NCBI GenBank assembly: GCA_951406725.2
Contig: OX597830.1
Location: 15,066,001 to 15,130,000 of the forward strand
Direction: 5' to 3'
From: Octopus vulgaris
Taxonomy: Eukaryota
Length of the DNA: 64,000 nt
Shown one piece after another: positions 1 through 64,000 of the stretch. The position numbers and the translations under genes are program-made. Numbering within the stretch: the first letter of the stretch is position 1; each line of letters begins with the position of its first letter. The notes under the pieces are model-generated. The model was not told the origin of the DNA, made no database searches, and was given only the letters and a program-made list of their open reading frames with translations.

Positions 1-149
1 GAACCGGTCAGTGGTCAGGCAGATGGGTCAAATGAGAAACAGGGTGGTGCCTTGGTGTCAAAAGGAAGTGGGAGAGAGGAAACGGATAAGGAAAAGCAAA
101 GAGTGGGGGGGGAGAAAAGGGTCGTGCAGAGGGGGAAGAGTAAGGGAAA

Positions 150-282
150 CAAATTTCCACCTTGGTCCACTTTGTTTTAATATGTCAGGGTCGATAAACT
201 AAGTATCAGTCAGGTACTGGAGTCCATGTAATCGACTTACTCCTACTCCGATATTGCTGGCCTTGTGCCAAAATTTGAAACC
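150..282 (+). mobile_element. SINE family A, degenerate 3' half (tail type 2)
   Basis: GGGTCGATAAACTAAGTATCAG...GTAATCGACTTAC core and GCTGGCCTTGTGCCAAAATTTGAAACC tail, shared with copies near 13330 and 39890. Confidence 0.75.
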
Positions 283-360
283 GTTATTATCATTATTATT
301 ATCATTAATACTATTATCACTACTCTTACCATTTTTCTTTATTCGACTACCATTAAAATT

Positions 361-534
361 GGTTTCGTATTTTGGCAGAAGACCAACAAGTTCGTGGGAA
401 GACGGTGTATTGATTACATCGACATCACTGAACAAAGTCGACTTCGGTAGAATTTGAACTCAGAACATAAAGACGGACGAAATGCCGCTAAGCATTTTCT
501 CCGGCGTGCTAACGATCCTGGCCTGCTCGCCGCC
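361..534 (-). mobile_element. SINE family A, internally deleted copy
   Basis: Reverse complement starts GGCGGCGAGC, has B-box GAGTTCAAATTC and GTCGACTTTG; lies tail-to-tail with the 150-282 copy. Confidence 0.8.
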
Positions 535-1249
535 TTATGATCACCATTAATATTGCTACCTTCACTACTCACTCTGAAAATAATTTATAATAACCATCAT
601 CATCATCACTTGTTTATCTATTTCTTCTTACCTTCATTATAACCATTATTCTCAATATATCTTATTTACTTAATAATTTACTTATTCTCTTCTCCTGCCG
701 TATCCACATTTCAACTTACGTACATTTTATTTTTTGTTTTTGTAGAGAGGTCTGGTACTTTTGATTTCTGTTTAATTTTGCTCATTTTCTTCGTTTTTTA
801 CCATTCTGTTTTACATTTACATTTCATATAATTTTTATATTTTTTATAATTTAATAATTTTTTTTCAATTCCTTCAACACTTTTTCAACGTTTTCAACAT
901 TTTTTCAATACTTCTCTTCAATGTTTTCAACCTATATTTCATTTTTTCAATATCTTTCAATATTTTTTCAATATTTCTTTCATATTTTTAAAAAACATTT
1001 CTTCAATATTTTGAATATTCTCACCGACATTCCCAAAGGTTTGTATTTTTTATTATCCTTTTAATTATTTTATTGATTTTATTTCACTTTTTATCTATAC
1101 TTCTTTATCTTATCTACCACTATTACTGACATTACCATCAACCATTTCAAACATACTTTTGATTTACTTACCATTCCACGAAATCGGTACCCCTGATAAG
1201 ATTCTTTATTCAACCTATTTACTTTACCTTCAATATCGTAATTTTTCTT

Positions 1250-1660
1250 GGAGTGGCTATGGAGTAAGAAGCTTGCTTTACAACCGCATGGTCTTGGGTT
1301 TAATCCCACTGTGTGAAACCTTGGGCGGGTGTCTTCTAATATAGCCTCGGGTTAATCAAAGCCTTGTGAATGAATTTGGTCGATGGAAACTGAAAGGGCG
1401 GCGAGCTGGCAGAAACGTTAACGCGCCGGGCGAAATACTTAGCGGTATATCGTCTGCCGTTACACTCTGAGTTCAAATTCTGCCGAGGTCGATTTTGGCG
1501 TTCATCCTTTCGGGATCGATAAATTAAGTACTAGTTCCGCACTGGAGTCGATGCAATCAATTTAATCCCTTTGTCTGTCCTTGTTTGTCCCCTCTATGTT
1601 TAGCCCCTTGTGGGCAATAAAGAAATAGGAAACTGAAAGAAGCCCGCCATGTGTGGGTGT
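1250..1660 (+). mobile_element. SINE family B 5' half, interrupted by a family A insertion
   Basis: GTAAGAAGCTTGCTT...CCTTGGGCGGGTGTCTTCT...AAAGCCTTGTGAATGAATTTGGT, resuming as GAAAGAAGCCCG after the insertion. Confidence 0.8.
1397..1627 (+). mobile_element. SINE family A, full length, nested in family B
   Basis: A-box TGGCAGAAACGTTAA, B-box GAGTTCAAATTC, tail TTTAGCCCCTTGTGGGCAATAAAGAAATA; target-site duplication GGAAACTGAAAG at 1385-1396 and 1628-1639. Confidence 0.92.
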
Positions 1661-2159
1661 GAGAGATAGAGAGAGAGCGAAAGAGAGAAAGAGAGAGGGA
1701 GTAAATCCCATCATTCCTTTACTCGTAACTTACATGGAAATCCTGTGCATTAATAGGCAAACCTTGGAGTAACCAGAGACTGAGTCGCCCCCAAAAAATA
1801 AACAACTTTAAACTCTACTACACTTTCTTCCGGCCATCAATACTGAAAGGAAATACATATATATTGTGTATGTGTTCAGTTAAATATATGACCACTACTG
1901 TACGGGTTATAGTCCCACGTTAAATATCAGTATGTAGTTCTCAGTGTAACTAATTTTGAGAAAACAGAGCATACAGAGTGATGAAGATAAACGCAAATAT
2001 ACATTGTTAATTCCTGAGTACGTTTCCTTTATTGTAATTACTTGGAACTCAGAATTGGATGTTCCAAGTACATTTGGATGCCTGAGCGCAATGGATCATC
2101 AGAGGAAGATGTTCTTGGAATTTGCTACGGAGATCTAATATATATATATATATTTTTTT

Positions 2160-2559
2160 TTTTACTTGTTTCAGTCATTTGACTGCGGCCATGCTGGAGC
2201 AGCGCCTTTAGTCGAGCAAATCGACCCCGGGACTTAGTCTTTGTAAGCCCAGTACTTATTCTATCGGTCTGTTTTGCCGAACCGCTAAGTGACGGGGGCG
2301 TAAACACACCAGCATCGGTTGTCAAGCAATGCTAGAGGGACAAACACAGACACACTAACACACACACACACACACTTATATATATATATACATATATACG
2401 ACAGGCTTCTTTTAGTTTCCGTCTACCAAATCCACTCACAAGGCATTGGTCGGCCCGGGGCTATAGCAGAAGACACTTGCCCAAGATGCCACGCAGTGGG
2501 ACTGAACCCGGAAACATGTGGTTGGTTCGCAAGCTACTTACCACACAGCCACTCCTGCG

Positions 2560-2561
<2 letters not shown>
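2160..2561 (-). mobile_element. SINE family B, full length
   Basis: tRNA-like head (GGGTTCAGTCCC B-box-like), TTGGGCAAGTGTCTTCT CORE-like segment, internal (TA)/(TG) tract, tail ATGACTGAAACAAGTAAAA; more than 10 similar copies in the window. Confidence 0.9.
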
Positions 2562-2630
<69 letters not shown>

Positions 2631-2655
2631 TCTTTACTCTCTTTTACTCTTTTAC

Positions 2656-2805
2656 GTGTGGTAAGTAGCTTGCTTACCAACCACATGGTTCTGGGTTCAG
2701 TCCCACTGCGTGGCACCTTGGGCAAGTGTCTTCTACTATTCCCTCGGGCCGACCAAAGCCTTGTGAGTGGATTTGGTAGACAGAAACTGAAAAGAAGCCC
2801 GTCGA

Positions 2806-2858
<53 letters not shown>

Positions 2859-3062
2859 TGTGTGTCTGTGTTTGTTCCTCCAACATCGCTTGACAACCGA
2901 TGCTGGTGTGTTTACGTCCCCGTAACATTAGCAGTTCGGCAAAAGAGACCGCTAGAATAAGTACTAGGCTTACAAAGAATAAGTCCTGGGATCGATTTGC
3001 TCGACTAAAGGTGGTGCTCCAGCATCACCGCAGTCAAATTACTGAAACAAGTGAGTAAAGAG
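2656..3062 (+). mobile_element. SINE family B, near full length
   Basis: Inverted homologue of 2160-2561. Confidence 0.9.
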
Positions 3063-4738
3063 TTTAGATATGTGTGTGAGTGTGAGCATGCGTGAGTGTG
3101 TGTGTATCGCGAGAGAGAGAGAGAGAGGGTATGCATTGATGATTCACTTGACATCTGCACTCCCAATGTACTGACAGTGTCTTTGCTGTGACCCTGGGGA
3201 ATCCTTTTGCTTAATGCAGTGATCAACCAAATAACTTATATCAGCCCTTCGCAACGTTTACCATCACCTCAGTGATGCTGCTCCAGTCACATTGCAAAAA
3301 ACAACAGACACAGACAATATTTTGGAGGGTATATGGATGGATTCTGGTGAATTATCCTATGTGAATCAATACTCATTTCAAACTGTCCCTCGTGGGTCTT
3401 GATTCCACAGTCAAATTAAATCCATTGAGATATGACTGTATTTATCAGAAGGCTGTATATTTCTCGGTATTTGCAGTTCAACAACAAACCGGAGAAAATT
3501 ATTGTGGTTAACACAACAAGAGATTTGTACAAGCTTGTTCTTCAACCGGAATTTTCTTATAAATATACTTATTGCATTATTCAACTGAATTATTTATTCG
3601 TTTGAATAATATTATATTACACACTTATTGAATTATAGAATTCTTCGGCTTTTATTGATTTCTGTGAAAACGGTCAGCTGAGAACAGGAGAAATAAAATT
3701 TCATGAGAAGGAACTAGATATTTTAAGATGTTGCCTTCATTTACTGTTAAGTGTGCCAATCAGTTGTGTTTTTAATATTTATGGACAGTATAACTGTTCC
3801 GGTGTTGCATCATTTGAAGATTTGAAATCCTAAACCGGTAAGAAAATGGAGTAATATTGCTGATAGAAAGCTGGTTTTGCACCTACTTACTCTATTGACA
3901 AAGATCAACGAAGCTACCTATGATATTACAATTGTTATGCAGATAGCTACATAGGGATGTTGAAGATAAAGATTAACAGGTTCTCCTTCAAACGGTGAGG
4001 AACATGATATCTGAGAAAACTGATACAGTCAATCGTGGAAAAGGCACAAATAATTCTTTACAACCAAAACTATAAATGAAGTGTCTAGTAAGTAACAGTG
4101 GGGTATTTCGGCTGGGTGTTCATAAATTTATATTCACTCAATGGTGTCCTGTAATGGCGAAGTGGGGATTATTGTATGAACCAAATTAAATAACAAATGG
4201 TAACTGCGTAAAGTTGCGTACATAGTGTAAAATATGTTAACGGTAGTGATATGTGTTAATAGAATACTGGAATAGGAATCTAGAGATATTGTTGGAAGTT
4301 TATTGGAATGGCTGAAATGAGATCAATGAAAGCACTTCAGCGTTCTATGGCGATGGTTATGGTAAGTTTTATAGGACAGAGCGATTCTTAAGTATTGTTC
4401 ATGTGGCCACTAACGTGGTTAAGTTACAAGGAACAGTTCATACATACACGTGACACACACACACACAAGCACACATACACACACACACACAAGCACACAT
4501 GCGCGCACACACAAACACACATACATGAAAGTAGATTTCAGATGGCCAACATTTCCTTTTCATACACACATACTTTAAACGTTTATTTGCCAAAGATATT
4601 CGTTCTTGTTATCTTTATAGATGAAAACATTTTAAATGTCTACTTTTTCCAGTGTTATTCCAGAGAAGTAGAATGGTCATTTTGTATTTGCTTGCCTCAT
4701 GAAACGGTTGGCTATATTATCAATTATCGATTTTTTCG

Positions 4739-4910
<172 letters not shown>

Positions 4911-6314
4911 TTATATATCAGTTTTCTTTACGACAAATATTGTGCTACTATAGAATCCAGCCCAATGAGATTTTCACTAAGCGTACAGATAGCAATGACT
5001 ACTTTATATCCCGGTAAAAGCACTCAGGTTTTAACATATGAGGTCTAAATCTAAATATCATAATACGGACGGACTGTGTTATATCTAGAAACAGCCGAAA
5101 CTAATCAAAACTGCAGTCTTCGGTGAAGTGGAAAAACTGAGTTCTAATGTACCGGTAAACACCAAACCAAAACAATACACTGCACATAGCGAAAGCACGC
5201 AGATCTGTGCTCAGCTATTTAGTGAAAGCACATAATAGAATTTAGGCTAGTGAACTATGGTGATAAAATAAATCTCTCACGAAAAGAAAACGTAACGAAA
5301 ACATGAATAAAAACAGCAAAGATAAAAAGCAAATAAATATCGAAGGTTCACTTGGCAGGTGCCAGACAATGTAAATGGTGGCAAAGCAACAAAATCAAGA
5401 TGTAAAGCATCTACGGAATAGGGACCAAAAACAACTTAAACAAAATGTGAATTAAAGGGAATGTGAGAATAGTTTGAGAATAGAAAAATTTAAACATAGA
5501 AGAATATGATAATAAGGATTAGATTAGAAATTGTTAAAGAATTAAAGTCAGTAGACCTTTGGATCTAATAAATTTCTTCCGGTGAACAACTGAAAATATT
5601 CCCGAGGATAAAACTCAACAAGTGTAATTAAGGCAAACTTAGCCATCAGGAATTTAATGAAAGCAGATTTGATCAACACTCACCAGGTTAAATGATATAA
5701 TATACGCATAAGCCAAAAGAAAGAGGACAATTTTGGGGATATAAGAATATAAGAAAGGATATATACATCATACAAGGGTATAAAAAATCCAAGCAGAAAT
5801 CATGGAAGACAATCATAATAAAAACTAGAGAAAATCCCTCAATCTTTGATAAAATTAATAACGAAAAGACACAACGAAAAATGAAAAGAAAGGCACGGTC
5901 ATAATGCAAAGAAAGAACATAAAAAAGAACCCGAAATGGAAAAAGAAAACACTTTTGTCAAGAGATCCTCGATGAATCGCAAAGAATTGGCGGTGTAAAA
6001 GGCGACAACGATTTCTCAAACATAGCAAGCAGTTCGATTTCAACCTAAAACGGTGTTATGAAGAACTAAAGATCGTTCTGTCAAGAACAAAAATAAGGTA
6101 GAATTCCATACAGCGCCAAGAAAAAAGAGAAGCAGAAGAACTAAGGAGTGGAATCTTCAAAAAGACGGATACATGGAGACCATATCTCACCAACATTACT
6201 TTACAGAATATGAAGGAAAAGCTCAAGGTACCAGGAATGCTAATATCCTAAACATATGCTTAAAATATTCAACAGAGAGACATGGGTAGCAGCAGAGATA
6301 CTCAGGGAACCAGA

Positions 6315-6616
6315 TGATGTTCCTTCTCGAGCCTTCCCTGGCTCATAAGGGCCGGTTTCCCGGTTTCCTTGGCGTATAGGTTCCTTACCTGGACGGGACG
6401 CCGGTCCGTCGCAGGTGAGCTGTAAGATGCAGAAGGAAAGAGTGAGAGAAAGTTGTGGCGAAAGAGTCAGCAGAAGTTCACCATTACCTTCTGCCGGAGC
6501 CGCGTGGAGCTTAGGTGTTTCGCTCTTAAACATGCACATCACCCGATGTGAGATTCGAACCCGCTATCCCTCGACCGTGAGTCCGCTGCTCTAACCACTA
6601 GGTCATGTGCCTCCAC
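6315..6616 (-). mobile_element. SINE family C (tRNA-Arg-like head), tail variant 1
   Basis: Reverse complement starts GTGGAGGCACATGACCTAGTGGTTAGAGCAGCGGACTC with B-box GGTTCGAATCT; duplication TCAGGGAACCAGA at 6302-6314 and 6617-6629; tail CCTGCGACGGACCGGCGTCCCGTCCAGG resembles V/Meta-type SINE domains (from memory). Confidence 0.88.
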
Positions 6617-6672
6617 TCAGGGAACCAGAGACAACATCTAACTAACTCGCTGAGAGGAAACCACCTATAGAC

Positions 6673-6810
6673 ATACATGAAGATCGCCCCGCCGCCTTCC
6701 TTTAGCAGGGAAGGAAATGCAGTTTTTCTCTGTCTGGTGGCAATGGCGAAGCGGGTAGACGAGATGGAAAGGACTGAAGACAGATACTTTCCTCTTCGGC
6801 CAAACTCTTC
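6673..6810 (+). mobile_element. Tx1/L1-clade LINE ORF2 C-terminal fragment
   Basis: Encodes KIAPPPSFSREGNAVFLCLVAMAK...RWKGLKTDTFLFGQTL; closely similar to the minus-strand LINE at about 11395-11535. Confidence 0.8.
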
Positions 6811-7119
6811 CGGCAACTTGCAATCCTTATATTGAAGAATATAAAACATCTGAAGTGCAAAGGCTCAGAACAAGGTAGGATTTGGCTATAAGAAGGATTT
6901 TGACCATGTTCCACACACGTGGATCGTAGAAACAATAGCTACGAGTAGACTTCACCAATATTAAGCAGATATATTAAATAGCACATTAGTAAATGGCTAA
7001 TAATTCTGTAGATTGAGACAATAGAGGGAGTTATAAAAATTAGCCTTGTCTCTATTAAAGGAGGTAAACCCTCAAGAGATTTCCACTCTACTCGTTTTCT
7101 ACTTAGCGTTAGTGAATAT

Positions 7120-7505
7120 TTTGGAAGCACTCCGTCGGTTACGACGATGAGGGTTCCGGTTGATCGAATCAACGGAACAGCCTGCTCGTGAAATTAACGT
7201 GTAAGTGGCTGAGCACTCCACAGACACGTGTACCCTTAACGTAGTTCTCGGGGATATTCAGCGTGACACAGAGAGTGACAAGGCCGGCCCTTTGAAATAC
7301 AGGTACAACAGAAACAGGAAGTAAGAGTGAGAGAAAGTTGTGGTGAAAGAGTACAGCAGGGATCACCGCCATCCCCTGCCGGAGACTCGTGGAGCTTTAG
7401 GTGTTTTCGCTCAATAAACACTCACAACGCCCGGTCTGAGAATCGAAACCGCGATCCTATGACCGCGAGTCCGCTGCCCTAACCACTGGGCCATTGCGCC
7501 TCCAC
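7120..7505 (-). mobile_element. SINE family C, tail variant 2, full length
   Basis: Head GTGGAGGCGCAATGGCCCAGTGGTTAGGGCAGCGGACTCGCGG (anticodon-position TCG); duplication GTTAGTGAATAT at 7108-7119 and 7506-7517. Confidence 0.92.
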
Positions 7506-7659
7506 GTTAGTGAATATAACCAACACATGAAACCAGCTTTGACTTGCATAGAAATGCTAAGTTAGTTTAATTTGAAAATTGAAGGCCTCTTGAGGTACGC
7601 TGCAGATGAGAGAAAATATCTGACAAGAAGAATTGAAATGAGCTTCGGTTAGAAAAGTA

Positions 7660-8082
7660 GGATCTTTTCGGTTTCAACGGCAGTTTTTTAAAATAATTTC
7701 CACGTAACTAAAAAATTTTAAACTTCGTATACTGGTAGAATGTGTTTATAAAACATCTTTATCTTTTGGCTTTATTGAGAAAATTCTATAGTTTCTAAGA
7801 TATTTGTTGCTGTTTTTCTTCAATTTCTGCAATTTCAACCAATCAATGACGTCTAATGAGGTGAAAACATTCTGTGCCGTATGAATATGTCCCTCGTTTA
7901 AGAAACAGATTGGGTTTATTTACATTTGTGAAGAAAAAAAAGATACCCTTCCCCCACCTCTAACCCTAACCCTAACCCTAAAATAGATTGAAATGCAATA
8001 GATCGATACTAGGGTCATAATTATGGGTGACAATTTCATATGACACCGCTAGAAAAAACTGCCGTTCAAACAGAAAAGATCC
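7660..8082. mobile_element. Non-autonomous DNA transposon (MITE) with GG termini and 8-bp target duplication; Merlin-like or hAT-like
   Basis: About 30-bp TIR GGATCTTTTCGGTTTCAACGGCAGTTTTTT / AAAAAACTGCCGTTCAAACAGAAAAGATCC; GAAAAGTA at 7652-7659 and 8083-8090. Confidence 0.9.
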
Positions 8083-8374
8083 GAAAAGTATACCAAGATA
8101 ACCTAGAAGAGAGCAAATTTAATTAAGAACAATAATGTCGCGTTGAATGATATAATGGGGATAAGACAATCAGATCTAAGACAGACTTAGAAATACTTAA
8201 GAGTCAGTTATTTAGACAACATACAGAATAGAAAGAAATGAACGGAAAAAAAGGACTGAAACACAACAGATTGATTCCATAACTACACTAGGTGTGCCAG
8301 TAATAATTTGTAGTTATATTTTTAAACGATCGCTAAAAGAATTAGCAAGGTGGAACAAAGGCCAGGAAAACAAT

Positions 8375-8623
8375 CATCATCATCATTGTTCGACCGTGGT
8401 CGAGACAATGGAATTTGCAATGCTACGCCAGACTTCACGGTCCATCATGGCATTACGGAGGTCCTGTTGCTGGATGCCTGTATCCCTGGAGATTACATCA
8501 GGGTAGGAGAGTGTGCGCCCTCTGGTATTGCGAGTAGATGGCTTCCAGAGGAGAAGAGGAGAAATTACTTCTTTTTCAGCTCTACAACAATGTCCAGCAA
8601 ACTGGACTCTCCTACCTTTCACA
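8375..8623 (-). mobile_element. RTE-group LINE, 5'-truncated 3' end
   Basis: RRVQFAGHCCR...LLLWKP...RGRT...AMMDREVWR is typical of RTE ORF2 C-termini; (ATG)n tail; duplication AGGAAAACAAT at 8364-8374 and 8624-8634. Confidence 0.85.
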
Positions 8624-9329
8624 AGGAAAACAATGGCTGCCTTTTGAAGGTGCTACTGAAAATCTGGTATAAAAACAAACAATTGTATGATATTTACCAC
8701 GAATACGAGCTTTTATGCAGCTGGAAAACTATATCCAGAGTAAGGCTACAAATATATATACGATAAAAAAAAATCATGGGAAATTAATACAAATAGCCAC
8801 GAAATAAGAATAAACAAAACTACTTCCTGTCTTCAAGAAATCCTACAAGTGCAAAACAGAGGCTAAAATGAGTTATTAAGAAAGAGTTGAAAAAAAGAGT
8901 TGTAGAACAGAAGTTGTAACAAAAAGGCTAATGTCTGTGATAAAAATGAAGCCACTGAATGTCATGATAAAGCAAAAGAAAAAAAAAGGTTCTGCACGGC
9001 TAATACTTCGAAAAGCTAAACAGAGTAGAGATGAAAAAGTTGCAATATAGACTAGGAAATGAAAGACTAAAAGCTACAAAATCAAAGCTAAAAACTACCG
9101 AACACATACGATGAAGCGGCAGTATATAGTAACTGCAGAATATGCGGACACGAGGAAGAAACAATTTTATTGTCTCTAGAAACCCGGCTTTAACCATGTA
9201 AAATAACCTCCACAAATATAAGAGACGGAAATTATATAGACTAGAAGATCTGCAGCCATTATGAAATACCGGTAGTAAAGATGTGATGTAGGTATAGACT
9301 AAAAAAAGTCTTGGAGAATGACATGCGAT

Positions 9330-9750
9330 CATACTTGGTGATATGCCGATACACACAGGTAAATCAAAGCTAATCGACCAGATATAGTTGTTAAGGATCA
9401 CTAAGGAAACAGATACTTCTTAATCGATTTAGCTGTCCAGATGGGTGATAATACATCGCCAAAGAAATGGGAAATTAAGCAAATATAAAGGCGTGGAAAC
9501 AGAGATAAACTGAATGTGGGACCTGAAAATGAAAAGAATCCATATGATAAATGTGCCTTGGAATTGATAAAAATTAGGCAAGCAAATACATAACCAAAAC
9601 TTTCAAGACTAAGAAATATGCATAAGATAAAGAAAATATTACTGTAAGATACTGCATACATATTACGTGGAACATTTTCAAAACAACAAAAATAACAAAT
9701 CCGAAGTAAAACATTGTATGTATCCAAGGCACACAGAGATTCACCAAACA
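9330..9750 (+). mobile_element. Old Dong/R4-type non-LTR retrotransposon, restriction-like endonuclease remnant
   Basis: Degenerate DMPIHT...IKANRPDIVVKDH; 3' UTR CCAAGGCACACAGAG shared with the younger copy near 10195. Confidence 0.7.
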
Positions 9751-9771
9751 GTACAGTGGAAGCTTGTAATG

Positions 9772-11004
<1,233 letters not shown>

Positions 11005-12072
11005 TTCGTTTCTTTGTTGGCCACAAGGGCCGAACACAAAACAAATAGGGGCAATACAAAACGTAGGGTTCAACACAAAAATCGAGTAAGCAATAAAACA
11101 ACAATGTCAATAAACAATACAATTAAGCAATAAAATTCCCCAAAAGGGGGCAGTTCTTCACAGGGACTACCGAGAAACCCCACACATTCTGGTTATCCCG
11201 ACCGCCAGATACACATTAGTAGGTACCTCTCTCTTTCTGAAGCTCTCCGGTTTACAGACGCAAGTTCAGTAGGCCCATTCATGCGGGCCATCCTCGCCAC
11301 ACGCACCCACACACCTTTCAACAAAATTACTGGGTACAGAACTTCCCTCTCTACTTTCACATTCCTTTTCAAGTGGAACTTGAAGAAGTCAATGAGAGTT
11401 TGGCCGAAGAGGAAAGTATCTGTCTTCAATCCTTTCCATCTCGTCCACCACACTACCTCCTTCGCCATAGACACCAGACAGAGGAAAACTGCCTCTCCTT
11501 CCCGGCCAAAGGAAGGCGGCGGGGCGATCTTCACGGTGGACGCGGCTGATAACCGGCTCCGTCTTACACGTGGTAACAGTGGTTCGACAAAGGTCCACAA
11601 GTCAGTAATGCACGGACACGAGGCGAGTGAGTACAGGACGGTTTCGTCGCCCTGCACTCACCTTGGACAGGTCCGACTGACAGCACTTCCGTGTCTGCAG
11701 AACCTTGTCTCGAACCGGCAGAGCTTCCCGGTAGCGCTGTCAGGCCAGGGATTTCTGGAAGTTATCCATAGACCACGGCCCGAAAGTCCTCTGGAAACGA
11801 TCCCTCCCGACGCCCAGTGTGTCCCCGAGTACGTCGTCTCTCTTGTTCGCTACTAATCCCCTGCAGAACTCTATTGTGAAGGTCTGAACCAAACCAGACC
11901 CCGAGCAATTTAACAGGTCCTTCTGTCCAACGCTGTCGGTAGACATGGACCTGCCTCTCCAGGTGCCGAACTGCAGGCCCACCGACTTGTCCTGATCAAT
12001 TTTTGCTCCTCTCACAGCTTCATACTCTCTTAAAGTAGAGCCAATCACTTCGATTTCCGAGCTGCCCGACAT
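11005..12072 (-). mobile_element. Tx1/L1-clade LINE, decayed 3' portion of ORF2 plus 3' UTR
   Basis: LREYEAVRGAKIDQDKSVGL (end of RT), degenerate CCHC knuckle TCPR*..DETVL..LASCP, AKEVVWWTR motif; stops and deletions. Confidence 0.8.
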
Positions 12073-12846
12073 TATTATACTATTGATTGATGCACGTTGA
12101 TCAGAACCCCACCCATGCCAAGGTGCTTCCTCTACCCTCTCTATTATATAGCACGTGGGGTGGAGGTCGTCTTGGAAAGATTCTAAGCACTTGAAATACT
12201 ACAGAAAACTTGTGGATACCTAAGGTTCCCGCTATCCACGTAATTCCTACCGAACCTTAGCCAAACCAAAATAATAATTATGATGATGATGAGAAGGAGG
12301 AGGAAGAGGAAAGGGAGAGAGGGGGAAGAGGACTGCTTCTGTTTTCACCGCAAAGCCAGTAACTTTGAGGGCAGTGTTAATTCAAATTTTTCGACACCAT
12401 TTCTTAAGTGGTACTTTATTTTATCGACATCAAGAAGATGAAGTCGATCGCCACGATATTTCAACCCAGAACGTAGAGAGCTGGAAGTAATACTGCATAG
12501 CATTCTTTCTGCAGCTCTAGGATAAAAGATATTGGTACACATTTTTGGGTGAATAAGTTTTAATTGCGTAGATATGCTGGAAGATTATGCCTGATGATTC
12601 AAAGACACAACAAAATTATAGTTAAAAGACAATGAAGGATACAAGGACCTAGTGAGTGGTGCGGGTAATGGGAAAGAAAATGAGAGGGAAAGTCTCAAAG
12701 GAGTATAAGAGAAGAGTTAGGAAGGTATCTGATAGCAAAACTAAGGATTGTTTTCAAGGTAACCAATACTCTTATCTCAACAAGCCAGTGTTAAGTAACT
12801 GGCCCCTTTTTTAAGGCAGACCGAAGCAGAGCTATAGGAATTGAAT

Positions 12847-13080
12847 GGCGACGAGCTGGCAGAATCGTTAGCACGCCGGGCGAAATGCTTTGCAGTATTT
12901 CGTCTGCCGCTACGTTCTGAGTTCACATTCCGCCGAGGTCGACTTTGCCTTTCATCCTTTCGGGTTCGATTAAATAAGTACCAGTTACGCACTGGGGTCG
13001 AGGTAATCGACTTAATGCCTCTATCTGTCCTTGTTTGTCTCCTCTATGTTTAGCCCCCTGTGGGCAATAAAGAAATATAC
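12847..13080 (+). mobile_element. SINE family A, full length
   Basis: Head and tail as in the 1397 copy; duplication AGGAATTGAAT at 12836-12846 and 13081-13091. Confidence 0.92.
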
Positions 13081-13152
13081 AGGAATTGAATAGATGACCT
13101 AGAAAGCCCCTCAGAATGTATAAGTACACCATGCAATATCTACAAGCTATAA

Positions 13153-13592
13153 GGCGGCAAGCTGTCAGAGTCGTTAGCACGCAAGGCAAAATGCTTAGCG
13201 GCATTTCGTCCGTCTTTAAGATTTAAGTTCAAATTCCGCTGAGGTCGACTCTACCTTTCACCCTTTCGGGGTTGATAAAACAAGTACCAGTTGAGTATTC
13301 GGATCTATGTAATCGACTTAGCCCCACCGCTGCCGAAATTCCTGGCCTTGGGCCAAAATTTGAAATCAGTATGAATGAGGTGGAGATTTATTGAAATCAT
13401 TAGAATGAAGAGCAAAATGTGTAGCAGCATTTCGTCCGTCTTCACGTTCTGAGCTCAGATAATTGTGCTAAAGTCCAGTTTGGATTCATCCTTTCTGGGT
13501 CGATAAAGTAAGTGCCAGTTGAGCACTGGGGTCTATGTAATCGGTTAACCCATCCTCTGAAAATGGTGGCCTTGTGCCAAAATTTGAAACGA
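13153..13592 (+). mobile_element. Two older family A SINE copies (tail type 2)
   Basis: Each has GCATTTCGTCCGTCTT, a GATAAA..AGT.CCAGTTGAG core and the GGCCTTG.GCCAAAATTTGAAA tail. Confidence 0.75.
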
Positions 13593-13683
13593 ATATCTAC
13601 AAGCTCTGCTTTCCAAGAAGGAGACAGTCATATGTTAAATGCACAAGACAGCATCAGAATTGCGATCTGGAAGTTAGAAAACT

Positions 13684-14136
13684 ATTTATTTATTTATTTA
13701 TTTTTATCTAGTTTCAGCTCACGAGCTGTGGCCATACTGGGGCACCGCCATTTGGTGTTACTACATGATTTTACTTCACGAATGCTTTTTAGCAATTGCC
13801 ATTTGGTGCATGAGAGAGTTCGATGCAGCTGCCCTCATCTGCACCTCCTGCCGTGAAGTTGGTTCATCTGGGACACCTGAGAGGAAGAAATCCAGTTTTA
13901 TTTTAAAGACATCTGCATCCACCCCATGCAGGTCTCTCAGGTTCTTCGGGAGGATATTGAAAAGCTGTGGGCCTCTGAAGCCCAGGCTATCACAGTATCT
14001 TGTCCTACATCTTGATGGCAAATTTGGAGTCCTTGGCACTATGCAGTGACGCCCAGTTCTATCATTTGTGTAACTCTCGATGCCAAAGTTTGGGACAAGT
14101 CCTTTTAGGATCTTCCAGATGTATATTATGGCATAT
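13684..14136 (-). mobile_element. CR1-group LINE 3' fragment
   Basis: YAIIYIWKILKGLVPN...SLGFRGPQLFNILPKNLR...FKIKLDFFL; (AAAT)n tail. Confidence 0.82.
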
Positions 14137-14679
14137 GTTGTGAATTAATGGAGAAAATGACTGAGTGAGTTCAAAAGACTTATTTTATAGAATGGGTAAG
14201 GTTTTGAAAAAAAAAAGCATAATTCCCGAAACTCTGTGATTGCCATCGACACCTGTTGTACGCTACAGTTCTCAGGATATTCGGTAAGATTGAGGAAATG
14301 GACGTATGTACGTAGAAATTGCTGTATTAATTCCAACTCTTCTACCCGAAAGCAAATGTAACTTGCCTGTATATGGAGCAAAAACGCTGCGGCCGTTACT
14401 TGATTAGTATATCAGAATGTGTTGCTACAGAAAAACGAAAGCTGAATTTTAATTTGTTAAACAGCAACGAGTTTTTGCTTTAATATGTTGAGTCATTAAG
14501 TTTGAAGAAACACAAGCCAAAGATTGATAGAAAGAAAGTGTAGAAAAGAAGAGAGTGAAAATTTGGAGGTCAATGGACATGCATGGAAAACTTGAAAGTA
14601 AATAATGTTGATATTTAACATAGGTACAAGGCTACAATCTTTGTAAGAGGCTTGTGGTCGTTTAAACTGACCGCTGTAC

Positions 14680-15005
14680 TCGATGGTACGTTTAACCTCT
14701 CGAAAGAGCTGTTCTTCACTCCTGCACCAGAGCGTCGGCTGCGGGATCACTCCGAAAAGCTCTATCTGCGACGATTTCATCTCAATCGAAGGAGAGGGGC
14801 TTTCTTCGTCCGGGTTGCGGATCCGTGGAATAAGCTGCCGGACGAGATGGTGAAGATGCCGAGGACCGCTCGGTTCAAAGTCTCCCTTGACCACAAGTGG
14901 CCTGAACTCTTTACATGAACACCACCCTGTACATAACTCCATGTTCCCCTACATGGCCTTGCATTTTGCTTTTTGAGCCAAAAATTAACTAACTAACTAA
15001 CTAAC
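14680..15005 (+). mobile_element. CR1 LINE 3' fragment
   Basis: RLRDHSEKL...RRGAFFVRVADPWNKLP...FKVSLD; (AACT)n tail. Confidence 0.85.
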
Positions 15006-15359
15006 ATTTCCAGTGAGCCATCAGAAAAAAAAAGAAAAAACTGAGATGACGAATGAAAACATCAAATCTTCCCGTGACCATTTTGTCGAACGTTCTACCA
15101 ATTCTGTCAACCCATCAATAATACAGAGAAAGAACTTCACAAGGCACAATAAAACAGCAGTTCTACCGTTTTATGAATGTGCCAGCCCAGTTTCTCTTTA
15201 AATATAAAATATATCAGTGAAAATAATGTTGTTTAAGGAGTGTTGTGAAGAAAAGTAGACAGCGTGAGAAATAAATGGGTGACTAATAGTTTAAGCAAGT
15301 CATTAATAATGTACTGTATTTCATGTCTTTATACAACACATAGAATTCAAACATAAATA

Positions 15360-15439
15360 TCTATATACACACATGCATATATATTTGTGTATATGATACA
15401 TGTATGTATGTGTGCATGTATACAGCTATGTATACACAC

Positions 15440-15488
<49 letters not shown>

Positions 15489-15637
15489 TATATATATATA
15501 TATATATACGCATTTATATATATATACACACACATGTATATATACATATATATATATGTATATATATATATATATGAATATATATATATATATATTTGTG
15601 TGTGTGTATATATACATATATATATATGTATATATAC

Positions 15638-15697
<60 letters not shown>

Positions 15698-15815
15698 GAA
15701 TATATAACTATATATATATATATATATATATGAGTATATATATATATGTATACATACATATATCTGTATACATGTGTGTGTCTGTGTGCGTGCGTCTGTG
15801 ATGTATGTATGTATG
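15360..15815. repeat. (TA)n/(TG)n-rich microsatellite block
   Basis: Direct inspection. Confidence 0.95.
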
Positions 15816-17459
15816 ACCAAAGTAACCTGATAAATTTATTATCAATTCAGAAACACCCGAGTAACCTGCAACCGATAATTGCTGTATTTCTACTATTTTA
15901 TTATAGGCTAAATGTTTACGAGAGTGGAAATGTAACATTTGGGTTGTTTGCCATAACAAATGACTCTTAGATTGAACTCTTCTATTGAAAATGCCAGTGC
16001 CGTACCAGTTCTATTCAAGCTAATGTTCTATTTACTATATCAACAGCACAATTGTTAACTGGGCTTCTTTCTTTTTCTTTTTCTTTTTCTTTTTTTTTCT
16101 TTCTCAGATACATACTTTTTCTATTGTAATATTTTATGCTTTATTTTGGTTGCGAAAAACTATATTGCATATATGTGGTTCAGTTTTGCAAAATCTAAAC
16201 TTTAAATACATCAAATGCTGCGAAGGAGGTATATTCGTAAGTTGTTTTGTTGTTTGTTTTCTTCCTGTGCTGTTTTGTTTTTTTTTAAACTAATTGATGG
16301 AGCTATAGCATAACTATCTTCAATAGTTTTAAAGAAATATTGGTATTTCATTCAATTAAATACCATTAGACGGAGTGATGGCCAGTATACTATAATTTGT
16401 CTTAAACAACGTTGTGTGTTCAGATATTTAGTTTTTGCTTCGTCGTTGTATTTGTCTTGTATTTCTAAAGAGGTTTTTAAAGAAATTTTCTACTGAATAT
16501 GCTTGTTAATTTCCTTTCTATCTCCTTTTACAGCAGCCCAGGAATTAGACGATAGAATCTTACTTCCATACTCGTATATTTGTGTTGAAAATATCAGAAG
16601 CTGAACACGTCTTCAATGTGTATCAATGAAGTAGAGAAATGTGTACCTACGCAGATACCTATTTGCTGTTCTGTTCAATGGTCGGATCAGTTAGAATCGT
16701 TCTCATAGAGATCAAGAATTCATTGATCTTTTATTCCAGTTGCGTTGTTAAGCAAATATCTCTCTCGCTCTCTCTTTCGTCTCTTTTATTTCCATGCAAT
16801 TATCCTTTATTTTAACACAGGGAGACATCTAGTTATCAATATTCTGTTAAATAACTGGAGTTAAATATATGCCTTTTCAGTCTGTTTATTCTATCGAATA
16901 TTTGCCAGTAACTTTAGAAAAGAAGGCAGGAACTATGGACGCAAATATTGTACAATGCTATAGTTTTAAGAGTATCCTCAACTCCAAGAATGAGCAACAT
17001 AGAACGGACAGCTAAACCAAAACAGCGATACAAATATTTCAAACAGTTCTCTCATTGATCAATACCCTTTTTTGTATTCTCTTTTGTTCTCTTATTATTT
17101 CCCCTCTCTTTTACCGCTTCTCTGTCTGTCTCTCTCTCTTCCTTTCTCTTCCACTCCTTCCCTCTCCCTCTCTCTTATCCTCTTTCTATCTTTTTATCTC
17201 CCTCTTTCTTACACTTTTTTTCTCTCTTTCGCTCGCTGGCTCTATCTATCTTTCTATATCTCTTTAGTTTCTCTTTCATGCCTTCTGAATTTCTCCTTCC
17301 CCTAGCCTCTTATTCCTCATTCCTTCTTCCCACCTTTTCCCCACTCGCCTGAGTTTCTCATCCATTTCCTACATCAACCAGTGGAGAATTTACATTCATA
17401 TATACGCATGCATATATATGTATATACGTGCAGGAGTGTGTCTGTATCTGTCCGTGCAT

Positions 17460-17519
<60 letters not shown>

Positions 17520-18359
17520 GCGTGCACATTTATACATATGTACATATATGCATATTTATACGCAAACACACACACTCACTCGCTCACCACTACCCCTCAC
17601 ATACACACGCACATAAAGACACATACGCGCGCGCACATTTCTCCAAACATGTAATGCAAAGGCTTTGGCGAAAGCAAATGCGCATGCGTGGTTTCTTTTC
17701 CCAATTTACAGCCGTACGTTTATGCAGCGCTGATGTTGTATGTCTTTATAACCGTTGCCTAAGGTCCACAAAGCATAATTAGAATTGCGACCTTCTGGCA
17801 AGATCTTGTGATTTGATGCTGTTCACTCCCTTGTTATACCAGTCTAACCCTTTTTATGCCAGTGGGGAAACTATTGATGATTGCACCTTCGACCTGCTCA
17901 ATGCCAGCTATTGACGGCCAGTACATTTGAGGCTGTTAACTTTCCGATCAATATTCTGCAACCAGCTTCCTTTGCATCGACCATTATGAGCTCACTCTGA
18001 ACACGAGAGCTTACATGTAATCGTGTGTGTATGATACATTCACGACTGTATCTACTCATGAGAAACTTCGGCACATACACGCTCACACACGGCAGCGTAT
18101 CTCCGCATGCATGCACGCGTATACATCTTTGTATATAAATATATACACAGGAACACAAAGACATACACACATATATATATATATATATCCTTATCCAGCA
18201 CACACACACGTAGATACGACTGTTGTGGAGAGACTTCCTACTACACGAATCCAGAAATAACGCCAAATATTTCTAGTATGCAACATTAAATCTGGACCAC
18301 TACTCGAAGAAGAATCACATTAACGCATACATATACAGGTTCACTTCCACATAGTGATA

Positions 18360-20300
<1,941 letters not shown>

Positions 20301-20633
20301 TGTATATCATGTATTTATCTATCAATTTTTCAGTTTTCTCTTCGCTCCTCTCTTCCTCATAATCTTTCCCCTCTCAGACACTTTTTCTTTTCTCTCTATC
20401 CCCTTTCTCTCTCTCTCTCTCTCTCTCTCTATCTCGCTGTCTCTATCTGCTTCTCTCTCTCCCTCTCTCTCTGTCTCTCATATGTATAGATAAATGTAAG
20501 TTTGAGTGCACACTATGAGCATTATTTTTGCTCTTCCTCTCTTTATTTCCTTTTTTTTTCTATCTATCCAGTCTATTCACATTTTCACTCTCTCTCTCTC
20601 TTTCTCTTTCTTTCTCTGTCTATCTCTTTCTCA

Positions 20634-20664
<31 letters not shown>

Positions 20665-21122
20665 CCTCTCTTTCTGGCTGTTTCCCACCGACTGTCCCTC
20701 CCTGCTCTGCAGTAGTAAGCTCTCTTCTCTCCTTTCTCTTACTCTCCACCAGCTTGTCCACTACCATGCAGCAGGGATCAATGCTCTGTGCATTCAAACC
20801 ATCAGCTTGATGCAGTAAAAACCAATGTAGGCCTTAGAACAGGAAATTATTGACGGTAAAGCACAATGTCGTACAGATATCTATGTGTGTGTGTGTTTGT
20901 GTCTGTGTGTGTGTGTGTGTTTGTGTGTCTGTGTGTGTGTGTGTGTGTGTAGGTGGGTGTACATATAAGCATACGTATATTTTTAAATAAGCTGTCAAGT
21001 GAAGCTTAAAGTCTCAGTTAATGTAACTTTTATAATAAATTTCACTCCACATTCGGTATTGAGTCCTCCAATCAGTAACTGTTCCGTTTGTTCTTAATCA
21101 TGTTTTAATATGATAATCTCAA

Positions 21123-21216
<94 letters not shown>

Positions 21217-21360
21217 TACAATAATAGAGGATAAAACTTTTCTTTAAATTTTATCTGTGGCCAGCATATAAAAGAGAACCGATTAAGGTGAAATTATATG
21301 TATAATTATAATAAAAGTTAGAAAATGTCTCTTCTATGACTTTATTATAATTATAGACAC

Positions 21361-21400
<40 letters not shown>

Positions 21401-21437
21401 TATATACATACGTGTATGTACATACTTACATCTATAC

Positions 21438-21485
<48 letters not shown>

Positions 21486-21549
21486 GTGTGTATATATATA
21501 TAATATATATATATACTTTATTTCAAAGCAGCAGAAAATTCAACAAAAC

Positions 21550-21587
21550 CTGTTACTCTGAGTTTCCCGTTGCCGTTCATCGGACAG
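21550..21587 (-). ncRNA. Minimal type I hammerhead ribozyme motif, inverted copy
   Basis: Reverse complement: CUGU CCGAUGA ACG-GCAA-CGG GAAA CUCAGAG UA ACAG. Confidence 0.6.
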
Positions 21588-21956
21588 TTTTTTCTCTTTG
21601 TTCCCTCCTCCTTTCATCTGAGTCCCATCCTCTCCTCTCTTCATCTGATACCTACTTCCTCTTTCACCCTACCTACCTTCTCTCTTCATTGATACTCCTC
21701 TCCATCCACACACCATACCCGCACATCTCACTCCCATATACTCACTCCTAGTTAGGAGAAGAAAGAAAGATGGCCGACGGTCACGTAACTTGTGTTTCTT
21801 TCTCTCTGTTGTAGCTGTCCGATGAACGGCAACGGGAAACTCAGAGTAACAGCTTTTGTTGAATTTTCTGCTGCTTTAAATAAAATCATATTACTCTACC
21901 ACTGGTATTTGAGTACTCTATTTTCCACCTTGTTTCACATGTATGTGTTTACTCCG

Positions 21957-21960
<4 letters not shown>
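21588..21960 (+). mobile_element. Inverted Penelope pseudo-LTR / 3' tail copy
   Basis: 21591-21817 is the reverse complement of 22096-22316, directly downstream of the GIY-YIG region; continues into a hammerhead motif and AATAAA. Confidence 0.85.
21813..21854 (+). ncRNA. Minimal type I hammerhead ribozyme motif in the Penelope pseudo-LTR
   Basis: Stem I AGCUGU/ACAGCU, core CCGAUGA (variant of CUGAUGA), stem II with GCAA loop, GAAA, near-palindromic stem III ACUC-A-GAGU, GUA cleavage triplet ending at 21848. Confidence 0.7.
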
Positions 21961-22017
<57 letters not shown>

Positions 22018-22039
22018 TATGTGCGCATAGGACGTCACG

Positions 22040-23668
22040 AAACGTAAATTAAGCTTGGACGACAGGAGACAGACACGAACACGTCATCCTTGTTCCAGCT
22101 ACAACGGAGAGAAAGAAACACAAGTTACGTGACCGTCGGCCATCTTCTCCTAACTAGGAGTGAGTATATGGGAGTGAGATGTCCGGGTATGGTGTGTGGA
22201 TGGAGAGGAGTATCAATGAAGAGAGAAGGTAGGTAGGGTGAAAGAGGAAGTAGGTATCAGATGAAGAGAGGAGAGGATGGGACTCAGATGAAAGGAGGAG
22301 GGGAACAAAGAGAAAAGATTAAATCCTGTTCTTCGGCGAAGGCGAGATTCCGGGTGGCCGCTGTGCAAAGACAATCCGAACACAGACAGGTGTTGTAGTG
22401 AATGACCAGTAGAGCGGAAATGGCGCGAAACCGCGGTGTCATTACCGAGTCTGATGTCTCAGGTGTGCTCCGCGAACCGGTCAGCCAAACAGTGTCCTGT
22501 TTGATCGATGTACAGAGACGGGCAGAAAGAACAGGAGATGCAGTAAATAACGTTGCTAGAAAGTGCAAGTAAAGTAGTCGGTGATATGATAGGGACGATG
22601 ATAGGTGCCTGTGAGGATGGTTGTGTTGGTGAGGTAGGGGCAGGTGCGGCAGAGTGAACTGGAGCAGCGGTACGAGCCAGGTTGAAACGTGGGGTTAGTG
22701 AAGAAACTGTGAACCAGAAAATCACGCAGGTTGTGGGCTCGTTTGAAGGAGCAAAGGAGTAGGTTGGGAAAGATGCGTGAAGTGGAGGCGTTGGACTGCA
22801 GTCGCCGGAAGGCTCGGAGAATGGTGCGTTGGAGGAGCAGAGTGGAGGTGTGGTAGGTGGGGGGGAAACGGGAGAAGGGCATCGCTGGGGTGTGGTGGGA
22901 AAGAGAGCAGAAGCACGGACCACGGAACGTGTTCTGGCGAGGATTGTGTGGATAGTGGTAGGGGATATCCACGAAGATGAAGTGGTGAGCCATGAGTTAA
23001 GACTGAGTCATGGTTGTCACTGCAGAGCCTGGGTAGACGGAGGAATCAGGAGCAGGGAATGGAGAGCTTGGTGTGGATAGAGTGAGAGGAGAAGTTAAGA
23101 TAAGAGTGTGAGTCGGTGTGTTTGTAGTGGATGGAGGTAGTGAGATGCGAAGTGTCGAGAGATGCGACGGAAGTGTTGGAAATAGTGCAGGAGAATTCGA
23201 GGGCAGGATGGAAGGATTGGACAAAGGAGAGAAAGGAGTGTAGTTGTTCGCGGGAGAGTGAGGTCGCACCGATACAGTCATCAATATAACGATCGTATAG
23301 TTCGGGAGTGGGACCAGTGAACCTTGAGAATATTTGGACCGCAACGTAGCCAACGAACAGTTTCGCATAGTTGGGACCCATTCTCGTTCCCATAGCCACT
23401 CCCGAGTGCTGTTGGTAAAAATCCCCCGCGAACGTGAAGCAGCAGAGGGAGAGAACAAGCTCGGCCAGACGAAGAAGTGTGGAGATGCCCGGCTGAGGGT
23501 TGGGTCGAAAGTCTAGGAAGTATTTGAGTGCAAGAAGCCCTTCCTTGTGTAGGATCACTGTACATCAAGAGCAAAGAGAAGTTTAGAGTGGTCAGGAGGG
23601 AAGAAGAAAGAGTTGAAGAATCGGAGAGCACGGTTAGTGTCGTGGATGTGGGGCGGGAATGGAACATA
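22040..23668 (-). mobile_element. Penelope-like retroelement (RT + GIY-YIG), 5'-truncated and frameshifted
   Basis: RT: FYQQHSGVAMGTRMGP...RYIDD...FHPALEF; linker SFKRAHNLRDFLV, CSSSLCRTC; endonuclease NVIYCISC...LYIDQTG...RFAEH. Confidence 0.93.
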
Positions 23669-23875
23669 TACACAATATTAACTGAAGCAGAATATCATAT
23701 TTATCCTACTTTTACAAGGAAAATAGTTAGCAGTGACTTCGAAGTATCGGTTTTGATGCTTTCATCAGAGAAGCTGGTGGCAGTAACTAAACTAAATATT
23801 CGAAATCACTGTCAACCTTGTGATGTAACGGTTAGAAATATATAAACAGACACACACATCAAACACACACAAGCA

Positions 23876-23927
<52 letters not shown>

Positions 23928-24036
23928 AACACATAGAAAGAGAAACAGTGTTGGATGAGAAATATATACACACACACATACATACATACATACATACATG
24001 CATACAAACATACATACATACATACATACATTGTGG

Positions 24037-24117
<81 letters not shown>

Positions 24118-25363
24118 GATAGAGAGACAAGTACATATATGTATATATGTGTGTGTGTGTGTAAGTGTATGTGTACGTGTATATTCATATAGCTAGCTTG
24201 CTTTATGAGGGTAAATAGAATTTCACCTTCGCCATTATTTAAAGATTGAGTGATGCGAAAAAAAGAAAATCCAACTGATAAGTGAAGAGAAATATCCGTA
24301 AATTCTTTAAAATGAGATAAAAATACTGAAAAAAAAATAATTTTTAAACATATATATATCAAAAACTGAAGCACCGTACTTAGTTTCAATAGAAAGCTGT
24401 TCAAATGGACAAGTTTCGATAACAAAATAATCAGAAAACTCAAAAATTATTTTGGACGCAATCGTAAAATATAACGCAATACAATAGATCGGGTAAAAAC
24501 TGACTTTAAGAAATGGAGATAAACTCTTTCACTTCTTTGATAATTTAATCCAACCATTCTTGCTTCCAATTTATTTATATTGCTTTTCTAAAATACTGGG
24601 TTGATTCTATATTGTGAGAACCAATTTTAAAAGCTGCCACAGAAATTTGGCATTAGTTTTATAAAATTCGTACGTTGTTCATTGTTTCGTTATTCTTTGA
24701 ATGTTACGCAGAAAGAAACGTTAATTATGAGTTTTAAAGAGGAAAATGCATAGACATGCATAAAAAGTACTTGCAAACGTACATAAATATCTACACACAC
24801 CATAAGCACATATATACATAGACGTGTATACATTACGTATATCATCTACTACATCATGAATATCATATACTTACATACAAGCAGATGTGTATGCATGTAT
24901 ACCATAAGCAGTAAGCGATGCGCCTTCACATCATATTATATTATCTATAGACACATATCTTTTATCTAGTCAATCATACTGTGTTATCCATTTAACCCCC
25001 TTAACTATTAAACCCATTCTGTCTTCCACAGAAAGTGGGTCCTTTGCAAACGTTAGTCTCTTGCTTCAGACACAGATCAGTTTTTTAAAAAAAAAAACAA
25101 AAAAAAAAACAAATACCCACATACATATGAGTGTTTAGGTCTTCCAACACGGAATTACTCGACAATATTGAACACAGGTTGATCTAATAAAGAAAACTAT
25201 TCAAGATTATGGGTTAGTGGGTGATCCACGATGATACAATCGCTCGACCTACCAGAAGTAGCAACCAAATCTCCCTCAAATCAAATATCATCGTCTTGAA
25301 ATATATATATAAGAAATATTGAGTTTCTAAATCTCTCGTAGAGAGGTGTACGGTGGTGGAGCG

Positions 25364-25618
25364 ATATAATGGTTGTATACTGTCAATCTAACAAGAACGT
25401 GACAGTAGGGGGTACACCACCGTTATATAGCCCTAGGAGGCATCGAACGCCTTCTGACAGCTTCGACACATTTTATCCTGTGTCCTTCGTATGTGTATAT
25501 AAGGACACAGGATAAAATGTGTCGAAGCTGTCAGGAGGCGTTCGATGCCTCCTAGGGACTATATAACGGTGGTGTACCCCCTACTGTCACGTTCTTGTTA
25601 GATTGACAGTATACAACC

Positions 25619-25625
<7 letters not shown>
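25364..25625. repeat. Near-perfect long inverted repeat (124/125-bp arms, 13-nt spacer)
   Basis: 25364-25487 matches the reverse complement of 25501-25625 except for one substitution and one 1-nt indel. Confidence 0.97.
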
Positions 25626-25659
<34 letters not shown>

Positions 25660-26753
25660 TGTGCTTTTTACATAGACTCCTTCCATCCTGCCACGAACCA
25701 AAAACGCTAACCAGTAGACATGCAGTACTCCGTAATTTACTCATTTCTATCCATGCTTCCTTGCAGAAATCGAGAAATATATATCGATCTGCCAAATCTG
25801 GGAGAGCCTGCGTATGTTATAAGCGTTGCCTCATCTCTTTTTCACAATGCAGTTGTTGTTACCATTCCGTTACTGAAGTTTCCTGTCCATTTTACACAAT
25901 GTATTCCGCTTCTGTTTTGTTTTTTTTCTATTGAAAATCATTAAAAATACATTAAAATATGACACACTGGTTTTTTTTATTCACTTTGGTTCCTATTTTT
26001 TTTTTTATTTTCTCGTTTGCCATCATAGAATTATTGATTCTGTTTCTAACTGAATACAATTATTATATCTAGACAATTTTAGACAATTTCCTTGTACTGA
26101 TCCATTAATCTTCCATTATTCCATTTCTTCTGCAATATCATCTGCTCTATTTCTGTTAATACCATTTAATATACTTCAATATAAGCATATCTAAACTATG
26201 TTAACGTGTCGATCTAAACCCTTGCTCAAACAATTCCCCCTTCTAATGCATTTACGGATCACTGCAAAGGCTTTCACTGGTTTTGGACTCAAAGTTCTTT
26301 TCTCTTAGCTCTCATAGATAATGCTTTGTTCCTTCATCCTGCAATTAAGGTTCCCTAAAATCCTTAAATGAAGATCTGGACTATTTCAAACTAAAGTAAA
26401 TTTGGAAGACAGTTGTGGAATCCTTCCTCAGAAATATTGGCAGGTCATAGATGTATGTCATGCTTATTGACAAAGAACTTTCATCCGGCTAATAAACCCA
26501 TCACAATGAACACTTTTATGTCGTCCGTTTTTCAGTTTATTTCTTTCTGCATACATTTTACTCTCTTCTCTTTCCATCTCTTTTTTCCATCCACCTTTTC
26601 TTATCTTTTCTGTTTCTGTGTTTAAAATTTCATTTTCGTTTCTCTCGCTTTTCTATCTTTTATTACACTTTATATTGGAATTCATGAACAACACCATCGG
26701 TCGTTTCCACCGAGTAAATCATAAGCTCACCGCATTTACAACAGCAAGAGTAA

Positions 26754-27109
26754 GTGGAGGCGCAATGGCGCAGTGGTTATGGCAGCGGACTCGCGGTCGG
26801 AGGATCGCGGTTTCGATTCCCAGATCAGGCCTTGTGTGTGTTTATTGAGCGAAAACACCTAAAGCTCCACGAAGCTCCGGCAGGGGGTGGTGGCGACCCC
26901 TGTTGTACTCTTTCGCTCCAACTTTCTCTCACTCTTTCTTCCTGTTTCTTGTCCCCGACTTCCTACGCAACCGCTGAGCCTGGACAGCGCATTCGTCCAT
27001 CCGTCGATGCTCTCGGTGTCGGGGGTTGACCTGCTTTCTCTTCTGCGGTGTCTTACGAATAGCAAAGGACCACGTTTCGGACTTCTCCCAAACGCTCAAG
27101 AAACAAACG
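26754..27109 (+). mobile_element. SINE family C, tail variant 3, full length
   Basis: Same head and body as the 7505 copy; duplication AACAGCAAGAGTAA at 26740-26753 and 27110-27123. Confidence 0.92.
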
Positions 27110-27417
27110 AACAGCAAGAGTAATAAGGGACAGCTTATGTAACTCAGGGCAGAAGATATATCGAAAGGGAGGTTAACGGAAACGCACTGACGATACACAC
27201 AGACACATGTATTCGTGCGCATGCGTAGCCACTTCTGAGACAACTCAAACTGGTGAGAGAGATAAGAAGCCTCATTCTGATAGCGGAAGTAGAGAGAAAA
27301 CATTGGGTATATGAGAAATATTGAAGAAACATGCATGCACATTTGCAGTGTGTAGTATACACCTCCCCCAGACATATGCGTTTGTGTACATAGACAGCTA
27401 CATATATGTTTATCACA

Positions 27418-27660
27418 ACATCACGTGACCGACCAGGGTATCAGATGTTGTTACACATCGCTGGTCACAATGCGTCTTTGCATTGTTTTAGCCTTCAAAT
27501 AACGCCTCCCCACTGGCTAGGCGAACAGGCCAACAAAGGGTGACTGGAGCAATATGAAGCAAAGTGCTTTGTTCAAGAACACAGCACGCTGCCCAGTCAG
27601 GGATTCGAACCCACGATCTAGCAATTGTAAGTGCAAACGCCTAACCACTGGGCCACACAC
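27418..27660 (-). mobile_element. tRNA-derived SINE with a different head but the family C variant-4 tail
   Basis: Reverse complement: TGGCCCAGTGGTTAGGCG...GGGTTCGAATCCC head; tail TGTTGGCCTG...GAAGGCTAAAACAATGC...CATCTGATACCCTGGTCGGTC. Confidence 0.8.
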
Positions 27661-27688
27661 TTTCACGCACTCACACACATATTATATT

Positions 27689-27935
<247 letters not shown>

Positions 27936-28212
27936 TATATATATATACATTACATGCCATACGTACGTATGTACGTACATGTACGTATATGTGTATGTGT
28001 ATGTATGTGTGTGTTTCCATGTATACAAAATAGCTTTTTACTATAAGCCACTCAAGACTCACCACGTGCATCACATACTCTCGCACATTCAAGCTTCCAA
28101 ACACACAAGAAACATATACAAACACTTAGATATATAGCCAACCACTTATAACCAAACAATCACACTCACACATAAACGCACACACATACATATAAACCTA
28201 GACACATACTAC

Positions 28213-28270
<58 letters not shown>

Positions 28271-28274
<4 letters not shown>

Positions 28275-28566
28275 AGTCGCAATGGACCAGTGGTTAGGGC
28301 AGCGGTCTCGCAGTCGTAGGATCGCGGTTTCGATTCTCAGACCGGGCGTTGTGAGTGTTTATTGAGCGAAAACACATACAGCTCCACGGGGTTCCGGCAG
28401 GGTGTGGTGGCGAGCCCTGCTGTACTCTTTCGCCACAACTTTCTTTCACTCTTTCTTCTGTTGGCCTGCTCGCTTAACCAGCGGGGTGGCGTCATTTGAA
28501 GGCTAAAACAATGCGAAGCGCATTGTGACCAGCGATGTGCAACAACATCTGATAGCCTGGTCGGTC
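28271..28566 (+). mobile_element. SINE family C, tail variant 4
   Basis: Head GTGGAGTCGCAATGGACCAGTGGTTAGGGCAGCGG; tail shared with the 27418-27660 element. Confidence 0.88.
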
Positions 28567-28672
28567 TAAGGCCAGAGTAGAAAAACACTTGTCCAAGGTA
28601 CCATGAAGAGGGTCTGAACGTGTAACTATGTGGTTAGGAAGCAAACTTCTCAACCACACAGTCATTGCACCT
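28567..28672 (-). mobile_element. SINE family B head fragment
   Basis: Reverse complement GTGTGGTTGAGAAGTTTGCTTCCTAACCACAT...CCTTGGACAAGTGT. Confidence 0.75.
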
Positions 28673-29121
28673 AATATGTGTCTGTGTGTGCGTTTACATT
28701 TGTTGTTAAATCGATTATTGTGTCCCACTATGTCTCAAAGTTAGCAGTTCATCAAGCAGAAACCTATAAAATAAATGCCGCATTGAAATACGTACTGAGG
28801 TCGGTATGATCAATTCGATTTTTGAAGGTGACACCCCATCATGGTGACAGCCGAGAAACTAAACCCAGTAAAATAATGTTTAAAAGCTTAATGGCTTCAG
28901 ATTTAAGGTAATGGATAACTAACCACAAGATAATGAGTTCAAAACTTCGTGTTGAACTTCCACTCTAAACGATAATACTACATGTACATCACAGTCTACT
29001 TCATTTCCAACAATTGACAATTGTAATTTGAAGTTGAATGGTTAGCATTAAGAATTCTTTCAAAATTATTGTACACAATATTCTAAGAAAAAGTAATTTT
29101 TTACCACAACAAAACACACAC

Positions 29122-29152
<31 letters not shown>

Positions 29153-29596
29153 AGTATGTCTGTGGTATGTTGAGCTACTACAAATAGTAGCCAAATGTCT
29201 TCCATCAAAAGGAAGACACAGATTTACAGTATTTCAGGAAGAAAAAATACTATGCAATGGTGCTGCTACATCAGACGCAACACTGGGCTAAACAAAAAAA
29301 CTGACAAACATACTTCACATTAAAAGATTATCTGTTAAATAATACTAATAAGTTTACGGTATGTCTTCGAAGTTCCATTCCCTGGTAAAGCTCCATATAG
29401 ATTGTTCAGGCAGGATTGCCTCCCTTAGCTAAAGACCTCAAGATTGTGCAACCCAACCACGTTTTCGAGGTTATTTTTGTAGTAAAAGAGTTGTGCAAAA
29501 AAACATATTGGTAGCCGAAAGATTACAGAATCATTTGATACCTCATACGTCAAAATCGGCAACATAGTTTTTGAATCCATAAGGAACATACGCATG

Positions 29597-29635
<39 letters not shown>

Positions 29636-30151
29636 GCGCGCGCGCGCGCACATATACACACACTAATGCACGCACACACACATACACACACGCACACATA
29701 CACACACACACACGCATGCACGCACACGCACAAACTTCTTTATATATTAGGATATACATGACAGTCTATGACAGTCTAACAGTCTGCTATTATGATTTAG
29801 AGATGATGGTATAATTTAAAAACAGGATGTTCTTCCGGAATATCGGGGAAGTTTTGTATCACGTGACAAGATACAAAAAAGATTAAATTGCTAACTTTGT
29901 CGGGTCATGGATAGGAAAAGAAATCGAAATCTATGGAACGATTTATCCCAAATATCATGCAACATTTGACTTCCTTTGGCTAGGAAATGATATGGGTTCC
30001 CTTTTGATAAGTTGCTTTCATCTGACAATGAGATGGTGGATCCTTTATAGCGTTGATAATATTTAAAAAATGGTGTTTGTGCTTGTATGTGCGTGTATAT
30101 GTGTGTGTGTGTGTGTGCGTGTGTGTATACGTGTATATATGCATGTATGTG

Positions 30152-30320
30152 TAGGCGAAGGCGTGGCTGTGTAGGAAGAAGCCTGCTTTCCAGCCACAGG
30201 GTTCCGGGTTCAGTCCCACTGCGCGGAACATTTGGCAAGTGTCTTCTACTATAGCCTTGGGCTGAACAAAGCCTTCTGAGTGGATTTGGTAGATGGAAAC
30301 TAAAAGATGACCGTTGTACC
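30152..30320 (+). mobile_element. SINE family B 5' half
   Basis: CCGGGTTCAGTCCCACTGCG...GTGGATTTGGTAGATGGAAACT. Confidence 0.85.
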
Positions 30321-30363
30321 TACATACACACACACTCTCTCTCTCTCTCTCACACACACACAT

Positions 30364-30454
<91 letters not shown>

Positions 30455-30469
30455 GATAGATATTCGTTC

Positions 30470-30645
30470 ATTCTTTTACTTGTCTCAGTCATTTGACTGT
30501 GGCCATGCTGGAGCACCGCCTTTAGTCGAACAAATCGACCCCAGGACTTACTCTTTGTAAGCCTAGTACATATTATATCAGTCTCTTTTTCCGAACCGCT
30601 AAGTTGCGGGGACGTAAACAACACCAACATCGCTTGTCAAGCGAT
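30470..30645 (-). mobile_element. SINE family B 3' half
   Basis: TTACTTGTCTCAGTCATTTGACTGTGGCCATGCTGGAGCACCGCC. Confidence 0.85.
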
Positions 30646-31279
30646 GGTGCCCCGCCATGGCCGCAGTCTAATGACTGAAGCAAGTAAAGGATCTACCGGT
30701 AACGTTTTATTATTAGATACTGAGTACAATAAAAACAGTACAAAATTGACTAAGAGAAAAAGGAATCACCTCACTGGGAACCTTGTGCCTGGTGACTACA
30801 GCACTAAGCCCCACCATAATTTCCCAGGCCCCTACCAGTCGGGCTTATGGTTCATATTAGGAATCACTCATATGAGCGTATAAACGGGGAAGTGGGTGGA
30901 GAAAACGTCACGTGATATTCTATATTTTATTGGCATTAATGCTTTTTGAGACATTTCACGTTCCACGGCATTTTTGGTGCTACGATACTGCGACACTTTC
31001 ACACGTCACGCTGAATGTGAAGAAATATTTGTCGTGATCAGCTTTATTCGCCTTTTGTTTTTGTTTTTGTTTTTGTTTTTGTTTTTTTCTTCATGGTTAG
31101 AGTGAGGGTCGTGATTCACAATAACGTGGTACGCTCATGACGAATTGACACGGGGCGGCGATCACTCAAAACATTTTGCTTGCATCGCAAAAGCGCACCC
31201 AAGCTACGATGCACAATGCTGGGGAGAACGTGAGGACTCGGAAGGAGTCCTATTGTTCTCATCTCTTAAATCCTTTATA

Positions 31280-31665
31280 TTTTACTTGTCTCAGTCATTT
31301 GACTGCGGCATGCTGGGGCACAACCTTCGCGGATTTCAGTTAAACAAATCGACACCAGGACTTATTTTTTAAAGCCTAGTATTTATTCTATTGGTCTGCT
31401 TTACCGAACCGCTAGGTTACAAGGACGTAAACCCACCGCTGATGGGGGACAAATACACATACACACACATATATGTGTGTGTGCGTGTGTGTATCTGTAT
31501 GTATGTGCGTTTATCTGTGTGTGTGTGTGTGTACGACGGGCTTCTTTCGGCTGCTGTCTACCAAATCCACTCACAAGGCTTTGGTCGGCCCAAGGTTATA
31601 GAGGAACACACTTGCCCTAGGTACCACGCAGTGGGACTGAACCCGGAACCATGTGGCTGGTAAGC
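31280..31665 (-). mobile_element. SINE family B
   Basis: Homologous to 2160-2561. Confidence 0.85.
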
Positions 31666-31830
31666 CTGTGCTGTTTTATTACTTATTTGACCCTGATTCA
31701 TTTAATACGATTTAAATTCTTTTTTATTTTTGTAATCAAACATTCGTGATAAGCGAAGAGAAATGTCGAGGATACATATACCAATCAAACATTGGTTCGA
31801 TATCCTTGACTATGCTTGTATTCCCAATTA

Positions 31831-32396
31831 TTGGGTTGTCCGGAAAGTTCATGCCGATTTATAGTAGCTTACCTTTCGAGATATTTTAGAACATGGTCGA
31901 GTCCATAAAATAGGATTTGACTACACCTCCATTTAGAGCACAGTTTAAGCTATCTTTTCGTGGAAGAAGGTTTGTGTTCCTATAACCTGTGTTAATTTTG
32001 TAACTCTTTAAAATGGAAGATAAGGAAGTCCATTTTCGGCACTTGATGCTTTGGGAACCATGCAAAAATTGCTACAGCTCGGCTGGGATGTGTTACCCCA
32101 TCCTCCATATTCACCAGATATAGCTCCTTCGGATTTCCACTTATTCAGGTCTCTGCAGAATAGTCTCGATGGTAAAAATTTCAATTCCTTGGATCATGTA
32201 AAAAGATACCTAGATGAATTCTTTGCCATGAAACCACCTCAATTCTGGGAAGAGGGTATTTTCAAGTCAAAGGAAAGATGGAGACGCATTGTGCAACAAA
32301 ATGGTTCATATTTGGTTGATTAAAAATGTAATGGCAAATATTTATTGACCTTTTTCTTTCCTTTAATAATCGGCACGAACTTTCCAGACAGCCCAA
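31831..32396 (+). mobile_element. Internally deleted mariner transposon
   Basis: TIR TTGGGTTGTCCGGAAAGTTCATGCCGATT / AATCGGCACGAACTTTCCAGACAGCCCAA, TA on both flanks; N-terminus MEDKEVHFRHLML joined out of frame to C-terminal LPHPPYSPDIAPSDFHLFRSLQN. Confidence 0.95.
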
Positions 32397-33018
32397 TATA
32401 TTCTGCTTTTTGTCGATGATACACAATCAGTATATAAGTCTATGATATTGATGCTTTTTGTTCTTCTTATAGGACAATATTTCTTGTGCATAGACCCTAA
32501 AGTATATTTTCTGTCAGTGTATATAAGGTCTATATCATACATATGCTAATAGCCTCACGTTACTATTCATGAATATATGCATACCTGTTTCAAACACGTG
32601 TGCCATATTTGTATATTGCTGTTTTGCCAGTGTTTATTCTTTATACGCATAAATGCATATTAATATAATAGTGTGTGTGTGTGTGTGTATGTGAGTGTGT
32701 GTGTGTGTGTATGTGAGTGTGTGTGTATGTGTGTGTACATATATATATATATGCATACTGCAAAATGAAATATATATATATATATATACTTATAAATAAT
32801 ATAAATATACTTATACATACTTAAATATATTCACACACATTTATACGCATAAAATAGATTTTTATTTATATACAATGTTCCCCTAAATAAATGGTATATA
32901 CTGTATATTAATATATGCTTGTACATATTTATAAATATGGATTTATACATACATATATGTGCGGTGCTCCAGCATGGCTGCCGTCAAATGACTGAAACAA
33001 GTAAAACAGTAAAAGAAC

Positions 33019-33049
<31 letters not shown>

Positions 33050-33087
33050 TATACATACATATGGAGAGACAGATCAAACATACACAC

Positions 33088-33139
<52 letters not shown>

Positions 33140-33379
33140 GTATGTATATAGATATGCATATAGGCATACTTATACATATATATCAATATGCGTGTATATA
33201 TAAAGATATATACCCTAAAATAGATTCAGTATACACGTAAGTGAACATTGAAATATCAGTTTACTATTTTAGATTTAAACATATATATACATGTTTACCT
33301 ACATGAAATAGATTCATGGAATATACTGTCGCATAACAGTATGGTCCTGTGAATATACGTGTGTGTGTGTATACTTGTG

Positions 33380-33425
<46 letters not shown>

Positions 33426-34434
33426 CTCAAACACACACATATATATATACATATGTATATATATACTTGTGACTATACTAGAATGTACACGGTTCTCTCA
33501 TCTTATACACACATGTATCTGAAGAATGATATTCCTGTCTCTTGGACATTGACCAAATGCTTTGATCGATTGTGCTTCAGAAGTTGCCAGAGTTACATCT
33601 AGATAGCGTTGTGCCAGTTCCCAGAAGAACTAGTAATTCTGACATGACAGAATCACACAAATTCTATCGATTGTACTTCTCGTTTCTGTGGAGAATTCTT
33701 TGCATCTGCAGGGAAGTAAAAGAGATGGAAAGCATCTTCTCTGATGTGTTTATACGTTTTATGTTAATATACTGTGATCTTTCGTCTATCCAGGGCTTGC
33801 CGGAAGACAAACAGATGCAAATTGATACAGTCACAGGCAACTAATGATGTGTTATCCCTTCGGACAATATTGGAAAAATGTGTGAGTGGTCGTATAAATT
33901 CGAAGTTATTCGGAGTTATTCGGCAACTATTCGGAATTATTCGCGGGGAGTCGTTGTGTCACAGCATGTTTATGATTCCCTTCTAAACCAACCACCACCC
34001 CCACACTTTTTTTTTTCTGTCAACCTCAGTCTACCTCGGGGTCGGTAATTCTTTCTCACTGATTCGCTCATCCCCCCCCGTTACTGTCACATCTGTCCGT
34101 ATGCACTCATATAAAAATGACAAAACACTTCAGACACTACAGCCTCTTCCTCTCCCTTCTTATCTCAAATTGCATTCCTACCCCCACAATAACTTTTTTT
34201 TTTCCAACAGACCAAACATGCCATAGTCACCCTGAGAAATATTCTTCAAAGCGGGGAAAGGTCAGCTTGGTCTTATTCGACATCACTCACTAACGCACAA
34301 ACCATTTTTCACATATCAACATAAAGAGCCAGGGAGTGAGCCTCTACATACTCATTCTGCCTACTAGAAAAAGCAGCTAAATACTTCTCAAATCACAACG
34401 CAGATATGTTTCTGCATACAATATGTCTTTTATT

Positions 34435-34633
34435 TTTTACTTGTTTCAGCCATTAGACTGCGGCCATGCTGGAGCACCGCCTTGATGAATTTTTAGTCGA
34501 ATGATTCGACTCCAGTACTTTTTTTTAAGCTTGGTACTATCCTATCGGTCTCTTTTGGTGAACCGCTATGTTTTGAGGACATAAACACACCAACATTGGT
34601 TTCAGGTGGTGGTGGAGGACCAACACAAGCTCA

Positions 34634-34689
<56 letters not shown>

Positions 34690-34850
34690 TACATACACGT
34701 ATATATACGACAGGCTTCTTTCAGCTTCCGTCTACTAAATCCACTCACAAGGCCATAGTAGACACTTGCCCAAGATGCCACGCAGTGGTACTGAACTCGG
34801 AACCATGTGGTTGGGAACCAAGCTTCTTACCACGAAGCCATGCATGCACC
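34435..34850 (-). mobile_element. SINE family B
   Basis: Homologous to 2160-2561. Confidence 0.85.
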
Positions 34851-35358
34851 TCTACTACTTCCGTATCACCAAAAGAAGAAAGAAAAGAAAAGGGGATTAA
34901 ATGGTCGTTTGGATTCCTTAGTCTGCTCGATCGGGGTAGATCTGTGACTGAATATACCCTCAGTTCTCATGAAGCAACGCACGATTAAAACCGTCACGAG
35001 TCAAAGAGGTAGTCTGTATGTAATCTGTGATCTACTAGAAATAGCAGCCAAATCTCTTTCTTTAAAATGGATCAACGCTCTTGTTACTAGTCTTCACTTT
35101 CTGAATATTAGACTAACAATACGCATAACGTAAAACTTTAGATGTAAACAGAGTTTGGTCGTTTGTTTTTTCAAGGTTAGACATCACTGGAGGATGGAGT
35201 ACAGCAATATATACAAGGGGTACAGCATATAGCACCTAATTGAAGTGCTGGCGGTGTATTATGGGTTATAAGTGGTGGTGATGGTAGTGGTAATGCTAGT
35301 AGAGATTGTAGTGTCAATGGTGGCGATGTTCCTTGTGGTAGCATTTACAGTGGTGAAG

Positions 35359-35680
35359 GCGGCGAGCTGGCAGAAACGTTAGCACGCCGGGCGAAATGCT
35401 TAGCGGTATTGCGTCTGCCGTTACGTTCTGAGTTCAAATTCCGCCGAGGTCGACTTTGCCTTTCATCTTTTCGGGATCGATTAAATAAGTACCAGTTACG
35501 CACTGGGGTCGATGTAATCGACTTAATCCGTCTGTCTGTCCTTGTTTGTCTCCTCTGTGTTTAGCCCCTTGTGGGTAGTAAAGAAATAGGTATTTCGTCT
35601 GTCTTTGTGTTCTGAGTTCAAATTCTGCCGAGGTCGACTTTGCCTTTCATCCTTTCAGGGTCGATAAATTAAGTATCAGT
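35359..35680 (+). mobile_element. SINE family A monomer plus partial tandem unit
   Basis: Full head, then AAAGAAATAG|GTATTTCGTCTG junction at about 35589. Confidence 0.9.
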
Positions 35681-35841
35681 TGGGTGTATCAACTAAGGTG
35701 AAGTTCAGCTCAGTGTCAGAGTTGGTGCTTTCAGTATCGTGTTTTGCCACTTTCGAACCCACAGCGGGTTCGAGAATGTTTTGTACACTCTAAAAATTGT
35801 TGTATATGTAATTAAAGTGCAGTCCGGATGTATTTTCACTA

Positions 35842-35888
<47 letters not shown>

Positions 35889-35889
<1 letters not shown>

Positions 35890-36330
35890 AAGAGTTTACG
35901 AAAATAACAAAAGACGAAGACAGTGATGTATAAAACTAGATGTATTAGTATAACGTTCAGGAATAGAAAAAGTCTTTTACGTTTCGAGCCTACGCTCTTC
36001 TACAGAAAGGGACACAGAAAACACGAGGCGAGAAACAAGGAGAGAAAAAAATGTGCGTAGTGGCTAACGATATATCATGGCTAACGATCTATCATATCTC
36101 TATATATATATATATATAGTTTAAATTTGCAGAAAACAAAAGACGATTACTACAGTACAGGTGAGTGAACAACAAGCAGGTGTATTAGTTTGATGTTCGG
36201 GAAGAATGGAAAAGTGTTTAACCTTTCGAGCCTATGCTCTTCAACAGAAAGGGCTGAGAGGGGAAAAAACATGGAGAAAGAACGAAAAAACAAAACTGAG
36301 AGAGAAAAGAAAATGTGTAAGGTTTTTATA
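35889..36330 (-). mobile_element. Two related repeat copies resembling Penelope pseudo-LTR fragments
   Basis: 35889-36095 and 36130-36330 are homologous; each has (U/A)GAAGA-GC.UAGGCUC-GAAA(C/G)GU, resembling a degenerate hammerhead core; flanked by (TA)n. Confidence 0.5.
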
Positions 36331-37027
36331 TATATATCAGATTCACAAATTGCACAGAAGGATGACAAAGGAGAAAATGGGAAATTCACACTCAAGACCT
36401 AGAAATGATCTTTCTTCATCGGTCATCGTCTCAAAATCATAACAATTTCATGCTTTTAACAATGTGTGTGTGTCTGTGTGTGTGCGTACGTAAGTGTGTG
36501 CGTGTGTATGTCTGTGTGAGTGTGTGTGTGTGTGCGTAGCATGTACGTATATATTATAATTATCCTCATAATTATGATTTATGGCCGATTTATAAAGTGA
36601 ACTCTTTCTTTGTCCATTTAATTCAACAAATTCAACACGGACTGATGAGGTAAAGAATAACCAAAACAGTCGACAATTACATCAAGTTAAGTTATGGTAA
36701 AAATTTTATTCTTTTACTTTTCTACTTGTTTCAGTCATTTCACTGCGGTCGTGCTGGAGCACGGCCTTAACTTTTTTACGTCGTATGTATGAGGTCCATT
36801 CCTCCTCGCTTTTGTATAATTCATGTACGCATAAAGTTATTGCACCGACTTCCTGCTGTGTCATTGAACACTCTCGTAGATTAAATATCTCGCTCACATC
36901 AACTTTGCTCTGCCGAGGTTCATGTACTTTTATTTTACTCTCTCTCCTTATCTCTCTTCCTCTCCTCCCCTCTCTTTCTCTCTCTTTCTCTCTCTCTCTC
37001 TCTTAAACAAGTATTCACATTCATATA

Positions 37028-37253
37028 CAGTAACCCCTCGTCATGTCGTTGTTCACCTATCGCGGTTTATTATTTAAGCTTAAGTCAATTCCTCTGTGGT
37101 GTTGTTTTGCATTTATACTAAAATAAATATATAGAAATTACAAAAATAATATTAAAAAACATACAGTACAGTACAGTTTCTACTTCGCGGATTTTCACAT
37201 ATCGCGGTAGGGTCTTTTGGAAAGTAACACCCGCGATAGTCGAGGGATTACTG
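37028..37253. mobile_element. pogo/Tigger-like MITE
   Basis: TIR CAGTAACCCCTCG / CGAGGGATTACTG with TA on both flanks. Confidence 0.88.
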
Positions 37254-37274
37254 TATATTTATACAGAGAGAGGC

Positions 37275-37342
<68 letters not shown>

Positions 37343-37959
37343 TTATGATTGCGTGTGTGCGTGTGAATGTGTGCGTATACTTTCATGTGTATGCATGTGT
37401 GCATTTATATATCTATGCATATATGTAGACACGCATTGATATGATTGATTGTGGATGTGTGTATATATATATATATACACACTCATCCACAATAGGTATA
37501 TAGGTATATATATATATATATATACCTATACACACACATATATATACACAAAGATATGCAATATAATGAAATAATATATATGCTTGTGTATAAATGTGTA
37601 TATATATATCTTTCTATGTGAATATATGTGTGTGTGTGTGTCGCTGTGTGTGTGTTTGTGTTAATGTGATGTATATTTATTTGGTAGGCACTCGCACGAT
37701 TTGGCTGGAATCAATTCTGGAATCAATTCATTCCTTCCCCTGTGATGTATCAGTGACAGTGGTTCGCTGCCCCAAAGATGGACAGACAGCAGCAGTGACG
37801 TGTCTTTGATGTGAAGAGTCAAAGCTTCAGACAATTCTGTTTCAGAGTGTATTGGAGATGGACAGTAAAGATATAGTGGGGGGGAGGGGTGGGAAGTAGG
37901 GGTGGATTGCTTCATTTGAAGATGGACATAAATAGACGGCAGACGGACGGATAAGCAGA

Positions 37960-38010
37960 TAGATAGATAGATAGATACATACATACATACATACATAGAT
38001 AGATAGATAG

Positions 38011-38051
<41 letters not shown>

Positions 38052-38099
38052 CATACGTACATACAGAGGTAGATAGATAGATAGATAGATGGATACATC

Positions 38100-38159
<60 letters not shown>

Positions 38160-38223
38160 CATACATACATACATACATACATACATACATACATACATAC
38201 ATAGGTAGATAGATAGATGGATG

Positions 38224-38256
<33 letters not shown>

Positions 38257-38313
38257 GTAGGTAGGTAGGTAGGTAGGTAGGTAGGTATGTAGGTAGGTAG
38301 ATAGATAGATAGG

Positions 38314-38380
<67 letters not shown>

Positions 38381-38559
38381 GTAGGTAGGTAGATAGATAG
38401 ACAGATGGACAGACAGACAAACAAATAGATAGATAGGTAGATAGATAGAGACAGACCGACTGACAGATATGCAATAGGTATTCCATCCTTCTGAGTGATT
38501 GACTACGTGGGGGAAATAAAAATGGAGAAATGTGTGTGCGTGTGCGTGTGCGTGTGCGT

Positions 38560-38604
<45 letters not shown>

Positions 38605-38660
38605 TGTGTGCGTCAGTGTGTGTGTGTGTGTGCGTGTGTATGTGCGTGTGTGTTTGTGTG
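37960..38660. repeat. (TAGA)n/(TACA)n/(TAGG)n and (TG)n microsatellite block
   Basis: Direct inspection. Confidence 0.95.
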
Positions 38661-39123
38661 TGTTCAGCTTGAAATCAAGATACGACGAATGTGAATACAT
38701 GGCAATATCGGATAATTTGCAAGGACAGCAGACATAGGAAAGACAAAAGAAGTGTATTTCGGCTAAAGTAGACTGAGATGTTAGTGATGGGTCAGCGTTG
38801 GAAAAGTGGTTCATGACTAATACAACTGAAAACATTTCGACAAAATTGCTTCCTCTCCAGACACACAACGCGGCGATTAACTGTGTCTTTGATCTAAGAT
38901 ATTGGTAACAATACAATAGGAAGTGATGCGTTGTCGTTTTCATTTTTTTATCTTCATGCTGTCATTATTGCTGTTGCCTTTCTTGTTGTTGTTGTTGTTA
39001 TTGTTGTTGTTGCTAGTATTATTGCTGTTGTTGTTTTTGTTGTTGTTGCTGTTACTGGTGGTGTTGTTTTTGCTGTTGTCGTTGTTGTTGTTGTTGTTGC
39101 TTAATATTAATTATGTACCTAAA

Positions 39124-39920
39124 GCAGACGAGCTGGCAGAAACGCTAGCGCGCCAGGCGAAATGCTTAGCGGTATTTCGTCCGCCGCTGCGTTCTGTGTT
39201 CAAATTCCGTCGAGGTCGACTTTGCCTTTCATCCTTTCGGGGTCGATTAAATAAGTACCAGTTACGCACTGGGGTCGATATAATCGACTTAATCCGTTTG
39301 TCTGTCCTTGTTTGTCCTCTCTGTATTTAACCCCTTGTGGGTAGTAAAGAAATAGGTATTTCTTCTGTCTTTATGTTCTGAGTTCAAATTCCGCCGAGGT
39401 CGACTTTGCTTTTCATCCTTTCGGGGTCGATTAAATAAGTACCAGTTACGCACTGGGGTCGATATAATCGACTTAATCCGTTTGTCTGTCCTTGTTTGTC
39501 CTCTCTGTGTTTAGCCCCTTGTTGGTAATAAAGAAATAGATATTTCGTCTGCCGCTACGTTCTGAGTTCAAATTCCGCCGAGGTTGACTTTGCTTTTTAT
39601 CCTTTCGGTGTCGATTATATAAGTACCAGTTACGCACTGGGGTCAATGTAAACGACTGAATCTCTTTGTCTGTCCTTGTTTGTTCCCTCTATGTTAACCC
39701 CCCTGTGGTCAGTAAAAAAAATAAGAAACGTTAGCACACCGAGTAAAACGCTTATCTACATTTCGTCCGTCTTTACGTTCTGAGTTCATATTCTGCCGAG
39801 GTCAACTTTGCTTTTCATCCTTCCGGGGTCGATCAAATAAGTACCTGTTGAGTACTGGGGTCCATGTAATCAATTTGTCCCTCTCCTGAAATTGCTGGCC
39901 TTGTACTAAAATTTGAAACC
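39124..39920 (+). mobile_element. SINE family A tandem multimer (about 4 units, about 184-bp period)
   Basis: Junctions at about 39355, 39539 and 39723; the last unit carries tail type 2. Confidence 0.9.
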
Positions 39921-40174
39921 AATATTAACTATATACCTTTCGCTGTCCCTATATTCAGTTCTGTAGTAACTGTTATTGTTTAATTACAACTCAATCATCG
40001 TTCACTAGTAGTTTTGTGATCAAAGACGTTCCACTTGTGGCCATCACGCTTTATTTTTACTCATAGTATATAATATTCATTCTAATCATTTTTTACCTAT
40101 GGATCCCCTTCATTCCTATTTTTCGTTAATGTCGAAGCCATTCGAGGTTTAAAATATCTTATAATATCTTTATT

Positions 40175-40589
40175 TTTTTACTTGTTCCAGTCATTAGACT
40201 GCGGCCATACTGGAGCATCACATGGAGAATTTTTAGTCGAGATAATCGGCCTCGGTACTTTCTTTTCTTCTAAGCCTGGTACATGTGTATAAACGACGGG
40301 CTTCTTTCAGTTTCCGTCAACCAAACCCCCTCGTAAGGCTTTTATTCAAAGACGCTTGATCAAGTTGCCATGCAGTGAGACTGAACCCGGGACCATGTGG
40401 ATGGGAAGCAAGCTTCTTACCACAGATCCATGCCAGCACCTATAATTAAGATATTATGAACAATTGCATTAAAAGACGCTTTCTCAAGCTGCCATGCAGT
40501 GAGACTGAACCCGGAACCATGTGGTTGGGAAGCAAGGTTCTTACCACAGAGCCATGCCAGCACCTATAATTAAGATATTATGAACAATT
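40175..40589 (-). mobile_element. SINE family B with a 124-bp tandem duplication of head plus flank
   Basis: 40348-40465 is repeated at 40472-40589. Confidence 0.82.
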
Positions 40590-40771
40590 TTATTACAAAA
40601 ATTGTCAAACTCTTTGGAGTATTATAGAAGTATAACAAATTTATTGCATATAATTTTTAACAACAAAATATTATTTTGACCCCAAGGGCCATATGGACCC
40701 CGGTTGTAAACCCTTGGTATAGAACAAGGAATACATTAGCCACTTGATCCCTTCGTTTATTAAGACAATTG

Positions 40772-41248
40772 TGGTCGATAAATTAAGTACCAGTAACGCA
40801 CTGGGGTCGATATAATCGACTTAAACCGTTTGTCTGCCTTTGTCCCCTCTGTTTTTAGCCCCTTGTGGGTAGTAAAGAAATAGGTATTTCGTCTGTCTTT
40901 GCGTTCTGAGTTCAAATTCCTCCGAGGTCGACTTTGCCTTTCATCCTTTCGGGGTCGATAAATTAAGTACCAGTAACGCACTGGGGTCAATATAATCGAC
41001 TTAAACCGTTTGTCTGTCTTTGTCCCCTCTGTGTTTAGCCCCTTGTGGGTAGTAAAGAAATAGGTATTTCGTCTGCCGTTACGTTCTGAGTTCAAATTCC
41101 GACGAGGTCGACTCTGCCTTTCACCCTTTCAGGGTCGATTAAATAAGTACCAGTTACGCACTGGGGTCGATATAATCGACTTAATCCGTTTGTCAGTCCT
41201 TGTTTGTCCCCTCTGTCTGTAGCCCCTTATGAGCAGTAAAGAAATAGG
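40772..41248 (+). mobile_element. SINE family A headless tandem multimer (about 180-bp period)
   Basis: AAAGAAATAG|GTATTTCGTCTG junctions at about 40883 and 41063. Confidence 0.9.
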
Positions 41249-41609
41249 TAGTATATAATGCGAAAGAGATTTAGCTGCAACACTTTATAGCGAGTTCAGT
41301 GACCGCATATAGCCTCATTTTTAGTGTATATGTCAGATTTGTTTAATTGATGGCTATGAGATAATTCTGATCGGTTATTTATTTTGATATTTCTAACGCT
41401 GTTTGCCAAAGAGAGTTGCTGCGCTCTCACAATACAATCGTATTTGACTTCATTGTATAGAGCTGAGAAGACTTACATCTATCTGTGTGCTTGTGTGTGT
41501 GTGTGAGAGAGAGAGAGTGTGTGTGCTTATGTATGTGCATGCGTTTTTGTGTGCGTTTGTATATAATATATATAATATATATAATATATATAATATATAT
41601 ATAATATAC

Positions 41610-42011
41610 TCTCTTACTTGCTTCAGTCATTTGACTGTGGCCATGCTTGAGCACCGCCTTTAGTCGAGCAAATCGACCCCACGACTTTATTCTTTGTAAG
41701 CCTAGTACTTATTCTATCGGTCTCTTTTACCGAACCGCTAAGTTACGGGGACATAAACACACTAGCATCGGTTGTCAAGCGACGTTGGGGGGTGGGGACA
41801 AACACAGACACACAAACATATATACACACATACATATATATATACATACATATATATACGACGGGCTTCTTCCAGTTTCCGTCTACCAAATCCACTCACA
41901 AGGCTTTGGTTGGCCCGAGGCTATAGCAGAAGACACTTGCCCAAGATGCCACGCAGTGGGACTGAACCCGGAACCATGTGGTTCGTAAGCAAGCTACTTA
42001 CGACACAGCCA
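41610..42011 (-). mobile_element. SINE family B, full length
   Basis: Highly similar to 2160-2561. Confidence 0.9.
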
Positions 42012-42081
42012 TATATGTTATATATATATTATATATAAATAATAATAATATATATATATAGAAATAGATATAGATAGATAT

Positions 42082-42241
42082 GTTTCTTTATTAGCCACAC
42101 AGGGTTGCACACAGACAGGACAAATTACAATGTAGAGCTTTTCTTTTGGGGGTAAAAAAGGGGGTTTGGTTTTCGATCAAAAGGGATCGTAAAGGGAAAG
42201 AAAGAGGACAAAAAAAAGGGGGGAAGGGAAAGGAAGAAAAA

Positions 42242-42244
<3 letters not shown>
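42082..42244 (-). mobile_element. Probable Tx1-type LINE 3' UTR fragment in a (TAGA)n tract
   Basis: Reverse complement ends TTTGTCCTGTCTGTGTGCAACCCTGTGTGGCTAATAAAGAAAC, similar to the 3' end at 11005. Confidence 0.5.
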
Positions 42245-42332
<88 letters not shown>

Positions 42333-42488
42333 CAGAGTGAGTGGGGGAGGGAGATAGTTAGGAATCCTATAACACATGGGTGAAGGATGTCAGGCTTAGC
42401 AGATCACAATATTTGTTTCTGCAGCACGTAAGAGCTTTAAGTTGATGAGTTTATATTCATATATCCTTAGATAAGATCATTCTTCATA

Positions 42489-42541
<53 letters not shown>

Positions 42542-42954
42542 TACACACATTCATACATATACACATATAGAAACACACAGATATGTATATATGTACATAT
42601 ATGCACGTATGAAGTATATATATGTATGTAGGTATAACAATGGGTGAGATTGATATACATTTTTAATATTTCGTAAAAAATTATTATTTATAATTATTGC
42701 AGTTAATTAGACTACAGCGATCAAAATCTTCAGCGTAATTAATAAATCAGCAATGTGTCACGTGAGTAAAGGGGTAAAATAAAATCAGTAATGTGTCACG
42801 TGAGTAAAGGGGTGAAATAATAAATTATGATTGAAAATATAGATTTTGAAAATGTTTATTTAAATTCTAAACCCTAAACTTGGCGTATTCTCATGTCTCA
42901 TACATGCACATATGTGTATACATATGTATATGAATGTGTGTGTTTGTGTGCGTA

Positions 42955-43071
<117 letters not shown>

Positions 43072-43214
43072 TGTTATTGTAAGAATATTTATATATATGT
43101 GCGTCTGTGTGTGTGTGTGTGTGTAAACATACAAGCATATACATAAACACACATACACATACATACACACTTGTAAATATATATATATGTATATGTATAT
43201 ATATATATGTACAT

Positions 43215-43346
<132 letters not shown>

Positions 43347-43826
43347 GGCCGTAGAATCCCTTTGATAAGATTTCTTAACATTTTCAACAATGCAAACGCT
43401 GGTTTCTGACTTATCTATCTTATTGACAAGGCGCTCTACCTGGTGGATAACAATTACTTAGAAGTCGAACGTCTTGCATAGTTTGGCCAATTCCACTGAG
43501 TGATTAGAGTTTCTCTCTGCCATTCCACTCGATCTTCGTACAACTCAATTTTCCGAATAGCTGTTCAAACATTTTGTCACAAAGCCAAGTCCTTCATCAA
43601 TAGTTTGTGCTACAAATAATCCATACTCGCAGCATGATTTTCGAAATCTCTCGTTAGTTTTTCCACACACATCATTCTCGTTCATTTTGTAAGTGGCATT
43701 TACGTCTGAAGAATAACCAGCGTCTATTACTACCTCGATGATTATGTCCAGATGGGAAGGCGGCAACATATTGGTAATTTTTACCAGTGTTCTTTGATGT
43801 GAAGTATATATATATATATATATATA

Positions 43827-44206
43827 CGAGCAGTATCGCCCGGCGTTGCTCGGATTTGTAAGGGAAATAACTATATAAGCATTTTCAGAGAGTTATAGCC
43901 AAAAAATAGCAAAAAAATGCATTAAAAATGGGAAAAAAATGATGGTAATATTTTTTTAAAATCGTTGACTTATCGTAGACATTTTTAGAGAGTTACTTCC
44001 CTTATTATAATAGCGAAAAAAATTATGGTAAATTATTTTTAAAATCGTAGACTCATCGTAGACGCGCGCTAATACCCAGAAGGGCTCGATATGAATCACG
44101 ACTATAAGATACCCGGTTTTGGTTAAACTGCATCGCAAAATGTGGGAGTAGTTAAGAATCTAAATCGGAGTAGACAGACACACAACCTTTCTTTTATATA
44201 TAAAGA
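43827..44206 (-). mobile_element. Non-autonomous Helitron-like element
   Basis: Reverse complement starts TC, ends with hairpin CCGAGCAACGCCGGG and CTCG (CTAG variant), sits between A and T; internal sub-repeat; second copy at 62040. Confidence 0.75.
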
Positions 44207-44314
44207 TATATGTTTGTGTGTGTATGTACGTGTGTTTGTGTGTGTGTCTGTGTGTGTGTGTGTGTGTGTGTGTATGCATAAGGTGCAGGCCTGGCTGTGT
44301 CTGTATGTATAAAG

Positions 44315-44698
44315 TGCAGGCCTGGTTGAGTGGTAAGAAGTTTGCATCCAAACCATTGGTTTCGGTTTCAGTGCAACCGCGTTGCAGTTTGACCAAGTGT
44401 CTTCTAATAGCCTTGCACCGACCAAAGTCTTGTGAGTGGATTTGGTAGACGGAAATTAAAATAAGACTATTGTGTGTATGTGTGTGTGTATGTGTGAATA
44501 TGTGTCTGCGTGTGTGTATGTCGTAGTGTCTGTGTTCGACAAGCGATGCTAGTATATTTACGTCTCCGTAACTCACCAATTCAGCAAAATAGACCGATGG
44601 AATGAGTACCAGTCTTAGATTAAAAAATAAGTCCTAGGGTCAATTCGCTCGACTAAAATTCTTCAAAGTTGTGCCCCAGCATGACCGCAGTCCAATGA

Positions 44699-44701
<3 letters not shown>
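44315..44701 (+). mobile_element. SINE family B, diverged
   Basis: GGTAAGAAGTTTGC...GTGGATTTGGTAGACGGAAA...CCAGCATGACCGCAGTCCAATGACTGA. Confidence 0.8.
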
Positions 44702-44756
<55 letters not shown>

Positions 44757-44846
44757 TACATGTTTCTGTTAACCCAATACCCACAGAATATACATTCGGA
44801 GGTACATTTGCTAGTAGGTGGTTAAGTAGCCAAATATATATATATA

Positions 44847-46083
44847 TCGGGTCATCCCATAAATAAAGCGTTTTTTTTTTTTCAAATGCTTGAATTAAAA
44901 GTCCGAGTGGGGCCGGATAAACTACCTGCATCAATTTGCTATAAAAGCAGGTAGTAATTTTCCCTTATCTTTATTCCTTGTGCAAGTTTTGAAGAGGGCA
45001 GTTCGATTTTAACAGTTATAATGGAAAAGCTGTAATGGATGTGATAAAGGAACATATTCGGCATATTTTGATTTATGAGATTAATAAGGGCAAGGACGCA
45101 ACGGAAAGTGCGAGCAATATTAATGAAGTATATGAGACTTGGACAAATAAGCGTAAGCCAATGTCAACGGTGGTTCCAGAAATTCCGAGTTGGAAACTAC
45201 AGCCTAGAAGTCAAGCCTCGTACTGCAAGGTCTGTAGAGCTCGATGAGGACGTTCTGCAAACCTTGGTGGAACAAAATACCATCGAAACTGTTGAGAATC
45301 TAGCAGAGAGGCTTGGATTTGGTCATTCAACCATTCATCGACAACTGCTTTCCATTGTAAAAGTCAGCAGATTGGATCAATGGGTTCATCACAAACTTTT
45401 CAAGTCTAATCGCGTGTAGAGAGTGAATGTATGCTCTTCTTTGCTGTCACGTCTCACGAATGAGCCGAATAGTGACGGGCGCCGAAGACAGAGGGTAGGG
45501 AAAAGAGAAACACCGGCAGCCCAGGCTAAAGGTCTTCACCCACGTAAGGTGTTGTTATCTGTTTGGTGGGATATGAAAGGTTCAGTCCACTTTGAACTTT
45601 TAAATCCATACCAAACGATAAACAAGGGAGCTCTAGTGCGAGCAACTTGAGCAGCTTAAGTCAGCGCTAGAAGAAAAATGACCATCTTTGGTTTCAAGAC
45701 AAAAGGTGTTCTTCCATCAGGATAATGCTCAGCTACACACAGCGTGGATGACATTCCAAAGGCTGGAGCAATTTGAATGGAAAACGATGCCCCACCCTAT
45801 TCGCCGAACGTTGTCCCACCTGATTATCATTTATCCCGCAGTCTTCAAACTCATTTGGACGGAAAAAATATTTAAAATGTTAAATCAGAACAGTACTGGA
45901 GGAGTATATTTCGTCACGGACAAGTGAATTTTGGAAGAAGGGCCTTGCAAGTCTACCAGATGGATGGAAGAGCATTGTAGGAAATGAAGGAGAGAATATT
46001 TTAGATTAAAAAAAACTTTGTTTATCTTAATTTTGAAATTTAAAAGGAGTATAAAAAAACGCATTATTGATGGGATGACCCAA
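44847..46083 (+). mobile_element. Mariner DNA transposon, near full length, pseudogenised transposase
   Basis: TIR TCGGGTCATCCCATAAATAAAGCG / CGCATTATTGATGGGATGACCCAA; EHIRHILIYE, QRWFQKFRVGN, WVHHKL, KVLLSVWWD, FHQDNA and YSP motifs spread over frameshifted ORFs. Confidence 0.95.
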
Positions 46084-46097
46084 GAGATATAGATATA

Positions 46098-47545
46098 TTG
46101 GGATACTTGGAACAAAACCTATATTTTAAAAAAATTGAAGAGATGACCTTTAAAAGACATATAGAGAGCACATGGAAAAGGTACCACGATGATTATTTCC
46201 TAATTTGGACCAAATCCCTAGAAAATCTGGAAGAATTCAGCACCCTCCTCAATAATCTACACGCTAGTCTCAAATTAACGATAGAAATGAGCAACATACA
46301 GTTAACATTTCTTGACATAATAGTAATTAAAAACAATACCACAATCACAACTGATATTTATTACAAGAGCACAGATATACACCAGTACCTAAATTTCAAA
46401 TCATGCCACCCAACACACATAAAACGCAACATCCCATACTGTCTAACCAAGAAAATTTGTACTATAGTCGATGATCCAAATACCAGAAACACACGACTTA
46501 TAGAACTCAAAGAATTTCTTTTCAAGCAAAATTACCTTCTCCTGCTTATAAAATATAGCATACAACGAGCAAAAGAGATACCTATAGAACAAATTAGAGC
46601 AACACGAAACAGACGAATCCATTAAAGCAACACAATACCATTTCTAGTAACACACAATCCGCATCACCAAAACATTTTAAACATCATCAAAACAAATTTG
46701 CCAATCATGAAACAAAGTGAAAAATTAAAAGACATAACTAATCAAACACCTATCTTAAGCAAAAGGCAACCACATAAACTAAAGAATCTATTAACAAAGG
46801 CAAAATTCAACATGAACAAACAGGATATAAAACATTCACAGTTTTCAAGTGTATTGAGAACAGATGTGGAACGTGTCAATACATGCATACTGGTAGATCC
46901 ATTAGAACTTAAAAAAAAAATGGGCAGGGTTTCGCAAATGCAGATATGAACTGCAAAAGCAGAAATTTGATCTCTTGCATTATATGTAGGCAAGAAAGGG
47001 AATGCATTATCGGAACGCTCACGAGTCCCACAGACAACAAATCCGGAACACTAATGTTCGCCAAATTCCTTTGAGTGAACATGTTGTCAGAAAATGTTTC
47101 TACTTTTTTCTTCTCACAAACTACATGACGCAAATGAGGTTAGAAACAAGAAAAGGCCTCTCGAAATGTTCAAACCTGTTCTGAAGGGAAATAACAGTAA
47201 TAATATAACAACCAGTTAAGGATGTGGATTAAAAAATATCTCTAACTTATGAAAATAAACAAATTACAGAATATCGATACGCCTGGCAAACCGTGATGTT
47301 TAAGTTGCACGCAGATTGGTTGAACCCGTATTCTAAAAATTCAGCTAGTTCGGGCGTTCTAAGAGGTACTAGAGTTTTCAAGAACTCAACTGTCAGTTAA
47401 ACGCATTTGAAATCTGATGATTACTCTATGTATGAAAGCGCTAATTTAACTTCATGAGCATCACAAAAAATATTTCTTTTTAATATTAAAATACCATAAA
47501 AAAAAAAACGTTAAAACCAGACCATGTTTTAACTTTATTCAACTG
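46098..47545 (+). mobile_element. Penelope-like retroelement, 5'-truncated and decayed
   Basis: WKRYHDDYF...LTFLDI...YYKSTDIHQYLNFKSCHP RT/thumb; KRQPHKLKNLL linker; Cys-rich and degraded GIY-YIG region; downstream hammerhead motif. Confidence 0.9.
47410..47447 (+). ncRNA. Minimal type I hammerhead ribozyme motif
   Basis: AAAU CUGAUGA U-UAC-UCUAU-GUA-U GAAA GCGC UA AUUU: intact core, palindromic AGCGCU stem III, CUA triplet. Confidence 0.72.
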
Positions 47546-47709
47546 ATATATATATATATATATAATTACACCTTTTATCAATTCAAAATGAACAATTAAA
47601 TTACACCATCTAGAAAATTATGTATAATAGAAATATTAAAATTAAAATAACAATAAAATATCAATGATTAAGTAAATTGCAAAAAAATTAATAAAAATGT
47701 ATATAATTG

Positions 47710-47714
<5 letters not shown>

Positions 47715-47754
<40 letters not shown>

Positions 47755-47766
47755 CTGGTTTTATAC

Positions 47767-47815
<49 letters not shown>

Positions 47816-48002
47816 TGTATGTATGTATGTATGTATGCATGCATGCATGCATGCATGCATGCATGTATGTATGCATGTATGTATGCATGCAAGTATGTAT
47901 GTATATATGTATATATGTGTGTATGTATGTATGTATGTATGTATGTATGTATGTATGTATGTGTGTGTATGTATGTATGTATGTATGTATGTATGTATGT
48001 AT
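47715..48002. repeat. (TA)n(TATG)n(CATG)n microsatellite
   Basis: Direct inspection. Confidence 0.95.
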
Positions 48003-48974
48003 TAACATGCAAAGGGCCTAAAATTGTGCACCTACTGCAGGTTAACATTCAGTTTCGCCCTAAGATATATATTTAAAGACGAGCTCTTTGCCAGCCCTCA
48101 TGAATACACAGTTTACTCACAATATTACGTTTTATATTAGTAACTGGATTGTTATGCGTTGTTCTTGGCGTATTTTTTTTAATTATATATTTTTGTCTAC
48201 GTAACAGTTGACTCATTTTACTGATGAGTTTGTTGTTTGTGGCTGTTAACATTGCGAGTATTCTACTGCCAATGACCACGAAAGATGCCAATCAACGATT
48301 AGAAATGTAGTATCAAAACTGGTTTCTATTGTTGCTCTATCCTTTTTATGTAAGTTCTTAATATTTTATTAAGATTTACTTGTCTGACATGGTTGAGAGC
48401 CAAAGTTGAGGCCTCGCAGTATTAGTTTCACCCAAACACACTACGATATGATTTCAAATCCTGCCAAATTGACTTCGACTTTTATCTCTCCAAAGTCAAT
48501 AAATGAAGTGTTGCAACGCACAATTCATTCGATTATGTTAATGATTCAGATAATATTGACGTTACACCTAAAAAAAAAATATAAAAAATTAACTACTGGA
48601 ATTCGAATGCCAGAAACTGTAAGCAAGACTATTATGTGAGTGGTGGGAAGACATGGAAGATGTCAAACCAACCAAGTAATTTGGATTCTCTTTTAAAAAG
48701 TTTTTCAATGCAGTTATGCAAATTATTGTAATTAAGGAAGCCACGTAGGTCACAACGTTCACTTTATGCTTCACAATAAGGTCAAAGCTATGAGCGGTAA
48801 GTGAAAAATAAATCAATATTCATTGAGAAATCAATTGATGGTAACGCGTTCAAAAAGGTTTTTTTTATAACTGTCGGCTGTGCCGCATTAAGGCAGTGCC
48901 AGATTAGGATAAAGACACTGAGGCTGCCGCCCAAGGGCCTACAAAATCTGAAGCCAACACAGGTTGACCATAGA

Positions 48975-49030
48975 TGTGTATGTATGTATGTATGTATGTA
49001 TGTATGTATGTATGTATGTATGTATGCATG

Positions 49031-49064
<34 letters not shown>

Positions 49065-49434
49065 TGTATGTATGTATGTATGTATGTATGCATGTATGTA
49101 TGTATGTATGCATGTATGCATGTATGTATATATGTATGCATGTATGTGTGTATGTATGTATGCATGTATGTATGTATGTATGCATGTATGTGTGTATGTA
49201 TGTATGCAAGTATGTATGCATGTATGTATGCATGTATGTATGCATGTATGTATGCATGCATGTATGTATGCATGTATGCATGTATGTATGTATGCATGTA
49301 TGTATGTATGCATGTATGTATACATGTATGCATGCATGCATGCATGTATGTATGTATGCATGTATGTATGTATGTATGTACTCATGTATGCATGTATGTA
49401 TGTATGTATGTATGTATGTATGTATGTATGTATG

Positions 49435-49462
<28 letters not shown>
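48975..49462. repeat. Long (TATG)n/(CATG)n microsatellite
   Basis: Direct inspection. Confidence 0.95.
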
Positions 49463-49465
<3 letters not shown>

Positions 49466-50062
49466 GGGTCCTTGAACGTTTTCATCAGAGATGTCTCAGA
49501 CACATTCTCAATGTTGGCTGGACTTCAAAAATTCCAGACACACAGATCCTGAGGACAGCTGATATCTTGAGTATTGAGGCGATGGTACACAAGCACCGGT
49601 TGCGTTGGACTGGACACCTTATTAGAATGGAGTATAGAAGCAGATGCTCTATGGAGAAATTGTGAATGGAAGGAGACTCCGACAGAAAACCAAGGCTGCG
49701 ATTTAAGGACTGAGTTAAGTCCTCGTTAAAGGCCTTTTATATGCAGGACACTGACTGGGAGAGCAATGCCTGTCATCGCCACAGATGGAGGAAGCAGGTT
49801 AAGGAGGGGATCGACACTTTTGAGAGAGCACGTATCCAGCATGAAGAACTTAGGCGAGCTGTGCGAAAGCGCACGGCTCGTATAGTGAATGGGGAAAGCT
49901 TGGTCTGCAATGTTTGCAGTCGTGTGTGCTTGTCAAGAGCAAGGCTCATTAGCCACCAACGGAGCCGCAAATGCAAAATATAAGTTAGTCCTAGAGCGCA
50001 CAATGTTCCTGAAGGTCGGCAATGGTCTTCCTCGGTCACGAGTGGACGGCCATCATCATCAT
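49463..50062 (+). mobile_element. RTE (BovB-like) LINE 3' fragment
   Basis: LERFHQRCLRHIL...RLRWTGHLIRM, C-terminal CNVCSRVC...LISH; (CAT)n tail. Confidence 0.9.
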
Positions 50063-50129
50063 GTATGCATGCATGTATGCATATATGTATGTATCCATTA
50101 TTATGTTGAAGACATTTCGAAAATGTTTG

Positions 50130-50520
50130 CAAGTGGTTGTGTGTTAAGAAGCTTACTTCTCAACCACATAGTTCTGGGTTCAGTCCTCTGCAAGGAACCT
50201 TGGGCAAGTGTCTTCTACTATAGCCTCGGGCCGACCAAAACCTTGTGAGTGGATTTGGTAGATGGAAAACTGAAAGAAGCCCGTCACATGTATGCGTGTG
50301 TGTATGTGTGTGTGTGTTTGCGTTTGTCCCCCACCACCGCTTGACAACTGGTGTGGATGTGTGCTCGTCTCTGTAACTTAGCGGTTCGGCAAAAGATAAC
50401 AATAGAATAAGTTCTAGGTTTTACAAAATTACTCCTGGGGTCTATTCATTCAGTCAAAAATCCTTCAAGGCGGTGACCCAGCAAGGCCGCAGACTAAGGA
50501 ATGAAACAAATGAAAGATAA
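50130..50520 (+). mobile_element. SINE family B, diverged
   Basis: CAACCACATAGTTCTGGGTTCAGTCC...CTTAGCGGTTCGGCAAAAG. Confidence 0.85.
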
Positions 50521-50739
50521 ATGATGAACAAAATATCTTCCTTGTCCTTTTACATCGGATCTAAGAAACAGTCATTAAACATATTTAAGTCGTGTTTTTA
50601 AGAAAACTCATTCAAGTTCGGTGTCGTCTTTGCATTTGTTATATATTTTAATGGCCATATTTCCTGATGTTTCAGTGGAAATAGTTTTTGCTGTTAACAT
50701 TCTTGCTATTGCTGTGGCTGCCGCAGTTGTTCCAACTGT

Positions 50740-50848
50740 TGTTCCTGCTGGTGCTGCTGTTGTTGCTGGTTGTTCTTATTCTTCCGTTGTTGTTGGTGTT
50801 CTTCTTCTTGTTTTTATTGTTGTTGTTGTTGTTGTTGTTGATGCTCTT

Positions 50849-50935
<87 letters not shown>

Positions 50936-51160
50936 CTTACTTCTTCTTCTTCTTCTACTTCTTCTCCTTCATCTTCTTCTTCTACTTCTCTTCTCATTCT
51001 TCCATTCTTCTTCTTCCTCTTCTACTTCTCCTTCTTCTTCTTCTTCTTCTTCTTCTTCTTCTCTTCTTCTTCTTCTTCTTCTCATTCTTCTTCTTCTTCT
51101 TCTCTTTCTTCTTCTCATTCTTTTCTTCTTCCTCTCCTCCTCCTCCTTATTCTTCTTCTT
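50740..51160. repeat. (GTT)n(CTT)n(ATT)n compound trinucleotide and CTT-rich tract
   Basis: Direct inspection. Confidence 0.93.
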
Positions 51161-52734
51161 TGTGAGAATAAACTACGAACTACGAACGTAGCCAAGGCTG
51201 CAGTGTGAGAACGTAGGAAGCTCTCTGACTGAGACGGGACATCTGGGGACGTAAAAATGTTAAGTTACATTGACAAAACACTAAACAACCTCTGTGTAGT
51301 TACAGAGATAGCAGAGTCGATTGAAGTGATGCCAATACGTTATATCGATACTTAATTTCTCCAACTTAGATGGATAAAAGCCAAAGTCGACTATGGCAGA
51401 ATTTGAACTGCAAATATATAAACGACAGTGTTATTCTACTATTTCAGCTATTTCAGCCGACTTACTTAGGTGCAGCCGAAGATGGAGGACAGAACTGGAT
51501 GCTCGACAAGCTAGAAATAGCAGCTAAATCTTCCTAAAACCATACATTGTCATTTAAAAAAGAGAGAGAGAGAGTGGGGAGAGGGAGGTAAATACATTGC
51601 ATAACGCAGTGCTTGTTACACTGAAAAGTGACGTGTCTGTCACGGCTGGAAGTCTTTCAGTGACAAGTCTGCTCTTTGTAAGCCTAGTACTTATTCTATC
51701 GGTCTCTTTTACCGAACCGCTAAGTTACGGGGACGTAAACATACCAGCATCTACACACACACATATATATATATATACCGCGTGTGTACCGTTGGCGATA
51801 TTTTTCCTCTGCCAATTAGAGTTAACAACGGCAATAACAAGAACAACAACCTCATTGAATTAAAAGTAACAAATTACCTCGTCCATGACCATAATTCTGC
51901 ACCTTCGTCAAAACAATAAATTTAATCTATATTTTCGAGTCAATATTTCTTTTCCTCGTAAAGACTGATTTTTCGTATTAACCTCCTAAGATGTAACTTC
52001 GCTTATCATATTGACTGATAGATATTTTCTTCTACAAACCTTCCTTGTTGTATTGCTAATTCTTCAATCAAGCTTTCAAGGCAAAACTAAATCTTATACA
52101 CAGTTGTCATTTATGTCTAATATTAGAGCTTTAAATATAGGTTGTCCTGCTTCGTTTGCTACAATCTTCCACCCAGCCTCGGCTAATTATTCTCTCGTAC
52201 AGAATCTTGTAGCTATTATTTCTGTATTAAGCGCTTTATCGATTGTTCCAGAAAAGAAAGCGTAGATGCAAAAGTACCTAATCTGAATTTTATACGACAC
52301 AAGTGTCAACGAAAGATCTAACGTCTAGATTATTCGGTGCCGACTTCATCTAATGAACGAAACACGCAGATGCACACACACACAAACAGACATATGACTA
52401 TCTGCATCAAAGCACATACATATATACCACGCACTAACATGCATTGGACACACATAGACATACACACACTCATATACATATAAATAAATGTGAAAGCATA
52501 CATATGGAAGTGTGTTCTGACAGATATATATGGTTGCGTTTGTGTCATGCGTGCAAGCGTCATCTTTATGTGTATATTATACATATATTTATAAATATTC
52601 ATGGAAGCTTGTGGATGCGCTTGTTAGAATAAATGTTTGTAGCATGAATACATGTATGTGCGTATATATGTTTTTACATGCATAGGCTTAGATTATTATA
52701 TGTATGTATCTATGTATGTACATATGTATATATG

Positions 52735-52778
<44 letters not shown>

Positions 52779-52791
52779 GTGTTTGTGTGTG

Positions 52792-52868
<77 letters not shown>

Positions 52869-53653
52869 TCGCAATACATGCATATATATATATAAACGTA
52901 TTCACATATATTTGTAGCTCAACAGGAGGTATCTAGTGAAGCGTAATAGAAAGAGTAGACATAAGTCAACCAGATATTGTCTTGTTATACAGCGGGCAGT
53001 ATTCCGCCTCATACTAACACATACAAAACACACACACACACACACACACAAACACAAAGACCCAAAGAAAAATCTATACACCGCAGGCAAGTAAATGATG
53101 CGGTGTTTTAAAAAGAGACGCATTAGTTTGACGTCAAGAACTGAATTTCCTTTGAGAAAGTCGGACGAAAAGCGACTGCAAATTCTTGATATTTTTAGCC
53201 GGAACTGTCCGTGGCGTCCATTTTCATTAGCTACTAGTCACATGACTCCAACAACATTCACCCTCAAATCTCCTCTTATTTTCCTTCTTCCTATCTTCCT
53301 TTCACAACGTACCGTTCCTCTTCCCTCCATCCCCTCTTTGCTTTCATTTTTGTTTTATTTAGTTATCTGTAGTTCATGTACCACTGACCACCACTAAGAA
53401 TTCCTTATCCGTCTGACTTCCTGCCTGTTTGACTGCCCGTCTGTCCGTCTGTCCGTCTGTCTGATCTTAGCCGTTATTCAAAATGTCCACGACGAAGGCT
53501 ACTCGTCTTGCTGTTCGCCATCACCGCTTATACACACAAACCAGCAAAGACACAGTCGCGCGTGCACACACACACACACACACACATACATACATACATA
53601 TATATTTATGCATAAACATGTATATTTATATATATTCGTATGTGTGTCTGTAT

Positions 53654-53722
<69 letters not shown>

Positions 53723-53751
53723 TATATATACATATATATATACACACATAC

Positions 53752-53791
<40 letters not shown>

Positions 53792-53846
53792 GCATATATA
53801 CATGCAATGACATACATGTATATGTTTGAGTGTGCGCAGATATGTA

Positions 53847-53891
<45 letters not shown>

Positions 53892-54152
53892 GTGTGTGTG
53901 TGTGTATCAATATATGTATTTATATACAAAGACATATATACATGTATATAAGTATGTATGTGTATGTATATATATATACACACACACGCACGCTCACAGA
54001 CGCACATACATTTATGTATAATGTAGATGCACACATACACGCACATGCTTAAAACTGCGTAATCCCATCATGCAAATAAACACATTAACACACACAAAGC
54101 ACACAGAAATAGACACACACACACACACACACGCGCAGACACATATACACGC

Positions 54153-54185
<33 letters not shown>
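52735..54185. repeat. (TA)n/(CA)n microsatellite clusters with an intervening unique stretch
   Basis: Direct inspection. Confidence 0.85.
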
Positions 54186-54820
54186 TAACCCCGCTGCTGC
54201 ATACATACCAGCCTTTTAGTCAACTCGTGCACAACTCGGAAAATATACTTTAGACGATCGATATTTTGGCAAGACCAAGCCAAGCTTGGCCAGCCAAGGC
54301 CAGAACAGAGAGAACCTATCTACATTAGACCCGGCAAAATGACAAAACCCCTGTGGCTTCTTCTGACTGCAGTAGTAATAGCAATGGAAGCGGCAGACGA
54401 TCGAGATGATAGCGGCGTCGGCTGCGTCAGTGATAATGCTAGTGGGGGTAGTGATGGCGGTAACGTTGTGTTAGTAATGTAGGCTTGGTATGGTGATGTA
54501 ACGGGTCAGGCGATGGTTATAGTCATAGTAATGGTGATAGTAAGTCATTGTGTTGTAGTAGAAGTGGCGGCGGTGGTGGTGGTGGTGGTGGTGCGGAGTG
54601 GTGCGGGGTGCGGGTGGTGATGGCAGCGGTGTCGTTGTCATTGGCCAATACACTTTTAAGTAGTTCTGTTCCTATTCTCGTCTCTGTTGCTACATATGTG
54701 TATATGGCGGTGCTAATAAGAGACGGCTTTCGGAATAAATGCGCATAGCGTTAGTATTTGTGACATCCTTGTAATAATGTTCGTGGCTGGTATACCATAT
54801 TTGCTGTTAGCAATGGTGAC

Positions 54821-54854
<34 letters not shown>

Positions 54855-54945
54855 GTGTCAGCGACGTCGTCGCTGGCAGTGGTGGAGTTAACGGAGGTAA
54901 ATTGTTGGAAAATGTCTTATTCAACCATCTGCGAAAGTCATTCTA

Positions 54946-55081
<136 letters not shown>

Positions 55082-55208
55082 TATATACATACATATATGT
55101 CTGTGTGTGTGTGTGTGTATTGACCATACGTCCAGGATACAGGGATGATTCATAGTCTTAGTTGAATACTACAGATGTTTGCATTTATTATTATTATTAT
55201 TATTATTA

Positions 55209-55252
<44 letters not shown>

Positions 55253-55722
55253 GAGTGAATAAGAGACTAGTGCATGCCATCAAAGTGACACTGGTGTATG
55301 AAGACCAGTATACTCATCATGACTACCCGTCTGATAAGTGTGTACCAGGCACATGCATCACAACCATATGTTCGTGACAGGGTGATCTCATATCAAGATA
55401 AACAACTCATGACCTTGCAGGTGGAGCCTAGCTAGAATCTTCTTCGGGTCAAGTAGCCTCTCCCATTCAAGAGGTCCCTGAGTAAGGGTTGTTTTAGGAT
55501 GTTGAACGAAACACCCATGTTTCCAAAGGTGAATTATCCAAATCCCAAAGAATTCCTCTCAGCACATGATGGTCCCCCACTATTTCTGCTCGTGAGCAGA
55601 GATGCATATATCGTCAGCCACTAAGGGACATGCTCAACTGGTTAAGGTTAAACAGCTGACAAGTAACCTTGTAGTACTGAGTAGAATATTTGCTGTAGCC
55701 TATCTTTTTATACCAAGAGACA
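55253..55722 (-). mobile_element. Retroposon family D with (TAA)n tail
   Basis: GCATGCCATCAAAGTGACACTGG...GTGATCTCATATCAAGATAAACA shared with 57119-57320; abuts (ATT)n. Confidence 0.65.
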
Positions 55723-55734
55723 AATCATATATAT

Positions 55735-56083
<349 letters not shown>

Positions 56084-56820
56084 ATTGCTTCTGCACAGCT
56101 TCTGACGCTGGAGATGTACTACAGTATCAGCTGTTCGCTACCAGTGAACTAAGGTAACACCTCTTATTTTTCGAGCACCTTCCGAAGTATTCAAGCGGTT
56201 CCAAGCAGTGCTGTTTTCAGCAAGTGCTCCATCCTTATTGCAGCCCCTATTTGTTCCATGTACTTCTCGAGATTTTTGCTCACTGTTCCCAAGAACAGTG
56301 TTTTCTTTCTCAATTAAGACTATGTCTGGTTTCCTATTCTCTATCTCATGGTCGCAATGAATCATAAAATCCCATAAGGTCTTTGCATTTCTATTTTCGG
56401 CGATGCCTTCAGGTTTATGGTCGTACCAAGTTTTTGCGCAGTCAAGTCCATATTTATTGCAAAGTATCCAATGGACAAACCTGGCTTTATTATGCTGCGT
56501 CTCTTATATTCCTTCTGGGTTAGTGGCATACATTGGCTGGTAATATGCCATACGGTTTCACTGTTTTGTCCACAGTTTCTGCACTTACCACTTTCTGTTG
56601 TGTTGTCTATTCTGTATTTTATGTAGTTTGTTCTTAGTACTTGCTCTTGGGCAGCGCAGATTAGAGCCTCCGTTTCCGGTTTTAAATAACTTTTAGTCAT
56701 CCACAGCCATCTCTTTCCTCTGTTTATCTTATATTCAACATCCCTATGAAATTGACCATGTCTTCTTTTCTTTACTCACCTATTTTCAGTTTCATTCATT
56801 TTCAATTTCTTGTATAGTGC
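56084..56820 (-). mobile_element. Dong/R4-type non-LTR retrotransposon 3' fragment (CCHC knuckle + restriction-like endonuclease)
   Basis: LKPETEALICAAQEQVLRT...CRNCGQNSETVWHITSQC...EYKRR; IENRKPDIVLIEKE; (ATT)n on both sides. Confidence 0.88.
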
Positions 56821-56882
<62 letters not shown>

Positions 56883-56887
56883 TGAAT

Positions 56888-57085
56888 CATGCCAGAATCA
56901 TGAGCACGGTGGGCGAAATTCTTAGAGGGATTTAGTCCGTCGTTACGTTCTGAGTTCAAATTTCGCCGAGGTTGACTTTGCTTTTCATCCTTTCGGGGAT
57001 AAATTAAGTACAAGTAAAACACTGGGGCAATGTGATCTACTTACCCCCCTCCACAAAATCTGGGCCTTGTGCCTATAGTAAAAAG
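56888..57085 (+). mobile_element. SINE family A, diverged
   Basis: CGTTACGTTCTGAGTTCAAATTTCGCCGAGGTTGACTTTGCTTTTCATCCTTTCGGGG. Confidence 0.82.
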
Positions 57086-57118
57086 GATTATTATTGTTGT
57101 TGTTTTTTGTTATTATTG

Positions 57119-57320
57119 GGTGAGAGAGCAGCGCATGCCATCAAAGTGACACTGGGCTAAAATATACAAAGCTCAATATGCCCATCATGACTACCTGTCT
57201 GCTAAGGGTACACCAGGCACATGCATCACAACCATATGTGCACGACATAGTGATCTCATATCAAGATAAACAGCACATGACCTTGCAGTTAGGGCCCAGT
57301 TAGAATTTTCTTCTGTTTGG
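57119..57320 (-). mobile_element. Retroposon family D, 3' fragment
   Basis: Homologous to 55253-55450. Confidence 0.7.
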
Positions 57321-58754
57321 GAGATAGGTCGTATATGTACATGTATGTCAATGTTTGTATGTACGTAAGTAATTATATCTGTACGTATAAGCAATCCTCT
57401 CTCAGTCCTCTCCCAGGATTTATGTAAAAAGTATTTCATTATTAAAAGATTATATGTTATTATACAAGAGAATGAAATAAATAGATAAGAAGTAAACTGC
57501 TTAGCATAAGGACCGATTTTGATTCTTGATTCTAGCCATCTAATATTCTTTACGCCACTACACTTGACAAAGGCGTGGAGGTCATAACATTTCCCGCTTT
57601 TTCCCTTTTGCATGGTTCGATGAAAGTGACAAAGTAAAAATATGCAGGAATTTTGTTTTTATTTTTGAGAGAGCAAAAAGGTGATCTTTCATTGAAATGA
57701 AACAACCAACAATCAATTCACTGCTTTAGGCAAATAATTCTTCAGAGAAATGCATGAACATCACAACTACGCATTTCCATTATCTTTCTAAAAGCCTCCA
57801 TTATCAATATATTTCGGTGAAGTTACTATGAAAGATTAGATATTTTATATCACGAAACTTTTAATTAGAATGTCGAATATTATCTCCTTATAATGTGCCA
57901 AGCTGCTGCAACCAAGGATTTAATGCCAAAGCCAGCGTTCAGGATTGCTCTGTATGCAAATGTGTATGGCTTCCAATGTAGCTTAATCCTTGATTGTGTC
58001 TAATATGAAAAGCCCAACTTTCAGAAATAGGTTGAACCGAAGCTACAATGGGTCAGTTAACAGCAATATACTTCCGCTGTGATCGACTAAAATTAATTCC
58101 GCGATTGACCAATCGATAATAATCGATATGTTGGCTCTGCCAGCTCTGTGGTAGACAATAACCACGTAAAAGTTGAATTAATATTTTCACGTTATTCTCG
58201 TTAATATCACAATTTTGGACAAAATATTTTTGCTGAAAATATTTCAAAATTTTATTTTGCATGTACGATAAACACCCGCGGGCACGTAGATTCAAGCATG
58301 TATACATGCTTGCATTACATGCATGCCTACATATATAAGATAATGGACATGCACATGGACATATATCAACACATATGTACATACATGAACACGCACATAC
58401 GTATTCACGCGTGTAGATATACAAGGCGTTGTCACAATTTTTTCCATCTTATTCTTCCATATCAGTTAATGTATAAACCAAAGAATGCAGATTCGCTTAG
58501 CAATGGTATCCATACCCGTACATACGAATATGTGCGTACATGCATACATATATGCAAGTGTGTATGCGTGTATACATACAATAATACATATATGCTGGCC
58601 ACCCCGTTGATATTGTCTAAACTCGATTAAAGAATTTTGTTTCTAGGCTAGAAACCTGTTCTTTCTCTAATGCTGAGTAATCGAAGATAAAACCAGGTTT
58701 ACTTCAATATATACAGATGAACACATACACACGTACATACAGGCATACATACAT

Positions 58755-59372
58755 TATGGCTACCCCCTCGTTATCGAGTATGGCCATTGCACGAAGCTTA
58801 ACTGTTACTGGTGCTGTGATCGAATGTGACTTTTTAGCCCAGCTAAAGATCTACAATGTCTTGTACAGAATTGGCAAATAAAACCTGTACCAGTAATAGC
58901 CGGCTGTAGTTGTAACTGGGCTTCATGTACCTTTGCATGTCATTTAAGTCCTCCTGCTGAATTACACTCTCTTCCACATGCCCGACAGATATGATTAGTA
59001 TGGTGGGAGTCCAGCTTTACTGTGGGAGAGTCTTGTACAGACACTGCATGTCAGCATCATAGAAAGACCCTTCCCATCGGGAAGTGTAACGGCGATGCCC
59101 TTCCTGACATCCCTCCTTACTTTCTCATGTGCAACTCGAGATTTCTCAAAAGTGGCTGTCCCCTCGTGCACAATCCTTCTCTACCTGCTACGATCAATAG
59201 CTATGCCTTCGCATGTGTCAGGAGAGATGCAAGCATCTCTTAAGGAAGCCTTCAGCAAGTCCTTATACCTCTTTTTTGGTTTATGTGGAGGTCGTTCTCC
59301 TTTAACTAACTCTCCATAAAAGAGTTGTTTGGGCATCCTTGAATCCTTCATCCTGACCAGATGACCACTCCA
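58755..59372 (-). mobile_element. RTE LINE 3' fragment
   Basis: [34 protein letters not shown]; followed by a (TATG)-like tail. Confidence 0.85.
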
Positions 59373-59413
59373 TACATATATACACACATACATACATACT
59401 TACATGCATACGT

Positions 59414-59476
<63 letters not shown>

Positions 59477-59923
59477 AATTGAGATAGGGGTTGTAAATGC
59501 AACCCACCATGGGATACCATATATCCAATATACTGCTAGTGAGGTACCCAACAAAGTTAATACATAAATGTTAAGAATTGCGATACAATTAATTCATTTA
59601 TTGTATTATATGGGCAAAGGTAAAATGTTTTACCACAAATTCATAATACAAAATAAGAAAATGGAGAAATACATGGAAATCAAATATCAATTACCAGATA
59701 ATACTTAATCACATACTTTATTAAAATAGTAATGTATAACATTACTATTTTATGTACACTCCTTCATATACACTGTTTTACCCTGCATGATTATGTTTAA
59801 CCTTATAGTTTCTTATGTGGTGGTTTAATAAAGTATGTGATTGAGTATTATCTGGTAATTGATATTTGATTTCGATGTATTTCTCCATTTTCTTATTTTG
59901 CATATATATATATATATGTATGT

Positions 59924-60026
<103 letters not shown>

Positions 60027-60524
60027 CGTCTATGAATTTGTGTTGCACGATCCCTGATGGGAAACCGGGTGTTGAAATAGATATTGTTATATTTCGAGCG
60101 AAGAACGGATATATAGTGCGTGTGTTTTTGTTTTGTCTTTTTGCGAAAAATATGGCCGTCCCGAAATATATATATATACGCACACACATAAGGATATATA
60201 AACACCCATTACATGGATGCATAGGGTCGGCTGAAAAGTTTATAGGTTCATCAAGATACTTTCATGGGATCTCACCAAATGAGGTTTATTTCTCAACCTC
60301 GTATACTCTCCTATACTTCTTACGATTTTGTCAACAACAAAAATACTACGGTTAAATAATAACTGCAAAACGTAGTCTTTCAAGCCTCACCATCAACGTC
60401 TCCATTACAACTACCACCACCAACAACAACAACGTCATCGTCATCGTATCCTCATTGTCATCGTCATCATCGCCGACGCCGACATCATCAATATTTATAT
60501 TTGTTATCACACATGTATATTCCA

Positions 60525-60654
60525 TGTTTATTCCGCACACATATCACACATGTATACAGACACACACACGAACACACACACATAGGTACACACACACACA
60601 TAAGTATGAATGTATGTATGCATATAGATACATCCGTGTGTGTGTGTGTGTGTG

Positions 60655-60687
<33 letters not shown>

Positions 60688-60818
60688 ATGTGTGTGTGTG
60701 CATGCGTCTGTGTATTTGTTTATTCCGCACACATATCACACATGTATACAGACACACACACACGAACACACACACATAGGTACACAGACACACATATGTA
60801 TGAATGCATATAGATACG

Positions 60819-60869
<51 letters not shown>

Positions 60870-60889
60870 ATGCGTCTGTGTGTTTGTTT
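60525..60889. repeat. Two-copy tandem duplication, about 192-bp period, containing CA/TG tracts
   Basis: TGTTTATTCCGCACACATATCACACATGTATACAGAC begins at both 60525 and 60717. Confidence 0.9.
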
Positions 60890-61404
60890 GCAAGCTAGTT
60901 TGCCTAAGTCAACCTGGCAACTGACCATATTTGTGACAGGTGGTGGCTTACGTGTCTGTATTTATTTTGTGTGTGAAGTGTGTTTATATGAGACAATTTA
61001 ACGAATCTCTCATTCATAATCTCCCATTCATAGATTTGACTCTTTCTATGCATATTTGCATAGCGTCACCTAAATGTGTGCGCTTCTACAATAATACACA
61101 CGTGACTATATACCTGTAACAAGTGTGCGAGCGTGTCTGTGTGTTTGTGTCTGAGTATATGAGTATGCGTGTATAGGTAATGAAGAAAGAGGGGAAAGAG
61201 AAAGGAGGAGAGAGTTTACCTTTATAAATGTAGCTATAATCTTTTACCACATGTGTTCGATTTATTCTCTATGCATGGAACTGTAAGTCCGAAACTATAC
61301 GTGTATAAAATCTCCGCCATTACAAACAGTATATATATATATATATATATATATATACTTGTATATACATATATACATCCACACACACACACACACTCAC
61401 ATAT

Positions 61405-61629
61405 ATACTCTTTTACTCTTTTACTTGTTTCAGTCATTTTGACTGCGGCCATGCTGGAGCATCGCCTTTAGTCGAGCAAATCGACCCCAGGACTTATTCT
61501 TTGCAAGCATAGTACTTATTCTATCGCTCTCTTTTGCCGAACCGCTAAGTTACGGAGACATGAACACACCAGCATCGGTTATCAAGCGATGTTTTAGGGG
61601 ACACACACACACAAACATATACACACACA

Positions 61630-61669
<40 letters not shown>

Positions 61670-61725
61670 CGACGGGCTTCTTTCAGTTTCCGTCTACCAA
61701 ATCTACTCACAAGGTGCCACGCAGT
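61405..61725 (-). mobile_element. SINE family B, 5'-truncated
   Basis: Homologous to 2160-2500, with a (CTCTTTTA) tail repeat. Confidence 0.88.
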
Positions 61726-62039
61726 GCCCCGTTGACCGTAAAAATGTTGCACGAAGTTTTGTCAGTGAACAGGTCGCGGTTTCAAAGCGACGAAAATATT
61801 TTGACACAAATTAAATCTAAATGTTGAAATGAATCTAACGGCTTTTTGTGTGTTCTTAAATGGCTTATAAACATCTTCTTCGCTGCAATTGTATATTTGT
61901 CCCTTACTTGTCTCCCGTACTTGTTTACGTATTTTTCACTCTTTGGTGATGTCCTGTACTTGATGTGTTTTATATTGATTTATTTATAATCGAACGCCAC
62001 GCAGCCTTGTCCTCGGTAAGATTTTATTTTTATTTATAA

Positions 62040-62410
62040 CAAGCAGTATTGCCCGGCGTTGCTCGGGTTTGTAAGGGAAATAACTATATAAGCATTTTTA
62101 GAGAGTTATAGCCAAAAAATAGCAAAAAAATGCATTAAAAATGGAAAAAAATGATGGTAAATTTTTTTTTAAATCGTTGACTCATCGTAGACATTTTTAA
62201 AGAGTTACTTCCCTTATATTATAGCGAAAAAATTGCATTAAAATGGAAGAAAATTATGGTAATTTTCTTTTTTAAATACCCAGAAGGGCTCGATATGGAT
62301 CACGACTATAAGATACCCGGTTTTGGTTAAACTGCACCGCAAAATGTGGGAGTAGTTAGGAATCTAAATCGTAGGAGACAGACACACAACCTTACTTTTA
62401 TATATAAAGA
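62040..62410 (-). mobile_element. Non-autonomous Helitron-like element, second copy
   Basis: Highly similar to 43827-44206; same TC start and CCCGAGCAACGCCGGG hairpin, ends CTTG. Confidence 0.75.
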
Positions 62411-63007
62411 TTTCTGCGACTTTCTATTCCTTTTCTTTCTCTCTACAATCCGCTTTATTTTCTGTTTCCCCCTCCCTCTTTGCTGTCCCCAGTCTATCTT
62501 TCTTTCACCCTTTCTTCTACCTTTCGTTCCTTCTCCCTTTTCCTTACCCCCTTCGTTTCTTTCCCGCATCCTCTCTCTTGTCTCTTCTGCCTGCTTATTC
62601 CCACGTGACTACAGACCACTTTTTCTCACCTCTGTCTTTTCTGGACGCGACGCATACATAACTGGATGTCATTCTTCTCGCCTCCCGGCATTTTCTTTCT
62701 CTCTTTTTTTCACTTCCACTATTTTCTTCTCTTGTATTTATCCTATATCCTTTCAAAACTTCTCCCAGGCGTTACCCATTGCAAGGCGTCTTGGCATAAC
62801 GGCCTTTAATGTTTGTCTTCGCCGATTGTTTATTCTGTACGTCCACCCTGGGGTTGTTTGTTCGTTCGAAACTCTAACTCTCCAGAAATTTTATAGTTTT
62901 AAAATTTCCGGATGCTACTGTTTAATGATGTTTTCCTATATTGTCGCTGAAAGCTCGAATTAGGGAATAATTAACAGTCGACAACTGAGGAGGGGTTACA
63001 CCTCTTG

Positions 63008-63070
<63 letters not shown>

Positions 63071-63078
63071 ATATATAG

Positions 63079-63114
<36 letters not shown>

Positions 63115-63129
63115 TCTTTTCTTTTTTCT

Positions 63130-63336
63130 TTCTGTCATTTGACTGCAGCCATGCTGGAACACCGTGTGTAGTCGAGCGAATCGACCTCAGGACTTATTCT
63201 TAGTAAGCCAAGCACTTATTCTATCGGTTTCCTCTTGCCGGACCGCTACGATTTGGGGACGCAAACACATCAACACCGGTTTTCAAGCGATGTTGGGGGA
63301 CAAACACACACACACAAACACACACACATACATACA

Positions 63337-63382
<46 letters not shown>

Positions 63383-63387
63383 TATAT

Positions 63388-63436
<49 letters not shown>

Positions 63437-63555
63437 CGACGAGTTTTTTCAGTCTATAGTAGAAGACACTTACCCAAGGTGCCACGCAGTGGGACTGTAT
63501 TCCGAACCGTGAGCTTGGTAAGCAAGCTAACTACCACACAGCCACACCTGCACCC

Positions 63556-63556
<1 letters not shown>
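63130..63556 (-). mobile_element. SINE family B, diverged
   Basis: GTCATTTGACTGCAGCCATGCTGG...CCCAAGGTGCCACGCAGTGGGACTG. Confidence 0.85.
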
Positions 63557-63603
<47 letters not shown>

Positions 63604-63759
63604 AATTTTTCAATGTCCGTTTAACTTTAAACACAATTTGTCATAGCACTAATTCATTAATCCATTTTAATCAGTTATTGGACTGTGTTGTCTTAAATGA
63701 TTTAAGATGTTCCATATGAATCAAATGTCTCTCTATGTGTATACATATATGTATGTATG

Positions 63760-63795
<36 letters not shown>

Positions 63796-64000
63796 AGTGT
63801 GTGGACATTCATATATTTGCATATATATGTGCTTGTATGTGTGTGTGTTTGTGTGTAAATACATGAGTTCATACATATATGTGTACATGTAAATGTATGT
63901 ATGTAAATATACGCATGCATATGTATGCATACATGTAGGTGTGCATGTGTGTACATGTGTGTATGTGTGTATTCATATATGAACACACACACACACACAT

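What the first reader, a model, noticed from the sequence alone, without database searches (positions are those of the whole stretch)
21517..22316. Penelope end folded back twice, with hammerhead motifs on both strands
Seen: two overlapping inverted repeats. 21591-21817 pairs with 22096-22316 (about 220 bp), and 21517-21587 pairs with 21815-21884 (about 70 bp, one mismatch and one indel). The 70-bp arm consists of a minimal type I hammerhead plus its downstream flank, so there is one motif per strand. The coding-strand copy of the tail departs from the inverted copy at GTAGCTG, just before the catalytic core, so two breakpoints fall at the 5' edge of the ribozyme. Established: Penelope-like elements carry minimal hammerheads in pseudo-LTRs and often have inverted tails. 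Inference: ribozyme structure marks where reverse transcription folds back or switches template. The core is a CCGAUGA variant and stem II opens with an A-G mismatch, so this copy may be inactive.
Basis: partly seen in the sequence, partly recalled or inferred. Interest (0 to 1): 0.7.

Follow-up and report, generated by a model that had tools for sequence, protein, structure and literature searches.

The report
Penelope insertion patched with neighbouring DNA
The two overlapping mirror repeats are real but come from two sources: a small two-armed insertion of a common young jumping gene, and a 227-base copy of the DNA next door lying between its arms, likely copied in while the insertion site was being repaired rather than by folding back at the ribozyme.

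Summary
Both inverted repeats are real. The 70-bp pair is the standard two-arm insertion of a young Hydra-clade Penelope family ('B', 4,327 exact short-end matches) in (TA)n. The ORF at 22165-23570 belongs to another, older Penelope family with its own hammerhead. The 220-bp pair is a 227-bp copy of the right flank, spanning a junction of two older repeats, joined to the arms by 3-nt microhomologies; the flank is its best match (95% against 83% or less). A sister locus shows the same. Family breakpoints are strongly non-random, but sit 9-14 nt upstream of the ribozyme core stem (31 of 67 left, 18 of 57 right arms), not at the cut site (1 each); most likely the transcript's 5' end. The predicted stem II (CGU) is not the consensus (3 of 73; CGA 48 of 73). 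No read bridged the junction. Inverted arms, opposite-strand hammerheads and templated patches are in print; this scan noted flank-copied Penelope junctions before in other genomes (e1-9593129, e1-9170185) and two-arm insertions in this one.

The parts
21420..21515 (.). Left (TA)n-rich target tract
   Evidence: sequence
21516..21592 (-). Short arm of family B (Hydra-clade Penelope pLTR): from the fixed short end (+37 from the hammerhead cut site) back to about -39 (to -42 if the rare A variant at -40)
21550..21587 (-). Hammerhead-like motif of the short arm (4-bp stem I, CCGAUGA, 2-bp stem II with GCAA loop, GAAA, palindromic stem III); predicted cut between 21554 and 21553
   Evidence: sequence; activity untested
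21590..21817 (+). Flank-templated patch, 227-228 bp, inverted copy of 22096-22316; microhomology TTT (21590-92; up to 6 nt) on the left and CTG (21815-17) on the right
21815..21957 (+). Long arm of family B: from -34 through the hammerhead to the fixed long end, including the ~70-nt one-sided 'tail' 21886-21957
21815..21852 (+). Hammerhead-like motif of the long arm; predicted cut after 21848
   Evidence: sequence; activity untested
21960..22015 (.). Right (TA)n target tract
   Evidence: sequence
22043..22165 (.). Fragment of a third repeat (family C): 22043-22127 plus an inverted piece about 22128-22165
22096..22316 (-). Source of the patch: 3' UTR of family A joined to family C
22165..23570 (-). 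Old, frameshifted 3' part of a family A Penelope-like element (RT YIDD motif, CX4CxxC linker, GIY-YIG-like YIDQTG, 3' UTR); Neptune-like by motif
   Evidence: translations; other copies 74-83% identical; no Pfam hit

Best explanation
This is a two-armed insertion of a young Hydra-clade Penelope element in a (TA)n tract, with a 227-bp inverted copy of the right flank between the arms, likely made while the two cDNA ends were being joined. Shown: arm structure, two fixed outer ends (+37 and about +108), local origin of the patch, microhomologies at both joins, and a family-wide cluster of inner ends at -43..-48. Inferred: the endonuclease cuts both strands; each 3' end primes reverse transcription at one of two internal sites on uncleaved RNA; both cDNAs run towards the RNA 5' end, likely a start site at about -47 (60%; a stall at the hairpin just upstream is the rival); the two cDNA ends, which are not complementary, are then joined by microhomology. 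Here the long-arm cDNA most likely snapped back onto its own resected flank strand via CTG at 22096-98, copied about 221 nt, and annealed to the short arm via TTT. I favour a host end-joining polymerase (Pol theta type, about 55%) over a template jump by the element's RT (about 30%). The hammerheads are passengers inside both arms; their cleavage does not set the breakpoints.
For: Family: 4,327 exact matches to the short-end junction, control 0; full units with RWK, DKT, YRDD, CxCX5C, CxxC, CxH motifs fitting the Hydra description (PMC8557442 section 11). Two primings, not self-copy: in 7 of 64 two-arm loci the right arm starts downstream of +37, so the arms do not overlap at all. Arms share subfamily variants in 33 of 33, 41 of 42 and 48 of 50 loci at three sites. 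Junctions: 25 of 61 with >=2-nt microhomology, 10 one-nt, 10 blunt, 16 with 1-20-nt inserts. Inner ends: 31 of 67 short left arms and 18 of 57 right arms in -43..-48 (expected 5.0 and 2.2 if uniform), only 1 each in -49..-60 and 1 each at the cut site +-3. Patch: flank is the best of 40 scored hits (95% vs <=83%); the patch crosses the A/C junction, which none of 28 A loci or 14 C loci shows; B's natural upstream sequence is different. Second case L015: 97-100-nt insert, 92% to its left flank about 150-240 bp from the arm end vs <=82% elsewhere among 40 scored, in direct orientation, with GT and ATTC/CCATTC microhomology. Direct (intermolecular) and inverse (hairpin-primed) templated inserts are the two Pol theta classes (PMC7165422 passages). 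Uncleaved RNA as substrate, both strands extended, two internal start sites: PMC11167929 (parts 1-2 of 4).
Against: No read or contig seen across the junctions. The patch is far longer (227 bp) than the 3-30 bp given for Pol theta inserts (PMC7165422 abstract) and starts 138 bp from the arm end, against within 15 bp for L1 templated insertions (10.1101/2024.08.27.596794 passage). Genome searches scored only 40 of 2,952 and 40 of 1,214 candidates. The start-site reading has no RNA data; a clearly non-templated C after -47 (cap signature) was seen by eye in only 3 of 28 loci, the rest are ambiguous, and C (258) is not much above T (203). The self-complementary CTAG at -44..-41 inflates the peak (8 left, 9 right ends at -44). 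This locus's own arms stop short of the peak (-34 and about -39). Uniform expectation is a crude null.
Confidence: 0.78

Rival explanations
1. One reading: one Penelope element's end folded back twice, with the ribozyme fold marking where reverse transcription turns or switches.
For: Both joins of the patch lie within 0-8 nt of the 5' edge of stem I; family ends cluster just upstream of the motif; a predicted extended helix I reaches -45; right-arm starts are mildly enriched at the stem I edge (7 of 57, p 0.015). Self-priming was proposed for PLE palindromes (PMC3846280 passage).
Against: Arms and ORF/tail belong to different families; 7 of 64 loci have non-overlapping arms; no excess at the cut site; left arms show no excess at the stem I edge (6 of 67 vs 5.9). 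An RT moving 3' to 5' has already unpaired helix I when it reaches its 5' strand (inference).
Confidence: 0.08
2. Same two-arm insertion, but the cluster of inner ends is an RT stall at the base of the RNA hairpin just upstream (-72..-44), not a transcript start.
For: Hairpin of 12 bp, z -3.4 and -3.0 in two copies, -2.1 in a third (mononucleotide shuffles); its 3' base is at -44/-41, the modal end.
Against: Ends reach -47 and then stop (1 of 67 and 1 of 57 in -49..-60); 21 opposite-strand pairs among the first 100 AATT rows are perfect palindromes closing at -47 (counted by eye); 2,047 arms read straight through; the hairpin is weakest in the commonest subfamily; -47 is the A of a YYANWYY initiator-like word (consensus recalled).
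Confidence: 0.3
3. The patch was copied by the element's own RT jumping onto flanking DNA or a nascent local RNA, not by a host repair polymerase.
For: Length of 227 bp and about 100 bp (L015) exceeds typical Pol theta tracts; L1 ORF2p-linked templated DNA insertions are reported (PMC11702581 passage; 10.1101/2024.08.27.596794 passage).
Against: Both cases fit one rule, copying the unresected flank strand (inverse here, direct in L015), as in PMC7165422; two cases cannot separate the enzymes.
Confidence: 0.3
4. Mis-assembly or a later, unrelated local duplication that landed between the arms.
For: No bridging contig listed; microsatellite-rich region.
Against: Patch and source differ at 4 places with apparent derived states on both sides: the patch keeps the long AAAG run usual in family C but lacks a C that contigs of three runs have at 21602; a contig of run X2 carries the long form without gaps over 21675-21813; the patch sits exactly at the arm junction with microhomology on both sides, as does L015.
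Confidence: 0.1

Closest known systems
Hydra clade of C-terminal EN+ Penelope-like elements (PMC8557442, section 11 and passages)
   Same: RWK, DKT, CxCX5C, CxxC and CxH motifs, (TA)n targets, pLTR hammerhead, inverted 5'-truncated copy, one-sided tail
   Different: Unit about 3.36 kb (paper: generally <3 kb); tail about 70 nt (paper: 30-40 bp for PLEs); arm-end mapping and flank-templated patches were not in the passages I read
PAc/Poseidon of Anolis (PMC11167929, parts 1-2 of 4)
   Same: Two internal RT start sites bounding the tail, both strands cut and extended, AT-rich target, ribozyme cleavage not needed
   Different: Different clade; ATG lies about 176 nt downstream of the cut site here, inside the ribozyme in PAc; joining of the arms not addressed in the parts read
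Minimal type I hammerheads of metazoan PLEs (PMC4209133, parts 1-2 of 4)
   Same: pLTR location, palindromic short helix III, pairs on opposite strands 100-700 bp apart already reported, low activity expected
   Different: Helix II of only 2 firm pairs and no G10.1-C11.1 pair; U4C core variant in the window's subfamily
Templated insertions of Pol theta end joining (PMC7165422, abstract, introduction start and passages) and of L1 (10.1101/2024.08.27.596794, PMC11702581, passages)
   Same: Copy of flanking DNA, direct or inverse, bounded by microhomology at a break or insertion junction
   Different: 227 bp and 138 bp from the arm end here, against 3-30 bp (Pol theta) or <250 bp within 15 bp (L1)
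Host-DNA spacers captured next to pLTRs in Adineta Pen1 (PMC3846280, passages)
   Same: Foreign DNA between PLE parts; inverted pLTR with tail
   Different: Those spacers are 0.9-1.5 kb and were not traced to the flank in the passage read

Membership tests
Hydra-clade PLE (family B) | Single ORF, RT with C-terminal GIY-YIG-type EN | tested here: met
   727-codon open frame in L240 with YRDD at 360 and YTG core near the C-terminus; Pfam gave no hit, so by motif only
Hydra-clade PLE (family B) | RWK and DKT motifs | tested here: met
   RWK at 53, DKT at 129
Hydra-clade PLE (family B) | CxCX5C linker; CxxC and CxH around conserved E and N | tested here: met
   578, 683, 711 in L240; second C of the linker reads F in L206, L207, L241, L242
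Hydra-clade PLE (family B) | (TA)n target, pLTR, tandem/inverted arrangement with one-sided tail | tested here: met
Hydra-clade PLE (family B) | Placement in the Hydra clade by RT phylogeny | not tested
   no reference PLE set was fetched
Minimal type I hammerhead | Core CUGANGA, GAAA, UH | tested here: inconclusive
   U at position 4 in 59 of 80 left arms, C in 21; the window's copies have C, so not met in this copy
Minimal type I hammerhead | Helix II closed by G10.1-C11.1 | tested here: not met
   A.A in 64, A.G in 17, A-U in 6, A.C in 2 of 89 left arms; 2-bp helix II
Minimal type I hammerhead | Helix I and palindromic helix III allowing a dimer | tested here: met
   4-bp helix I with predicted extension to -45; helix III self-duplex -9.4 kcal/mol; prediction only
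Minimal type I hammerhead | Covariation of stems | tested here: inconclusive
   family too young; no compensatory pair seen in base counts
Minimal type I hammerhead | Self-cleavage | not testable with these tools
   no excess of arm ends at the cut site (1 of 67, 1 of 57)
Neptune-type PLE (family A) | CX2-5CxxC linker and CCHH EN C-terminal to RT | tested here: inconclusive
   CSSSLCRTC, CISCSFC and two later His across broken frames; no phylogeny, no Pfam hit
Pol theta-type templated insertion | Identity to flank, microhomology at both ends | tested here: met
Pol theta-type templated insertion | Length 3-30 bp, close to the break | tested here: not met
   227 bp, 138 bp from the arm end; so filed as 'works like', not as a member
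Non-LTR retrozyme | Non-coding tandem repeat units each with a hammerhead | tested here: not met
   B is the pLTR of a protein-coding 3.36-kb unit

The most novel reading that the evidence does not exclude
Hydra-clade Penelope elements shed thousands of tiny hairpin insertions by copying, from both ends of one break, an uncleaved ribozyme-bearing RNA up to its capped 5' end, which closes an extended helix I; and the element's own telomerase-like RT can jump onto flanking DNA and copy more than 200 nt, making about 1 in 100 insertions a local duplication.
Probability: 0.25. Interest if true: 0.6.

Novelty: new variant of a known kind. Interest (0 to 1): 0.36.

Why it matters
How Penelope-like elements form their inverted ends is an open question (PMC8557442 passage). 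This family gives thousands of young, base-exact junctions: two fixed priming sites, a sharp inner boundary upstream of the ribozyme, none at the cut site, and occasional flank copies showing the join is made on the spot. That makes the twin-priming-plus-end-joining model testable and argues that the hammerhead does not set the breakpoints. The single locus is one readable scar of a known kind, and the scan has seen such scars before.

Tried and rejected
Rfam scan, no hammerhead hit at E<=5; all 145 matches below gathering score, mostly microsatellite noise. Pfam on four A frames and on the B ORF: no hits. The repeat finder over 10 kb was swamped by microsatellites. Sequencing runs: no RNA holder listed; all runs were contigs, so no start site could be read; two lays showed no listed piece across the junctions, which proves nothing either way. 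First 30 loci were chosen by likeness to the window's motif, so they were not used for breakpoint counts. Long gaps in L092 and L181 are B-internal sequence, those in L111 and L160 look like later insertions of another pLTR in (TA)n; these four and L200 (same junction sequence as L199) were dropped from the junction count. Ends of 32 long left arms were not mapped reliably (700-nt cap, subfamily drift). Cap-G test by pattern counts was inconclusive. Idea that the arms come from different templates, raised by discordance in the biased set, was rejected by concordance in the unbiased set. Sequence look-up in earlier findings gave nothing. Literature searches run; I did not find PLE flank-templated patches in the passages read, but did not search exhaustively; supplements were not opened and may show such cases.

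Full report
Observation. Both inverted repeats are in the sequence at the stated places. 21590-21817 differs from the reverse complement of 22096-22316 by 2 substitutions, a 1-nt and an 8-nt indel. 21517-21587 differs from the reverse complement of 21815-21884 by one mismatch and one 1-nt indel. A hammerhead-like motif lies on each strand with the predicted cut after 21848 on the plus strand. Rfam does not score it. The genome is 2.8 Gb in 227 contigs. Positions written +n or -n count from the predicted cut site.

Three repeats meet here. Family B: 21815-21957 has 93-97% identical relatives (40 of 624 candidates scored). An exact 24-letter pattern for (TA)n plus the short end matches 4,327 times, control 0. 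Typical copies read (TA)n, inverted arm from +37, junction, direct arm through the hammerhead and a 70-nt tail, (TA)n. Long copies lead to a 3.36-kb unit with a 727-codon open frame carrying RWK, DKT, YRDD, CxCX5C, CxxC and CxH, the features given for the Hydra clade (PMC8557442 section 11). Family A: the broken RT and GIY-YIG-like frames at 22284-23570 and their 3' UTR; other copies are 74-83% identical, and 12 of 28 loci show a different hammerhead downstream (a 13th motif hit is spurious). The B protein has no tblastn hit in the window. Family C: 22043-22165. The hammerheads therefore do not belong to the ORF beside them.

The spacer is a copy of the flank. B's natural sequence upstream of the motif is unlike the spacer. 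The spacer's best match is the neighbouring 22096-22316 (95% with gaps; next 83% or less, 40 of 2,952 scored). It runs across the A/C junction, not seen in 28 A loci or 14 C loci. Both joins show microhomology: TTT (up to 6 nt with a rare variant) and CTG. L015 is a second case: about 100 bp between the arms, 92% to its left flank and 82% or less elsewhere. Frequency is low: 0 of 61 junctions in the unbiased set had an insert over 20 nt (five loci dropped as listed), 1 of 59 two-arm loci in the other sets (some loci counted twice).

Breakpoints across the family. I took the first 100 listed short-end places on one contig, dropped one duplicate, and mapped arm ends against three natural long copies. 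Of 67 left arms ending between -60 and +19, 31 end at -43..-48, 6 at the stem I edge, 1 at the cut site, 1 at -49..-60; 32 more run further. Of 57 short right arms, the counts are 18, 7, 1 and 1. In 7 of 64 loci the arms do not overlap, so one is not a copy of the other. Arms agree at subfamily sites in 33 of 33, 41 of 42 and 48 of 50 loci. Genome-wide, 2,987 arms match up to -47; 2,047 read on exactly to -52, 258 continue with C and 203 with T, neither of which is the natural base; 21 pairs among the first 100 T rows are palindromes closing at -47. Position -47 is the A of an initiator-like word (recalled consensus), lies near the base of a predicted extended helix I, and 3 nt inside an upstream hairpin. 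A Penelope promoter with initiator in the pLTR is described for D. virilis (PMC2377424 passages). I put 60% on a transcript start, 30% on a hairpin stall. A cap-derived extra base was clear in only 3 of 28 loci.

The ribozyme. Among 73 left arms with the whole motif, 48 read CUGAUGA with ACG-GCAA-CGA, 9 read the window's CCGAUGA with ACG-GCAA-CGG, and 3 read the predicted ACG-GCAA-CGU (5 end in CGU). Helix II has two firm pairs and lacks the G10.1-C11.1 pair reported as highly conserved (PMC4209133). Helix III is palindromic and could form only in a dimer. In a transcript through this locus the two arms pair with each other in the predicted fold, which would mask both motifs. Activity is untested and likely low.

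Mechanism. Established for another PLE: both strands are cut and extended, RT starts at two internal sites that bound the tail, and ribozyme cleavage is not needed (PMC11167929). Inferred here: two cDNAs converge from the two sides of a (TA)n break, run to the RNA 5' end or stop short, and are joined by end joining (25 of 61 junctions with 2 nt or more of microhomology). At this locus the long-arm cDNA, an extension of the minus strand, most simply folded back on its own flank strand, copied about 221 nt and then annealed to the short arm. In L015 the same arm would have copied the other flank's free strand, giving a direct copy. These are the two classes described for Pol theta (PMC7165422), though far longer here; an RT jump remains open. 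So one of the two 'folds' may be a real snap-back, but on host DNA.

Against. No contig seen across the junctions; limited scoring in genome searches; two cases only; no RNA data.

Novelty. Inverted arms and tails (PMC8557442, PMC3846280 passages), opposite-strand hammerhead pairs (PMC4209133) and templated insertions at L1 sites are in print. Earlier notes of this scan report two-arm Penelope-type insertions in this genome and flank-copied junctions in other genomes; I had reached the reading before opening them, and took two paper leads from them. What is added is a Hydra-clade case, a long patch, and a mapped inner boundary that excludes the cut site. Papers seen: PMC11167929 and PMC4209133 parts 1-2 of 4; 10.64898/2026.07.22.740005 part 1 of 5; PMC8557442 passages and section 11; PMC3846280, PMC2377424, PMC11702581, 10.1101/2024.08.27.596794 passages; PMC7165422 abstract, start of introduction and passages. 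No supplements were read. Verdict: real, explained, modest interest (0.36).

Noticed in passing
window 25431-25558: Near-perfect hairpin with arms of about 57 bp and a 13-nt (TA)-like loop; origin not examined.
   Followed up: no
window 22043-22165; L122-L135: Family C fragment is itself rearranged: one piece inverted against the family order; L123 turns at a CACGTG palindrome. May be another two-arm PLE insertion.
   Followed up: partly
L240 (G000:C1:64214400-64222300): Both arms of one B insertion each hold a whole 3.36-kb unit, 99.8% alike, one ending at the short and one at the long site; one arm has an uninterrupted 727-codon frame, so the family is very young.
   Followed up: partly
L015:1393-1490: Second flank-templated patch, direct orientation, about 100 bp, source at 1069-1165.
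   Followed up: yes
L111, L160: Short hammerhead-bearing pLTRs of another family sit in the internal (TA)n tract of B arms: nested PLE insertions.
   Followed up: partly
L178, L216/L217, L237: Junctions with short pieces recopied from the arms themselves, suggesting repeated rounds of annealing and synthesis.
   Followed up: no
L033-L060: Family A hammerhead has a UUGAAGA first box in place of CUGANGA in most of 12 loci.
   Followed up: no
L199, L200: Two B insertions 60 kb apart with the same junction sequence; possible local duplication.
   Followed up: no
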